Positions 1 to 58,029 of a stretch of 58,029 bases of DNA are shown in pieces; within the stretch, counting starts at the first letter, position 1, and the number at the start of each line of letters is the position of its first letter. The stretch lies in sequence record SRR22947725_3534, one strand, 5' to 3'. The position numbers were made by a program, and so were the translations under genes. The notes under the pieces were generated by a model. The model was not told the origin of the DNA, made no database searches, and saw nothing but the letters and a program-made list of their open reading frames with translations.

Positions 1-603
1 CCTCCCCCTAAGCCGCCCCCAGTACCTGCTGCTCCTGCTGCTCTCCCTCCTCCCGTACAGTCTGTCCCATCCAGTCCATCTCTTTCTTCCGCGAAGCAAT
101 CGAACACAGTGTTGACGGATTCCGATCAGTCTGCAGAAAAGGAAGCGGGCGAAGATGAGGTAACTCCGGATAAGCCCAGCATGGAAATTGAAAACATTGC
201 CCCGCATGGAGCACGGGCGATTGCGGGGATTGTGGATAGTGCTATTTTACTATTGGTAGTGGTTATTTTAATTGGTACTGCCGGTGCATTTTCAGATTTC
301 GATAATACACTGTATCTTGCCGGTGTATGTGCTTACTTCTTATTAGGTTGGCTTTATTATGGACTGGGAGAATCTTCTCAAGCGGGCGGATTTATTGGAA
401 AAAGAATAAGCAAAATTAAAGTGGTACGATTGGCGGATGATGAAATTCCAGGATTTGGTGTTTCTTCCTTACGAGCAGTCCTTAAAATTTTGATCTCCCT
501 GACTATTATTTTACCCTTTATTGTATTTTTGACTCCTCGCAGACAGGGTCTGCATGATTTAGCCTGTGGTACGATCGTAAAGAGTGAAGGAGAAGAGAAT
601 TAA
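1..603 (+). CDS. RDD family membrane protein, 5'-partial, with a Pro-rich linker
   Basis: The frame is open from base 1 (PPPKPPPVPAAPAALPPP...), so the gene starts upstream of the window. RDD-like motifs: APHGARAIAGIVD, GKRISKIKVV, RRQGLHDLACGT. Confidence 0.85.
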   Translation, partial: PPPKPPPVPAAPAALPPPVQSVPSSPSLSSAKQSNTVLTDSDQSAEKEAGEDEVTPDKPSMEIENIAPHGARAIAGIVDSAILLLVVVILIGTAGAFSDFDNTLYLAGVCAYFLLGWLYYGLGESSQAGGFIGKRISKIKVVRLADDEIPGFGVSSLRAVLKILISLTIILPFIVFLTPRRQGLHDLACGTIVKSEGEEN

Positions 604-646
604 TTTTCAAAATGCCTTATTTAATCGTGTGAAAGGAAAAAAATAA

Positions 647-1618
647 ATGGACGGAGGAGTAGGATTTGATGAACCTGAGTTAAGTTGGTCGACGCAAGAT
701 ATTGAGAACAAAATTGGATTTAGTGGCGGTAGATATACCGATACAAATGCATTTTTCACTTTTTTAGTGGGGCTCATATTATCAACACTCTTTTTTTTAG
801 TATTGGAGTTTGTGATTGGAGATTCTGGTACTGCCGCCGAGTGGAAAGAACAGAACTCGGAAATGGTAACACTGGAAGATGGTACGCAAGAGGAACAAGT
901 GAGGGACATTCCCTTACATATAGCATTATCTGATAAATTTATAAATCGAGGACTCGGGGGGTATTTAATGGGTGCGGGAATCACCATGCTTTTTTTCTGG
1001 GCTCTTGCGATTCTGTTTGTAAAGGGTAGGAAAGTGAGTTTTCAAAAGAAAATTCTGGCTCTCAATCTGATCCCCCAGGACCCCAACTTTTTTCTTAATA
1101 ATGCGACTGCCCGAGATGCGTTGTTACGAATTCGTGGTCAGGTTGATGACCCGAAGCACTTTTTGCTTTTAAACCGAATTGATGTCGCCTTATCGAATTT
1201 GCAGAACATCGGAGAAATTAGTGAGGTCGCAAGTTTGACCAATGCACAGGCTTCAATTGATGAAGATCAAGTCTCAGCCAGTTACAGTTTAATCAACGGA
1301 TTTAATTGGGCGATTCCAGTTCTCGGCTTTATTGGTACAGTTCTTGGATTGGGGTCTGCGATTGGAGAATTTGGAGTGACCATACAGCTCGCTGACGATG
1401 TTGACAAATTGAAGAATTCATTGACTGATGTGACCGGGGGTCTATCCACTGCGTTTGATACTACCCTACTTGGATTGGTAGGCTCGATTGTTGTGCAAAT
1501 GGTAATGACCTTTCGAAAACGGCAAGAATTTTTACTTTTGGACGAGTGCAACGAGTATTGCCAAACTTATGTTTTAGCAAAACTTAAGCTTGAAAAAACG
1601 GGAAGAACTCGTTCGTAA
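647..1618 (+). CDS. MotA/TolQ/ExbB proton-channel family protein
   Basis: C-terminal WAIPVLGFIGTVLGL...GGLSTAFDTTLLGL helix pair typical of ExbB/TolQ/MotA, plus additional N-terminal TM helices. Confidence 0.9.
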   Translation: MDGGVGFDEPELSWSTQDIENKIGFSGGRYTDTNAFFTFLVGLILSTLFFLVLEFVIGDSGTAAEWKEQNSEMVTLEDGTQEEQVRDIPLHIALSDKFINRGLGGYLMGAGITMLFFWALAILFVKGRKVSFQKKILALNLIPQDPNFFLNNATARDALLRIRGQVDDPKHFLLLNRIDVALSNLQNIGEISEVASLTNAQASIDEDQVSASYSLINGFNWAIPVLGFIGTVLGLGSAIGEFGVTIQLADDVDKLKNSLTDVTGGLSTAFDTTLLGLVGSIVVQMVMTFRKRQEFLLLDECNEYCQTYVLAKLKLEKTGRTRS

Positions 1619-1660
1619 ATCAATTTGATCGTAGCAAGCTTTCACCTACAGTAAGTCAAG

Positions 1661-2707
1661 ATGGGGAGAAGTAGTCGAAATAGCGAGCAGAGGGTTAGTT
1701 TCTTTGCCTTTCAGGATATTATCACTGCTGTGATTGGTATCCTAGTTTTAATCGCTCTTATCCTTGCTCTTCAGGTCAACCCAAAGCGAGAAAATGAAGG
1801 CGATAGTCCGGGTAATAATACTGCTCCTGTTGAATTAATTGTGGGAGCAAATGAGGGGGGAGGGAACGCCACAATTGTGGTGGCAAGTGAGTTTAATGCG
1901 ACTCAAGTAATCGAAGAGATTGCAGCATTGCACCAAGAAATAAGCGAAGAGAAAAAAGAATTTTTAGTCAAAAGAGAGAAGAAGAATAGCGAAATTGAAC
2001 AACTGTCGGAGGAATTGAGAAAGCTTAATTTAGAACTTCAAGTTTTTAAAAAAAAGCTTGGGATTGAAGATTCAAATGATTCGAAAGAAACAAAAGATAA
2101 GATTGAAAGTTTAGAATTACTTATGGACCTGGCAAAGGTTCAAAAAAATGAACTAAATGAGGAGAAGAAGGGACTGGAAGATAAAATTAATGCCCGTGTA
2201 TTACGGTCTTTAAAAAACCTCTCCGAACTTGAATTACAGGAGCTTGATTCCAACCTTAATTCACAGGTCGAGCAGTTAGAATCACAAGTTGAAAATGAAG
2301 TCCGGGTAATTCCTAAAGAAAATAACCAGGGAGAAAAGCCGGTCCTGGTAATTCTAGGATCATCCGAATTTACAATAGGAATTTTTAATGGGGGGCAAAG
2401 AACGATACCAGTGAACTCGGCCAACTATTATCAAAAACTTGGTGGAGCCCTGACTTCCTATGATAAGAATAAAAATTTCTTTGTTTATTTCTTTCGTCCT
2501 TCGGCATGTCAGTTAACCATTACCAATGTACCAGGTAGAAATGGGACGATTGAAAAGAATTTATTTGATTTACTATGTGACCCTAAAAATAACCTGACCC
2601 GTATGCTCGGGTACAAATACGGATTCGAGCCAATCCATGAAGAGGCAGCTGTCTTGTTTACTGACAAGATTGCTGATCCATTTGTTGAGTTTTTTCCTAA
2701 TCCATGA
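1661..2707 (+). CDS. Single-pass membrane protein with an ExbD/MotB-like Asp-containing TM and a long coiled coil
   Basis: N-terminal SFFAFQDIITAVIGILVLIALILAL, an E/K/L-rich heptad region and a globular C-terminus; lies directly after the ExbB-like gene. Confidence 0.7.
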   Translation: MGRSSRNSEQRVSFFAFQDIITAVIGILVLIALILALQVNPKRENEGDSPGNNTAPVELIVGANEGGGNATIVVASEFNATQVIEEIAALHQEISEEKKEFLVKREKKNSEIEQLSEELRKLNLELQVFKKKLGIEDSNDSKETKDKIESLELLMDLAKVQKNELNEEKKGLEDKINARVLRSLKNLSELELQELDSNLNSQVEQLESQVENEVRVIPKENNQGEKPVLVILGSSEFTIGIFNGGQRTIPVNSANYYQKLGGALTSYDKNKNFFVYFFRPSACQLTITNVPGRNGTIEKNLFDLLCDPKNNLTRMLGYKYGFEPIHEEAAVLFTDKIADPFVEFFPNP

Positions 2708-2747
2708 ACTTTCAGAACTCACCAATTTTTAATTTGATGTTCAACTA

Positions 2748-3662
2748 ATGGCACGCGAAGAAGAAGAGGGTGGAAGCTTGGATATGTTGCTCGATACTTT
2801 GTGCAATACATTTGGAGGGATTATTTTAATTGCTCTCTTACTTGCTCTCAGTGTGAACAAAAAAAGCGTCGAATTGTACGATAAATTAGTTCAGACCGAT
2901 GACAATCAATCTGAACTTATCAGGGAACGTGAGCAGTTACAAAATTCATTACTCGACCTCACCACTAAAAACATTGAGATTTTAGAAGACTTGGAAGATG
3001 ATTCTTATTCCAAAAGAGAGGAAATTGAAGAGATAAAGGATAATTTAGACGATTTAAATAGCGATTCTTTCGCCCTTGAAAAATTAATGCAGCGTGAACA
3101 AGTAAAACTTGATGAACTCGAGGATAGCGAAGTAACAATTGAAAAAGAACGTTTAAGTATGGAGGAAGAATTAAGTCGTTTGGAAACGATTCTTGCCCAC
3201 CAGGAATTAAGTAAAGAGTTGAAAAAAAAGCCCTATCGTAAGGTCAGCCTTCCTCAACAAAAAGACACGCGTAAAAAGCCACTCCCTGTTATTGTGGCAC
3301 ATGGTAAAATGTATCCGATGATTTCTCTGGGGATCGGTTCGGTTGAAAAGAATGAAGATGGATTGGTATGGAATCAAACTCCCGACAAGCGATTCCAGGT
3401 AAAAGTCGATCCAAGCAGGGGAGTCGATCCGATGAATGATGATGCATTGGATTTGTTTCTCTCCTCGGTTGGAGATGCCCCCCGTTTAGTTCGTCAAAAT
3501 TTCTTTTTGAACCTCTTTGTATTTTCCGATTCAGAAAATTTTGCGATTTTTAATAAAATTCGAGACGAAGCAGTTTTAAGAAAATTAGATTATAATTGGA
3601 TTCCCATTGCTGAACTTCCCCTCGTTCTGCGCTCGGACAATGTTCCTTGGAAAGTGCAATGA
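2748..3662 (+). CDS. Second ExbD/MotB-like single-pass coiled-coil protein (probable paralog of the previous gene)
   Basis: N-terminal SLDMLLDTLCNTFGGIILIALLLAL and a coiled coil; the C-terminus parallels the previous gene (KKPLPVIV vs EKPVLVIL; YNWIPI vs YGFEPI). Confidence 0.7.
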   Translation: MAREEEEGGSLDMLLDTLCNTFGGIILIALLLALSVNKKSVELYDKLVQTDDNQSELIREREQLQNSLLDLTTKNIEILEDLEDDSYSKREEIEEIKDNLDDLNSDSFALEKLMQREQVKLDELEDSEVTIEKERLSMEEELSRLETILAHQELSKELKKKPYRKVSLPQQKDTRKKPLPVIVAHGKMYPMISLGIGSVEKNEDGLVWNQTPDKRFQVKVDPSRGVDPMNDDALDLFLSSVGDAPRLVRQNFFLNLFVFSDSENFAIFNKIRDEAVLRKLDYNWIPIAELPLVLRSDNVPWKVQ

Positions 3663-3923
3663 ACAGAATGTTTTTCTTCAATTTGGCCGGGTAAGAATCA
3701 CGAAATTTTTGGTAAGAAATCAAATTTTAGAGTAATTCCGATTATTTGTCCAAATTTGGTTACTACTGGCAGAACTATTAAAATGGATTTACTCTTACCA
3801 GTTCAGTTTCCGAACGATCTTATTCGGTCCGCATTACTATTTCTTTTTCGTAATGTTTAAAATGACTCAAATGACTGCTCTTTTACCTTGCCTAAGCTAC
3901 CAACTGCTCGAATTATAATCTTT

Positions 3924-4178
3924 ATGTCGAAAGAACTTCTTATTTCTCTTATTTTGGGCACATTTTTACTGGGTTGTGTCCTTTTGGGTTTGGTTCAGAC
4001 GAGTTTACTTTCCAGCCCGTTTTTTCTGCTATTTGGCTTCGCAATTATACTCGGTCAAATCGTTATGGCTCACTTAGCATTTAATCAGTATAAAAACCTT
4101 TCAGTACAAACCACTAAAGAAAGTACCAAAAATGAAGAAGGAAGAGAAGAACGAGGAAGCGACGGATTCGACGATTGA
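3924..4178 (+). CDS. Two-TM ORF, probably the true N-terminus of the 4132-6687 protein separated by a frameshift
   Basis: MSKELLISLILG...MAHLAF resembles the N-terminus of 6766-8661 (MSTKTILSLVLS...LCHLAF) and overlaps the next ORF by 47 nt in another frame. Confidence 0.6.
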   Translation: MSKELLISLILGTFLLGCVLLGLVQTSLLSSPFFLLFGFAIILGQIVMAHLAFNQYKNLSVQTTKESTKNEEGREERGSDGFDD

Positions 4179-6687
4179 AGAGACTGCGGTAGACGAGTCG
4201 CAGTCTGAAGAACGGGAACTCAATCCAAAGCATCGAACCGTTGCATTATCCAGCTTAGCGGCAGGTTATGCTTTGGCATTAGGTTTTGGAGCCCTTCTCT
4301 ATTGGGGATCCCAACAAGACCCACAGGTCGTAGTAAACGAAACTATTACCGAAGAGGGCGAAGTCGTTGGTGCTTCTGAGGGAGCAGAGATAGAATCTTC
4401 TGTCATTACCTTAACGGGAGGCACTAGCATACCTTGGCCGATCGGCAAACTTTGGGTAGACCCTGGGTACACGGCGATTGATGGAGATGAAGATCTAACC
4501 GCATTTGTCGAAACAGTCTCTTTCGTTGATGTTTCTACTCCTGGGCAATACAAAGTTATTTACACTGTCAAAGATCCTAAGTCTGGAGAGGTATCAGATT
4601 CAGTGGAGCGATTTGTTACGGTTAACGCAGGTGGCTTTATTGCTGGTGCAAATGTCGCTTATAATGACCGACTTGATGGTGTGATATTGGATGATAAAAG
4701 AATAACCGCTGTGATTGGTGACGACGATGATGATATCGTTTATGTGGACAACGATGATCGCCATCTCCGACTCGCAGGGAATGACTTAGGTAACGGAAGG
4801 GTAGTCGGAGGAAATGGTGGGAACGGTCGAATACATGGTGGCCGAAATCGCACTGTGATTGAAGACGATGTTGATGTCGGCTTGCTAGATCGTAGATTAG
4901 CTAGATTAGACGACAATGAACTTATTATCATCGATGATAATGACGATGACTTAGTGGCCCGATTGGATCGACAGGATATCGGATTGGACCGGGGCGGAAA
5001 TGATCGGGTTGATGTGGGAAATTTTGTTCCCGATGCTCGCCGCGGAAATTTTAATGATGAAGAACTGGGTGCCGTGGGAGAATTTGATAAAGATGGTGCC
5101 GGTTTTGGAAAGGGCTCGATGCCTGGAGTAGGGAAAGGGTCTGAGGTTTTTGCATACAACTTTCCTTCACAGGGTGTAGGGGCAGGAATTGGAAGTCCAG
5201 CCGTGGGAGCTGCAGCTGGATTTGCTGGGCTTGGAGCAGGAATTGGGCAGGCGGTAATGAATGGTGAAGCAGTTCCCGCATTGGGAGGAATCGGAACCTA
5301 CACGCCCGCTGCACCCAGTCAACCGGAAGGTCCTGATTCAGATAACGATGGAATTTCGGATGCAATGGAATCTACTTTTCGGACGAACCCTCAATCCAAT
5401 GATACGGATAAGGATGGGGTAAGTGATGCGGACGAGGTCAAGGGAATGTCCAATCCGCGTGATCCCCGTAGTAAACCGGGCACACCTGCTCCCGGTGCTG
5501 ACAGTGATCAGGACGGAGTCCCCGCCTCACTGGAAGCTCTTTACGGTCTGGACCCATCCAATTCGGACAGTGACGGCGATGGATTTACTGACGGAGAGGA
5601 AATCTCTGCGATGACTAGTCCCACAAACCCGGCCAGCAACCCTGGTGAAATGGGGGGGCCAGCTCTTGCAGTTGCACCCGGAGTCGCGGGTGGAGTGGCC
5701 GGATTGGTCGGAGGTGCCGGAGCCGGTGCAGCAGCCGGTCTGGTTTCAGGTAGGGTCACTCATCCTCTCGGATTGGGAGTGGCAGATGTCGGGGTCGGGG
5801 TTGGAATCGGTATTAACGATGGCGACGGAGTTGGACGCGACGATTGGGATTACGATCACCTTCCCAAAGATGGAAATCTTTACATTATGATGCATGTGGA
5901 TGGAAGTGGCTCAATTCTAAGCACAAGAAAGGCGTTGGACGAGATGAAAGATACTCTTCTTAAAAATGCCTTACTTCCTTATTACAAGAACGACGAAGAT
6001 CTTTACAATCGCCGGGTACTCGTGGTGGATGGTGAAGGAGAACGCACACTTAAATTCTTTGCAGATGCGGCAAAGAAAGAAAATGTGTTAGCACTTGTCT
6101 TCCAAGATGAAGCCCAACCCGCATATCACCTTCCCAATTTCAATCGTAAACCAGAAGATCACTACATGGACGATTTGAATGATCTTAAAAAAGGATTAAA
6201 CGGATACGGTGGACTGTACCGTGGAATCATGTTCCAAGTCGACCGAGGGAAGACTTTTGCCAAATCATTTAAGGAATTTGTGGAAAACGCCTGGCGTGGA
6301 GATGGTTATCTTTCCGGTGCAGGTGAAAACTTGAAGCCGTACTACTGGCAGGAAAATGGTGACAATATTCGCAACCGTGATGGGATTGTATTCAGTGACG
6401 AATATCATGTAAATTCGGAAGGTGATCCCGCTTATTACATGAATTTGATCATGGAAGCATCCCGTAAAATTGGTTTGGATCTTGGGAAATACGGCGGAGG
6501 ACAGGAAGATGGTCGCTATAATGCAAAACTAAGCGGTAATTCTTCCAGCACTTCTTCTTTGAACGAAATGTGTCCCATCAAAAAGGATCGCAAGGCAAAC
6601 CCATCAATAACTGCGAAGAGTGCTAATGGTAAGACAGTCGCGTTTTGCTGCAAGGGTTGTAAAAATAAATATGCATCGGCTGATTGA
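4132..6687 (+). CDS. Membrane-anchored multidomain protein: Ig-like DUF5011/HYR domain, Asp-rich region, 4 bacterial TSP3-like Ca-binding repeats, vWA-like domain, C-terminal YHS/TRASH-like Cys motif
   Basis: Ig-like VITLTG...WVDPGYTAID...VDVSTPGQYKVIYTVKD; repeats DSDNDGISD/DTDKDGVSD/DSDQDG/DSDGDGFTD; MIDAS-like IMMHVDGSGS; terminal NEMCPI...VAFCCKGC. Confidence 0.75.
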   Translation: MKKEEKNEEATDSTIEETAVDESQSEERELNPKHRTVALSSLAAGYALALGFGALLYWGSQQDPQVVVNETITEEGEVVGASEGAEIESSVITLTGGTSIPWPIGKLWVDPGYTAIDGDEDLTAFVETVSFVDVSTPGQYKVIYTVKDPKSGEVSDSVERFVTVNAGGFIAGANVAYNDRLDGVILDDKRITAVIGDDDDDIVYVDNDDRHLRLAGNDLGNGRVVGGNGGNGRIHGGRNRTVIEDDVDVGLLDRRLARLDDNELIIIDDNDDDLVARLDRQDIGLDRGGNDRVDVGNFVPDARRGNFNDEELGAVGEFDKDGAGFGKGSMPGVGKGSEVFAYNFPSQGVGAGIGSPAVGAAAGFAGLGAGIGQAVMNGEAVPALGGIGTYTPAAPSQPEGPDSDNDGISDAMESTFRTNPQSNDTDKDGVSDADEVKGMSNPRDPRSKPGTPAPGADSDQDGVPASLEALYGLDPSNSDSDGDGFTDGEEISAMTSPTNPASNPGEMGGPALAVAPGVAGGVAGLVGGAGAGAAAGLVSGRVTHPLGLGVADVGVGVGIGINDGDGVGRDDWDYDHLPKDGNLYIMMHVDGSGSILSTRKALDEMKDTLLKNALLPYYKNDEDLYNRRVLVVDGEGERTLKFFADAAKKENVLALVFQDEAQPAYHLPNFNRKPEDHYMDDLNDLKKGLNGYGGLYRGIMFQVDRGKTFAKSFKEFVENAWRGDGYLSGAGENLKPYYWQENGDNIRNRDGIVFSDEYHVNSEGDPAYYMNLIMEASRKIGLDLGKYGGGQEDGRYNAKLSGNSSSTSSLNEMCPIKKDRKANPSITAKSANGKTVAFCCKGCKNKYASAD
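5335..5640 (+). repeat. Four TSP3-like DxDxDG repeats within the CDS
   Basis: D[ST]DxDG..D..E.....[ND]P pattern occurs 4 times, arranged in two pairs. Confidence 0.75.
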
Positions 6688-6703
6688 TCTTCACAATCTC
6701 TGA

Positions 6704-6760
6704 GCTCTCCTTTTTACTTCTCCTATAAAAAGGGAGCATACATTTTTTACTAGGAGAAGT
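6704..6760 (+). promoter_or_regulatory. Hairpin with U-tract whose loop is complementary to the downstream Shine-Dalgarno sequence
   Basis: GCTC(T)CCTTTTT pairs with AAAAAGGGAGC. ACTTCTCCTA (6716-6725) is the exact reverse complement of TAGGAGAAGT (6751-6760). A T6 run lies at 6743-6748. Confidence 0.5.
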
Positions 6761-6765
6761 TTGGT

Positions 6766-8661
6766 ATGAGTACCAAGACCATACTTTCTCTTGTTCTTTC
6801 TTCGACCCTTGGGTTGGCGTTAATCGGCAATCTCATTGCCGGGAACTTGATTCTCTCTTCTGTTCTAGTCTTCACTGGTCTTGGTACCGGGATTCTGTGC
6901 CATCTTGCTTTTTTTGAGGAGAAGAAAAAAAAACCTCAGGGTACTGGCCCGATTCCCTGGCTCAACTTAGGAATGTCCTATTGTTTACTTCTTTTCAGTT
7001 TGGGAGCTTTTCTTTTTCTTCTGATTTCTCCTTCTGAGTCTCGCCAGACAACTATCGCCAAAGCGGGTCAAGTGGCAGGAAACGAAACGGAGGGTTCCAC
7101 CGTTCCCCAAAGTGAGCGTACGGATGTGGAATCCGGCGGTGAACGTGCCCGTTTAGGCAGCAGTGGACGAGGGGAGGGTTTGGACGCACTTGGAGGTGCG
7201 AACGAGGACAATCAAAATGCCATGCGTGAAGCACAGGTTTTTAATCCGGCAATTGCAGGAGCAGATGACGGTGTTTCTGACCAGACCAAAATATCTTCTC
7301 AAAATATGGAGGAGAACATAGAACCGGGTGAGTTCGATCAAGGATTGGTCGACTCAAAAGATTTACTTCTCTCCCGGATTGGAATGGATGAAGAGAATAA
7401 AGATATTGGTGATCCTAATGCTTTGATTTTCGAAGAAAATGAAGATGATGCCCTTGCATTTGATTCGACAGTATTTAACGGGGCGGAAGACCCCAATGAA
7501 ATTATTTCCAAAGCGAAAGGAGACAAAATAACTAATCTACGGGCTGCGGTAAACTCACTGGGAGTTTCCGTACCGAAGTCAATGAGCGGGCGATGCGACA
7601 AAGTGGGTCGGGTGGCAAGACTTGCCCGGGGAGGAGTGAAGAATCCGGATCGGGTTGAAACTTCTGTGATTAAGGCACTGAACTGGTTGAATCAGGATCA
7701 AAATGCAGACGGGTCTTGGGGGAATAATGCGAAAGGAGCGATGACTGGATTTGCCCTTCTTTGTTATTTGGGACATTGTGAACTGACTGACTCTCCCGAA
7801 TATGGGGAGGCGGTAGCGAAGGGGATTAAGTATCTGGTTGAACTTGGTGATGAAAAGGATGGCTGGCTTTACATTACCAACAATAAACACGGATCCGCCT
7901 ACGCGCATGGCATTGCAACCTACGCCCTTGCGGAAGCTTATGGCATGACTGAGAAGGATTTCATACTCCCGATCTTGCAAAAAGCAATCCATCGAATTGT
8001 CGCCGGACAAAAACAGGATGGCGGATGGGTCTACATGGAAGAAAGGCCCGGTGTGGATAATCTACGATTCGTAGATTTTGGAAAAAATGAAAAACAATCG
8101 AGCGATACATCCGTGAGTGGTTGGCAATTCCAGGCCTTAAAGGCGGCGTATAATACGGGAGCAATTTTCCCTGGTATTGAACCTGCATTGGAAGCTTCGG
8201 TCAAAAATTTTTATCGGGTCTATTCCTCTGAAAATGGAGGGTTTGGGTATCGTAAGGCATCCGATGCAAAGAGTATAAAACACAAGCTAACCGGAGTGGG
8301 TTCGCTTGGTCTTCAATCATGGAAGCATGGGCATCCTTCCGAAGAGGAAAAGAGGGCAACTTTAAAAAAGGCAATGGAACATATCTTGAAGAATAACTTG
8401 GCAATGGATTATACAAGTGCGGATGCAAATTTATATTCCTGGTATTATGATGCCCAGGCCCTTTTTAATTATGGGGGAGCCTATTGGACTGCCTGGAATC
8501 GAAAGATGGAACCCATGTTGCTCAATTCTCAACTCGCAGACGGAAGTTGGCCTAAAGAGGGTGGGGGAAAGACTTCAAGTCAGGGTGGACAGGATGCAGA
8601 AGTCTATCGTACTACTCTTTGCACCTTGATGCTCGAAGTTTATTATCGTTACGTCTATTGA
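6766..8661 (+). CDS. Membrane-anchored prenyltransferase/squalene-cyclase (alpha-alpha toroid) repeat protein
   Basis: QW-like repeats ALNWLNQDQNADGSW, GQKQDGGW, SQLADGSW; DTSVSGWQ; C-terminal CTLMLEVYYRY typical of PVC prenyltransferase-repeat proteins; three N-terminal TMs. Confidence 0.85.
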   Translation: MSTKTILSLVLSSTLGLALIGNLIAGNLILSSVLVFTGLGTGILCHLAFFEEKKKKPQGTGPIPWLNLGMSYCLLLFSLGAFLFLLISPSESRQTTIAKAGQVAGNETEGSTVPQSERTDVESGGERARLGSSGRGEGLDALGGANEDNQNAMREAQVFNPAIAGADDGVSDQTKISSQNMEENIEPGEFDQGLVDSKDLLLSRIGMDEENKDIGDPNALIFEENEDDALAFDSTVFNGAEDPNEIISKAKGDKITNLRAAVNSLGVSVPKSMSGRCDKVGRVARLARGGVKNPDRVETSVIKALNWLNQDQNADGSWGNNAKGAMTGFALLCYLGHCELTDSPEYGEAVAKGIKYLVELGDEKDGWLYITNNKHGSAYAHGIATYALAEAYGMTEKDFILPILQKAIHRIVAGQKQDGGWVYMEERPGVDNLRFVDFGKNEKQSSDTSVSGWQFQALKAAYNTGAIFPGIEPALEASVKNFYRVYSSENGGFGYRKASDAKSIKHKLTGVGSLGLQSWKHGHPSEEEKRATLKKAMEHILKNNLAMDYTSADANLYSWYYDAQALFNYGGAYWTAWNRKMEPMLLNSQLADGSWPKEGGGKTSSQGGQDAEVYRTTLCTLMLEVYYRYVY

Positions 8662-8697
8662 CGATTTTTAATTTTTTTCTAGTATGAAACTAGGCTT

Positions 8698-9642
8698 ATG
8701 AAGTTTCTTCCAATCGTTTTCTTCTTTTTCTCTTTCTTTTTATGGGGAGAAGATTTCATGATTAAAAAGGCAGGGAATTTAAAGGGGATTCTTAATGCCA
8801 AAGGAGATGCTTGGATCGAGGTTAAGGAGGACAAAGGTTTGCTCGAACGTTATCTAGCACCCTGGCAGGGAGGTTCGCCTGCCCGAGGGGGTGGTTTTGA
8901 TTTAAAGACGCTTGGTGTTTTTAAAGAACTCGTGGTCGGAAACCGGGTACGATTGGATTGGTTTTGGGATGGTCATCTAAGAGTTCGTTCAATCAAAATT
9001 ATCAATCCATTTAAAAGAAATGGGGTTATGAACGGCATTCTTGTTCAAAAAGGAGACAGATGGATTGATGTTGAAAGTGAGGATAGTTTTTTACCCTGGC
9101 GGTTTTATCCAAAATGGGTTGGTGGTATGCCTGAATCTGGTGGTGGGTATAATCCGACCACCTTGGCATTCTTTGATAAGTTTGATGTGAATGAGCCAGT
9201 TCGTATCGTTTGGAGTTATGACCACCGTCCCCGAATCGAGCGATTTATAGAACAAGAAATAGAGGATGTATTTATACCTTTTTATGAAGGCAAAACAATT
9301 CCTGTCGGTGTAATTAATTCACAATCAGTTCGTCCCTCGGTTAATCCATTTGACCAAGCGTTCCCGGCACCCCAAGCCAATCCATTTGATCAAGCGGTTC
9401 CGGCACCTCAAGCCAACCCATTTGATCAAGTGCCTAACTCCAGCCCTTTTAACCCCTTTGATTCACCAAGTTTACCTTCGAGTAATCCGTTTGATGAGAC
9501 GGGCAATAGTAAGCAACAACCTAAATCGCCCTTGAGTAATAACCCATTCGATAATGTTCCTGCCCCAGCGGGGAAGCAATCCAATCCCTTTGAAAATGTT
9601 CCCTTACCGGGAAACCCATTTGATGCTTTGCCTAAGAACTAA
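8698..9642 (+). CDS. Secreted hypothetical protein with a tandem duplicated beta domain and a C-terminal NPF-repeat tail
   Basis: Signal-peptide-like start; two homologous units (GILxxKGDxWIxV...WxGGxPxxGGG...VRxxWxxD); eight NPF[DE] motifs. Confidence 0.75.
   Translation: MKFLPIVFFFFSFFLWGEDFMIKKAGNLKGILNAKGDAWIEVKEDKGLLERYLAPWQGGSPARGGGFDLKTLGVFKELVVGNRVRLDWFWDGHLRVRSIKIINPFKRNGVMNGILVQKGDRWIDVESEDSFLPWRFYPKWVGGMPESGGGYNPTTLAFFDKFDVNEPVRIVWSYDHRPRIERFIEQEIEDVFIPFYEGKTIPVGVINSQSVRPSVNPFDQAFPAPQANPFDQAVPAPQANPFDQVPNSSPFNPFDSPSLPSSNPFDETGNSKQQPKSPLSNNPFDNVPAPAGKQSNPFENVPLPGNPFDALPKN
9343..9432 (+). repeat. 36-bp tandem repeat, about 2.5 copies, encoding NPFDQAxPAPQA
   Basis: aatccatttgaccaagcgttcccggcaccccaagcc / aatccatttgatcaagcggttccggcacctcaagcc / aacccatttgatcaagtg. 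Confidence 0.85.
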
Positions 9643-9646
9643 ATTC

Positions 9647-10939
9647 TTACCGTAAAAATGGGTTTGAATTGAAAGTTGAGTTCTCGTTTTTAATGGTAAT
9701 TTGAGAACCATTGGAAAGGAGCCAATTTGCTTCGCTGGTCATGCCTTTCTGCCACATTCTCTTTAACTTCGTTCTTTTCCGATCAATTCTTTCGTCGAGA
9801 GGAATGATATCATTGGATTGTTTGCTAGACCACAGAATGTCAATAATAACACCCCTTGAATCCAACCCCACAATCTCAACTGCTGCTCCCTGTTTTTCGA
9901 ATTGAGATAACATCTCAGGATCTAAAGTAGTGTCAATGGCAAGCAAGGTTTCATTCGCCAAATTCATCGCATCAAAGACAAAATCTTCGTATGTTGCGTT
10001 GAAGCGAGCATTAAGAAGGAAGCCGTCCATATTTCGGATGGCGATTGCCTGAATATGTGAGGACCAAATGGGAGTAATTTCATTTCCTCTTTCGTCAATT
10101 GCACAAACTAAAGCCGGTGCATTATTTGGGTTTCGGTAGGAAGGAATCTCCAATATCTTTTTTGCTGCTTCATCAATTGCTCGTGAAAACCCGTCTGAAC
10201 TAGCGGGGTGAACGGTATCCAATCTTTTATTATCCGGCATGTTAACAATTAAAGCATGAGTTTGTGGATAGTAGGTGTATTGTTCCGCTGAAAGCACGCC
10301 ATTTTCATTAAAACTACCTTCTTCCCGAAGGAGTTCATCTAAAGTTAGTATTTTACCTCTAGGGTGGAAATAGGAGCGGTATGGACCGACTGGTTTACCA
10401 TCTGAGAAAGAAGCATCGAGACGAAGATGATTGGTTACTTCCAATTCACCAGGATCCATTCCTTTATCGTTTAATTGATCGAGGTAACGATTTACATCAC
10501 TCGGAGAACTAGGATAATACAGTTTGAAAGTACCATCTAATTCTCCATTACTATACGATTTTTCATAGACCAATTCTCCGGTCTTTCCGTACGCGATAAA
10601 TAAACCGTTTCGTTTCCCTTTTTTGAATGCCCCGCTTACTAATTCTAAGCCATTTTCTTGCCAGAAAGTAAAGTTTCCATCCTTTAACCCATTTACAAAA
10701 CCAATTTTGAAGTGATCGTTTCCATCTGGGTAATGGTCGACAATAAAAGCTCGTTTAGTGCTCCCGAAAGGTTTCTCACTACCTAACTGGTACAGGATTT
10801 GTGTTCCATTCTCATCCCTCCTGTATTCAACATCATCGGGGTGAAGTTCTTTATCAGAGCATGCAGCAAGCAAAAAGAAAAATACTAAATAAGCGGTCCG
10901 GTAGAATTTTCTAAATGTATGATTGAATTGAATGCTCAT
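9647..10939 (-). CDS. Lipoprotein with MORN-variant (YwqK-like) repeats
   Basis: Lipobox LLAAC; repeats FVNGLKDGNFTFW, FKKGKRNGLFIAY, YSNGELDGTFKLY, FSDGKPVGPYRSY. Confidence 0.7.
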   Translation of the reverse strand: MSIQFNHTFRKFYRTAYLVFFFLLAACSDKELHPDDVEYRRDENGTQILYQLGSEKPFGSTKRAFIVDHYPDGNDHFKIGFVNGLKDGNFTFWQENGLELVSGAFKKGKRNGLFIAYGKTGELVYEKSYSNGELDGTFKLYYPSSPSDVNRYLDQLNDKGMDPGELEVTNHLRLDASFSDGKPVGPYRSYFHPRGKILTLDELLREEGSFNENGVLSAEQYTYYPQTHALIVNMPDNKRLDTVHPASSDGFSRAIDEAAKKILEIPSYRNPNNAPALVCAIDERGNEITPIWSSHIQAIAIRNMDGFLLNARFNATYEDFVFDAMNLANETLLAIDTTLDPEMLSQFEKQGAAVEIVGLDSRGVIIDILWSSKQSNDIIPLDERIDRKRTKLKRMWQKGMTSEANWLLSNGSQITIKNENSTFNSNPFLR

Positions 10940-10984
10940 GAGATAACATAATATCTACAAGTTAATAACAGTCGCAAGGAAAAC

Positions 10985-11749
10985 TTATTGAGTCCTTGTT
11001 CGAACTTGTTGGGCAATTTCAAGGACATCGCTCGCCGGTAAAGTGACAATTTCTGATGGTCTGCCACCGACCATTTTATATACCACTACTCCCAACCATT
11101 TTCCACTCTGGTCAAAAACTGGAGTACCTGGGCTAGTATTTTCGATTACAAAGTACTTACGGGGTTTTTGTATGACTGCATTTACCCAGCCTCGTTGAAG
11201 GGTGGATTGTCGATAAAGAGTCTGTCTTAACTTTCCAATTGAAACTACCTCGTCTAAAATTAATGGATCGGCCTTTTGTTTTGCTTGGGATGGAACTTTC
11301 GAAAAAATAACCTCTTTATATTCATCCATTCTCTCCTTAATCGGAAGGACATAAGCGAGGTCGAGGTCTACATCTTTTAATAGAAGCTTGGCGGGTACCT
11401 CGGTCCCGTCCTGCATTAAAAGCATCACTTCCGTGTAGTTTACATTCACGGATGCACCAGGGGTGCGTATTCGCGAAAGAATATTGGCAGTCGGGTCGAC
11501 TTTATTCAGAGAGAGCACGGTAAGACCATCCTCTGCAATAATGGTTCCGAGTGCTTCCAGTTTTTGTTCTTGGGGAGGAAGGCTTCTTCCCCCCGCACTA
11601 ATTTCCAATTTTACCGTTACTGAAACCCAGGTAACGCAATTCGCATTTTCCTTGAGCAATTTTCTCCACAGTATTTCCGGTTTTTTTCCCAATGCTTGAA
11701 ATGAAACTCCAAGAAAAAGAGCGAGTGTGAAAAGTACGAGTTTTTTCAT
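10985..11749 (-). CDS. Secreted trypsin-like (S1C-like) domain protein, catalytically degenerate
   Basis: GTIIAEDGLTVLS, DVDLDLAYV and SPGTPVFDQSGKWLGV follow the trypsin fold, but TNxHV and GNSGG are missing. Confidence 0.65.
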   Translation of the reverse strand: MKKLVLFTLALFLGVSFQALGKKPEILWRKLLKENANCVTWVSVTVKLEISAGGRSLPPQEQKLEALGTIIAEDGLTVLSLNKVDPTANILSRIRTPGASVNVNYTEVMLLMQDGTEVPAKLLLKDVDLDLAYVLPIKERMDEYKEVIFSKVPSQAKQKADPLILDEVVSIGKLRQTLYRQSTLQRGWVNAVIQKPRKYFVIENTSPGTPVFDQSGKWLGVVVYKMVGGRPSEIVTLPASDVLEIAQQVRTRTQ

Positions 11750-11770
11750 ATAAGTTTTGTCAGACTCCGT

Positions 11771-13795
11771 TTACGTGTTATCCCAATCGGGTTCAAGTTC
11801 AAGAAACAGGGTATGAATGCCTCTTTTCACAAAGAATATAATTCGTTTCTCTTTGTTTTTGATCCATTGATTCATTTTCTTTTCGAACAAATCAACCTCA
11901 CTCATACTCTCTCCATTAATATTGAGAACTAAATCGCCCTGTCTCAGACCAGCAAGAGATGCCCAACCTGCAGGTTCCACATTTTCGACCACCAATCCGG
12001 GTTCCTTTTCCTTGAGCCTTTTGCTTACTCGGTCACCAAATGATAATTCACGAACTGTAAACTCGAAGGTCTCTTCTTCATAATCCGGTAGTTCATTGGA
12101 AGGATCCGGGCGTTTTTCCAAAGTAACATTAAGGTCAAGTTTTTTTCCGTCGCGCATTCCGGAAAATAGGGCAAGTGAGCCAGGTTTATATTCTTTGATC
12201 ATATTTCCAAAAACTTCTGCATCTTCAGTTCGGTAAGCTTGGATAATCTGCCCATCAATTCGAAACAGAAGATCTCCCGCTTGCATGCCAGCTTTTTGGG
12301 AAGGTGTTCTGGGGTAGACTTGTGCAATTCTAACTCCTCTTGTTGTTTTAGGCATATTAAGGGCTTCAGCAAGTTCACGGGTTAATACTTGTGTGGATAC
12401 CCCTAACCATGGTTTCCAAGCCTGAACTGGGCGATTTTCTTCCGCTTCCGGTCCAATCTTGACTACCGTTAACAACTTGGCCATGTCTCGTTCAAAACTG
12501 ACCAGAGTAGAAACCGGTTCATTTTTCCCTTCGGTTATTTTTTTGGATAGGCGAACCAGATCTGCTATACCAGTTACCGGACTTCCGTTTATTCCAGTGA
12601 TCACATCCCCGCGGTTTAGGCTAGGTTTTGCACTGTTGGAAGGCCCTCCCCGGCCAACCGAGTGAACCTGTGCACCCTTCTTCGATGAGCGCCGTGCTTC
12701 AAGTGATGACATTAAGGTGAAGTCCCGAATGGTAATACCCCAACTTTTCAATTCTCTTTCTTTGGCAAATGCAGATTCGCGAGTGGCCGTAGTCAGTACC
12801 CATGACATCTTTTTATTTTTCCTAAGCCCCGTTATCTTCAACTTCTTACCAACCTTCATTCCATAGGATAATTGATTGAAAAGAGGAAGGTCCTCTGCAA
12901 TTCGAGCCATGACTGTACGACCGTCGTAAGTTTTGATTAAATCCCCGGGTTTCAAGCCGGCATCCTCAGCAGGGGATTCTTCAATAATACCAGCAACTAA
13001 GATTCCCTTCTCATTGGGATTCAGTACGGGTTGACATTCCAGTCCAGTCCAACAACGGGAAATAAATCCGTTCTCGGCTAATTCTTTGGAAACGGTGCGT
13101 GCTAAGTTGGACGGAATCGCTCCGCCCAAGCTACCAATTCCGACTTCGTTAATACCAATAATATATCCCTTTTCATCGACAAGTGGTCCCCCGCTGTTTC
13201 CAGGGAAAATGACTGCATCATGCCCCAACCAGCGCACTAATTCCCCCACATTCTCTCCATCCAGCCTAAAAGAACCCTTATTGGGAGAAATGAGTGCGAC
13301 ATTGGAAACGATGCCACGGGTTACGGATTGGGAAAGTCCTGCCGGGCTTCCCATTGCAAAGCATACATCTCCAATCTCCACCTTATCCGAGTCTGCAAAA
13401 TTGGCCACAGTGAGAGGTTTACTATTTGCAGGGCGATCCTCCATTCTTAGAAGTAGTACTGCAAGGTCAGTCATCGGATCTGCACCTAATAAATCGGCCA
13501 TAACTTCCTCGCCGTTATGTAGCCTGCAGGTGATTCTGGTTGCTTTGCCCGCCACATGGTGGTTAGTCACCACGCGTCCATCCTTGGAAATAATGACTCC
13601 ACTCCCTGTTGCCCGTGATTTCATCATCCTTCCACTCGAACCCTGTTCTGAAACCACTTCGATTCGAACAATTGCGGGGTACACATTTTCCACTGCTTCA
13701 GCGAGGGGCAGGGTGGGGGCGTTTTGAGTTTCTGCCCATGAATAGGAATTCAATAGTAAGCAAAAAAGTAGTATGTTTCGGTATGTATTGAGCAT
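11771..13795 (-). CDS. HtrA/DegP-family serine protease with multiple (about 4) PDZ domains
   Basis: GSGVII, TNHHV, DPMTDLAV and GNSGGP give an intact triad; PDZ motifs SPAEDAGLKPGD, LNRGDVI, AGMQAGD, AGLRQGD. Start placed at the ATG before the signal peptide (MLNTYRNILLFCLLL). Confidence 0.92.
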   Translation of the reverse strand: MLNTYRNILLFCLLLNSYSWAETQNAPTLPLAEAVENVYPAIVRIEVVSEQGSSGRMMKSRATGSGVIISKDGRVVTNHHVAGKATRITCRLHNGEEVMADLLGADPMTDLAVLLLRMEDRPANSKPLTVANFADSDKVEIGDVCFAMGSPAGLSQSVTRGIVSNVALISPNKGSFRLDGENVGELVRWLGHDAVIFPGNSGGPLVDEKGYIIGINEVGIGSLGGAIPSNLARTVSKELAENGFISRCWTGLECQPVLNPNEKGILVAGIIEESPAEDAGLKPGDLIKTYDGRTVMARIAEDLPLFNQLSYGMKVGKKLKITGLRKNKKMSWVLTTATRESAFAKERELKSWGITIRDFTLMSSLEARRSSKKGAQVHSVGRGGPSNSAKPSLNRGDVITGINGSPVTGIADLVRLSKKITEGKNEPVSTLVSFERDMAKLLTVVKIGPEAEENRPVQAWKPWLGVSTQVLTRELAEALNMPKTTRGVRIAQVYPRTPSQKAGMQAGDLLFRIDGQIIQAYRTEDAEVFGNMIKEYKPGSLALFSGMRDGKKLDLNVTLEKRPDPSNELPDYEEETFEFTVRELSFGDRVSKRLKEKEPGLVVENVEPAGWASLAGLRQGDLVLNINGESMSEVDLFEKKMNQWIKNKEKRIIFFVKRGIHTLFLELEPDWDNT

Positions 13796-13915
13796 AATGG
13801 AATAATGTATAAGCGTAACGGAGTAGTTCTTTCGTTTGACTACGAACTCGACATCATTCAATTGATGTCTATCCTTGAGTAAAGGCTCAAGCAAGAAAAC
13901 AAAAGGAAAAGATAC

Positions 13916-15286
13916 ATGAAAGACAGTTCAAGTGCCTCACCAATTCTTTCCGACAGGCAACGGAAGTTTCTAGGGTTCGTGGCTTGTTTTGCCGGTGCAT
14001 TATTACTGGGATGTTTACTGGCCTCAGTCATTTTAATATTGAATCGTGCCTTTGACTTGTTTGGCGGGGTCATCTGGTCATTGGCAATCTCGGGTATGCT
14101 CGCCATTTTGCTTCGCCCGATCGTGACCTTTTTAGAGGAGAAGATTAAACTGGGTCGTTTTTCCTCCATACTCTTACTTTACATACTAGTAATAACATCG
14201 GCTGGTTCTGCGACTTGGTTACTAGGAGGGAAAATAATTTTTCAAACCAAAGAATTTTTGGGAACCGCAGCAGATTGGCCAGATCAACTCGAGGAAAAAG
14301 CGAAGGACTCACTTCCACCTGAAACTTGGGAGTCGATTTCCGGGCAGGTGGAATCTTTCAAAGAATACTGGAAAGGAATTGTAGGAGAAGAGACTAACAG
14401 CATTCTGGTTTTACCCCCCCCTGAGCAGGAGATTTATGATACCCTTGGAACTGATCAAAGGGAAACTTTTCGCTTACTTGATTCGGAGGAAAAGCATGTC
14501 TTTTTTGCAATCGAAGAAAAAGTCGAGCAAATCGAATACTTGGATCGCAAGGCAAGCGAGATTCACAACCGTGCGATGGAGACAATGGAAAAGCAGGGTG
14601 GTGAAATAGCTGAAAAGTCGGCGGCTGTTATTCAGTCAGCTTGGAGTGGATTGCTCGGATTCTTTGCCCAAATGACTTACCTTGCCGTTATTCCTATCTA
14701 TCTTTTTTATTTTCTTAGCTCCAATCGTAATCTAATTGATGAATTAGACCGGGAATTAAGCTTTCTTTCTGATTCAGTAAGAGAGGATGTGCTTTTCTTA
14801 ATCCGGGAATTTGTAAGTATACTGGTTTCCTTCTTTCGTGGACAACTTATGATTGGACTGCTTATGGGGGTCGGATATGCAATCGGGTTTAGCATTAGCG
14901 GATTAAAATTTGGAATTACTCTAGGACTACTCTTTGGCTTGTTAAATATAGTACCCTATCTTGGATCGATTGTCGGAATTATCACCGCACTTTTGGTTGC
15001 TTATTTGCAACCAGAGGGAATTGCAGAGACCGGCGAATGGAATGTTTTGATTGGGTGTGGTATATCTTTTGTGATCGTCCAGGTAATCGAGAGCTATTAC
15101 CTGACACCCAAAATAATGGGACAGCAAACTGGTCTTCATCCCGTTGTGGTTATGGTCTCAATCTTTTTCTGGGGTACTGCCTTAGGAGGTATTCTAGGCA
15201 TGATATTCGGTATCCCACTGACCGCATTTATTATTGTTGCTTGGCGGTTATTGTGCAGAAAATATTTTAATCGTTCTTTTTGTTAA
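13916..15286 (+). CDS. AI-2E (PerM/UPF0118) family transporter
   Basis: FFRGQL, LLNIVPYLG, ESYYLTPKIMG, GLHPV and GGILGMIFGIPL motifs. Confidence 0.9.
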   Translation: MKDSSSASPILSDRQRKFLGFVACFAGALLLGCLLASVILILNRAFDLFGGVIWSLAISGMLAILLRPIVTFLEEKIKLGRFSSILLLYILVITSAGSATWLLGGKIIFQTKEFLGTAADWPDQLEEKAKDSLPPETWESISGQVESFKEYWKGIVGEETNSILVLPPPEQEIYDTLGTDQRETFRLLDSEEKHVFFAIEEKVEQIEYLDRKASEIHNRAMETMEKQGGEIAEKSAAVIQSAWSGLLGFFAQMTYLAVIPIYLFYFLSSNRNLIDELDRELSFLSDSVREDVLFLIREFVSILVSFFRGQLMIGLLMGVGYAIGFSISGLKFGITLGLLFGLLNIVPYLGSIVGIITALLVAYLQPEGIAETGEWNVLIGCGISFVIVQVIESYYLTPKIMGQQTGLHPVVVMVSIFFWGTALGGILGMIFGIPLTAFIIVAWRLLCRKYFNRSFC

Positions 15287-15547
15287 GGTTTACCTGGGGG
15301 ACGAACCGGTTAGATCGCTTCACATGATTCTTTTTATTATTGATACACCAGTTTGACATGCCATTTGACAAATTCGTTAAAAGTTTCCAAAAGGTACTAA
15401 AATAAGGGTCACTTAGACAGTAAACTAGGTTAGTTCGAGTTCTGTTATTTAAATTACCTAACTAGAAGTTAAAAAAGGTCTGAAGTGGGTGGTTTCTGAT
15501 TGGCAGAAAAGCGATAAAATTTTTTGATAGAAATCAATTATAATACT

Positions 15548-16240
15548 ATGAAAACCATCTACTTCTTTTTTCTACCCTTCGTCATTCTATACTCCGTTTT
15601 AGGGGCCAGGGAAAAATCTCAATCTCTTTTTAACGGAAAAGATTTAACTGGCTGGACGATGGATATTCCGGCCTGTGATAAAAAACCGGATTTGCCAAAA
15701 CCATTTATTGTTCGGGATGGTATGCTGGTGAGTCTAGGGAAGCCATTTGGGCATTTGCTGACCGAAAAGGAGTTTGAGAATTATCGATTGATTGCGGAGT
15801 ATCGTTTTGCTGGTAAACCCGGAAACTGTGGCGTTTTGGTCCATGCATCAAAACTGCGAAATTTGTACAAAATGTATCCCCAATCAATTGAGGTACAGAT
15901 GAACCATACTCATGCGGGAGATTTTTGGTGTATCGTGCAAAATATTGAAGTTCCCAATATGATAACAAGGAGAGGGGCCAAGGAGAAATGGGGAATTACC
16001 GAGGGAAAAGCCCGACGAATTCTTAATTTGACTGACGGATCCGAAAATCCGGTTGGGGAATGGAATCGAATGCAGATTGAGTGTTTGGGGGATGAAGTAA
16101 AAGTCTGGGTAAATAGTGAACTGGTAAACCATGGTCATTCCTGCACTGCGAAGAGGGGAAAACTTTCCATTCAGGCAGAAGGTTCAGAAGTGGAATTTCG
16201 CCGACTCGATCTGACTACAATTCAAAAACTTAGTAAGTAA
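15548..16240 (+). CDS. DUF1080 (3-keto-disaccharide hydrolase-like) secreted protein
   Basis: SLFNGKDLTGW, GNCGV, GEWNRMQI, SIQAEGSEVEFR; signal peptide starting at ATG 15548. Confidence 0.9.
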   Translation: MKTIYFFFLPFVILYSVLGAREKSQSLFNGKDLTGWTMDIPACDKKPDLPKPFIVRDGMLVSLGKPFGHLLTEKEFENYRLIAEYRFAGKPGNCGVLVHASKLRNLYKMYPQSIEVQMNHTHAGDFWCIVQNIEVPNMITRRGAKEKWGITEGKARRILNLTDGSENPVGEWNRMQIECLGDEVKVWVNSELVNHGHSCTAKRGKLSIQAEGSEVEFRRLDLTTIQKLSK

Positions 16241-16254
16241 CAAGGAATTAAACT

Positions 16255-16956
16255 ATGACTTTAATTTACCTTGTTATGGCACTTGCACCGGCTCTCGCCA
16301 TTGCACTTTATATTTACTGGAAAGATAAGCATGAAAAGGAACCCGTGGGTGTTTTAGTCATGTGCTTTATCCTAGGGGTCTTAATTTGTTTTCCTGCAGG
16401 CTTTTGGAATTCAGGGGTATTTGAAATATTCAAGTTCGACTTGGCGGACAAAAATAATGACATGCTGGTGTCTTTTTTTATGGCTTTCTTTGTGGTTGGT
16501 CTGGGGGAGGAGTTGTTGAAATATTTAGTGGTGGTTTTGTATGCTTTTCGAAAGCCAAGCTTTAATGAACCCTTTGACGGAATTGTATATGCGGTAATGG
16601 TCAGTCTTGGATTTGCCGCGTTTGAAAATGTTATTTATGTGATGGAAGGGGGATTGGGGGTGGCAATTATGCGGATGTTTACTGCTGTTCCCATGCATGC
16701 AGCTTTTGCGGTGATCATGGGATACTACATCGGATTATCTAAATATTACAAGGGGAACGCCCGAACTGAAAAGAGTCTCAAAGGATTATTGTATGCTGTC
16801 CTGCTCCACGGCTTTTATGATTTTGTTCTATTCCAGGATGATATACCGCTGTTGAAACTTTTGATCTTCCCGTTAATTGTATGGGCATTTTTCCTATGTC
16901 GGAAAGCGATGAAAAAACACTTGGATGTTTCTCCATTTCATCCTGATAGGAAGTAG
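16255..16956 (+). CDS. PrsW-family intramembrane metalloprotease
   Basis: EELLK, EPFDGIVYA, GFAAFEN, AVPMHA and LLHGFYD motifs. Confidence 0.92.
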   Translation: MTLIYLVMALAPALAIALYIYWKDKHEKEPVGVLVMCFILGVLICFPAGFWNSGVFEIFKFDLADKNNDMLVSFFMAFFVVGLGEELLKYLVVVLYAFRKPSFNEPFDGIVYAVMVSLGFAAFENVIYVMEGGLGVAIMRMFTAVPMHAAFAVIMGYYIGLSKYYKGNARTEKSLKGLLYAVLLHGFYDFVLFQDDIPLLKLLIFPLIVWAFFLCRKAMKKHLDVSPFHPDRK

Positions 16957-17035
16957 GGATTTGAAAATGTGCGCAAGATTCCCTTGAAACCATTTCATTC
17001 TTGGATGATGGATAGGGGAAAACAATTACTATTTA

Positions 17036-20000
17036 ATGGCTACAAAGGATAAAGATTTTGTTCATTTACATGTCCACTCGGATTTCAGTCTACTGGATGG
17101 ATGTTGTCGGATGGATCGTTTAATGGGGAGAGCACAGGAACTGGGGCAGTCCGCCATGGCACTTACAGACCATGGGAACTTATTTGGTACGATTTCGTTT
17201 ATTAAACAGGCTGAAAAACATGGGATTAAACCAATCGTTGGTTGTGAAGGTTACATGGTAACGGATCATAAGAACGATGAGAAACCCGGAAGAGAAAATC
17301 ATAAATCGTACCACATCGGTATGTTGGCGAAGAATTATGAGGGCTATCAAAATCTATCTAAGGTCGTATCAGATGCCCATGTGGACGGATTTTATTACCG
17401 GCCACGAACGGATTTGGAAACCTTGGCGGAACATTCGAAAGGCTTGATCGGGTTTACCGGTTGCATGCAGGGTTGGGTGCCCCAATTAATTCTGCGCGGA
17501 AAAGAGGACGAGGCAGAAAAAGCGATGGGGCAGATGATCGATATTTTTGGAAAAGAAAATTACTTCGTTGAGCTCCATAATCACGGGATTGAAGAACAGG
17601 CTCAACTTGTGCCTGTATTATTAAAATTTGCCAAAAAGTTTGATTTAAAGGTAATCGCATCCAATGATGTGCATTATGTGAAAGAGGAGGACTGGGCTCC
17701 CCATGATGCTCTGCTTTGTATACAGACCGGTTCCAAGATCGACGACGAGAATAGGATGCGGTACGATGCGAAACAGTTTTATTTGAAGTCGAGGGAGCAG
17801 ATGGAGGAGTTATTTAGAGAGGCTCCTGAGTCAATTACCAATACATTTGCCGTGGCGGAAATGTGTGAACTTAAGCTGCCCTTTGGAGAGAATCATTACC
17901 CGGTCTTTACTTTACCACCCGAGATTAATACCAAGGAGGTGGATAATGTGAAATACCTGAAACTTCTTTGTATTGAGGGATTAAAGGGGAGGTATGAAAA
18001 AGAGTACCTGGCTGAGGAACTTCGCGGGGAAGATACCGATGAAAAAGTACGCGAGCTCAGTGAGCGGGTGGATTATGAATTGAGCGTGATTACCAAGACT
18101 GGTTTTAATGACTACTTTTTGATCGTTGCCGATTTTATGGGATGGGCAAGGGACCAGGATATCCCGGTAGGTCCGGGAAGAGGATCGGGAGCGGGTTGCC
18201 TGGTGGCCTATGTTTTAGGAATTACTGATATTGATCCCTTACGATTTGGTTTATTATTTGAACGATTTTTAAATCCAGAACGGGTCTCACCCCCGGATTT
18301 TGATATCGATTTTTGTATGAGACGGCGGGGTGAGGTGATTGAATATGTCCGTGAAAAATATGGTCGCGATTGTGTGGCCAACATTATTACTTTTGGCACT
18401 TTTGGCGCAAAAATGGTGGTGAGAGATGTGGCCCGTGTGCGCGATGTACCCTATGCAGAGGCAGATAAACTGGCGAAAATGGTGCCCGATGATTTAAATA
18501 TCAGTTTGGAGCAGGCCCTGGAAAAGAGTCCTGAGTTTCGACAGGAGTGTGAAACGAATCCAATTGCCAAGCAGATTATCGAGACGGGAAAAGTGATTGA
18601 AGGAATGGTGCGCAATGTGGGAACTCATGCGGCGGGAGTTATTATTGCTGACCGTCCATTACGGGAATTAGTTCCTTTAACCAGTCAGGATGGAGTTTTG
18701 ACTACCCAATTCCCCAAAGACCCAGTGGAGGATTTGGGATTGCTCAAAATGGATTTTCTTGGATTAAAAACTTTGACTGTTATTGCGGCGGCAGAGAAAC
18801 ATATTCGCGAAAAAGAGGGATTTGAAAAATTTCGGGTGGCCGATGTATCGCTTGAAGATGAAAAGACCTTCGAAATATTAAACGAAGCCCGAACAATTGG
18901 GGTCTTTCAATTGGAATCAGATGGAATGCGTCGTTTGTGCAGGCAGATGAATATCTCCAATGTGGATGAGATTATTGCATTGATCGCACTTTACCGCCCT
19001 GGTCCGATGGAGTGGATTCCGGATTATATTAAAGGCAAGGAGGATCCCTCGACGATTAAATTCCCACACCCCTTATTGGAAGAGGTCTGTGAGGAAACCT
19101 ATGGAGTGATGGTCTATCAGGAGCAAGTAATGGAGGCCGCCCGTCGAGTCGCGGGATATTCATTGGGTGGGGCAGATATTTTACGTCGGGCGATGGGAAA
19201 GAAGAAGCCCGAAGAGATGGCCAAGCAAAGAGAGATATTTGTAACTGGTGCAAAAGAGACGAACGAGATTGCCGAAAAGAAGGCCAATGAAATTTTTGAT
19301 ATTCTCGAAAAATTTGCCGGGTACGGTTTTAATAAATCCCACTCGGCTGCCTATGGAATTATCAGCTATCAAACGGGTTATCTGAAGGCTAATTTCCCCG
19401 TTCATTTTATGGCAGGTGTCCTCTCCTGTGAATTGGGTAATTCTGATAAACTATCCCATTTTATAGGCGAGTGTACCGAGATGAAAATCTTGGTCTTGGG
19501 ACCGGATGTAAATGAATCGGGGGAGAATTTTACTCCAGTCGAGGGAGAAGAAGATAAAGCGGATTCAATTCGATTTGGTTTGGCCGCGGTCAAAGGAGTA
19601 GGGGATGCCCCGTCTGGTGTAATAGTAGAGGAGCGAAAAAATGGTCCCTACCTTAATTTCTCTGATTTCGTTGAACGAGTGGAAGGGAAAGCGGTAAATA
19701 AAAGAGTGCTTGAAAATTTGATCAAGGCGGGAGGATTTGATTCCTTGGAGGATAGCCGCTCCGAATTACTTGCTGACTTGGACCGGGCGATGGGGGAGGC
19801 CCAATTGCGGAGGAAAGATAGGGAAGCGGGCCAAGTTAATTTATTTGATATGATGGGGGACGATTCCAGTGGGGGGAACTCGGCTGAAAACGGCGGATTT
19901 GCCCCGATTACGGATCGGCCTTCGGTTCCGAAAATGGATGAGTTGGAAAAATTGGGCTATGAAAGGGCATTACTCGGATTTTTTCTTTCAGGTCATCCAG

Positions 20001-20632
20001 TTGATACTCTTGGTGGATTAGGACCTTTGTTAGACGACATTACTTCTGATCAATTAGATAATTTGGAAAGTAAGCGATCTTTTCGTTTATGCGGAGTATT
20101 ATCTGAAATCGAACGACGATATACCAAAAAAGATGCCAAGCCCTGGGCCCGATTTACTTTAATTGCAAAAGAAAAGGATTTTTCAATCCCCATGTTCCCG
20201 GAGGCTTTTGAGCAATATGGCTTACATTTGGAAGAGGGGAAAATTGTCGTGATGGAGGGAGTTGCATCGAAAAAAGACGGTGAGTTACGAACCAATGTGA
20301 CCAATGTAAGACCGGTTGAGGATGCGATTTCGTCGCTAACCGAGGAAGTTACTTGGTTATTGGACCCGGATCATAGAGGGGCAGAACAATTTACAAAGGA
20401 CATGTTTGCCCTGGGAGAGAAGGGAGAAGGAGGGACTTTGATTCGCCTTGCGTACGCACGAAATGGTGAGGACGAAGGTCTTGTGGTGGAAACCGATAGT
20501 CGATTTTCAATGCGTTTTTCCTCTTCGATTTTTAAGGATTGGCGTAAGCATGAATGTGTCAAGGGGGCACGGGTGCTCATACGAACTCCGGAACCCCCTC
20601 AAGAAAGAAAGTATGGAAAGAAAAATTTTTAA
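17036..20632 (+). CDS. dnaE: DNA polymerase III alpha subunit
   Basis: [18 protein letters not shown] domain, [32 protein letters not shown]. Confidence 0.99.
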
Positions 20633-20645
20633 GCTATCTTCCGCC

Positions 20646-20673
20646 TTGACCTGTGGGCGTGAATCTTTACTTT
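20646..20673 (+). promoter_or_regulatory. Putative sigma70 promoter for rpsU
   Basis: TTGACC-N16-TACTTT ending 13 nt before the ATG. Confidence 0.45.
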
Positions 20674-20686
20674 AAACCTTTCTTAT

Positions 20687-20887
20687 ATGACAATTGAAAT
20701 TAAATTACGTAAAGGCGAGCCTATCGATCGGGCAATTCGTCGTTTAAAAAAGCGCCTCGACCGTGAAGGTACAATACGAGATGTGCGTGACAAGCGTTAC
20801 TTTGCAAAACCTTCCGATAAAAAAAGAGAAGCCCGAAAGGTGGCAGCTTTTACCCAGATGCTTCGTACTCGTTACGAGAAAATGTAG
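20687..20887 (+). CDS. rpsU: 30S ribosomal protein S21
   Basis: GEPIDRAIRRLKK...RYFAKPS; 66 aa and basic. Confidence 0.97.
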   Translation: MTIEIKLRKGEPIDRAIRRLKKRLDREGTIRDVRDKRYFAKPSDKKREARKVAAFTQMLRTRYEKM

Positions 20888-20950
20888 TTTCAAGGGAATC
20901 CTAATTGGATTTCTTGGTAAAAGTTAATTGAGGGGAGATCAAAAAATAAG

Positions 20951-22906
20951 ATGTCCCAATTAAATAATAGAATAACTCCGAGTCTTCGTGCGGAGTGGAA
21001 GTTATTTGATCAGGAAAATTCTTCTTCGATTGAGTACCTTATTCTTTGTGAAAAAATGATCTCAGTTGGTGAGTTTTTGTTAGCCCATGATGTCGCAAAA
21101 GCAGGTCTGAGTATTCACAAAAATGACCGGAAATTATGTCAGCGAGCTGCTCATGCATTAAGCAAGGCAGGGTCTCCAAAACTTGCCTCTAAATTGCTAG
21201 AGGAGTTAGTTGGCGGAGGAGACAGGGGGGTTGAAACACATAGCTTATTAGCCAGTGCTTACAAAGATTTGTGGGAGCAGGCAACCGATTCAGAATCCAA
21301 AAAGCAGTATGCAGAACTTGCAATTGCTCGATACGAGGAGGGCTTTTCCACCAATAGCTTTGATAATCTAAGGACAAGTCAGAGACAGGATTTGGAAACC
21401 CAATATTACCCCTGCATCAATATTTCATTTATGCATTTTTTCTCCGGTAATGATGAGGCTGGAAAAGAATATGCAGAGAAAGCCTGGAAGATATGTGAAA
21501 AATTAAAGGCCGATGGAAAACATGATTATTGGATTCAAGCCACTGAGGCAGAAGCACTTTTACTACTAGGCTCGGTGGACGATGCGGTTTTTTCTTATTC
21601 TGAGGCAGTGAAAATGACCGATGTTAAGCCTTCCTGGATTGCCAGCACTCGTAAACAGGCACTTCAAATTGCAAGTGCCTACGATGAGGAAGAGATCAGG
21701 CAGAAAATACAGAACGCATTCCCCACATTAGGAATTGTGGCATTTTCTGGACATGTCTTGGACCGTCCTGGTTCAATTCCTCGTTTTCCACCCGAAGCAG
21801 AAGAAATTGCGAAAAAAGAAATTGTGGAATCCTTGGAAGAAATGGAGGCAAATTGTGGTTTTAGTTCTGCAGCTTGTGGTACAGATATCTTATTTCTTGA
21901 GACAATGAATGAGAGAGGTGGGGAAACACATATTTTTTTACCCTTTGCAAAGGAAGAATTTATTGAGACGAGTGTGAGACGGGCGGGGGGGAATTGGGTT
22001 GCTCGATTTGAAAGTGTTCTTGATCAGGCGACCTCCATTCATTTTGTGACCAAGGATGGATACAATGGGGAGGACACTCTGTATTCTTTCTGTAATGATG
22101 TGCTACTTGGATTTGCTGCGATGCGAGGCCGTGGATTGGATGAAGATCCCAAGTTGCTCGTATTTTGGGATGGCCAGCCCGGCGCGGAAGGAGGAACTGG
22201 AGAATTGGTGAAAAAATGGCAAAAGAATTTTAATGACCCTGTTATTATTGATGCAAATCGAGTGTTAGATGCAACTCCTGTAGCAAACGAGTTACCCTCT
22301 CACGGCGGAGAGACAAATCCGACATTCCTAATGGGGGGGGATGCTTCCTCAGTATTACCGCGTACAATCAAGACTATGCTTTTTGCAGATGTGGAAGGTT
22401 TTTCCCGTTTAGACGAAAGTAAAACTCCGTACTTTGTGGAAAAATTCCTGGGAGGGATATCCAGTATTATTGAACGACTTTCTGTACCTCCTGCCTTCGT
22501 GAATACTTGGGGAGATAGTTTTTTCGCAGTTTTTGATAAATTAGAAGACGGGGTTGAATTGGCTCTTGAATTACGAGATTATTTTTCTAAAGGAGACTGG
22601 ACTCAATTGGGAATGATGGAGGGGATGGAGGTTCGCATTTCAATGCATGCAGGACCGGCTTATGAAAAATTTGACCCCATCCTGGGAAAGTTAAATTTTT
22701 TCGGAAGTCATGTGAATCAGGCTGCCCGAATTGAACCAATCGTACTGCCGGGTTCTGTCTTTGTTTCCGAAACAGTTGCGGCATTACTTTCTTTTGGACA
22801 TGACGGATTTGATTTTGAATATGTGGGGAATTTAGAACTCGCCAAAAATTTTGGAAGTTATCCGATTTATATTCTACAACGAACTGGTTATCATTATGAT
22901 GAATGA
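20951..22906 (+). CDS. TPR-S/DUF4071 (TRAF-binding-like) + SLOG-like + class III nucleotide cyclase fusion
   Basis: TPR-S motifs ETHSLLASAYKDLW, YYPCIN, DYWIQATEAEA, STRKQ; SLOG-like AFSGH..RFP, SSAACGTDILF, WDG...GGT; cyclase motifs LFADVEGFS, WGD, RISMHAGP, VNQAARIE. Confidence 0.85.
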   Translation: MSQLNNRITPSLRAEWKLFDQENSSSIEYLILCEKMISVGEFLLAHDVAKAGLSIHKNDRKLCQRAAHALSKAGSPKLASKLLEELVGGGDRGVETHSLLASAYKDLWEQATDSESKKQYAELAIARYEEGFSTNSFDNLRTSQRQDLETQYYPCINISFMHFFSGNDEAGKEYAEKAWKICEKLKADGKHDYWIQATEAEALLLLGSVDDAVFSYSEAVKMTDVKPSWIASTRKQALQIASAYDEEEIRQKIQNAFPTLGIVAFSGHVLDRPGSIPRFPPEAEEIAKKEIVESLEEMEANCGFSSAACGTDILFLETMNERGGETHIFLPFAKEEFIETSVRRAGGNWVARFESVLDQATSIHFVTKDGYNGEDTLYSFCNDVLLGFAAMRGRGLDEDPKLLVFWDGQPGAEGGTGELVKKWQKNFNDPVIIDANRVLDATPVANELPSHGGETNPTFLMGGDASSVLPRTIKTMLFADVEGFSRLDESKTPYFVEKFLGGISSIIERLSVPPAFVNTWGDSFFAVFDKLEDGVELALELRDYFSKGDWTQLGMMEGMEVRISMHAGPAYEKFDPILGKLNFFGSHVNQAARIEPIVLPGSVFVSETVAALLSFGHDGFDFEYVGNLELAKNFGSYPIYILQRTGYHYDE

Positions 22907-22918
22907 GAACTTTTTAAA

Positions 22919-24388
22919 ATGATTTCCTCTGCTGACATACCCGAACCTTTTGAGAGTTACTCAGGGGAAGGACCTTATGTATTTGTGAGTTATGCTCACG
23001 CGGACAAGATTCCCGTTTATCAATCTATGCGAGAATTTCGTGATGCTGGGGTTAATATGTGGTATGATGAAGGCATACAACCTGCTGGAGAATGGGTGGA
23101 AGAGATTGCCCATGCCATTAAAAAGTCGGCAATATTTGTTGTCTTTGTATCTCCTCGATCCGTTGATTCCCGCTTTGTTAAAAGTGAGGTGGGATATGCC
23201 CTGAGTGAAAATAAAGATATTCTCACAATTTATCTCGAACATACCACATTGCCAGCAGGACTATCTCTTTGCTTACAACAATTCCAATCGGTCTTTGTTT
23301 CGGAGAAGAATTGGCAGAAAAAAGCCGGCGCAACCTTGTTGGAAAAACTGAATGAAATCCCCAAGTTGGAAAAAGAAACAACTATAGTCGACCGGGGGCC
23401 AGTACCAGTAGATCATGGGGCTGAATTGTGGAAGTCCTGGGACCGGGTATGGATGGTCCAATTAAAGAGAGGTCTACAAAATGCTGAATCAAACGGAATA
23501 CATTCGGAAAATGTGATCTCGAGCAGCCAGACCAATGAGATTAAAAGACCCGTTCAGGAAACGATTCCAGATAAGAGTTCAATTTTAAAGCTTCGCGGTC
23601 GTCCAGGTCGTGGGAAGACAAGGCACCCGCTCGCATTTGATGTATCGATTAATGAAGAGAGCCAGGGCCAGACTGACTTTCCCCAAGGGAATCATAATGA
23701 TTACTATGCGGGAACTTTTTCGTGGATTCCATCCGGTAAGCTATCGATTTGGGTACCCTATGCAGAAGAACAAAGAGTGGTGGAGGTGGAGCACGGTTTT
23801 TGGCTCGGGCAATATTTAGTGACTCAGGAGGTTTACACCCAAGTAATGGGAGCCAATCCCAGTTTTACAGATTCTGAAAGTGATTTATCGAATCAATCTT
23901 TACCGGTAAATAATGTATCCTGGCTGGATGCAGTTGCATTCTCCAAGGCATTATCAATTTTATCATCTACACAAGGAACCTTGCCCGCGGGGTATGAATA
24001 TCGCTTACCTTCGGAAGTTGAGTGGGAATATGCCTGCCGTGCGGGGACATCGAGTTCCTATTATTTTGGCGATGAACCTGCCCAATTACATAACCACGCA
24101 TGGTTTCGTGGAAACAGTGGAAAAAAAATTCATCCAGTTGGATTAAAAAGTCCCAATCCATGGAAATTATTTGATATGTACGGAAATGTTCGTGAATGGG
24201 TGGGGAATTCTTTTGTAAATACATTGTTGAATGATAGTGAGCAGGATGAATTTCGTATTAGTCGGGGGGGTGCTTACATGAAAACTGCGGTGGAATGCCA
24301 ATCATCGACCCGGTCCACAAATTCTTTATACCATCGATTTAGAAATTTAGGGTTCCGGGTTGCTTTGGCTCGTACCAATAATACTTGA
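22919..24388 (+). CDS. TIR domain + FGE-sulfatase/SUMF1-like (C-type-lectin fold) fusion
   Basis: TIR: VFVSYAHAD, WYDEGI, FVSPRSVDS, VKSEVGYA. FGE-like: VTQ..Y..VMG.NPS, PVNNVSW, YRLPSEVEWEYACRAG, NPWKLFDMYGNVREW, RGG, GFRV. Confidence 0.88.
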   Translation: MISSADIPEPFESYSGEGPYVFVSYAHADKIPVYQSMREFRDAGVNMWYDEGIQPAGEWVEEIAHAIKKSAIFVVFVSPRSVDSRFVKSEVGYALSENKDILTIYLEHTTLPAGLSLCLQQFQSVFVSEKNWQKKAGATLLEKLNEIPKLEKETTIVDRGPVPVDHGAELWKSWDRVWMVQLKRGLQNAESNGIHSENVISSSQTNEIKRPVQETIPDKSSILKLRGRPGRGKTRHPLAFDVSINEESQGQTDFPQGNHNDYYAGTFSWIPSGKLSIWVPYAEEQRVVEVEHGFWLGQYLVTQEVYTQVMGANPSFTDSESDLSNQSLPVNNVSWLDAVAFSKALSILSSTQGTLPAGYEYRLPSEVEWEYACRAGTSSSYYFGDEPAQLHNHAWFRGNSGKKIHPVGLKSPNPWKLFDMYGNVREWVGNSFVNTLLNDSEQDEFRISRGGAYMKTAVECQSSTRSTNSLYHRFRNLGFRVALARTNNT

Positions 24389-24471
24389 AGCAGCGGTATT
24401 AATTCATCTGCAATTTTGAGGGATTTCCGTTGCTCTTTTGGGAAAGTAAATTCATTTTCTAGTCTTTTGTG

Positions 24472-25962
24472 ATGAGCGAAGATAAGCCAAATAGTACCCC
24501 TCAACAAGATACTCCACTTGATGGAAGCGATCAATTTGCTGTCCGGCAAGCCAAACTTGAACAGATTCGTGAAAACGGGTTTGATCCATTTCGGTCGAAT
24601 TGGGAACAAACGCATACCTCTACTGAAGCACAATCACTTTTGACTGAAGACATGGAAGAAGGTCCAGAGGTCTCGGTTGCTGGGCGCATAGTGGCATTTC
24701 GTTTGATGGGAAAAGCATCCTTTTTAAAAGTCCTCGACCGAGATGGTAAGGTTCAGGCTTATGTGAGAAAAGATGAAATTGGAGAAGAGGAATATGCCAC
24801 TTTCAAAAAATTGGATTTAGGTGATTTTATTGGTATCCGAGGGAAATTGTTTCGCACTAAGACAGGGGAAGTAACCATCCGTGCACAGGAATATCGCTTG
24901 GTTACAAAAGCCCTTCGTCCACTTCCTGAAAAGTGGCATGGATTAACTGATAATGATCAAATTTATCGTCAACGTTATTTAGATTTAATTGTGAACGATC
25001 AATCCCGTGAACGATTTCGTACACGGAGTCAAATTATTCGAGAAATTCGAGAATTCTTTTGGAATCGGGATTTCTTGGAAGTGGAAACTCCGATGTTACA
25101 ATCAGTTTCTGGTGGAGCAGCAGCCCGACCTTTTCGGACTCATTTTAATGCTCTGGATTGCGATTTTAATATGCGGATTGCCTTGGAACTTCATTTGAAA
25201 AGATTGTTAGTAGGTGGCTTCGATCGGGTTTTTGAAGTGGGCAGAGTTTTTCGAAATGAAGGACTTTCGAGGAGGCATAATCCAGAATTTACTATGTTGG
25301 AGGCTTATCAGGCTTATACGGATTATCGTGGAATGATGGAATTAACTCAGTCCTTGATCCAACAAGTTGCGGAACGTTCTCTTGGTACTTTGCAGTTGGA
25401 GAGAAATGAGGGAGATGTAATTGACCTTTCGGGGAAATGGAGAGAAGCCAAGTACAAAGATTTAATTATCGATGCGGTGGGAAGGGATGACTGGTTTGAA
25501 TTGCCTAAATCCGCCAAGTTGGAAAAAGCCAAAGAACTTCGAATTGAAGTTGATCCAGAGTTAGAAGATTTTGAAGTTACTAATGATGTGTTCGAAAAAA
25601 TTATTGAACACACTCTTATACAACCCACTTTTGTGACCCATATCCCTAAAGAACTTTGTCCTTTGGCTAAGATCACCGAAGATGATTCCAGTACCATCGA
25701 TGTGTTTGAATTATGCATTAATGGCCAGGAGATCGCACCGGCTTATTCTGAACAAAATGATCCTGCCGTTCAGCGTGATGCATTTATGAAACAAGTGGGT
25801 GAGGAGACTCAGGAATTAGATGATGATTTTCTTCTGGCTTTAGAACATGGCATGCCACCGGCCGGCGGCATGGGTTTAGGGGTTGATCGATTAGTTATAT
25901 TTTTGACCAAGGCGGCCAATATTCGGGATACAATTCTTTTCCCTACCCTTCGACCTTTTTAA
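24472..25962 (+). CDS. lysS: Lysine--tRNA ligase (class II)
   Basis: LRPLPEKWHGL, YRQRYLDL, FRNEG, HNPEFTMLE, GMPPAGGMGLGVDRL. An alternative GTG start exists at 24469. Confidence 0.99.
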   Translation: MSEDKPNSTPQQDTPLDGSDQFAVRQAKLEQIRENGFDPFRSNWEQTHTSTEAQSLLTEDMEEGPEVSVAGRIVAFRLMGKASFLKVLDRDGKVQAYVRKDEIGEEEYATFKKLDLGDFIGIRGKLFRTKTGEVTIRAQEYRLVTKALRPLPEKWHGLTDNDQIYRQRYLDLIVNDQSRERFRTRSQIIREIREFFWNRDFLEVETPMLQSVSGGAAARPFRTHFNALDCDFNMRIALELHLKRLLVGGFDRVFEVGRVFRNEGLSRRHNPEFTMLEAYQAYTDYRGMMELTQSLIQQVAERSLGTLQLERNEGDVIDLSGKWREAKYKDLIIDAVGRDDWFELPKSAKLEKAKELRIEVDPELEDFEVTNDVFEKIIEHTLIQPTFVTHIPKELCPLAKITEDDSSTIDVFELCINGQEIAPAYSEQNDPAVQRDAFMKQVGEETQELDDDFLLALEHGMPPAGGMGLGVDRLVIFLTKAANIRDTILFPTLRPF

Positions 25963-25987
25963 GCATCTCCGTTCAATTCCCTCACTA

Positions 25988-26458
25988 ATGAAGGTTAAAA
26001 ACAAGGGAGATCAACAAAAGGTTATAATCAAACCAGTCCTTTGGAGACAGACGGCGTTCACCTTATTTTTGTGTATTACGGCGTTCTTTTTTTCCATGGT
26101 AAATTATTTTGGAGTTCTTTTTAGCTGGGTAGCTATGATTGTCTTTTTTATTTTAGCACTGCTCAATCTATTGGATCAACTTTTTCAATGGTCGCGATTA
26201 TTGATTGATTCGGAGGGTTATTCCTTTCGCGGATGGTGGAGGAAACAGCATTATCGTCATGAAGAAATTGAAAGTTTTGATACTGAAATCTACGCGGCCC
26301 GCCCGCTTATTATAGTGAGTCTAAGAAAGAAATCTCAAAAGTTAAGGGGACTCAAAGATGAACCCATTGCATTTCCGTGTACATTTGGAAGACCGGTCGA
26401 GGATATACTGAAGGTTTTGCGTGACAACCACGACAAAACACCTCGTGCACTAGTCTAG
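25988..26458 (+). CDS. Hypothetical two-TM membrane protein
   Basis: 156-aa ORF directly after lysS; two hydrophobic helices followed by a soluble beta-rich domain. Confidence 0.65.
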   Translation: MKVKNKGDQQKVIIKPVLWRQTAFTLFLCITAFFFSMVNYFGVLFSWVAMIVFFILALLNLLDQLFQWSRLLIDSEGYSFRGWWRKQHYRHEEIESFDTEIYAARPLIIVSLRKKSQKLRGLKDEPIAFPCTFGRPVEDILKVLRDNHDKTPRALV

Positions 26459-28819
26459 GGAATTATAATCAGGAAGTTCCTTTTCCTCTTTCGGTTTGTT
26501 AATGGCTCCGAAACCGAAAAATCGTAATATTGGCGTGGAGTATGCTAATCCTATAATAATCAATTGGGACACGATGAAGGCCATAAGATAATCAAATGCC
26601 TTATCCATAAACCCATAGGAGTGAAGCCCAACACCAAGCATATTGGTTCCGAACCAAGACCAGGAGGTGACCACATTTCCAAAAATTGCAATGCAGGCAA
26701 GACCTTTGGTTTTCGCGATCCCAGAAAAGCGGGCATGGAGAAGGAGTGCATTCCAGATTACAATCAATAGGGCACCATTTTCCTTGGCATCCCAACCCCA
26801 AAATCTTCCCCATGACTGATCTGCCCAAATTCCCCCAAGAATAGTTCCCACCAGGCTGAATAGTAGTGAGAAACAGGTGATACCGTAAATCATTGAGTCT
26901 AAAGTTTTTTTCAACTTTTTTTCCGGTTTTTTGAAAACAAAACAACCGAGGTGATAAAAAACGTAAGCAATCCCAAGAAAACCGGCTAGGTAGGTCGTGG
27001 AGTAGCCAATACTTATGCAGACCACATGAGTAGCTAGCCAAAAGTTCGAATCCAGTACTGCGCGCATCATTTCCATCGTGTCACCCGTTGGATTGAGTGA
27101 TGCATCCAAGCTTAGGCTGTGGGCAATTACCAAGCTGCCAAATCCGATCAGGGCACCCATCGCCGAGGCTATTCCCAGTCGGATATATTTTTCAGTAGCC
27201 AGGCAGAGCAGAACGGAAGCCCATCCAATGAAGAGGGCGGAAGAATATAAATTAGTAACCGGGGGGCGACCTTCAATCCACATTCTCGCTACCAATCCAA
27301 AAGTATGACAAAAGAATACTATGATGGTTAAATAATATGCTGCATTACGAAGCGATTTAACCATTGCATAGTCCCCTAGAAGTGCTGCACAAAACCAGGA
27401 GAAGCTGGCAACCAAGAATATCAGACCGTATGCAATTGCGCTTCGGTAAAATGGTTCAAACCCGTTGAAAGTTTTTTCAAAAGAGAGTGTGGATGTGGCT
27501 GAACCTGCACGAAGTGTAATTAATTGATACATTTCAGTGACAAGATTATTGAATTTTTCGAAATGGTTACCCTGATATGCGAGTGCAAGCTCCTCGTATT
27601 GGAGGATAATTGGATCCACTCCTTCTTTTACTTTAATGGCTTCGGCATACTGGACAGCAAAGAGTGCGGAAGGATTGAGCTTTTCATTCTCTTTGATGTA
27701 TTCAACTCTTTCCTTGAGAGAAGTTCTGTCCAAAGAAAGGAGTTCTCTTAAAATAAGGGCAAACTGTCCGGGGTCCATATTTTGTTTTTCCCTTGATTCG
27801 AGAGGTTCTGCCCCAACAAGAGATTCAGTAACTTTCAACCATTTTCCATCACCCTCTGAAATGATGGGTGGTATGGGAAGAAATTCAGTCCATAAATTGG
27901 CTTGGTTATAGCGGTCCACGAAAAATACCACCTTGGCGAACTCTTCACTTCCTAGTTTTACTACCGATGGATTTTGGGACAACTTAGCAGTCAACTCACG
28001 AAACCTTATAAATTCATCACTTACCGCACGGTCCCGTTCAGGATCATACACTAATTCAGTAACTCCTAATTGCTTCAATACCTCGGTACGATCCGGCGTA
28101 GTGGGAGGGGAAAGGGAATGTTTCAACTTTTTATAGATGAGGAGCGACCCATAAAGTTCGATAATGTTTTGTTGAAAGCTGTCCCGAAGTTCGCTTTCTA
28201 CTTCCCCTGCTTTCCTCGCAGAGGAATCGATGTTAGAAAGAAAAGGTTTAAGTTCTTCGTAGGAATAATGTTTTCCATTCGTGCTCAACTTTTGACTAAG
28301 TAACCCCAGGACTTGGTCGTGATCGATAAGAAATGTTTTTAGTTTATCTGCTTTTTCAGGTGCGAAGAGAACCTGAGCAAGCCAATCAACTGCTTGCACT
28401 TCGACCGCGACTACTTCGACACCGTTTTGTGGTATTTTAACTTTTTTTAACTTTTTGTACTCTTTTAAAATGTCTACCTGTTCTTCACTAAGTGAATTTC
28501 CCGATTTTTTCTGTTGAGTTATATTATCTATTTCCTCCGACTCCTTTTTTTCCAGAACTCGAAGTGCAGTTCGTTTATTTCGGAGAACAAGCAGGATATT
28601 TCGAGCTACACTGTCGAGTGGTTTAACCCTTCCGCCACGCAGCACAGGGAGTTGGGAGAAAGAGTCCAGATTAAACGATTCATTGGATTCGATTGTGCTT
28701 TGATCACCGGAGCTTAGAAAGTCAAAGATTGATGCCTTAGTCCAAGTGTTTGGCAAAAAGGAAATATACAAACCTAAGAAAAGGATAACGGAGAAAACAA
28801 TGGTATGGAGTTTGAACAT
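26450..28819 (-). CDS. ccsA: Cytochrome c biogenesis protein CcsA/ResC with a large periplasmic domain
   Basis: WWD motif GGIWADQSWGRFWGWDAKE, NFWLATHV, GLHSYG, GRVKPLDS. Confidence 0.93.
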   Translation of the reverse strand: MFKLHTIVFSVILFLGLYISFLPNTWTKASIFDFLSSGDQSTIESNESFNLDSFSQLPVLRGGRVKPLDSVARNILLVLRNKRTALRVLEKKESEEIDNITQQKKSGNSLSEEQVDILKEYKKLKKVKIPQNGVEVVAVEVQAVDWLAQVLFAPEKADKLKTFLIDHDQVLGLLSQKLSTNGKHYSYEELKPFLSNIDSSARKAGEVESELRDSFQQNIIELYGSLLIYKKLKHSLSPPTTPDRTEVLKQLGVTELVYDPERDRAVSDEFIRFRELTAKLSQNPSVVKLGSEEFAKVVFFVDRYNQANLWTEFLPIPPIISEGDGKWLKVTESLVGAEPLESREKQNMDPGQFALILRELLSLDRTSLKERVEYIKENEKLNPSALFAVQYAEAIKVKEGVDPIILQYEELALAYQGNHFEKFNNLVTEMYQLITLRAGSATSTLSFEKTFNGFEPFYRSAIAYGLIFLVASFSWFCAALLGDYAMVKSLRNAAYYLTIIVFFCHTFGLVARMWIEGRPPVTNLYSSALFIGWASVLLCLATEKYIRLGIASAMGALIGFGSLVIAHSLSLDASLNPTGDTMEMMRAVLDSNFWLATHVVCISIGYSTTYLAGFLGIAYVFYHLGCFVFKKPEKKLKKTLDSMIYGITCFSLLFSLVGTILGGIWADQSWGRFWGWDAKENGALLIVIWNALLLHARFSGIAKTKGLACIAIFGNVVTSWSWFGTNMLGVGLHSYGFMDKAFDYLMAFIVSQLIIIGLAYSTPILRFFGFGAINKPKEEKELPDYNSLD

Positions 28820-28820
28820 A

Positions 28821-30098
28821 TTACGCTTTCGCAGGAGTTTTCGAATTTTTCCTCAGAAATTTAAATAAGTGGAAACTAAATTGCCAAAGCATTCCTATCG
28901 AAACTAATATACAGGCAATGTAAGGAACAAGCCAACTGGGGTTACTGATCACCTGAAAGACAGTGTAGTTAGCAGAATCATTCATTTGGTACTGGTAAAA
29001 GGTCTTTCCTCCATGGCGCAGCGGGGTGTTCATGTAGACTAATGCCCGGCGTGTTTGATTTTCATCGAGGTGTAACTTGATGTCGCTTTCAAAATTAAAA
29101 GGTATTTCGGTACCTTGGTAATTTTCATGCTCAATATCGAGAAGTTCGATTGAAAAAGGAAGATATTCCCGCTTCTGTCGGAGAGTGATTCCCCATAGTT
29201 TTCCATTGTGTCGGATAGATTGAAAGGAAAGGTCAGCGAGCTTGGGCGATATCTGAGACCATACATGACTGCCAGCGGGGTGAGAAATCGTCATCCAATT
29301 CCCGAGGCTTTTTCCTTGGTCAGTGAGTTCAAATACTAAGTATCCAAAATTCATTGCATCGCCACTAAAGTCTTCATCTTTATCGGTAATATTCAAATTG
29401 GCAGATTGCCCAACCCCTCGGTTTACCATTTGTGCAATTTTTGACTTGGGCGTTCCCGGGGCAACAAAGTCAAAATTACAGTTCACTCCAAAATGATGAA
29501 CTTTGAGATCAAAGGGAAGAGATTGATCTTTAAATGTACCGCCTTTTTCCAAAAGATTTTGGGGAATAGTAACCACTCGTTCCTGGTCTGGGTCAGTCAC
29601 ATTGCGCAGGGCAAGTTCAACTCCATGAAATCGCTCGATATAATTACTCCGTTCGCCTTTATTAATGGTCATGCGCGATTCTTCCTGAATTGCCTGAGTC
29701 ACTAATTGACCGACAAGGAGAAGAATAATTCCCAAGTGAATGAGCTGAATCCCAATTTTCTTTCCGGTCCATTGAAAACGAACAATATAGGCGGCGGTCA
29801 GATTAATAATAAGGAGCCCACCCAAAAGATAGCCACCAGGAATTGGTAAAGGCAGACTGTGTAAATATTCTCCACCCCAGAACTTTTCAGGGTAATACCA
29901 AATACCATAAAAAGATTCAAAATATTCAGCAAGGGCTCCTCGAATTCCAATCCTTACCTGTTCGAGAGTAGCCACGAAAATAAGAATCATGGATAAGCTC
30001 AAGAGCGTAATGGTCAGTCGAAGAGATGCAAAAGGAATGAGGAAGCTGAAATTTTTCCTTCGTTGGCTGAGTGAATTTTTTCGTTTTGATTCTTTCAT
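28821..30098 (-). CDS. Cytochrome c biogenesis ResB/CcsB-like protein
   Basis: ASLRLTI, QLIHLGIILLLVG, LPFSIEL, MNTPLRHGGKTFYQ; adjacent to ccsA. Confidence 0.88.
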   Translation of the reverse strand: MKESKRKNSLSQRRKNFSFLIPFASLRLTITLLSLSMILIFVATLEQVRIGIRGALAEYFESFYGIWYYPEKFWGGEYLHSLPLPIPGGYLLGGLLIINLTAAYIVRFQWTGKKIGIQLIHLGIILLLVGQLVTQAIQEESRMTINKGERSNYIERFHGVELALRNVTDPDQERVVTIPQNLLEKGGTFKDQSLPFDLKVHHFGVNCNFDFVAPGTPKSKIAQMVNRGVGQSANLNITDKDEDFSGDAMNFGYLVFELTDQGKSLGNWMTISHPAGSHVWSQISPKLADLSFQSIRHNGKLWGITLRQKREYLPFSIELLDIEHENYQGTEIPFNFESDIKLHLDENQTRRALVYMNTPLRHGGKTFYQYQMNDSANYTVFQVISNPSWLVPYIACILVSIGMLWQFSFHLFKFLRKNSKTPAKA

Positions 30099-30100
30099 TT

Positions 30101-31168
30101 CTATTCAGTCTCCCCTTGTAGTGAGATAGAATTAAGAAAAGAGATAAAGTTACTCTTTTCTTTTTCAGCAAGTGTGCGGTTTCCAATTAATTTGAAAAAC
30201 CACGACTCTTTTTCTAAAAAGAGAGTACCAGCTAGAACTGCTTTTTCTTCTCCGTAGGCTTCGACTAAATGAGCGGAGTTTCCCGCTAGGGTAATGGAGC
30301 TACAGTACTGGTCGAGGGAAGCCTCTTGGATTGGGGCGAGATCAATCTGTCCAATCCATCTGTTCACATTCGCAAGTAATCCACCCACGTCACCGGGGAA
30401 AGAAGTCACTGAAATATCTAGCTGCGTTCCATTGGGACCCGCTACTTTATAACTTCCGATTCTCATCGAAGAGGCCTTGCCTTCACTCCAAGTGGAGGGT
30501 TTTGACCAAGACCAAGGATTTTTGGGTGGTTTGGCTGAGTTGGTATTTCCCGTTTTGGGCAACGGGGCAGGCGATCTGGCAAGGATCGGCTTATTTTTCT
30601 CAGACCGGAGGGAGCAGGATTCAAGAAACTGAATAAAATTTTCCGATTCTTTCAGTACCAATTTTTGATCTGCGATAAAGGGAAAGAGCCATGTGTCTTT
30701 ATCCTGCCTTAACAATGCGAGCAGAGCAGTTCGCGGTGGTGAGGATGCAGTTTCTACTTTGCTATTGAGATACACCCATTCAAAAATTCGATCCCCTATT
30801 TTTTTTTCCTGTAAAAAAGGGGTTAGATTTTCTTGATTAAAAGGGGGGTATCCCATTTCGCGTCCAAACATATTTGCCACATCAACAGTGGATACATTTT
30901 CCCGAAATGGCATAACTCCAATTCGTCCTTGCGGACCGCTTTTCGTTTTTACATGAAAAGAACCTGCCATGGGTCCTGATAAATCAGGGTTTTCTCCCCA
31001 GTTTGGAGGGAGTTTCCAGGATACAATGGGTCCGTCATATTCAGATGGAATGGAGAAGGATTCGATCTTTGGTTCCTCAGAACAAGATAGAATAAATAGG
31101 AGTACAGGAAGAGGGTACAGAAACCGGAAGAGGGTGGAATTAAATTTTTGGATCAAGGTCGAAAGCAT
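30101..31168 (-). CDS. Hypothetical lipoprotein heading the cytochrome c biogenesis operon
   Basis: Lipobox ILSC; two related units (WKLPPNW.../WSKPSTW...GGLLANVNRW...WFFKL); 2 nt from the resB-like gene. An alternative start exists at 31207. Confidence 0.7.
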   Translation of the reverse strand: MLSTLIQKFNSTLFRFLYPLPVLLFILSCSEEPKIESFSIPSEYDGPIVSWKLPPNWGENPDLSGPMAGSFHVKTKSGPQGRIGVMPFRENVSTVDVANMFGREMGYPPFNQENLTPFLQEKKIGDRIFEWVYLNSKVETASSPPRTALLALLRQDKDTWLFPFIADQKLVLKESENFIQFLESCSLRSEKNKPILARSPAPLPKTGNTNSAKPPKNPWSWSKPSTWSEGKASSMRIGSYKVAGPNGTQLDISVTSFPGDVGGLLANVNRWIGQIDLAPIQEASLDQYCSSITLAGNSAHLVEAYGEEKAVLAGTLFLEKESWFFKLIGNRTLAEKEKSNFISFLNSISLQGETE

Positions 31169-31261
31169 AGTAGTTTGATTTTCCTTTTTGAGCAAAGGAG
31201 ATGACACAAGATTATAATTCTATGAAAATAAACTTTCGAGGCAAGCGTGGGGAGCTAAAAA

Positions 31262-32365
31262 TCATGCATTACATTTAAAGAGGGTGACATCCCCATCTGC
31301 AAAAATGTATTCTTTTCCTTCTAGCCTAAGTTTACCCGCCTCTCTTGCCGCTTGCATTGAACCTGCTTCGAGCAATTCATCATAGGAAACCACCTCCGCT
31401 TTGATAAAAGATTTTTCAAAATCAGTGTGAATTACTCCGGCACATTGAGGGGCGGTCATTCCTTTTTTGAATGTCCATGCTCTGGCTTCCTTCTCTCCAG
31501 CGGTTAAGAATGACGCGAGTCCGAGCAAATTGTAGGAGGATTGGATTAATGTGGATACTCCGGAGTCAGAAACTCCAATTGCTTCGAGGTATTCTGCTAC
31601 ATCATCCTCTCCCAATTCGGATAGTTCTTCCTCCATTTTAGCCGAAATCACACAGGAGTCAGCATCCTGTTGTTCGGCCGCCCAATTCCTAAGGTTAGTC
31701 ACATGTACATTCGTGGAAAAGTCTGCTAATTCATCTTCTTTCACATTACAGGCATAGAGCATGGGTTTTGAACTCAGTAGGCAAAAACTGGGAAGTCTTT
31801 TAACTTCATCTTCATCCATTTCTAAAAGGTTGGCAGGTTTTCCCTCGTCTAAATGCGGAATCAACTTCTCTAGTAGAGCGACATTTGCCTCCGCATCCTT
31901 GTCGTTTCCCCGTGCTTTCTTGGCGTTCTTTTGTAATTGGCTTGAAACGGAATCTGCATCCGCTAAAACTAACTCCGTCAATATGACCTCGGCATCATTC
32001 ACTGGGTCGACTCGGCCCATATTATGAATAATATCTTCATCTTCGAAGCAACGGACCACATGAACAATTGCATCGACCTCACGAACATTTGCGAGAAATT
32101 TATTGCCTAAGCCTTCGCCTTTGCTTGCTCCTGCAACGAGACCGGCGATATCAACCATTTCGATTGCGGCAGGTATAATGGTTTGTGTCCCTGCGATTTT
32201 CGCCAGGCGCGTAAGTCGATCATCGGGTACCTGAACTACGCCCACATTTGGATCGATGGTGCAAAAAGGATAATTTGCCGCCTCTGCTTTACGGCTTTTA
32301 GTAAGGGCATTAAAAAGAGTACTCTTGCCTACATTAGGTAGGCCAACAATTCCGGATTGTAACAT
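31262..32365 (-). CDS. ychF: Redox-regulated ATPase YchF
   Basis: GIVGLPNVGKSTLFN, NYPFCTIDPN, DIAGLV, GLGNKFL, IHTDF. Confidence 0.98.
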   Translation of the reverse strand: MLQSGIVGLPNVGKSTLFNALTKSRKAEAANYPFCTIDPNVGVVQVPDDRLTRLAKIAGTQTIIPAAIEMVDIAGLVAGASKGEGLGNKFLANVREVDAIVHVVRCFEDEDIIHNMGRVDPVNDAEVILTELVLADADSVSSQLQKNAKKARGNDKDAEANVALLEKLIPHLDEGKPANLLEMDEDEVKRLPSFCLLSSKPMLYACNVKEDELADFSTNVHVTNLRNWAAEQQDADSCVISAKMEEELSELGEDDVAEYLEAIGVSDSGVSTLIQSSYNLLGLASFLTAGEKEARAWTFKKGMTAPQCAGVIHTDFEKSFIKAEVVSYDELLEAGSMQAAREAGKLRLEGKEYIFADGDVTLFKCNA

Positions 32366-32486
32366 AATATTAAAAAACCACTGATTATGTCTTGAGTTGG
32401 ATGATTGGTCAAGAAAGCTCGGTTGATTATTGTGTGCTTTCTCATTGACGGAATTGTGTACTTCTTTAGTTATAGAGCTCTTATAT

Positions 32487-32564
32487 GGCGATAGTAGCTC
32501 AGTTGGTTAGAGCATCGGCTTGTGGTGCCGAGGGTCGCCGGTTCGAATCCGGTCTGTCGCCCCA
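32487..32564 (+). tRNA. tRNA-His (GUG), including G-1 and encoded CCA
   Basis: Cloverleaf: acceptor GCGATAG/CTGTCGC, D arm GCTC/GAGC, anticodon arm TCGGC-TTGTGGT-GCCGA, T arm GCCGG-TTCGAAT-CCGGT, C73 discriminator, CCA. Confidence 0.97.
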
Positions 32565-32575
32565 TCCCTTTCTTC

Positions 32576-33442
32576 TTGAGGTTATCAACTACATTTTACC
32601 TTTTTATTGTACCGCTTTTTGTAAGTGGAATTTTAAATGCTGTTCCTTCCTTATTTCCCCAAAGCAAGGACACTAAAGAAACCTTAAATCTTCCTTATGG
32701 GAGTGATCCCAGGCAAATTCTTGATGTGGTGAGTTCTGAAAAGTGCCATGATTCTCCGGTGATTATTTTTACTCACGGTGGAAGTTGGCGATGGGGACAA
32801 AAAGACTATCACCGGGAAATTGGTAAACAATTTGCGCGAAAAGGAATCGTGTTCACTACGATTAATTACAGACTTTATCCCGCCGTTCGTTTCCCCGCTT
32901 TTCCAAAAGATGTTGCGTTAGCCGTAAAATGGGTAAGAGAAAATATTGCCCAATTTGGCGGAGACCGAAATAAGATCTTCTTAATGGGTCATTCTGCGGG
33001 TGCACACAGTATAAGTTTAGTTGGCCTTGATTCAAAATACCTCAGTGAATTAGGGGGTAACTTAGATTGGATAAAAGGGGTGATCCCGATGTCCTGTCCT
33101 TTTCAATTTGAACCCTCGAAAGAATTTCTCTACCGGGATCTTTTTCCTTCGGAATTCGATGTTTCTCTGTTCATGCCAATGGGAATTAAAGTCGAGGGAG
33201 AAATCCCCTCTTTTTTCATTATGCACGGCTTTTTTGATCCCATTATTCCGCATGAATTGGCGACTGAATTCGCTGAAAAATTAAGAAGTGCAGGGGGACA
33301 TGCCCAGACTAGGATTTATCATTCTCACGGACATTTTTCTTTGGTGAGACGAACTACTTCCTGGCACATTTGGCCTACTCCTTTACTGACCGATGTGGTT
33401 TCTTTTATTGATTCTGAATCTCCGTCCACCAGGAAGAATTAA
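32576..33442 (+). CDS. Alpha/beta hydrolase (HSL-like esterase/lipase)
   Basis: HGGSW, NYRL, GHSAG, HG..D, GH motifs. Start placed at the TTG after the tRNA because the longer ORF overlaps the tRNA. Confidence 0.88.
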   Translation: MRLSTTFYLFIVPLFVSGILNAVPSLFPQSKDTKETLNLPYGSDPRQILDVVSSEKCHDSPVIIFTHGGSWRWGQKDYHREIGKQFARKGIVFTTINYRLYPAVRFPAFPKDVALAVKWVRENIAQFGGDRNKIFLMGHSAGAHSISLVGLDSKYLSELGGNLDWIKGVIPMSCPFQFEPSKEFLYRDLFPSEFDVSLFMPMGIKVEGEIPSFFIMHGFFDPIIPHELATEFAEKLRSAGGHAQTRIYHSHGHFSLVRRTTSWHIWPTPLLTDVVSFIDSESPSTRKN

Positions 33443-34728
33443 TTTTTGCAGAATTCCAAAAGTTTATCTATCGTTTTCTCTGTAGGTGATCCCTGTTCTT
33501 GCCTCCATTTCAATCCGGCTTTTTTCATTTGAAGTCTCAGTTCTTCATTTTCAATTAGAGAATGAAGGTGTTCCATGACTGACTCAATCGAGTCTCCCTG
33601 TTGAGCGGCTCCGCAAATTACTAATTCTTGGCAAGTTTCTGGAAAATTTGTGCAGGCAGGGCCAATGACCAAAGGAATTCCCATTGAAACCGGTTCGATT
33701 GGGTTTTGTCCTTCATCACGTGGAGGGAGAGTTTTTCCGAGAAAGCCAATATCAGCGCCCTCGATTAAATCAATAAGTTCGCCCGTTGTATCGGCCAGAT
33801 AAACAATGCATTCACTCGTGTTATTCGATGGAAGGGTTCTTTGCCGATAGGTAAAAGAAAAAGCAGATAGCGTGCTTTTTACCTCATTTCTTCTTTCTGC
33901 ATGCCTGGGGATAAGAAGAAGTCGGGCATCAATCTTTGTTTGGCGAATTTCTTGCAATACATCCAAGAGTAGTTTTTCTTCACCCGGCCATGTCGAGATT
34001 CCGGCCAGAACGAGAGAGGAGGCAGGAAACCCGAGTTCTTTTTTCCTCTGGTCTTTCTTCGAGTCAGAGGGTGGGGTGGCAGGAGAAATATCAATTTTTA
34101 GATTTCCCGTGGAAAAAGTGTTATCCTTAGTGACTCCAATTTCCTGCCACCTTTTTTCTTGAGTTACCGAGGCGGCGAGAATTTGTAAGTGCTTTGGAAT
34201 CAATAAATTTTGGAAAATGCCCAACTTACGAAGTCGATTATAAGATCGATCCGACAATCGGCCGTTGATAATGCAAAATGGAATCCCTTTCTTTTTTGCT
34301 TGGTACATATGTTCGGGCCAAAGTTCACTATCCACGCAAATCGCAAGGTCGGGTTTGATTCGAGACCAGGTGAGCCATGAAAAGGGGAACCAATCGAGGG
34401 GGAATGGACCGAAGGCGAGGAGTTCTTTTGAATATTTTTGCTCAGCAATTTTCTGCCCGGTACTAGTTGTACCACTGAGTACAATTTCAAAATTTGAACT
34501 GGAAAGAAAAGAGTGAAGGATTGAGTGGATAGAAGACAGTTCACCCACACTGACTGCTTGAATCCAAATTCTTGTTCGTTTTGAATCTTTGTCCGGTAGC
34601 CGTGGCCAGAAACCGAGGCGGTATTTCAATTTTTTACCATAGCCTCCCCGTTTAATCATCCTCTTTAAATAATAGGGAGAGAGGATCAGAAAAAAAACAG
34701 GATAGATAATACGATAAAGAAAAATCAC
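33439..34728 (-). CDS. waaA: 3-deoxy-D-manno-octulosonic acid (Kdo) transferase
   Basis: IWIQAVSVGE, ELWP, INGRLSDRS, IPRHAER, DTTGEL, GQNPIEP. Confidence 0.95.
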   Translation of the reverse strand: MIFLYRIIYPVFFLILSPYYLKRMIKRGGYGKKLKYRLGFWPRLPDKDSKRTRIWIQAVSVGELSSIHSILHSFLSSSNFEIVLSGTTSTGQKIAEQKYSKELLAFGPFPLDWFPFSWLTWSRIKPDLAICVDSELWPEHMYQAKKKGIPFCIINGRLSDRSYNRLRKLGIFQNLLIPKHLQILAASVTQEKRWQEIGVTKDNTFSTGNLKIDISPATPPSDSKKDQRKKELGFPASSLVLAGISTWPGEEKLLLDVLQEIRQTKIDARLLLIPRHAERRNEVKSTLSAFSFTYRQRTLPSNNTSECIVYLADTTGELIDLIEGADIGFLGKTLPPRDEGQNPIEPVSMGIPLVIGPACTNFPETCQELVICGAAQQGDSIESVMEHLHSLIENEELRLQMKKAGLKWRQEQGSPTEKTIDKLLEFCKN

Positions 34729-34805
34729 TTAAATAAAAAGCAGTTTGGAAAGCTTTTCCATTGCCAAAAGGGCCGTTGATAAGAATAGATGCATTGTAAT
34801 TACTT

Positions 34806-35618
34806 ATGGAGACTATTGATCGAATCGCGAAACTATTTTCAAGTTGCCAAGAAAAAAAGCGTGCTGCTTTTGTGGGTTATGTGTGTGCATGTGATCCCGA
34901 TTTTGATACATCATTATCGGTTTGTAGAGCTTTGATTGAACGAGGAGTTGATATTTTAGAATTAGGAGTTCCCTTTTCTGACCCGCTTGCAGATGGCTTG
35001 ACGAATCAATTAGCCGCACAACGTGCGTTAGAGGCGGGATGTGGTCGAGATGATGTCTTTCGCTTAGTGGAAGAGATTCGAAAGTTTTCAGAAGTACCAA
35101 TTGTTTTTTATACTTATTATAATCTTATTTTTTCGCAGGGCATCGAAGAATATGTTGCACGGTCGCGTGAGGCGGGCGTGGATGGTTTACTGACTTTGGA
35201 CTTACCGCCTGAAGAAGCGAGCGAATTGGTTGCTTCATGCCGTCAGAACGGACTGAAAAATATTTTTATTATTGCTCCTACCACTCCCGAGAATCGTATT
35301 CCTACAATTGTCGAGAGTTCGTCCGGGTTTATTTATTATGTCTCAAGAGCGGGAGTTACCGGCGAGAGAAAAGATTTAGCGGATGATTTAGACATTCGAG
35401 TCACCACTATTAAAAAATACACGGATCTTCCTGTTGTGGTTGGGTTTGGAATTTCGACGCCCGAACAGGTGAGTAAAGTCAGTGCAGTTGCCGATGGGGT
35501 TGTGATTGGAAGTACACTGGTCAACTGCATCTCTGCAAATTTGGGGAATCCAGATTTAATCGTGGAAAAGATTTCTGCCCGTACTGAGTCTTTATCTACG
35601 GGTTTGTCTAAAATGTAA
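34806..35618 (+). CDS. trpA: Tryptophan synthase alpha chain
   Basis: ELGVPFSDPLADG, YYVSRAGVTG, VGFGIS. Confidence 0.98.
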   Translation: METIDRIAKLFSSCQEKKRAAFVGYVCACDPDFDTSLSVCRALIERGVDILELGVPFSDPLADGLTNQLAAQRALEAGCGRDDVFRLVEEIRKFSEVPIVFYTYYNLIFSQGIEEYVARSREAGVDGLLTLDLPPEEASELVASCRQNGLKNIFIIAPTTPENRIPTIVESSSGFIYYVSRAGVTGERKDLADDLDIRVTTIKKYTDLPVVVGFGISTPEQVSKVSAVADGVVIGSTLVNCISANLGNPDLIVEKISARTESLSTGLSKM

Positions 35619-35636
35619 AATTGTCTTCCTTTACCG

Positions 35637-36581
35637 GTGGTGAAATCTGGAACGCCAAACTTATATTTTTTAGCTGGGGTAACTGCTTCAGGAAAGTCTG
35701 CAATGGCGTTAGAATGGGCCGAGAGAAATGAGGCCGAAATTCTTTCTTGTGATTCGGTTGCACTTTACCGAGGAATGGATATCGGTTCAGCGAAACCTAA
35801 TCATGAGGAACAAACGAGAGTCAAGCACCACGGATTGGACTTGGCAAATGTCGATCAACGATATGATGTTTCCCAATATAAAAAGTATGCTGAGGCAATT
35901 ATAGAGGAAGTATACCAGCGAAAAGGGACAGTTTTAGTGGTAGGAGGAAGCGGCTTTTATTTACGGTCTTTTTTTTCCGCCGTAGTGGACGAGGTAAAGG
36001 TAAGCAATGAAATTAAGAATTCCGTGGAAGAATTATATCAGATGGAAGGACTTGATGGATTAATCAAAAAATTAAAAAATCTCAATCCATCTGGACTTGG
36101 TAAACTGGATAATCTCAATCCGGTCCGGGTAATAAAAGCACTGGAGAGATGCATGGCAACTGGATCTACTCTTCTGGAATTAAAGGTAGAATTTGAGAAA
36201 AAACCGACACCCTACTGCAATTTTCAAAAAAAGACATGCTTAGTGGACCGAGGAGACGAAGACATTGAAAACCTGATCAAGCTTCGAACACAATCAATGT
36301 TGGCAAATGGATTAATTGAGGAGGTCGAAGGTTTAATTGATCAAGGATTATTGCATAACTATCCCGCCTCTTCCTCTGTGGGTTATCGTGAAATATTGTC
36401 TTATTTAAGAGGAGAACTTTCTCGGGATGAACTTGGACCCGCCATCGCATTATCAACAAGGCAATTGGTTTCAAAGCAAAGGAAATGGTTTCGCAAATAT
36501 TATCAGGCAGATCAGATTTTAGTTCCAACCGGGGGAGAACCATTAAACTTAGAAGATCTAATTTGGCATTCGGACACTTGA
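35637..36581 (+). CDS. miaA: tRNA dimethylallyltransferase
   Basis: GVTASGKS, DSVALYRGMDIGSAKP, VGGSGFY, KQRKWF. Confidence 0.96.
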   Translation: MVKSGTPNLYFLAGVTASGKSAMALEWAERNEAEILSCDSVALYRGMDIGSAKPNHEEQTRVKHHGLDLANVDQRYDVSQYKKYAEAIIEEVYQRKGTVLVVGGSGFYLRSFFSAVVDEVKVSNEIKNSVEELYQMEGLDGLIKKLKNLNPSGLGKLDNLNPVRVIKALERCMATGSTLLELKVEFEKKPTPYCNFQKKTCLVDRGDEDIENLIKLRTQSMLANGLIEEVEGLIDQGLLHNYPASSSVGYREILSYLRGELSRDELGPAIALSTRQLVSKQRKWFRKYYQADQILVPTGGEPLNLEDLIWHSDT

Positions 36582-36642
36582 CCGATGAGCCAACTTTTGG
36601 CTAGATTATAAATAGAATATCAAACGAACCCAATCTACTGAA

Positions 36643-37461
36643 TTGAAACCCCTCCAAAAAATAGCAATTGTAACGAATGCATCAAAGCCTGGTGCAGAGG
36701 CATTGGCATCTGAACTGGAGCAAATTGCCAAAGAAAGCGGAGTATCTACGGTCGTGACTTCTGATTTTCCCTGTCAAACCGGATTGATTGAAGGATCGGA
36801 TGCCTGTTTTGTGGTGGGAGGTGATGGTACTTTACTTGGAATGATGAACGAAGCCGTTCGATATAATGTTCCCGTGGCCGGAATCCGACATGGGAAACTT
36901 GGATTTTTAGCCACCTTTTCTCCGGAGGAAATGGATCACTTCCTTCCCTTGCTTTTTGCGGGGCAATACCAGGTGAGGCAAAGAAGTATGATTGCATATA
37001 AGGAGGGGGGGGGCGAATCGAGGTTTGCCCTCAATGATTTAGTAATCAAGAGCGGAAGTAATGCTCGTTTGGCACGATTTTCTGTTTATGTTGAAAATGA
37101 AAGAGTGGCAGATTACGCTTGCGACGGAATTGTTTTTTCTACTCCCACTGGTTCAACGGCATATAATTTAGCCGCGGGTGGCCCGATTGCTCACCCAGAC
37201 GCCCAGGTCGTTCTCATGACTCCTATTTCAGCTCATACTTTAACGAGTCGCAGTGTGGTATTTCCTGCGGGGGTTACCTTACAGGTGAAGGCCCTGGCAA
37301 ATACGGAAGAGCCATTTGTTTCGGCTGATGGACAACCTGCTTTTGACAAAACTCCAGATTTCCCGGTACAAATATCGTTAGCGCAGGAAACGTTTCCATT
37401 ACTTGAAGTAAAGGATCATTCTCATTTTCGTGTTCTACGAAATAAATTAAAATGGGATTAA
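36643..37461 (+). CDS. nadK: NAD+ kinase
   Basis: GGDGT, GKLGFL, ALND, DGIVFSTPTGSTAYNLAAGGP. Confidence 0.96.
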   Translation: MKPLQKIAIVTNASKPGAEALASELEQIAKESGVSTVVTSDFPCQTGLIEGSDACFVVGGDGTLLGMMNEAVRYNVPVAGIRHGKLGFLATFSPEEMDHFLPLLFAGQYQVRQRSMIAYKEGGGESRFALNDLVIKSGSNARLARFSVYVENERVADYACDGIVFSTPTGSTAYNLAAGGPIAHPDAQVVLMTPISAHTLTSRSVVFPAGVTLQVKALANTEEPFVSADGQPAFDKTPDFPVQISLAQETFPLLEVKDHSHFRVLRNKLKWD

Positions 37462-37492
37462 TGGAAAAGGAATGAACTTTTAAAACCGAACC

Positions 37493-39160
37493 ATGCTTTC
37501 TTCTGGTACCCGTATTGAATCTACTCGCATTTTAAATTGGCTAGGGGAGGGTTCGTGTGGACAAAGTTACCATTGTGAGGGTTCGGAGGGTGAAATTAAG
37601 GGACAAGAGTTTTATGTAAAGTTAATCCCCAGGGAAGTTTCCGAAAGGAAGGGCTTTCAAGATTATTTCATTCAGGAGGGACAAGCCTTAGAGCAATTAG
37701 ATGGACCGGGTATCTGGCCGGTTTTAAGCACCGGTGTGACGAAGTGGAAGCATTGGTTTCGATATTCCTGGCTCGCAGGAAAAGAGATTAAAATTGAAAT
37801 CAAGCAGGAGGGGGAAGAGGGCGAGACTAGTATCGAAGAGGTTCGATATATTCGATCGCTTGAAGATCTTTGTGACTACGCGATAACCGAAATCTCACCC
37901 GAACAGTTGTTGACTATTATGATCACCATGCACCAGGGGCTATACAAAGCTCATTTGTCTGGCGTCTGCCATGGAAACTTAAAACCTTCCAATATTTTGG
38001 TTCAACAAAATAAGGATGGAGAGTGGGAAAGTTCAATTACAGAATTTGGTCTTTATCGATTGAATTTATTTACTCCTTATGGATTGTCTGATGAAGAGAA
38101 AAAAGAGGTTACGGTGATGAATATCGATGGTCGTGCCTCTTTTCTTGAAGGAGAAAAATTTCGTCCCGAGGACATCGATCATCAGCAATTACCCGAGGAA
38201 AATTGGGATTTATTTGCCCTTGGCAAGATCGTTTTTGGGATCATTGAAAAAGCAAAGCACAATTCTGATTCACTTCATGAATGGAAAGACTGGGAAGAAT
38301 GGGCATCACGGGCGACAGGAAAAGAACAACGGGAACCTTTCCCTTCCTCCGCTCATTCAATGGATGCAATGCCTCATGTGGGTGATATTTCTCGTTTTGG
38401 AATAAAAGTGGAATCAGATTCGACTGAGTCCAATGTTGACTTAGAGGAACTTCGGTTGAAAAGAGAACTGAAGTTTCAATTAAAAGAAAAACTGAGCACC
38501 CTAAAAGCAAAGCGTGGAATAACCGCATTAATTGGAGGAGTTTGCTTTGTGTTTTATTTAATTTATTCGATTTATCTGTTATTGGCTCCTGCTCCATGGA
38601 CAGAGTATTCACTCGAAGGTTTATTGGACAGCTATCAAATGGGGGCTGGTCTTTTTAGCGGCCAAGCATGGGGTATTGTGCCCGGTAATTATGACGAAGA
38701 GGGAGATGGTGGGCAGGATGTGGTCGGAGAGTGGAGTAAAGAAGATGGATTTTTTGTTTTAAAATTTAAGCGCTTTAAAAAAAGCAGGGAAGAAGAGAGC
38801 GGGAAAAAGTTATGGCAATTTATAGGCGATGGAAAAACCTCGGACGAAGATTATTTCATTTGGGAGGATTTTCTGCGGTACGATCGTGCAAGAGATGCAC
38901 TCCTCCTCATCAAGAGGAAAGATTCTCGTTCTACTTATTTGCCAGGGGTTCGGGAAAATGGTGTGCCCCGATTATTTCCTGAAGGACGAATTAAAACGAG
39001 CTTAGGTAAGATCAAGAAATCTGAACTTCTTTTCGTGAAAGAAGAAAAGAGTAGTACTCGCTGGTCTTTGTTTTTTGCCTTAGGTTTTATTCTCGCCAGT
39101 TTAATGTATCACCGAGAATTAAAAAAATTAGTTCTGACAAACGGAGAAATGGTTGAATAA
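37493..39160 (+). CDS. Membrane Ser/Thr protein-kinase-like protein, probable pseudokinase
   Basis: LGEGSCG, YVKLI, CHGNLKPSNILV, ITEFGL, WDLFALG; two TM helices flanking an extracytoplasmic domain. Confidence 0.8.
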   Translation: MLSSGTRIESTRILNWLGEGSCGQSYHCEGSEGEIKGQEFYVKLIPREVSERKGFQDYFIQEGQALEQLDGPGIWPVLSTGVTKWKHWFRYSWLAGKEIKIEIKQEGEEGETSIEEVRYIRSLEDLCDYAITEISPEQLLTIMITMHQGLYKAHLSGVCHGNLKPSNILVQQNKDGEWESSITEFGLYRLNLFTPYGLSDEEKKEVTVMNIDGRASFLEGEKFRPEDIDHQQLPEENWDLFALGKIVFGIIEKAKHNSDSLHEWKDWEEWASRATGKEQREPFPSSAHSMDAMPHVGDISRFGIKVESDSTESNVDLEELRLKRELKFQLKEKLSTLKAKRGITALIGGVCFVFYLIYSIYLLLAPAPWTEYSLEGLLDSYQMGAGLFSGQAWGIVPGNYDEEGDGGQDVVGEWSKEDGFFVLKFKRFKKSREEESGKKLWQFIGDGKTSDEDYFIWEDFLRYDRARDALLLIKRKDSRSTYLPGVRENGVPRLFPEGRIKTSLGKIKKSELLFVKEEKSSTRWSLFFALGFILASLMYHRELKKLVLTNGEMVE

Positions 39161-39190
39161 ACTAAATTTTCCCTGTTAACTCATTCTCTA

Positions 39191-39961
39191 ATGTGTAGTA
39201 CCAAGAAAAGGGTGGAATGGAAGAAATGGTTATGGGCTCTTTTTTTGAACCTTTTCTTGGTGTCCTGTTGGCAGAAAGATCCGAGTGGTAGTTATCAGGG
39301 GGAAATTAAGGACTGGGTTTACGAGGTCTATGAGGCTCCATTAATTACCCAAGGAAATGTATGTGAAATTGAGGTAATTCTTAAGCAAGTACCGGAAGGT
39401 TTCCTTTCACAGCTCATTTTTCAACACCCAAAAATGGAAAAGGTAACCAGGACAGGAAAATGGAAGGTGGAGGATGGATATCGAAGTGTATTTTTTAATG
39501 ATGGTAAATCCCCTTCCGAGTATTTTCTTGTCAAAAGCGGTGCTCGATTTGCCTTTCAGACGAAAGAGGGGCTTAGCAATGATGACGGCAGTCCTATTCT
39601 GTTAATGAGAAACGAAGGAAAGTCCCGCAAGGCATCTTATCCCTTCCAAATTTCATTTTTGGAGGATGATGTTGTTCGTATTGAAACCTCGGAGGAGGAT
39701 ATTGCCTACACTGGAAAATGGAAATGGGGAGGTAATCAAATTTCTGTCAGCGTTGCTATGGCCGAAGAAAAGAAGGAAACTGGAAGTAAACCGGCAGAAA
39801 CTTATAAATATTTTTTGACCTGGGAAGAAGAGGGGGGTGACAATCTTTATTTAGAAAAAATGGTGATCACCCGGCCCTTTTTAAACGAAGATGGAACGAG
39901 GCGTCAAAGTTGGATGAGTTCCTTGGTTTTTTCGGATCGTCCTGTACTTAAACCAAGATAA
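39191..39961 (+). CDS. Hypothetical lipoprotein
   Basis: Lipobox LVSC; two beta-rich units each containing TGKWK. Confidence 0.7.
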   Translation: MCSTKKRVEWKKWLWALFLNLFLVSCWQKDPSGSYQGEIKDWVYEVYEAPLITQGNVCEIEVILKQVPEGFLSQLIFQHPKMEKVTRTGKWKVEDGYRSVFFNDGKSPSEYFLVKSGARFAFQTKEGLSNDDGSPILLMRNEGKSRKASYPFQISFLEDDVVRIETSEEDIAYTGKWKWGGNQISVSVAMAEEKKETGSKPAETYKYFLTWEEEGGDNLYLEKMVITRPFLNEDGTRRQSWMSSLVFSDRPVLKPR

Positions 39962-39971
39962 TTCAGGATTT

Positions 39972-40016
39972 TTTGAATATTCAAAGGTTTGACGTATTGT
40001 GCATCATGTCCATGAT
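39972..40016 (+). promoter_or_regulatory. Putative promoter with an adjacent 14-bp palindrome
   Basis: TTTGAATATTCAAA (39972-39985) followed by TTGACG-N16-CATGAT. Confidence 0.4.
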
Positions 40017-40043
40017 CTTCTCTTTTAAATTATACAAAACCTC

Positions 40044-42551
40044 ATGATTACAGCATTACAAAATTTTATTTCAAAGAAAGGAAAGTTCGTCTTTGTACTT
40101 TTACTTTTCGTGGTGGTTATTTCTTTTGTTCTTTACCTAGCACAAGGCACCTCGATTTTTGATCTCTTGCCTGATCCCAACCGGGAAAAGAAAGAATTCT
40201 ATGGTTCCGATCTTAATAACCCGGATGAAATGCGTTTTTTATCAATCGAGAATCGGGTTGCTTCTGACTTTGGCGCAGTAGTTCCGCCTCTTGAAGATAG
40301 CATGCTCGAGGCCGATAAAAAGTTCTTCGAGTCTTTACAGGCTCAGTTACAGGCTGCCTTTCAGGCAGACCAAGGAGATATTGACCGTTCCGCGTTGCAA
40401 AGACTTTTTGGTTTTATGCAATCGTGGCCTAACTTACCCAAGAATTTTAAGGTCCAGGAAATTGCCCGTTCCGGTATTTACGATCCCGTTTTTTCGCAAG
40501 CAGCAATCCGGGCAAAATTAGTTATGGAAGGTCAGGCAAAGTCGTGGTCTTATTTGTCAGATACTGAAAATCATATTGGGATAAACGACGGATTTAATCG
40601 TTATGTTCGTGAACTCGTTCCCTCTTTAATTTCGGATGAAAATCGATCTCGTGCCTTGAAGCTTGTTGGTGTTCGCCAAGGAGTTAGAACAAGTTTTGTA
40701 GAGTCCACATTATTCTCTCATTTTCGTGCGAATCAAGTAGATCGGATATATTCTGATGGTGGTTTCACTTTGGATAAAGAGGGTGAAATTGATTTGTATA
40801 GTAATCAGTTTGCTTGGAAAGCTGAATTACTCTCATTGAAATTATCAGAAATTGAAGATACTCCTCCTGCACTTTTTAGGTTCAAATTTTTCAAGCAACC
40901 CTCAGTTGATGACTCGATTAGTATTTCCTACGGTACGAATTCAGAAAAGATCACATTTGTAAATCAATCCCCAGATCAGAATTCTTCTGATATGTCGGTT
41001 CAATTGGGAGCCAACCTTCAAGCCACCATCATCAATTTTATTGAAGCACTCAATTCGAAAGATTTTGATTTTGAATGTACCAAATCGAAAGAAGAAGCAG
41101 TTATTATTACCCCTCGAATAAAAAGTCTTCCTCGAGTGACTCCGCAGCTTTTTTCGACCAGTGAAGCAATCGCAGTTACCAACTTGTTAACAGAACAACT
41201 GAAGAGTTTTCATGATGAGAGTAAAAATGATCCCATCTTTACTGAACCGGCACGAACCTTTGCCACGATGATCCGCTTTCCAACCAATGACTTCTTATCG
41301 ATTCCGCCTGAGCCGGAAGAATCCAGGCTGCGTGGCTATTACGATCTTAACCGAGATCAATTTGATCCCGTACCCAGTGCACCCGAACCCGATTTGTCTG
41401 TTGAGGGTGAGAAAGGCCCCAAGGGAGAGAACGATTCCAACAACAGTGGTGAACAACTTGATTTTATTTCTTCCGCTTTGAATGATTCGAATCAAAGTAA
41501 AAAGAAAGAAGTGAGCTTTGAAGATGTGAGAGAGGAAATTCGCTTACGAATAATTGAGGAAGATCGATTAGATGCGGAAAGAGATGCAAAAGAACTTGCC
41601 CGCGAGGCGTCCTTGCAATTCTTGGATCAAATCAACTCGTTGCGAGATCAGCTTAATTCAAAATACTCAAATTTCATACAAAGAAGAAATTCGAATGAGT
41701 TAAAATCCCTGATTTCCGAGAGTGGGGGAGTCGCAAGGGAAATTTCTTTTACGGAAAATGATATGAATGTCCAATCTGCTATTTTGGGTATTGAAAGAAG
41801 GGAGAGTGAAAGAAGAAATAATCGTGAACCACTGCAGGAAGTTTTTGCCCTCAATGAAAGACTCTTCTTTACCCGATCAAGCCGAACGGTAAGGGATGGC
41901 TATGCTGTCTTCGTTCTCGACCGTAAAACAAAAGAAGAGGCGGGTACTTTTGAAAAAGCTTCTTTTGCTGACCTTTACAGAGAATATTCGAACAGCCTTC
42001 GTAACGATGCTTTCAACGATTGGACCGAACAAACTTATAACGGACTGCTACAAGATGAAAGTAATCAAACTTTACTAAAGCGAGGGAGCCATATTTCAAT
42101 TGACGCGAAAAGTTTATCGGCACTGCAAAGTTCATTCGAGAGTCAGAATCAACGATTGAAAGCTCGTCTTGGTAAGCTCGAAACCGAGCGCGGGGAAATT
42201 TCTAAAGCGGAGAGGGACTCAAATGCCACCGCTACACAAGTGGCAAGGAAAGTAGTTTTAGATCAATTAATTGATGATCTTCGTATTGAACAGGACGAAT
42301 CGAATGAAAATCGTACGCTTTCTGTGCAGTTGGCCGAGGCTTGCCCCAACCTTAAGATAGGGAGTGGTTGGTCAGAGTTAGAAAGAACGGAAGACCTTGC
42401 CACGTTTGTGAAGCTTTCTGACGTCTATTCTTTAAAGGCGACAGAGGTGGAAAAAGCAGATGTGACAACTCGGGTATCCGAGATTGAAAGAGCCCGTGCA
42501 GAGAGTGCACGCGATCTTATTTTAGAAAACCTACTTCAGGGAGCACTCTAG
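40044..42551 (+). CDS. PpiD/SurA-N-like membrane-anchored periplasmic chaperone (divergent)
   Basis: N-terminal MITALQ...LLFVVVISFV; EESRLRGYYDLNRDQF and SFEDVREEIR segments resemble PpiD. Confidence 0.6.
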   Translation: MITALQNFISKKGKFVFVLLLFVVVISFVLYLAQGTSIFDLLPDPNREKKEFYGSDLNNPDEMRFLSIENRVASDFGAVVPPLEDSMLEADKKFFESLQAQLQAAFQADQGDIDRSALQRLFGFMQSWPNLPKNFKVQEIARSGIYDPVFSQAAIRAKLVMEGQAKSWSYLSDTENHIGINDGFNRYVRELVPSLISDENRSRALKLVGVRQGVRTSFVESTLFSHFRANQVDRIYSDGGFTLDKEGEIDLYSNQFAWKAELLSLKLSEIEDTPPALFRFKFFKQPSVDDSISISYGTNSEKITFVNQSPDQNSSDMSVQLGANLQATIINFIEALNSKDFDFECTKSKEEAVIITPRIKSLPRVTPQLFSTSEAIAVTNLLTEQLKSFHDESKNDPIFTEPARTFATMIRFPTNDFLSIPPEPEESRLRGYYDLNRDQFDPVPSAPEPDLSVEGEKGPKGENDSNNSGEQLDFISSALNDSNQSKKKEVSFEDVREEIRLRIIEEDRLDAERDAKELAREASLQFLDQINSLRDQLNSKYSNFIQRRNSNELKSLISESGGVAREISFTENDMNVQSAILGIERRESERRNNREPLQEVFALNERLFFTRSSRTVRDGYAVFVLDRKTKEEAGTFEKASFADLYREYSNSLRNDAFNDWTEQTYNGLLQDESNQTLLKRGSHISIDAKSLSALQSSFESQNQRLKARLGKLETERGEISKAERDSNATATQVARKVVLDQLIDDLRIEQDESNENRTLSVQLAEACPNLKIGSGWSELERTEDLATFVKLSDVYSLKATEVEKADVTTRVSEIERARAESARDLILENLLQGAL

Positions 42552-42567
42552 GAGAGAAACCAAGTAA

Positions 42568-43323
42568 TTAATCCTTCTTTTTCCATCCGAGGAAAAACTC
42601 CAAATTACCATCTGCTCCCTTCGGACTGGATTCGGTTTGGGCAAAAAGTTCTGAGTTCGCTAGGTTTTGATTTGCAAAGTCAATCATATCCTGGAGCACT
42701 CTTTTGTGGATTAATTCATCTTTAATTATACCCCGGCCAAGATCAGCTTCCTTTTTTTTGCATTCAAATTGGGGTTTGATTAAAGCAATCAAGTGGCCTC
42801 CAGTATCCAAAAAACTCCATGCCCGGACTAGTACTTTTGAAAGCGAAATAAAGGATAAGTCCATTACCACTATTGGAAATGGGTAAAAAGTTAACCGGTC
42901 TGCCGATAAATTACGCAAGTTAGTCTTCTCTAAATTAGCGACCCTTTCGTCCATTCTTAATTTGTAATGGAGTTGACCGTGCCCAACATCGACGCAGGTC
43001 GCAGTTTTTGCTCCCTGCTGTAATAAATAATCGCTAAACCCACCAGTCGATGCACCAAGGTCGAGAATGTCGCTTCCCTTAATGGGGATAGGGAATTTTT
43101 TAAAAAAACTTTCAAGCTTCAATCCTCCGCGTCCAACAAAGGGTGGGGGACGAACTAAAGTCAATTCACTATCTTGACTCAGCATCTTACTCGCTTTGTC
43201 AATTTTTTCGGTTCCCAGTTTGATTTGCCCGGCAAGTATACAGGCTTGGGCCTGGGTTCGGCTTTCGCAGAGGCCATTTTTTAATACCAATTCATCTGCT
43301 CTGATTTTTCCTTTTTTCTTCAT
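42568..43323 (-). CDS. tlyA: TlyA-family rRNA 2'-O-methyltransferase
   Basis: S4 domain RADELV...SRTQAQ, FVGRGGLKL, DLGASTGGFSD, DLSFIS, LIKPQFE. Start at MKKKGK. Confidence 0.95.
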   Translation of the reverse strand: MKKKGKIRADELVLKNGLCESRTQAQACILAGQIKLGTEKIDKASKMLSQDSELTLVRPPPFVGRGGLKLESFFKKFPIPIKGSDILDLGASTGGFSDYLLQQGAKTATCVDVGHGQLHYKLRMDERVANLEKTNLRNLSADRLTFYPFPIVVMDLSFISLSKVLVRAWSFLDTGGHLIALIKPQFECKKKEADLGRGIIKDELIHKRVLQDMIDFANQNLANSELFAQTESSPKGADGNLEFFLGWKKKD

Positions 43324-43416
43324 TAAGAGTCTCCTAATAATGGACTTGTGAAGGGATAATTGAAAGAAAATAGAACCCTTGAGTTTTAGATAAAAGAATA
43401 AAAATATAAAAAAAAC

Positions 43417-43470
43417 TTGACCATGGTGGGTTAAAATGGCAAGAAATGGGTAGGAATGGAATTTAGTGGA
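43417..43470 (+). promoter_or_regulatory. dcw promoter with five MraZ-binding direct repeats
   Basis: TTGACC at 43417; GTGGG, ATGGC, ATGGG, ATGGA, GTGGA at 43426/36/46/56/66, an exact 10-bp period matching the known MraZ TGGG-type repeats. Confidence 0.8.
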
Positions 43471-43487
43471 TAAATATTGGATTGGAA

Positions 43488-43934
43488 ATGGCAGAAGATA
43501 ATACAACTTATTTTGTCGGTGAATTTGTGCATGCACTTGATTCCAAAGGCCGGGTTACTATTCCTTCAAAATGGAGAATATCGGGGGGGGATAATACCTA
43601 TCTCGCTCTGCCGAATCCCGGTGGGTATGTGACCGTTTATCCTCCTAAGATGGTTTCTCGTCTAGAGGAGAAGGTGTCGGCTGCAAGTCTTAGCGATGCG
43701 AGGGCTCAATCTTTATTAATGGAGTTGTTCTCCAAGGCGCATTCTTTTGGATGCGATAAGCAGGGTCGGATTAATTTAAATGACAAGCTTTTAGAACATG
43801 CGGGAATATCTGGTAAAGCTGTTCTTGTAGGTAACTTTTCCGCTTTTGCGATTTGGTCTGAGGACCGGTACGGCAAACGTGAGGCAGCGGATGAAAGAAA
43901 TATTTTTGATGCGATGAGGGAGTTGGGGTTATGA
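43488..43934 (+). CDS. mraZ: Transcriptional regulator MraZ
   Basis: Twin DxxGR motifs LDSKGRVTIP and DKQGRI; first gene of the dcw cluster. Confidence 0.97.
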   Translation: MAEDNTTYFVGEFVHALDSKGRVTIPSKWRISGGDNTYLALPNPGGYVTVYPPKMVSRLEEKVSAASLSDARAQSLLMELFSKAHSFGCDKQGRINLNDKLLEHAGISGKAVLVGNFSAFAIWSEDRYGKREAADERNIFDAMRELGL

Positions 43935-43940
43935 TTCTAG

Positions 43941-44080
43941 AACACATTCTGCGGGCAACTTTTAGGGTGGTTGCTTGCACAAAGGGAGGATGTGTTGAAC
44001 TGCCCCGGTTCCCTCGCGTTTCTTTTTCGGGTCACTCAGGTGATTTTCTCGCAGCTAGAAAATTAAAGAGTCAAGAGGGA
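43941..44080 (+). ncRNA. Candidate cis-regulatory structured RNA in the mraZ-rsmH spacer
   Basis: Nested stems AACACATTC/GGATGTGTT and GCGGGCAAC/GTTGCTTGC; hairpin GAACT-GCCCC-GGTTC; TGATTTTCT/AGAAAATTA. Confidence 0.4.
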
Positions 44081-44135
44081 GGATTGGATTTTTCTGATGT
44101 ATTGTGGTGCTGTTGAATTTGTGTGTGCTCCTTCT

Positions 44136-45068
44136 ATGGTAAAGCATGTTCCAGTTTTATTGGAGGAGAGTTTGGACTTTCTTAAGCCTGAGAATGGAGG
44201 CAGATTTGCAGATTTGACTTACGGCGGCGGCGGTCACTCAGATGCGATTTTAGGAGCAAGTGAGGAGGCGGAGCTCGTGTCCTTTGACTGTGATCCCGAT
44301 GCTCTGGTTCGTTCCGAAAAAACATCCAGCCAGTTTGGGGATCGTTTTACTTTTCACGACTTAAGCTTCCAGAAGATGGACGAAGTATCATCGCCAGAAG
44401 ATTTTGACGGCGTGCTGATGGACTTAGGGATTTCTTCTTTCCAATTAATGGAGCCGCTAAAAGGTTTTTCTTTTAGATTGGATGCACCTATTGATATGCG
44501 CCTGGATCCAAGAGAGGGTCAAAGTGCAGCAGAATTTTTAGAAACTGCATCCCGTGAAAGCTTGGTGCGTGCGGTTCGAGAGTATGGCGAGGAGCGCCGC
44601 TGGAGTCGCGTAGTTAATGCCATACTTGATGCCAGAGGCACTGGGGTGCTACAAAGAACAATGAGTGCTGCAGAGTTAGTTTCCAATGCGGTGGGTGGTC
44701 TCAGGATTAGGCAGCGAATTCATCCCGCAACCAAGACTTTTCAAGGAATTAGGATTGCCATTAACGGTGAGATGGAGGCATTGGCAGTGACATTGCCTAA
44801 GGCATTCCGCTCGCTCAAGCCCGGTGGAGTTCTTGCGGTAATTTCCTTCCATTCATTGGAGGATAGGATGGTCAAGAGGTTCATGAGGAAAATGGCGGGT
44901 CGCCCCGTTCACAGATGGGATAGGAGTGTATTGGATGATCGAAAGGTATGTGCAGAGATGTTGAATACCAAGATCATTATTCCATCCAAGGAAGAAGTAG
45001 AGGCTAACCCGCGCAGTAGATCCGCTAGAATGCGTGTATTGAAGAAAATAGAGCAACCTAATCTGTAG
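44136..45068 (+). CDS. rsmH: 16S rRNA m4C1402 methyltransferase
   Basis: HVPVLLEE, DLTYGGGGHS, DLGISSFQL, HPATKTFQ, SFHSLEDR, NPRSRSA. Confidence 0.98.
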   Translation: MVKHVPVLLEESLDFLKPENGGRFADLTYGGGGHSDAILGASEEAELVSFDCDPDALVRSEKTSSQFGDRFTFHDLSFQKMDEVSSPEDFDGVLMDLGISSFQLMEPLKGFSFRLDAPIDMRLDPREGQSAAEFLETASRESLVRAVREYGEERRWSRVVNAILDARGTGVLQRTMSAAELVSNAVGGLRIRQRIHPATKTFQGIRIAINGEMEALAVTLPKAFRSLKPGGVLAVISFHSLEDRMVKRFMRKMAGRPVHRWDRSVLDDRKVCAEMLNTKIIIPSKEEVEANPRSRSARMRVLKKIEQPNL

Positions 45069-45430
45069 TGAATAGTAACACAAAAAACTTCAGTCGATAT
45101 ATTTTTGTTCTCGGTTCTGCCTTATTGTTGTTTTTTGGGGGAGGTGCACTTTCGATTGTCTGGTTGAGGATGGAGATTTCTGCAGTGGCAAAGAATTGCG
45201 GTCAACTGGAGGGGCAAATGGAGATTGTGGGGCGAGAGGTAAATCAATTAAGAGGGCAGAAGTCGAAGTCGCTCCGGCCTTCTTCATTGGCTGTTATGGT
45301 GGAAGGTCGATTATCGATGCCTGTGGCAAGAAATACTTTTCATATTTCAGGGTCGGATTTGGTGGACCGGGTAGGTGATGGTAGACCTAGACTCTACAAG
45401 GTTCAGGGAGAATTTGCCGGAACGCGGTAA
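45068..45430 (+). CDS. ftsL: FtsL-like cell division protein
   Basis: Single TM plus coiled coil between rsmH and ftsI; GTG start overlapping the rsmH stop. Call rests mainly on synteny. Confidence 0.65.
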   Translation: MNSNTKNFSRYIFVLGSALLLFFGGGALSIVWLRMEISAVAKNCGQLEGQMEIVGREVNQLRGQKSKSLRPSSLAVMVEGRLSMPVARNTFHISGSDLVDRVGDGRPRLYKVQGEFAGTR

Positions 45431-47226
45431 TGAAGAGCGTTTTTATTTCTCCTTTTCGTTTTTACCTCGTTTTCTTTGCTGTCTCTATAACTTTTTGCTC
45501 GTTGGGGGGCAGACTTGTTTACCTTCAAGTATTCAAAGCAAATGAATTTGTCGGTTTTGCACAGGGTGCCCGTAAGAATTTTGTTACCTTAAAGGCAAGG
45601 CGAGGAGATATTGTAGATCGAAAGGGGAATCTTTTAGCGACTACCCGTTCGGTAGTAAATGTAGGAATGGATCCGTATTCAATTAAAGAGGAAGATTATG
45701 GGAAATTTGAAGAGCTTTCAAAATTACTCGAAATCCCGCTCGATAAAATTGAAGACGCGGTCGCAAAAAAGATAACCAAAGGAACTCAATTTAAGGGAGA
45801 GATTAAGAAAGTGCGTTGGGTTAAATTAAAGGAAGAGGTGGATGAAGAAACCTACCGCAAAATAAAAACTTTAAAATTGGATGGCGTATATGGAAATTTT
45901 AAGCATTCCCGTCTGTATCCAGGTAACCGCCTAGGGAGTCATATATTAGGATATCTGAACAAAGAAGGACTGGCCACCATGGGAGTTGAGAGATTTGCAA
46001 ATTACTACTTAAAAGGGCAGGATGGGTGGAAGGAGAGCGAGAAAGACGGTAAAAGAAGGGAAATGCCTCAGCATCGAATTTTAGAAGTTTCCCCTACAAA
46101 TGGTCTGAATGTTGAATTGACAATTGATTGGATGATTCAAGATATGGTGGAAAAAGAATTAGCCAGGATCGTCGAGGATTATAATCCATTAAGTGCCAGT
46201 ATGATTGTGAGTGAACCTCGATCGGGGAATATACTTGCACTTGCAAATGTACCAGATTTTGATCCGAATTTTTATAATAAATCAGATTTAGCATTTCAAC
46301 GAAATCGAGCTTTATCAGATTTATATGAGCCTGGTTCGACTTTTAAGATCGTAGCAGTGAGTGGTTGTATGAATGACGGATTAGTAGATGCTGATGATAT
46401 AATTGATTGTTCAGTTTCAACAGTTCAGAAGGGAGCAAAAAAATTAAGACTCCCTGGGGATCATCACCCACTGGGGAAAATTAGCGTGAAAAAAGTAGTG
46501 CAGAAATCAAGCAATAGGGGAGCTGCTCAATTAGGGATAAAATTAGGATCTCAGCGATTATACGAATATTGTCGAGCATTTGGCTTTGGTGAAAAAACAG
46601 GGTTTGGCATCGGAGGGGAAAGGAAGGGAATATTACATCATCCCAAAAATTGGGATGGGTTAACAATTACCCGACTACCCATGGGGCATGCTGTTAGTGC
46701 GACCGCAATGCAGGTACATTCTTCAATGTCAACAATTGCAAATGGCGGAGTTTTAATGAAGCCGAAATTTATTTCTCGAGTATTTGATGAACAAGGAAAA
46801 ACGGTGACTCCATTTAATTCAAAACCAGTACGAAGGGTGATTCAACCAAGTGTGGCAAAATCATTAACAGAAATGTTAGTGAGCGTTGTTTCGAATGAGG
46901 GAACGGCACGGAAGGCACGAGTGGATGGTTTTGATGTGGCCGGGAAAACAGGTACAACTCAAAAGATAATTAATGGAAAATATTCGAGAAGTCACCATGT
47001 GGGTTCATTTGTAGGATTTTTTCCAGCAGAAAAGCCAAGAATTGTAATTACCGTGGTGGTGGATGAGGCAAAGATGAAAAGAGGTATGTTGGGGTATGGT
47101 GGAACGGTTGCCGCACCCGCATTTCAAAATGTTGCCAGAAAAATAATTAGCTATCTTGGCATAGAACCAAAGAAAAAAGATATCAAAGTAGCAGTAAACA
47201 ATAGAAATGTTCGACAGGCATATTAG
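45430..47226 (+). CDS. ftsI: Class B penicillin-binding protein (PBP3)
   Basis: RRGDIVDR, YEPGSTFK (SxxK), SSN, KTGT; position in the dcw cluster. Confidence 0.93.
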   Translation: MKSVFISPFRFYLVFFAVSITFCSLGGRLVYLQVFKANEFVGFAQGARKNFVTLKARRGDIVDRKGNLLATTRSVVNVGMDPYSIKEEDYGKFEELSKLLEIPLDKIEDAVAKKITKGTQFKGEIKKVRWVKLKEEVDEETYRKIKTLKLDGVYGNFKHSRLYPGNRLGSHILGYLNKEGLATMGVERFANYYLKGQDGWKESEKDGKRREMPQHRILEVSPTNGLNVELTIDWMIQDMVEKELARIVEDYNPLSASMIVSEPRSGNILALANVPDFDPNFYNKSDLAFQRNRALSDLYEPGSTFKIVAVSGCMNDGLVDADDIIDCSVSTVQKGAKKLRLPGDHHPLGKISVKKVVQKSSNRGAAQLGIKLGSQRLYEYCRAFGFGEKTGFGIGGERKGILHHPKNWDGLTITRLPMGHAVSATAMQVHSSMSTIANGGVLMKPKFISRVFDEQGKTVTPFNSKPVRRVIQPSVAKSLTEMLVSVVSNEGTARKARVDGFDVAGKTGTTQKIINGKYSRSHHVGSFVGFFPAEKPRIVITVVVDEAKMKRGMLGYGGTVAAPAFQNVARKIISYLGIEPKKKDIKVAVNNRNVRQAY

Positions 47227-47243
47227 GAAATAATTTTTTTATC

Positions 47244-48782
47244 ATGAAAAGCAAAAAACAAAATAGTGAATCATTGGTTGATGTTCGTAACAGACTCGCA
47301 AAGCCAAGCATGCTGAAGGATTTATCAGACAGTGATATGGTGGTGTCTAATGGACCGTTAAACACTGTGGTAACAGATTTAATTACGGATAGTCGACGAG
47401 TAACCCCGGGATCTGCTTTTTTTGCGATACCAGGTCAAAGGACTGACGGTAATAATTATTTAGAGGAAGCCATCAGTCGAGGTGCAAAGACAATAATTTC
47501 AAATCAAAAAAATGAAGATTTGCCCTTGGACGTAACTGCAATTCACACCAAAGACCCTCGACTTGCCTTAGCAAAATTTGCAAAAAAACATAATGGATCC
47601 CCCGATAAGTCTTTAAATATTATCGGGGTAACTGGAACCAATGGCAAAACAACGGTTACTGCATTAGCTCGACATTTTTTAGAACGACCAGGCCGACCAG
47701 TCGGTTTAATTGGTACGGTAAAATACCATCTTGGCGACCGTGATGTTCCTTCTTTTAAAACCACGCCCGAAGCGTCTGATATCTATCCATTATTAAAAAG
47801 TATGCTTGCAGCTGGTTGTTCAGAAGCAGTAATGGAGGTAAGTTCCCATGGTATTCACCAAAATCGAGTGGCGGGACTTGATATGGAGGTCGCAGTCTTT
47901 TTGAACCTGACAAGAGATCATCTTGATTATCATGGAAATATGGAAAATTATTTCCGGGAAAAAAGAAAAATTTTTAATGGGGAAAATGGACGATTGCCCA
48001 AAGTTGCGGTAATTAATGCAGATTGTCCATATGGAAGACGATTGATGGATGAACTTCCTCCTTATGTGCATATTTTATCATTTGGAGAACATGAGAGAAG
48101 TACATTTCGTGCAAGAAATATATCCTTATCTTCAGTAGGTTCAGAATTTATTTTGGATGGGCCATTTGGATCAACTGTAGTTTCAAGTCCATTATTGGGA
48201 AGGTATAATGTAATGAATATTCTAGCCGCATTTTCTATCGTCCATGCTTTAGGAATGCCAGTTTCGAACGCAATTCATAAGATAAGTAGTTTTTCTGGAG
48301 TGGATGGCCGAATGGAAATGGTGGATCGTGGGCAGGGATATAAAGTAGTGGTTGATTATGCCCATACACCAGACGCATTACGAAACGCACTGAGTATGCT
48401 CAGGGAGTGTACAAATGGAAAATTGCACCTGGTCTTTGGATGTGGGGGAGACCGTGATAAAGGAAAACGATTAGAAATGACAAAGGTTGCATGTGCTGGT
48501 GCTGATCGGGTATGGGCAACTTCTGATAATCCGAGGACCGAATCTCAGGGAAATATTTTTAATGACATGAGGAAGGGTATTTCGAAAAGTTCGAAAGTAT
48601 ATTTTGTGGATGACCGAAGAAGAGCAATCAGTATGGCACTTGATTCGGCAGGAAATGAGGATTGCGTTTTAATAGCCGGAAAAGGACATGAAACTTTTCA
48701 GGAAGTACAATATACTGCGATTCCTTTTGATGACAGGACTGTCGCGGGAGAATTATTAAGTGCAAAGCAATTAACTGACTAA
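47244..48782 (+). CDS. murE: UDP-MurNAc-tripeptide synthetase (meso-DAP type)
   Basis: GVTGTNGKTT, MEVSSH, DYAHTPD, FGCGGDRD, DNPR. Confidence 0.97.
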   Translation: MKSKKQNSESLVDVRNRLAKPSMLKDLSDSDMVVSNGPLNTVVTDLITDSRRVTPGSAFFAIPGQRTDGNNYLEEAISRGAKTIISNQKNEDLPLDVTAIHTKDPRLALAKFAKKHNGSPDKSLNIIGVTGTNGKTTVTALARHFLERPGRPVGLIGTVKYHLGDRDVPSFKTTPEASDIYPLLKSMLAAGCSEAVMEVSSHGIHQNRVAGLDMEVAVFLNLTRDHLDYHGNMENYFREKRKIFNGENGRLPKVAVINADCPYGRRLMDELPPYVHILSFGEHERSTFRARNISLSSVGSEFILDGPFGSTVVSSPLLGRYNVMNILAAFSIVHALGMPVSNAIHKISSFSGVDGRMEMVDRGQGYKVVVDYAHTPDALRNALSMLRECTNGKLHLVFGCGGDRDKGKRLEMTKVACAGADRVWATSDNPRTESQGNIFNDMRKGISKSSKVYFVDDRRRAISMALDSAGNEDCVLIAGKGHETFQEVQYTAIPFDDRTVAGELLSAKQLTD

Positions 48783-50203
48783 TGCCGATCTTCGATCCAG
48801 ATAAGTTAGAGAAATGGTCCTGCGGGACATGGAAGGATACTCCGAAGGGGAATATCTCTGGATTTTCAATTGATAGCCGGAATTTACATTCTGGAGATCT
48901 CTTTGTCGCAATAAAAGCAGATCGTAACGGGCATGATTTTTTAAGATCTGCAGCCGAGAATGGTGCCTGTGCTGGCATTGTAGAAAATGTAAAACTGGAT
49001 ATTCCATTACCCCAACTATTGGTCAAAGACTCACTACGTGCATTTCATCAGATTGCCCACCAGCACCGCTTGGAATTTGAAGGTGAAGTGGTCGGAATCA
49101 CTGGGAGTTGTGGAAAAACATCGACCAAGGACATATTGGGTTTGTTGCTCGGAGAAGGGAATGCATTGTGTACGGAAGGTAATTTAAACAATCACTTAGG
49201 CGTTCCATTAACTCTTTTGCGTTGCGATAATAAAAAACACAAATTTGCTGTGGTGGAGGCTGGAATTAATCAACCGGGCGAGATGTCAATGCTCGCAGAA
49301 ACAATTTCGCCGAATATTGTACTAGTTACAATTGTTGCACCTTCTCATCTAGAGGGTTTGGGATCGGTTGAGAATATCGCATCCGAGAAAGCAGAATTAT
49401 TTTCCCGACCCGATAACGTGCGAAAAGTGATATTTCCACAAGAATGTCTGGAATACGAAAAGTTTTCTACACTTTACAATACTGGTGAAGGGGTAGTGGT
49501 CCTCCGCGAGGGAGAACCAACCTCTGAACCCAGTCCGATTGAAGCATTTTACTCCATTTGGACTGAAACAAACAAGAACGGGGACTCGTCGTTGCTAAGG
49601 CTTTGGCGACACGGGTCCCCCTCTTTTTCTTTATCATTACCTTATTTATCTAAGGGAATGGGGAAGAATGCTGCACTTGCAGTACTAGCTGCACTTGAGC
49701 TGGGTGTTTCAGTCCAAGAAATTTCTGAACGCCTACCCCGCTTTCGTCCTTCGACCTTGAGAGGAAGATGCTTTCAAGGTCGAGGGCGATCCTATCTAGT
49801 GGATTGTTACAATGCAAATCCGGCATCGATGATGGATTCGATTGAGTTTTTCAAAAATCAATTTTCGGATTCACCCAAATTATATGTTTTGGCTGGAATG
49901 GAGGAGTTAGGTAAAGAGGGAAAGAATTTACATCATTCCGTTGGGCAGTGTATTGAACTTGATCCATCCGATCTCGTAATCTTGATCGGAGAGAAAGCAA
50001 CTTGGATGGCTCCCGCTTTACTGGAAAATGGGTACAGTGAAAGTCAAATTATTGTCCTTCCAGAAATAAATGATGCGATTTCATTAGTGGAGGATTTCGA
50101 CGGAGCGATTCTATTTAAGGGCAGTCGTTCTTATCAGTTAGAAAAACTTCTTCCTGCCTGGGCAGTGGAAGAAAATGAGAATGGAACAGATGAGCAATGC
50201 TGA
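48782..50203 (+). CDS. murF: UDP-MurNAc-tripeptide--D-Ala-D-Ala ligase
   Basis: GITGSCGKTSTKD, NLNNHLGVPLT, DCYNANP, KGSR. Confidence 0.97.
   Translation: MPIFDPDKLEKWSCGTWKDTPKGNISGFSIDSRNLHSGDLFVAIKADRNGHDFLRSAAENGACAGIVENVKLDIPLPQLLVKDSLRAFHQIAHQHRLEFEGEVVGITGSCGKTSTKDILGLLLGEGNALCTEGNLNNHLGVPLTLLRCDNKKHKFAVVEAGINQPGEMSMLAETISPNIVLVTIVAPSHLEGLGSVENIASEKAELFSRPDNVRKVIFPQECLEYEKFSTLYNTGEGVVVLREGEPTSEPSPIEAFYSIWTETNKNGDSSLLRLWRHGSPSFSLSLPYLSKGMGKNAALAVLAALELGVSVQEISERLPRFRPSTLRGRCFQGRGRSYLVDCYNANPASMMDSIEFFKNQFSDSPKLYVLAGMEELGKEGKNLHHSVGQCIELDPSDLVILIGEKATWMAPALLENGYSESQIIVLPEINDAISLVEDFDGAILFKGSRSYQLEKLLPAWAVEENENGTDEQC
49580..49632 (+). terminator. Intragenic terminator-like hairpin inside murF
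   Basis: GGGGACTCGT-(C)-GTTGCTAA/loop GGCT/TTGGCGAC-ACGGGTCCCC, 18 bp including GU pairs, followed by CTCTTTTTCTTT. Confidence 0.35.
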
Positions 50204-51333
50204 GTTACTTGCAATTCGGCGAGGATTGGTTTGGCCCCCTTCGATTATTCCAATTTATTTCAATCCGTGCAATTCTAGCGGGAATAACTGCTTTGCTATT
50301 TGGATTCGTTTTGGGGCCAAAGTTGATAAAAACATTAAGGAGTTTTGGGGCAAGACAGGCATTCAGGGGAAAGGACGAGGTGGGAAAGTTAGCAGCACTC
50401 CACGAGGCGAAAGCAAAAACACCAACAATGGGTGGACTCTTAATTTTTGGATCCGTACTCTTCTCAACACTCTTGTGGGCAGAACCCAATATTTATGTGG
50501 TCACTGCAATGGTGATTTACATTATACTAACGGGAGTAGGTTTTGCAGACGATTACCTCAAGATTTCAAAAAAGAACAGCAAGGGTTTACCCGGAAGGTA
50601 CAAACTGCTTGGACAACTCTTCGCCACTACCGTGGCACTTATCTTATTACTCGGCCCACTGGGAGATATTCTGAGCGGTGTGCAGGGGAAAGCAATGGGG
50701 AGTTCGGCAAAAATGTTGGAACTGTGGCTGCCATTTTACAAAGATATTGTAATTACAAGCATGCCAATTGTCTTAGTATTTACACTTTTTTTATTTACCT
50801 TAACCGGATCAAGCAATGCAATCAACTTAACAGATGGCTTGGACGGGTTGGCAATAGGATGTACTGTGACAGTGGCACTCACTTATGGCATTATGTCCTA
50901 TGCATCTGGAAATTTTGTAATTTCAGAGTACCTTCGTATCAGTTGGGTTCCGGGTACAGGAGAGTTAACCGTGGTATGTGCTTCTCTACTGGGGGGAAGT
51001 CTTGCCTTTTTATGGTACAATGCACACCCGGCAGAGATCTTTATGGGAGACACCGGTTCATTGGCAATCGGTGGATTAGTCGGAATAATCGCGTTAATGA
51101 TACACCAGCCATTTACTCTAATCATTGTGGGCGGTATTTTCGTAATGGAAGCAGGTTCAGTAATCTTGCAGGTAGCATCTTTCAAAAGTCGGGGGAAAAG
51201 AATTTTTCTAATGTCTCCCATTCATCATCATTTCGAATTAAAAGGATGGAAGGAAACCAAGGTTGTTATTCGATTTTGGATTCTATCTTTACTTTTTGCA
51301 CTAATCGGTTTGGCAACCCTGAAATTGCGATAA
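50197..51333 (+). CDS. mraY: Phospho-N-acetylmuramoyl-pentapeptide transferase
   Basis: TPTMGG, GFADDY, NAINLTDGLDGL, FMGDTGS, PIHHHFE. Confidence 0.98.
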   Translation: MLSYLQFGEDWFGPLRLFQFISIRAILAGITALLFGFVLGPKLIKTLRSFGARQAFRGKDEVGKLAALHEAKAKTPTMGGLLIFGSVLFSTLLWAEPNIYVVTAMVIYIILTGVGFADDYLKISKKNSKGLPGRYKLLGQLFATTVALILLLGPLGDILSGVQGKAMGSSAKMLELWLPFYKDIVITSMPIVLVFTLFLFTLTGSSNAINLTDGLDGLAIGCTVTVALTYGIMSYASGNFVISEYLRISWVPGTGELTVVCASLLGGSLAFLWYNAHPAEIFMGDTGSLAIGGLVGIIALMIHQPFTLIIVGGIFVMEAGSVILQVASFKSRGKRIFLMSPIHHHFELKGWKETKVVIRFWILSLLFALIGLATLKLR

Positions 51334-51334
51334 G

Positions 51335-52630
51335 ATGAATGATATTTTGGAAAATGGGGAGGAACTGCGACAAAACTATGTCGCAATTCTTGGCGCGGGT
51401 ATCAGCGGAAATGGGGCATCTGCCTTATTGAAGCAATTGGGATGGGATCACAGGATATACGATGAGCAAGGGCGTGCCTTCACTGATGAGGAGGCGCGTA
51501 AATGCTCAATCGTGATCTGCAGTCCAGGGTTTAAGAAAGATCACAAATGGAGAAAAATTGCTCAGGATTGTAATAAAAAAGTAATTACTGAAACTGATTT
51601 CGCTTCTCGTTATACAAAAGCAAAAATAATCGCGATTACGGGCACTAATGGAAAGACAACATTAGCAACATTTCTTACTCATTTGTGGAATGCAGTTGGA
51701 AGAACTGCAGTATGTGCGGGTAATGTAGGGGTACCCTTAAGTCAGTTAGTTGCGGATGGCATAGAGGAGGGGACCACGGTGTTCTTGGAAGCAAGTTCGT
51801 TTCAGTCTGCGGATTTCGAGTTTACAAAGCCTGAGGCAACTTTATGGACTAATTTTGATGAGGATCACATCGATTATCATAAAACGAGGGAGAACTACTT
51901 TTACGCAAAAGCAAAATTGCTCGAATTAACAGCGAATGGATTGGTAATGGTGGGCCGAACAGTAAATGATTTTGCAAAAAAGATTCACTATAAACTACCG
52001 GTGCAATGCGAGGTGGTGGATCGTTCAGAGGTAGATAACGTTAATTTTGATTCTGAACACTTCCTCTCTACCTATCCGCAACGGGAAAATATGGCATTGG
52101 CCTATTCCTTTGCGAGGAAACAAGGAATTGATGACCTATTGTTTCGTAACGCGATAGAAACTTACACCCCAGAACCGCATCGCTTACAAAAAATTGGAAG
52201 TGTGGGAAAAGCAACTTTTTGGAATGATTCAAAAGCGACCAACTTTTCTTCGGCATTAGCTGCATGTAAAAATTTCAAAGGGAATTTATTTTGGATTGGG
52301 GGAGGACGAAGCAAGGGTGGTATTCTCCATGAGTTTGCCAGTAAAATTAGGCCACTCGTCCAACATGCCTTCCTAATCGGAGAAAGTAGACAAGCCCTTG
52401 CCCAACTTTTTTCAGAAGCAGGATTTTCAAGTGTGTTATGCAACTCTCTTGAAGAGGCGGTAAGAAAAGCATTTTTTACCGTAACCGAAAAAACAAATAT
52501 TTTATTGAGTCCCGGATTCGCAAGTTTTGATGATTTTAAAAACTACGAGCATCGAGGAAATTCTTTCAAAAAGTTTGTTTTGGATTTGAAGAATATATCA
52601 TCTATGACTACCCCTGAAAGACTCGCTTAA
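51335..52630 (+). CDS. murD: UDP-MurNAc-L-Ala--D-Glu ligase
   Basis: ITGTNGKTT, EASSFQ, HRL, NDSKATN, LSPGFASFD. Confidence 0.97.
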   Translation: MNDILENGEELRQNYVAILGAGISGNGASALLKQLGWDHRIYDEQGRAFTDEEARKCSIVICSPGFKKDHKWRKIAQDCNKKVITETDFASRYTKAKIIAITGTNGKTTLATFLTHLWNAVGRTAVCAGNVGVPLSQLVADGIEEGTTVFLEASSFQSADFEFTKPEATLWTNFDEDHIDYHKTRENYFYAKAKLLELTANGLVMVGRTVNDFAKKIHYKLPVQCEVVDRSEVDNVNFDSEHFLSTYPQRENMALAYSFARKQGIDDLLFRNAIETYTPEPHRLQKIGSVGKATFWNDSKATNFSSALAACKNFKGNLFWIGGGRSKGGILHEFASKIRPLVQHAFLIGESRQALAQLFSEAGFSSVLCNSLEEAVRKAFFTVTEKTNILLSPGFASFDDFKNYEHRGNSFKKFVLDLKNISSMTTPERLA

Positions 52631-52658
52631 TTTCGTATACCAGTAAGAAATAAATACT

Positions 52659-53696
52659 ATGAAACTCACAAAAATATTTGGAATTGTTTTATCACTACAT
52701 GTGGGGGTTATCCTGCTTGTTATGTTTCAACCAGGTTGCCAAACGGGCAGCCAAAAAGATCCGGCCAGTACCACTGAAAAGAAGGTCGATCCAAAAGAAG
52801 AGATTGGTTCTTTTAATCAAGGGTTGTCGAAGCCATCCGTTCCGGCAGAGGTTCTAAAACCACCCTCTGGATTGAGTGAACCAACAAGACCGGTTGCAGG
52901 CGAATTATTTGTCCCCGGCGAAAACCTGGGCATTGATCCGGCACCCTTACCATCGATCATAGGAGAAGGTAGCGGAACCTCTGATTCTTTTGATCTCAGA
53001 CCCACTGGTCTCACTGTTTATAAAATTGTCAAAGGAGATACCTTGTGGGGCATCGCACGAAAAAATAATGTTACCTTACAAAGTATACTAAGTTCCAATC
53101 CGAGTTTGTCGAAAAATTCAAGGTTGAAAATTGGTCAGGAAATTATGATATCAGAGGGCTCTGGTGTATCGGTTCCGTCAGTAATTTCTGCACCCGTGCA
53201 AACGCCTGCAGGAAGTTCAACTTATACGGTAAGGGGAGGTGACAGTCTCTCCCGGATTGCCAAAAACAATTCGGTTTCTCTAAGCGACTTAATGAACGCG
53301 AATGGTATGAATCAAAATTCGATAATACGACCCGGTCAGGTCTTGGTATTACCGGGTGGGGCTGTGGTTTCACAATCTGCCCCCATTGCTCCGAGTATTG
53401 TCCCCCCAGGTTCCAGTATACACAAGGTCCAAAAAGGAGAAAACCTTACTCGAATCGCTTCAATTTACGGAACAACAGTGAAGCAAATCATGGAATGGAA
53501 TAACTTAATTGATGCCGGTAAAATAAAGGTGGGCCAAGCTTTGGTAGTATCGGGAACGGGAGTTTCTGATAGTAGTCTATCGCCACAAGCGGATGCATTG
53601 GTAATTCCGGTAGTAGAGGAAGAATCCAGAGTGGAAGACTTTTTTAAGGGCGTAGTGGAAGAAAAGCCTATTATTGATGTGCCTGAACAACCGTAG
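52659..53696 (+). CDS. LysM peptidoglycan-binding protein (3 LysM domains)
   Basis: YKIVKGDTLWGIA, YTVRGGDSLSRIA, HKVQKGENLTRIA; N-terminal anchor ending QPGC. Confidence 0.92.
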   Translation: MKLTKIFGIVLSLHVGVILLVMFQPGCQTGSQKDPASTTEKKVDPKEEIGSFNQGLSKPSVPAEVLKPPSGLSEPTRPVAGELFVPGENLGIDPAPLPSIIGEGSGTSDSFDLRPTGLTVYKIVKGDTLWGIARKNNVTLQSILSSNPSLSKNSRLKIGQEIMISEGSGVSVPSVISAPVQTPAGSSTYTVRGGDSLSRIAKNNSVSLSDLMNANGMNQNSIIRPGQVLVLPGGAVVSQSAPIAPSIVPPGSSIHKVQKGENLTRIASIYGTTVKQIMEWNNLIDAGKIKVGQALVVSGTGVSDSSLSPQADALVIPVVEEESRVEDFFKGVVEEKPIIDVPEQP

Positions 53697-53736
53697 TCGT
53701 TAGAGTTATCAATTTGGTGAATGTGGAAAGAAAAGA

Positions 53737-54882
53737 GTGGCGGAGACAATTCTAAGTAGAGGCGTAGTAAAACCCACTAATTGGATCACGGTCTACCTCA
53801 TCGCAATTGCGCTGGGATTGACCACCCTTGGTCTGGTTATGCTATTTAGTGCCGGTGTTGTGCGCGATGCCCACTCTCTTTTAACCAAGCAGATTGTATG
53901 GGTGGGATTATCCGTTTTGATTGGTCTCTATGTTTCATTCATGAACTTAGAGTGGTTAAAAAAGAGGTCGTGGTGGATTTTTGGCTTTTGTGTGCTGGGA
54001 CTCATTTTGACCTTGGTCCCCGGCATCGGAATTAAAGTAAATGGTGCCCAGCGTTGGATTGGTTTAGGGCCTTTACGAATACAGCCATCTGAATTCGCGA
54101 AAATTGGCTTGGTTCTTGGCTTAGCTGCTTATTTTTCTTCCCGACAGCGAGAAATTAAAACATTTGTTTCTGGCTTTTTAATTCCTTCACTTCTGATCGG
54201 GGTAATTTGTGGATTAATACTCAAGCAACCTGATTTTGGAACCTGCTTTTTATGTGGTGCAGTTGCCGCCACCATGATGTTTCAATCCGGAACAAGTTTG
54301 AGGTGGCTATTACCAATTGCATTTCTTGCCATTGCCGCTTTTAGCGTGCTTGTATATTTTGACCCCGTCCGTATCAGGCGGGTAACTTCTTTCTTGGATG
54401 TGGAGGCAAATGCAAATGATAGTGCCTACCAACTTTGGCAAGGTATGCTGGCCTTTGGAGTGGGAGGATTAGATGGGGTAGGCTTAGGAATGGGGCGCCA
54501 ACAAATGCATTTTCTACCGGAAGCACATACCGATTTTATTTTTCCAGTTATCGGCGAAGAACTTGGCTTAATTTGTACATTGGGAATCGTGGCATGTTTC
54601 CTTTTCCTTTTTGTTTTAGTTGCATGGCGACTCAGGCAGGCACCCAAATTATACGATTACTTACTCGCCATGGGTTCCCTTCTTTTTATCTGCTTGCAAG
54701 CGATTATAAACATGGGAGTGGTGACAGGTTCGATGCCAACCAAGGGGATGTCGTTACCTTTTATCAGTTATGGCGGGTCGAACTTAATGGTTACTTTTGT
54801 TTTCTTAGGCATTATTATCAATGTCTTTCGCAATTGGGATAATCCAAAACTTCACCAACCAAGAGAAATAAGAGAGATATGA
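53737..54882 (+). CDS. ftsW: SEDS peptidoglycan polymerase FtsW
   Basis: NGAQRWI, QPSEFAK, QPDFG, LPEAHTDFIF, LPFISYGGS. Confidence 0.96.
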   Translation: MAETILSRGVVKPTNWITVYLIAIALGLTTLGLVMLFSAGVVRDAHSLLTKQIVWVGLSVLIGLYVSFMNLEWLKKRSWWIFGFCVLGLILTLVPGIGIKVNGAQRWIGLGPLRIQPSEFAKIGLVLGLAAYFSSRQREIKTFVSGFLIPSLLIGVICGLILKQPDFGTCFLCGAVAATMMFQSGTSLRWLLPIAFLAIAAFSVLVYFDPVRIRRVTSFLDVEANANDSAYQLWQGMLAFGVGGLDGVGLGMGRQQMHFLPEAHTDFIFPVIGEELGLICTLGIVACFLFLFVLVAWRLRQAPKLYDYLLAMGSLLFICLQAIINMGVVTGSMPTKGMSLPFISYGGSNLMVTFVFLGIIINVFRNWDNPKLHQPREIREI

Positions 54883-56018
54883 GGAATATTGTCATTGCAT
54901 GTGGTGGAACCGGTGGCCATTTAACACCCGGGATCGCACTTGCTCAAAACTTGGAGGAGCGCGGTTATCCGTCCTGGCTTTTTATTAGCCAAAAGGCAGT
55001 GGATACCCGCTTGTCACGAAAGTACCCAAAACTAAGTTTTGAGGCAATGCCTGGGGCACCTCTAATTAAATCTCCTTTGGGAATGGCCCGATTTGGTCAC
55101 GGTTTTCTCTTCTCTTTTCTTCGATCCTATCGTTTTTATGGTAAAATAGGGGCCGATGCGATGGTTGGGTTTGGAGGATTTTCTTCTTTTGGTCCGGCCA
55201 TGGCTGCACGGGCAAGAGGAATTCCAGTTTTTATCCATGAGGCGAACCGGGCAGTTGGAAAAGCGGTCCGATTTTTGGCAAAACGTTCTACTCGCCTGTA
55301 TCTACCTGAAGGGATGCATTTGGAAGGAATATCTCCCGATGTAATTCGCAATGTGGGCTATCCTTTACGCAAGGAATTTCGTAGAATTCCAAAAGAACGG
55401 GCCAGAAAGCAACTCGGGATTTCGTTGAGCGACCGCTTATTGGTCGTCTTGGGGGGGAGCCAGGGTGCAGCATCATTAAATCGGTGGGTAAAGGATCAAT
55501 TAGAACCACTCGCTGCAGAAGGAATTTCGACTTATTGTTTGACTGGAATGAACAAAGAAAGTTCAGGAGTGGTACAATTAGAAGGCATGGGAGGCCAGAC
55601 AGTAACCAACCGGTTTGTTTCGTTTACCGATGAAATGAATGCCGTTCTTTCTGCCGCAGATTTGGTTATTTCTCGGGCAGGTGCCGGGGCAATTGCAGAG
55701 ATCATCCGTTGCCGAATTCCATCCATCTTAATACCGTATCCTTTTGCTGCCGATAATCACCAATTTTTAAACGCAGAATTTCTGGAAAGAAAAGGAGCCA
55801 CGATTGTCTGCCCAGAAGAAAATATGGCAGAAAATCTTTTGAATGAAGTCCGCGAAGTAATGTTCAATGAAGAATTTCGCACCACTATACGCCGAAATTT
55901 ATTCGCATTAGATAATGGTGATGTGGCCAACCGAATTTCAGACGATATTTCTCAGTGCTTAAAAAAACAGGCTCTCCACGATCCCGTTCAAGGTGGAATC
56001 CTTCGAATGATCGGATGA
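54879..56018 (+). CDS. murG: Lipid I N-acetylglucosaminyltransferase
   Basis: GGTGGH, HEAN, GGSQGA, SRAGA, HQFLNA. Confidence 0.97.
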   Translation: MRNIVIACGGTGGHLTPGIALAQNLEERGYPSWLFISQKAVDTRLSRKYPKLSFEAMPGAPLIKSPLGMARFGHGFLFSFLRSYRFYGKIGADAMVGFGGFSSFGPAMAARARGIPVFIHEANRAVGKAVRFLAKRSTRLYLPEGMHLEGISPDVIRNVGYPLRKEFRRIPKERARKQLGISLSDRLLVVLGGSQGAASLNRWVKDQLEPLAAEGISTYCLTGMNKESSGVVQLEGMGGQTVTNRFVSFTDEMNAVLSAADLVISRAGAGAIAEIIRCRIPSILIPYPFAADNHQFLNAEFLERKGATIVCPEENMAENLLNEVREVMFNEEFRTTIRRNLFALDNGDVANRISDDISQCLKKQALHDPVQGGILRMIG

Positions 56019-58029
56019 ATAACCCCAAACGAGTACTGCTCTTAGGTGCGGGTGGAATGGGCATGGCTCCACTTGCCCTTTATCTGCATGGTGCTGGCGT
56101 TCAAGTGGAGGCTTATGATGATCGCTTTCGCGAGCCTCTACGCTCTCATTTACAAAGTGCTGGAATCGATGTACTTAGCGAACCCACTCCATTAAATAAA
56201 CCCGATTGTATTATTCGATCGAGTGCCATTCCCTTAAATAATAAGGGGGTCCAAGGTTGGGTTGCCCAGAATATCCCGGTTTATCAACGAGGTGAATTCC
56301 TAGCTCGTTTTACGGCCAAAAAGAAGTTTTTGGCTGTTGTAGGCAGTCATGGAAAGACAAGCACTACCGGTATGCTCTGTTGGGCATTAGATCAGGTGGG
56401 ATTCCAGTTTTCTTATCTAGTGGGGGGAATGTTTACCGATAATCAACTTCCTTCTGGGCGCTATGTTAAAGAGAGCTGGGTCATTTGCGAGGTGGATGAA
56501 AGTGATGGCACGATTGATTATTTCACACCCTCCGTAACCTTGGCGTTGAACTGTGATTGGGATCATGTCGATCAGTATGATTCAAAAGATTCCATGGGAG
56601 AAACCTTTCGCACATTATTTTCACGGACCACTTCTTCAATCATTACCCCCACGAATTCGGAACTGTCTGAATGGGCAAAGCTTGAAAATGAGTCCCTGTT
56701 GTCGACTTTTGATTTAAAGAGCGAACCTTCTGCATTCTTAGAAAATAACATTGCCGCTGTGGTTGCGGCAGGAAAAGTATTGGAGGTTGATTTATCCACA
56801 TTGGACTACAGTAAATTTCCTGGGATCGAACGTAGACAATCAATACTCCACCAAAGCCCGACCCGGACAATTGTAGAAGACTATGCCCATCACCCCACAG
56901 AAATTAATGCATTTCTGAGCCGGCGTCGATTGGTACTTCCCCAGCATTCCTTACAAGTTGTATTTCAGCCTCATCGATTTTCCCGGACCCAAGCATTAGC
57001 CCAGAACTTTGCGGAAGAGTTATCTCAGGCAGATGATCTTCACCTCCTTCCGACCTATGCCGCATTCGAAGAATTTGATCCGGCAGGTTCTGTAGAGAGC
57101 TTGGTTGGTTATTTACCACCACGGCTTCGGGAACATACCAACATCTTTTCCGATTTCACACAACTGTGTGACGAATTAGGACCCACTCCCTTAGAGAATA
57201 AAAAAGATCAAATTCTTTTTGTGGGGGCGGGAGATTTAGAAAAGTGGGCCCATGGTTTTTCGGCTTGGGAAAAAGCGAAAGGTAATAAATTGGATGCATT
57301 TTCTTACTACCTCGAAAAGAAGTTGTCGAAAAGTACTATTCTTCGTTCCTACGAACCATTGGCAAATAAAACCACAATAGGAGTGGGGGGAAGTGCAAGA
57401 TGGTACGCAGAACCCGCCCACTCGGAAGATCTGCGTTCCTTGGTGGAGGCATGTAAACTTTTTAATATCCCCCGCGCAATGATGGGGCGGGGATCCAATT
57501 TAATTGTACCCGATGATGGATTTGGTGGACTTGTCCTTCGCTTGCGTGGAAAATTTTGGAAAGAAATTACTTTCCGCGCCGAAGAATCCCTCGTGGTCGG
57601 AGCGGGTGCACGGTTAAATGAAATTTGTAGTTTTGCCTGCTTAAATGGCTTAAAAGGATTTGAATTTTTAGAAGGAATTCCCGGTACATTAGGAGGTGCA
57701 TTGCGAATGAATGCAGGGGCAATGGGCTGGGAAACATTTGACCTTGTCGAATGGGTTTCCTTTCTATTACCAGACGGAAGTATTCGGGAAATCCTCGGTA
57801 CCGATTTAAATGTGGGATATCGATATTGCCGGGAAGCATTTGACGGAATTGCACTGCGGGCCAAGCTCAAATCGGAAGGGAAGTCCGATCACAGGGCAAT
57901 TCGTAAAGCCATTGAGAAATTGGCGAAGCGCCGGCGCTCGACACAGCCTCGGGAAGCAAGTGCGGGTTGTATTTTTCGTAACCCGGAAGATGTTTCCGCT
58001 GGTTTCCTCATTGAAGACAGTGGATTGAA
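56015..58029 (+). CDS. murC: MurC-MurB fusion (UDP-MurNAc--L-Ala ligase + UDP-GlcNAc-enolpyruvate reductase), 3'-partial
   Basis: Absent from the ORF track because no stop occurs before the window ends. Read manually: MNNPKRVLLLGAGGMGM, GSHGKTSTT, DESDG, DYAHHPTE, FQPHRFSRT, then in the same frame EPLANKTTIGVGG, GRGSN, GIPGTLGGALRMNAGA, SAGCIFRNP. Confidence 0.93.
   Translation, partial: MNNPKRVLLLGAGGMGMAPLALYLHGAGVQVEAYDDRFREPLRSHLQSAGIDVLSEPTPLNKPDCIIRSSAIPLNNKGVQGWVAQNIPVYQRGEFLARFTAKKKFLAVVGSHGKTSTTGMLCWALDQVGFQFSYLVGGMFTDNQLPSGRYVKESWVICEVDESDGTIDYFTPSVTLALNCDWDHVDQYDSKDSMGETFRTLFSRTTSSIITPTNSELSEWAKLENESLLSTFDLKSEPSAFLENNIAAVVAAGKVLEVDLSTLDYSKFPGIERRQSILHQSPTRTIVEDYAHHPTEINAFLSRRRLVLPQHSLQVVFQPHRFSRTQALAQNFAEELSQADDLHLLPTYAAFEEFDPAGSVESLVGYLPPRLREHTNIFSDFTQLCDELGPTPLENKKDQILFVGAGDLEKWAHGFSAWEKAKGNKLDAFSYYLEKKLSKSTILRSYEPLANKTTIGVGGSARWYAEPAHSEDLRSLVEACKLFNIPRAMMGRGSNLIVPDDGFGGLVLRLRGKFWKEITFRAEESLVVGAGARLNEICSFACLNGLKGFEFLEGIPGTLGGALRMNAGAMGWETFDLVEWVSFLLPDGSIREILGTDLNVGYRYCREAFDGIALRAKLKSEGKSDHRAIRKAIEKLAKRRRSTQPREASAGCIFRNPEDVSAGFLIEDSGL

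Follow-up and report, generated by a model that had tools for sequence, protein, structure and literature searches.

We describe two adjoining genes of a marine Opitutales bacterium, one encoding a TIR protein and the other a SLOG-cyclase protein. The two genes are functionally linked, and in this Opitutales lineage the pair behaves as a fixed core gene pair. By analogy with known systems, we see about an even chance that they form a Thoeris-like relay in which the TIR protein makes an NAD-derived signal, the TPR-S/SLOG part of its neighbour senses it, and the cyclase makes a cyclic mononucleotide (cNMP).

Organization of the locus

The genes lie in a window of 58,029 nucleotides (sequence record SRR22947725_3534), which is the whole stretch of DNA that was analysed. 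The gene dnaE is upstream, and rpsU, gene 1, gene 2 and lysS are co-oriented.

20687..20887, + strand: rpsU (ribosomal protein S21), an ORF of the upstream flank, 63 nt 5' of gene 1
20951..22906, + strand: gene 1 (651 aa), TPR-S, predicted YpsA-like SLOG and class III nucleotide cyclase (ORF and Pfam)
22907..22918, + strand: spacer of 12 nt from the gene 1 stop to the gene 2 ATG
22919..24388, + strand: gene 2 (489 aa), TIR, variable linker and FGE/C-type-lectin-like domain (ORF and Pfam)
24469..25962, + strand: lysS (lysyl-tRNA synthetase), an ORF of the downstream flank, 80 nt 3' of gene 2

An earlier note, made from the sequence of the window, had proposed a two-gene module with 12-nt spacing at this place between rpsU and lysS. 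Both ORFs and the spacing were confirmed by an ORF check, and the domain calls for both genes, SLOG included, proved right in Pfam searches and structure comparison. At most Opitutales loci the spacing of gene 1 and gene 2 ranges from -4 to +17 nt.

Structural features of gene 1

Gene 1 consists of three parts.

20984..21718, + strand: helical repeat (TPR-S) region, residues 12-256 (Pfam TPR-S and AlphaFold2 model)
21734..22270, + strand: predicted SLOG-superfamily Rossmannoid domain, YpsA-like, residues 262-440 (fold match and invariant columns)
22361..22882, + strand: class III cyclase catalytic domain, residues 471-644 (Pfam, Foldseek and residue alignment)

Pfam TPR-S matches residues 54-161 (50.3 bits, cut-off 27.6, E 3.9e-13). 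The AlphaFold2 model of the full protein (pLDDT 85.2, pTM 0.85) has 13 helices in residues 12-256. Neither a signal peptide nor a transmembrane segment was seen in gene 1 by eye. The repeats had been labelled DUF4071-like, which holds for the relatives of gene 1, whose TPR part matches PF13281, and not for gene 1 itself, which has no PF13281 match.

On the evidence of its modelled fold, the region of residues 262-440 is a YpsA-like domain of the SLOG superfamily. Modelled on its own, the domain has a pLDDT of 88.8. Its best match is YpsA (2nx2), with a Foldseek E of 6.5e-8 and a VIA-align Z of 17.3 (164 of 178 residues aligned, rmsd 3.4). Further VIA-align Z-scores are 12.1 for DprA, 11.8 for ShosA, 9.4 to 8.6 for LOG-type proteins, 9.4 for TRPM2, 8.7 for MCP, and 6.5 for the SLOG domain of BcThsA (7uxs). 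The top 13 rows are all YpsA, DprA/ShosA, LOG-type, TRPM2 or MCP proteins, which we take to be SLOG members. By sequence, residues 257-445 match no Pfam family at E up to 1, save for one chance match at 0.2. A profile of 41 sequences finds nothing below E 0.7 among PDB sequences, and no sequence profile places the domain in a curated SLOG family. The SLOG-like domain that the earlier note had put at about 21730-22230 is thus borne out by fold, without a sequence match. Fourteen residues of the domain are invariant in 36 sequences: G267, H268, D271, R278, F279, C309, G310, D312, S341, W349, R352, G414, G415 and T416. They include the pocket-type SLOG motifs G-H-x-x-D, C-G-x-D and G-G-T, which are unchanged in all 36 family members.

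Class III cyclases head the Foldseek list for the C-terminal part, with TMt of 0.78-0.87 to solved cyclase domains, and Pfam Guanylate_cyc matches residues 475-631 (52.8 bits, cut-off 21.9). Rv1900c (1ybt; E 8.4e-9, 24% identity) is among the top cyclase-domain matches in Foldseek, and the NCBIfam model LipJ matches gene 1 weakly. The motif FVNTWGDSF was confirmed in the domain sequence. Class III cyclases use two metal-binding Asp residues and a transition-state Asn and Arg. D480, D522, N589 and R593 align with their counterparts in Rv1264, 3mr7, Ma1120 and sGC beta; all 36 family members have D480, D522 and R593, and gene 1 also has N589. The base-specifying positions are both Asn, with Asn518 at the Lys position (Glu in sGC) and Asn582 at the Asp position (Cys in sGC). 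N518 is kept in at least 90% of the 36 sequences. The canonical pairs, Lys/Asp for ATP and Glu/Cys for GTP, were absent from the residue alignment of the gene 1 cyclase, and because both specificity positions are Asn the product of the cyclase is not readable from sequence. No PADLOC model (2023 database), PycC included, matched gene 1 at E up to 1.

Structural features of gene 2

Gene 2 also has three parts.

22979..23323, + strand: TIR domain, residues 21-135 (Pfam TIR_2 and ThsB_TIR)
23369..23758, + strand: poorly conserved linker, residues 151-280 (orthologue identity and dN)
23762..24364, + strand: FGE-sulfatase/C-type-lectin-fold domain, residues 282-482 (Pfam)

Both Pfam TIR_2 (residues 21-135; 68.7 bits, E 8.5e-19) and ThsB_TIR (33.8 bits, E 4.6e-8) match gene 2 above their cut-offs. 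The motif VKSEVGY occupies residues 87-93, and the codon of its Glu90 is at 23186-23188. All 17 orthologues compared, of which the most divergent is 40% identical, have Glu90. The residue aligns with the Glu after the conserved Trp in the TIR chain 7uxr, as was anticipated from the motif. The Glu at this position is presumably the catalytic Glu of TIR domains.

The linker is 24-59% identical to the window copy among 13 orthologues, has a mean dN of 0.38, and is without a Pfam match. Its end may be a beta extension as in TvpA-type domains.

FGE-sulfatase matches residues 282-482 with 118.6 bits (E 4.7e-34). By sequence, the closest solved relative of this domain is Treponema denticola variable protein 1 (TvpA; 2y3c, E 1.2e-23), and chains of FGE proper match at E 2e-6. 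None of the NCBIfam enzyme models comes near its cut-off. By eye, the C-terminal segment has a lone Cys, the invariant C460. The last approximately 45 residues of gene 2 are nearly identical across 14 orthologues. Judged by its sequence, the domain probably binds a ligand and has no enzymatic function, and the non-catalytic label given to it earlier is plausible. No cNMP-binding domain was matched by Pfam in gene 2 at E up to 1.

Inheritance and expression of the pair

Gene 1 was found in 23 of 25 genomes of the genus, and a full-length adjacent orthologue of gene 2 is present in 21 of these 23. In 15 of 15 genus loci an rpsU that is 91-97% identical is directly upstream of gene 1, and in 14 of them a lysS that is 81-92% identical is directly downstream; the contig of the 15th ends inside gene 1. 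Wherever an Opitutales assembly includes the region between rpsU and lysS, the pair occupies this site, even where identity falls to 52% for gene 1 and 40% for gene 2. The flanking genes are housekeeping genes (dnaE, rpsU, lysS, ccsA, resB, ychF and proteases), and there is no GC or compositional break at the gene pair. The dN values are 0.048 for the TIR domain and 0.081 for the FGE domain, against 0.068 for lysS and 0.053 for dnaE. Two departures were seen. One genus member (G004) has kept gene 1 and has no gene 2 at the site. A Puniceicoccaceae MAG (L058) has kept gene 1, and 36 nt past it has an FGE-only gene 2 (E 5.5e-108 to the FGE part in the window) from which the TIR domain is missing.

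The earlier note had seen the pair as an insertion between core genes in the manner of a defence island. The synteny of rpsU, gene 1, gene 2 and lysS, the housekeeping flanks and the lack of a GC break speak against this, and neither a defence-island context nor a patchy or mobile distribution was found for the pair. Its fixed site, flanks, uniform GC and low dN in the folded domains are unlike those of typical defence genes. The note had named core, vertically inherited signalling genes as the outcome that would tell against it, and this is what the two genes are in this Opitutales lineage.

Marine RNA libraries from three studies contain both genes. Contigs from these libraries span the rpsU-gene 1, gene 1-gene 2 and gene 2-lysS junctions, and being assembled they could reflect DNA carry-over or separate transcripts; the rpsU-gene 1 junction is covered in four of four runs. 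Co-expression of the pair with its flanking genes rpsU and lysS in seawater is probable.

Linkage of gene 1 relatives to TIR proteins

Gene 1 has more than 557 relatives, and linkage in distant taxa was counted in 57 loci outside the Opitutales. Pfam TIR_2 was found in 12 of 24 co-oriented downstream neighbours and in 3 of 28 co-oriented upstream neighbours at these loci. With jackhmmer, a TIR ORF was located within about 6 kb of the gene 1 relative in 26 of the 57 loci. In 15 of these the TIR ORF is the direct neighbour on the same strand, and in 6 more it is the direct neighbour on the opposite strand. No TIR ORF was found by jackhmmer within about 6 kb in the other 31, and the cyanobacterial loci have none within this distance (0/10). 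The pairing occurs in Spirochaetota, Pseudomonadota, Acidobacteriota, Planctomycetota, Lentisphaerota and a delta-proteobacterium. The TIR-linked loci are spread over several separate clades of the gene 1 tree, and the Spirochaetota clade is linked throughout (7/7). The proposal that the two genes belong together is therefore upheld by a pairing that recurs across distant phyla.

The additional domains of the TIR partners vary: TPR; Sel1; WD40 with ankyrin; and CHAT with cyclase, FHA, FGE and LysM. An nSTAND NTPase is encoded beside one gene 1/TIR partner locus. By analogy, such variable sensor-type domains are what is seen in ThsB-like sensors. Gene 1 relatives without a nearby TIR also keep the SLOG and TPR-S invariants, and the ligand may therefore have a source other than an adjacent TIR.

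A proposed relay and its alternatives

In the relay that we propose, gene 2 would encode a cytoplasmic TIR enzyme that recognises a cue through its C-terminal FGE/C-type-lectin-like domain. Once the cue is bound, the TIR domain would, as in its family, turn NAD+ into an ADP-ribose-derived signal by way of Glu90. Gene 1 would read this signal through its TPR-S repeats, its YpsA-like SLOG pocket or both, and the class III cyclase at its C-terminus would then, as a dimer, produce a cyclic mononucleotide. The receivers of this cNMP would be cNMP-binding proteins from other loci of the genome, and four to five cNMP_binding proteins per genome were found in five of five genus genomes searched. In type I Thoeris the SLOG domain is described as binding the TIR product, and the TPR domain of ThsI, the effector of type VIII Thoeris, is presumed to perceive cADPR (10.64898/2025.12.03.692087). 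Sensing of cADPR has been linked to YpsA-clade SLOG domains (PMC9503650). The order from TIR through SLOG/TPR-S to cyclase fits the anatomy of the pair better than the reverse. An anti-phage defence and a domesticated role in physiological or stress signalling seem roughly evenly balanced.

The vertical inheritance of the pair at one core site, its amino-acid divergence like that of core genes and its probable co-expression with its neighbours rpsU and lysS in RNA libraries from seawater would also suit a housekeeping cyclase. Here gene 1 would sense an endogenous nucleotide (NAD+, ADPR or a related one) via SLOG/TPR-S with no conflict role, and the TIR-FGE neighbour would only tune the ligand pool or be a loosely associated regulator. 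Five of five genus genomes share three conserved cyclases, of which gene 1 is one, TIR is not nearby in 31 of 57 distant relatives, and G004 has gene 1 without gene 2. We nevertheless consider this reading unlikely. TIR linkage recurs in independent clades, the variable architectures of the partners, including CHAT and the neighbouring nSTAND NTPase, are like those of immune sensors, and published accounts of TIR, SLOG and TPR-S come mainly from conflict systems. TPR repeats commonly bind proteins, and the gene 2 protein might instead bind those of gene 1 and regulate the cyclase by contact, with the TIR domain as an adaptor or secondary. L058, which retains a strongly conserved FGE-only gene 2 beside gene 1 with the TIR domain gone, favours such a switch, and a BcTir-BcTpr complex is reported as required for defence (10.1101/2023.05.26.542521). 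However, Glu90 and other invariant TIR residues in 17 of 17 orthologues suggest an enzymatic constraint, and the SLOG pocket motifs are invariant across phyla with any partner architecture. Because the non-TIR domains of the partners differ completely between clades, the TIR domain is moreover the only partner element common to all of them. A contact switch is thus quite unlikely in our judgement.

Pycsar couples a class III-type cyclase with TIR or transmembrane effectors, which would allow the reverse order, in which gene 1 senses a cue through TPR and SLOG and makes a cNMP that activates a TIR NADase in gene 2. PADLOC PycC models do weakly match 8 of 36 gene 1 relatives (best E 2.4e-8), but not gene 1 of the window at E up to 1. 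Further evidence makes this order highly improbable: gene 2 has no Pfam cNMP-binding domain at the same limit, and its sole unassigned part, the linker, is its least conserved segment. The variable repeat domains of the partners also resemble sensors and not receivers, and two domains of ligand-sensor type precede the enzyme of gene 1. It is very unlikely, finally, that the SLOG domain is itself an enzyme with LOG-type N-glycosidase chemistry, acting on the TIR product or another nucleotide, with the cyclase using or responding to what it makes. The LOG clade of the superfamily is catalytic (PMC9503650), and H268, D271, R278, D312, S341, R352 and T416 are invariant polar residues. Yet the nearest structures are of the YpsA and DprA clades (Z 17.3 and 12.1) with LOG enzymes at 9.4 or less, and the LOG families have no sequence match to the domain.

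Relationship to known systems

The pair had not been recognised as a named system, and no system in PADLOC (2023 database) or NCBIfam matches it. Associations of TIR, TPR and YpsA/SLOG are already in print, according to 10.64898/2025.12.03.692087 and 10.1101/2023.05.26.542521. A TPR core with TIR, YpsA, LSDAT, patatin or calcineurin as neighbours likewise makes up the assemblies of Burroughs & Aravind 2020 (J Bacteriol e00365-20), for which a role in NAD-derived signalling was predicted. In the summaries given by citing preprints they consist of separate genes, and no cyclase fusion is mentioned.

Type VIII Thoeris is described as a ThsB TIR with ThsI, a CMP-hydrolase-like and TPR protein, using the canonical cADPR signal (10.64898/2025.12.03.692087). 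It resembles the pair as a two-gene unit in which a TIR stands beside a soluble protein with TPR and a Rossmann-like nucleotide-handling domain, and in its proposed logic, in which the TIR product activates the neighbour. The TPR domain of ThsI is the one that Aravind and colleagues predicted in TIR signalling (same preprint). The output of our pair, in contrast, would be that of a class III nucleotide cyclase, the Rossmannoid domain is YpsA-like SLOG by its modelled fold, and the TIR comes with an FGE/lectin-like domain. As a syntenic core gene pair it also lies outside any defence island. A cyclase is not named as a Thoeris effector in the main text of that preprint.

Type I Thoeris (ThsB with ThsA, a SIR2-SLOG protein) likewise combines a TIR protein with a SLOG-bearing neighbour, and the SLOG of ThsA binds a TIR-made cADPR isomer. 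Gene 2 is above the Pfam ThsB_TIR cut-off, and the SLOG fold is common to both (7uxs, Z 6.5). However, gene 1 lacks SIR2, its SLOG resembles YpsA and DprA far more than ThsA, and the predicted output is a second messenger and not NAD+ depletion. The NCBIfam Thoeris models do not match gene 1 at E up to 1.

In Pycsar (PycC with a cNMP-activated TIR or transmembrane effector) a class III-type cyclase also adjoins a TIR protein, and the messenger is a cNMP. The pair differs in that its TIR protein is without a cNMP-binding domain, its cyclase is without a PycC match and its predicted direction of signalling is opposite; the combination of a PycC-type cyclase and a cNMP-binding effector was not found. 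Mycobacterial Rv1900c/LipJ shares non-canonical specificity residues with gene 1, in addition to the fold match to 1ybt. Rv1900c is active despite an Asn in place of the Lys. Its N-terminal regulatory modules are different, and unlike it gene 1 has Asn at both specificity positions.

As in FGS-domain conflict proteins of an eLife survey (PMC7159879), gene 2 has its partner domain on the N-terminal side of the FGS domain. Despite its closeness to TvpA by sequence, the FGE-like domain shows no hypervariability of the DGR type that marks TvpA and other DGR variable proteins. The near-identity of the C-terminal segment across the 14 orthologues speaks against gene 2 as a DGR variable protein. TvpA itself is non-enzymatic.

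Organization and RNA-library coverage of the locus

Gene 1 (TPR-S, SLOG and class III cyclase) and gene 2 (TIR, linker and FGE domain) lie within a run of housekeeping genes. The earlier note had placed them at 20951-24388, co-oriented and with a 12-nt spacing, and this proved exact. The source names of close homologues put the organism in Opitutales/Opitutia (Verrucomicrobiota), among marine MAGs.

Features of the locus around the gene pair
17036-20632, dnaE, upstream of rpsU
20687-20887, rpsU, upstream of gene 1
20951-22906, same strand as gene 2, gene 1, ORF of 651 aa
22919-24388, same strand as gene 1, gene 2, ORF of 489 aa, 12 nt after gene 1
24469-25962, lysS, downstream of gene 2
25988-26458, membrane ORF of 156 aa with two TM, downstream of lysS; no Pfam family at E up to 1e-5
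After the 156-aa ORF, opposite strand to the pair, ccsA and resB
30101-31207, conserved ORF of 367 aa adjoining resB; no Pfam family at E up to 1e-5

The ten ORFs scanned around the pair are either housekeeping genes or without a family. G+C content shows no compositional step, being 0.39-0.45 over the pair and 0.39-0.48 on either side. The 156-aa two-TM ORF is kept 3' of lysS throughout the lineage at 38-69% identity. Scans of 20400-26100 for promoter-like sites (6 found, 9.7 expected) and terminator-like sites (5 found, 5.8 expected) placed none in the intergenic gaps and are uninformative.

The stretch is present in marine RNA libraries from three studies. In one run a 5.7-kb RNA contig that starts at 20677, just 5' of rpsU, spans rpsU, gene 1, gene 2 and lysS, and each junction is bridged by RNA-library contigs from other runs. 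These contigs are compatible with co-transcription of the pair with rpsU and lysS; as assembled contigs they also allow DNA carry-over or several transcripts. The interval 20640-20680, between dnaE and rpsU, contains a TTGACC...TACTTT stretch. Just beyond this stretch, two studies have RNA contigs that end at 20670-20674, and one RNA contig begins at 20677. An RNA contig from a third run reads through this interval. Positions 20670-20677 may represent a transcript start for rpsU, both genes and lysS.

Inheritance at the rpsU-lysS site

Gene 1 is present in 23 of the 25 genus genomes, and gene 2 follows it directly in 21 of those 23. In the two genomes without gene 1 (G003 and G017; 79% and 84% complete) a lysS orthologue is missing too, so the site is unassembled and the absence of gene 1 there is uninformative. 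Among the 15 genus loci fetched, rpsU stands immediately before gene 1 in all 15 and the order rpsU-gene 1-gene 2-lysS is found in 13. The other two are genome G004, which has rpsU-gene 1-lysS without gene 2, and G018, where the contig ends inside gene 1. The same order is kept in the most distant Opitutales found, at 52-57% identity for gene 1, 40-55% for gene 2 and 67-72% for dnaE.

The earlier note had interpreted the pair as a defence island inserted between rpsU and lysS. That interpretation does not fit this lineage, where the pair occupies one core site with housekeeping flanks and no G+C step. The pair's position is constant in the Opitutales loci compared. In other families of the order gene 1 was found in 0 of 16 genomes; at the lysS loci of two such genomes (G026 and G031) no rpsU was seen within a flank of just 1.5 kb, and no empty site is demonstrated. 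PADLOC has no model for gene 1 and gives gene 2 weak generic TIR matches only.

Across the genus loci, identity to the window is 62-90% for gene 1, 50-84% for gene 2 and 81-92% for lysS. The dN of the folded domains is 0.05-0.08, like that of lysS (0.068) and dnaE (0.053). Because synonymous sites are saturated (dS 1.8-2.5, with usable dN/dS from just 2-9 of 15 pairs), dN and identity are used in place of ratios and no claim of selection is made.

Two natural variants occur at the site. In a Puniceicoccaceae MAG (L058:5959-9129) the gene-2 orthologue is a 371-aa protein of linker and FGE domain from which the TIR domain is absent. This shortened gene begins 36 nt after gene 1, and gene 1 and the rpsU and lysS flanks are intact, making it a natural TIR deletion. 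In G004 (L030:6028-9680, contig G004:C26) lysS lies about 200 nt after gene 1, with no gene 2 between them.

Domain structure of the two proteins

In gene 1, Pfam assigns residues 54-161 to TPR-S and 475-631 to a class III cyclase domain, with no Pfam family between them. From 36 homologues, AlphaFold2 modelled gene 1 (pLDDT 85.2) as helical repeats at 12-256, a six-stranded alpha/beta domain at 262-440, a disordered linker, and the cyclase at 471-644. A Foldseek search with the whole model returned cyclases only, so the middle domain was folded separately (pLDDT 88.8). Its top structural matches are members of the SLOG superfamily, led by YpsA (Foldseek E 6.5e-8; VIA-align Z 17.3 over 164 residues) and followed by DprA (Z 12.1), ShosA, LOG-type proteins, TRPM2 and the Moco carrier protein. 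The SLOG domain of ThsA stands lower in the structural list (Z 6.5). Searched as a profile against PDB sequences, the middle domain had no meaningful match. The SLOG domain that the earlier note had proposed for gene 1 is thus upheld by structure, since SLOG-superfamily structures match first, although sequence profiles miss it. The motifs G-H-x-x-D, C-G-x-D and G-G-T of this domain are invariant in 36 gene-1 family members from several phyla.

The cyclase of gene 1 retains the metal-binding Asp residues D480 and D522 as well as Asn589 and Arg593. Alignment to Rv1264, Ma1120, 3mr7 and sGC places Asn at both base-specifying positions (N518 and N582). The cyclase is probably active; the sequence does not tell its product. 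A search for short homologues of residues 1-445 of gene 1 recovered mostly fragments of Opitutales orthologues, and, at 30-34% identity, a handful of proteins about 185 aa long.

The TIR domain of gene 2 (residues 21-135) scores above the Pfam cut-offs for TIR_2 and ThsB_TIR. Its Glu90 (VKSEVGY) has a Glu counterpart in the alignment to a bacterial TIR chain of known structure and is invariant in 17 of 17 orthologues, the lowest at 40% identity. The FGE-sulfatase domain (282-482) is nearest to the non-enzymatic TvpA of Treponema denticola (E 1.2e-23), true FGEs matching at E of about 2e-6, and every NCBIfam enzyme model stays well short of its cut-off. From sequence comparison the domain is read as a putative lectin-fold binding domain. 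A PDB search for the FGE Cys pair with the C-terminal 64 residues of gene 2 returned only a chance ribosomal match. The C-terminal segment of the FGE domain is nearly invariant across 14 orthologues, and the linker (151-280) is the sole fast-evolving part of gene 2. The idea that this domain is a DGR variable protein was dropped because the equivalent of the variable region is conserved.

Association of gene 1 with TIR genes

At least 557 gene-1 relatives were confirmed among 600 pattern matches listed from one-genome-per-species data. The best 80 of these were retained as loci, 23 of them Opitutales and 57 from elsewhere. Among the 57 non-Opitutales loci of this best-80 set, Pfam TIR_2 is present in 12 of 24 co-oriented downstream neighbours and in 3 of 28 co-oriented upstream neighbours. 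In an iterated profile search of the same 57, 26 proved to have a TIR ORF no more than about 6 kb away; 15 of these have it adjacent and co-oriented, and 6 more have it adjacent on the opposite strand. On the gene-1 tree the TIR-linked loci fall in several separate clades: Spirochaetota (7/7), one proteobacterial and one acidobacterial. One Chthoniobacterales clade is without a nearby TIR, and all 10 cyanobacterial relatives on the tree are without a TIR ORF within about 6 kb. The linkage of the two genes is real: it is seen in 21 of 23 genus genomes and recurs far beyond Opitutales.

The TIR domain is the only element common to the TIR partners of gene-1 relatives. Their other domains are TPR, Sel1, WD40 with ankyrin, a CHAT, cyclase, FHA, FGE and LysM combination, or unassigned. 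At L070:7969-12984 (a gammaproteobacterial MAG) the neighbour is a polyvalent protein of 1672 aa with TIR, CHAT, a second class III cyclase, FHA, FGE-sulfatase and LysM domains. At L115:2629-5874 (a Casimicrobiaceae MAG) the gene immediately upstream of the gene-1 relative, and co-oriented with it, encodes a 1082-aa nSTAND1 NTPase; a TIR ORF lies 3.3 kb further upstream. The PADLOC candidate-system model PDC-M72A hits one downstream neighbour at E 4.4e-143 (alignment A3; the tally does not name the member).

The cyanobacterial relatives (L067, L072, L073, L075, L092, L095, L114 and others) are longer, about 745-771 aa, and begin with a RyR domain where scanned (P0111, Calothrix). At six Chthoniobacterales/Verrucomicrobiota loci with no nearby TIR (L064, L069, L083, L101, L103 and a sixth one), the same two proteins, of about 288 aa and about 392-416 aa, are conserved upstream of the gene-1 relative. 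CobW_C is found in 6 of 28 upstream neighbours scanned, presumably at these six loci; that tally carries no locus names.

Candidate mechanisms

The best-supported reading of the pair is a Thoeris-like relay from gene 2 to gene 1, whose biochemical steps we infer throughout. The TIR enzyme of gene 2, under the control of its lectin-like domain, would make an NAD-derived nucleotide, which would bind the TPR-S part, the SLOG part or both parts of gene 1. The cyclase would thereby be switched on, and the cNMP produced would act on cNMP-binding proteins of the same genome. There are 4-5 cNMP-binding proteins per genus genome, and three cyclases, gene 1 among them, are conserved in 5 of 5 genus genomes searched. 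In type I Thoeris the SLOG domain binds 3'cADPR. Passages in PMC9503650 tie YpsA-clade SLOG domains to cADPR sensing. The main text of a Thoeris preprint (10.64898/2025.12.03.692087) describes the type VIII effector ThsI as a TPR domain coupled to a nucleotide hydrolase with a canonical cADPR response, and identifies this TPR with the domain predicted by Aravind and colleagues for TIR signalling. TIR-TPR and YpsA-TPR gene assemblies are credited to Burroughs & Aravind 2020 where that work is cited in 10.1101/2023.05.26.542521.

Two rival explanations are favoured by loci that do without the TIR domain. The gene-2 protein may switch gene 1 by direct contact, or the cyclase of gene 1 may respond to an endogenous nucleotide, the TIR protein being a modulator it can do without. 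Over half of the distant relatives (the 57 non-Opitutales loci of the best-80 set) have no nearby TIR and keep the sensor motifs, L058 retains gene 1 beside an FGE-only gene 2, and G004 retains gene 1 alone at the site; all of this counts towards both. A complex prediction for residues 1-445 of gene 1 with full-length gene 2, run without controls, scored 0.00 and speaks neither way on binding. A Pycsar-like reverse order, in which gene 1 makes a cNMP that acts on gene 2, would draw on the 8 of 36 gene-1 relatives that weakly match a PycC model. It is unlikely, because gene 2 has no cNMP-binding domain and the cyclase of gene 1 in the window has no PycC match.

Novelty and implications

To our knowledge, all characterised bacterial TIR signalling systems end in a killing or arresting effector, such as an NADase, a pore, a protease or a nucleotide hydrolase. 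If the Thoeris-like relay is correct, a TIR product that activates a nucleotide cyclase would chain two second messengers, making amplification or branching possible, and would be a new output class in Thoeris-like immunity. The gene-1 family is also large, with at least 557 relatives among the matches listed. No description of a TIR gene paired with a TPR-S/SLOG-cyclase was found in the literature searched, a set to which Burroughs & Aravind 2020 does not belong. The main text of the Thoeris preprint (10.64898/2025.12.03.692087), apart from Table S1 and Figure 1, names no cyclase as an effector. Three features are new here: the TIR partner carries an FGE domain, the pair has long been inherited vertically at a core site, and natural variants exist that lack either the TIR domain or gene 2.

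A further proposal is domestication: a TIR-to-cNMP relay of immune type would have become a core regulator, chaining NAD-derived and cyclic-nucleotide messengers and probably transcribed with rpsU and lysS. The conserved lectin-like FGE domain would then sense a constant endogenous or environmental cue and not phage. Taken jointly, these elements form a tentative proposal that we consider rather unlikely to hold as a whole. If it were true, the at least 557 relatives would be an unrecognised class of TIR-controlled cyclases that link two second-messenger systems in many phyla. The Opitutales case indicates that such a module can persist for long as a syntenic core pair with little amino-acid divergence, and it bears on how immune signalling parts turn into ordinary regulators.

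Related domains elsewhere in the genus

FGE-sulfatase paralogues are strongly expanded in the genus genomes (G001-G025); a single 3.1-Mb genome holds as many as 19 matches. The domain is often part of open frames of 500 to 3471 aa. Additional TIR paralogues of 485-818 aa occur in the genus (L129, L130, L131). Elsewhere in G004 (L128:5207-7694), a 255-aa TIR ORF is followed directly by a 567-aa ORF with an FGE domain.
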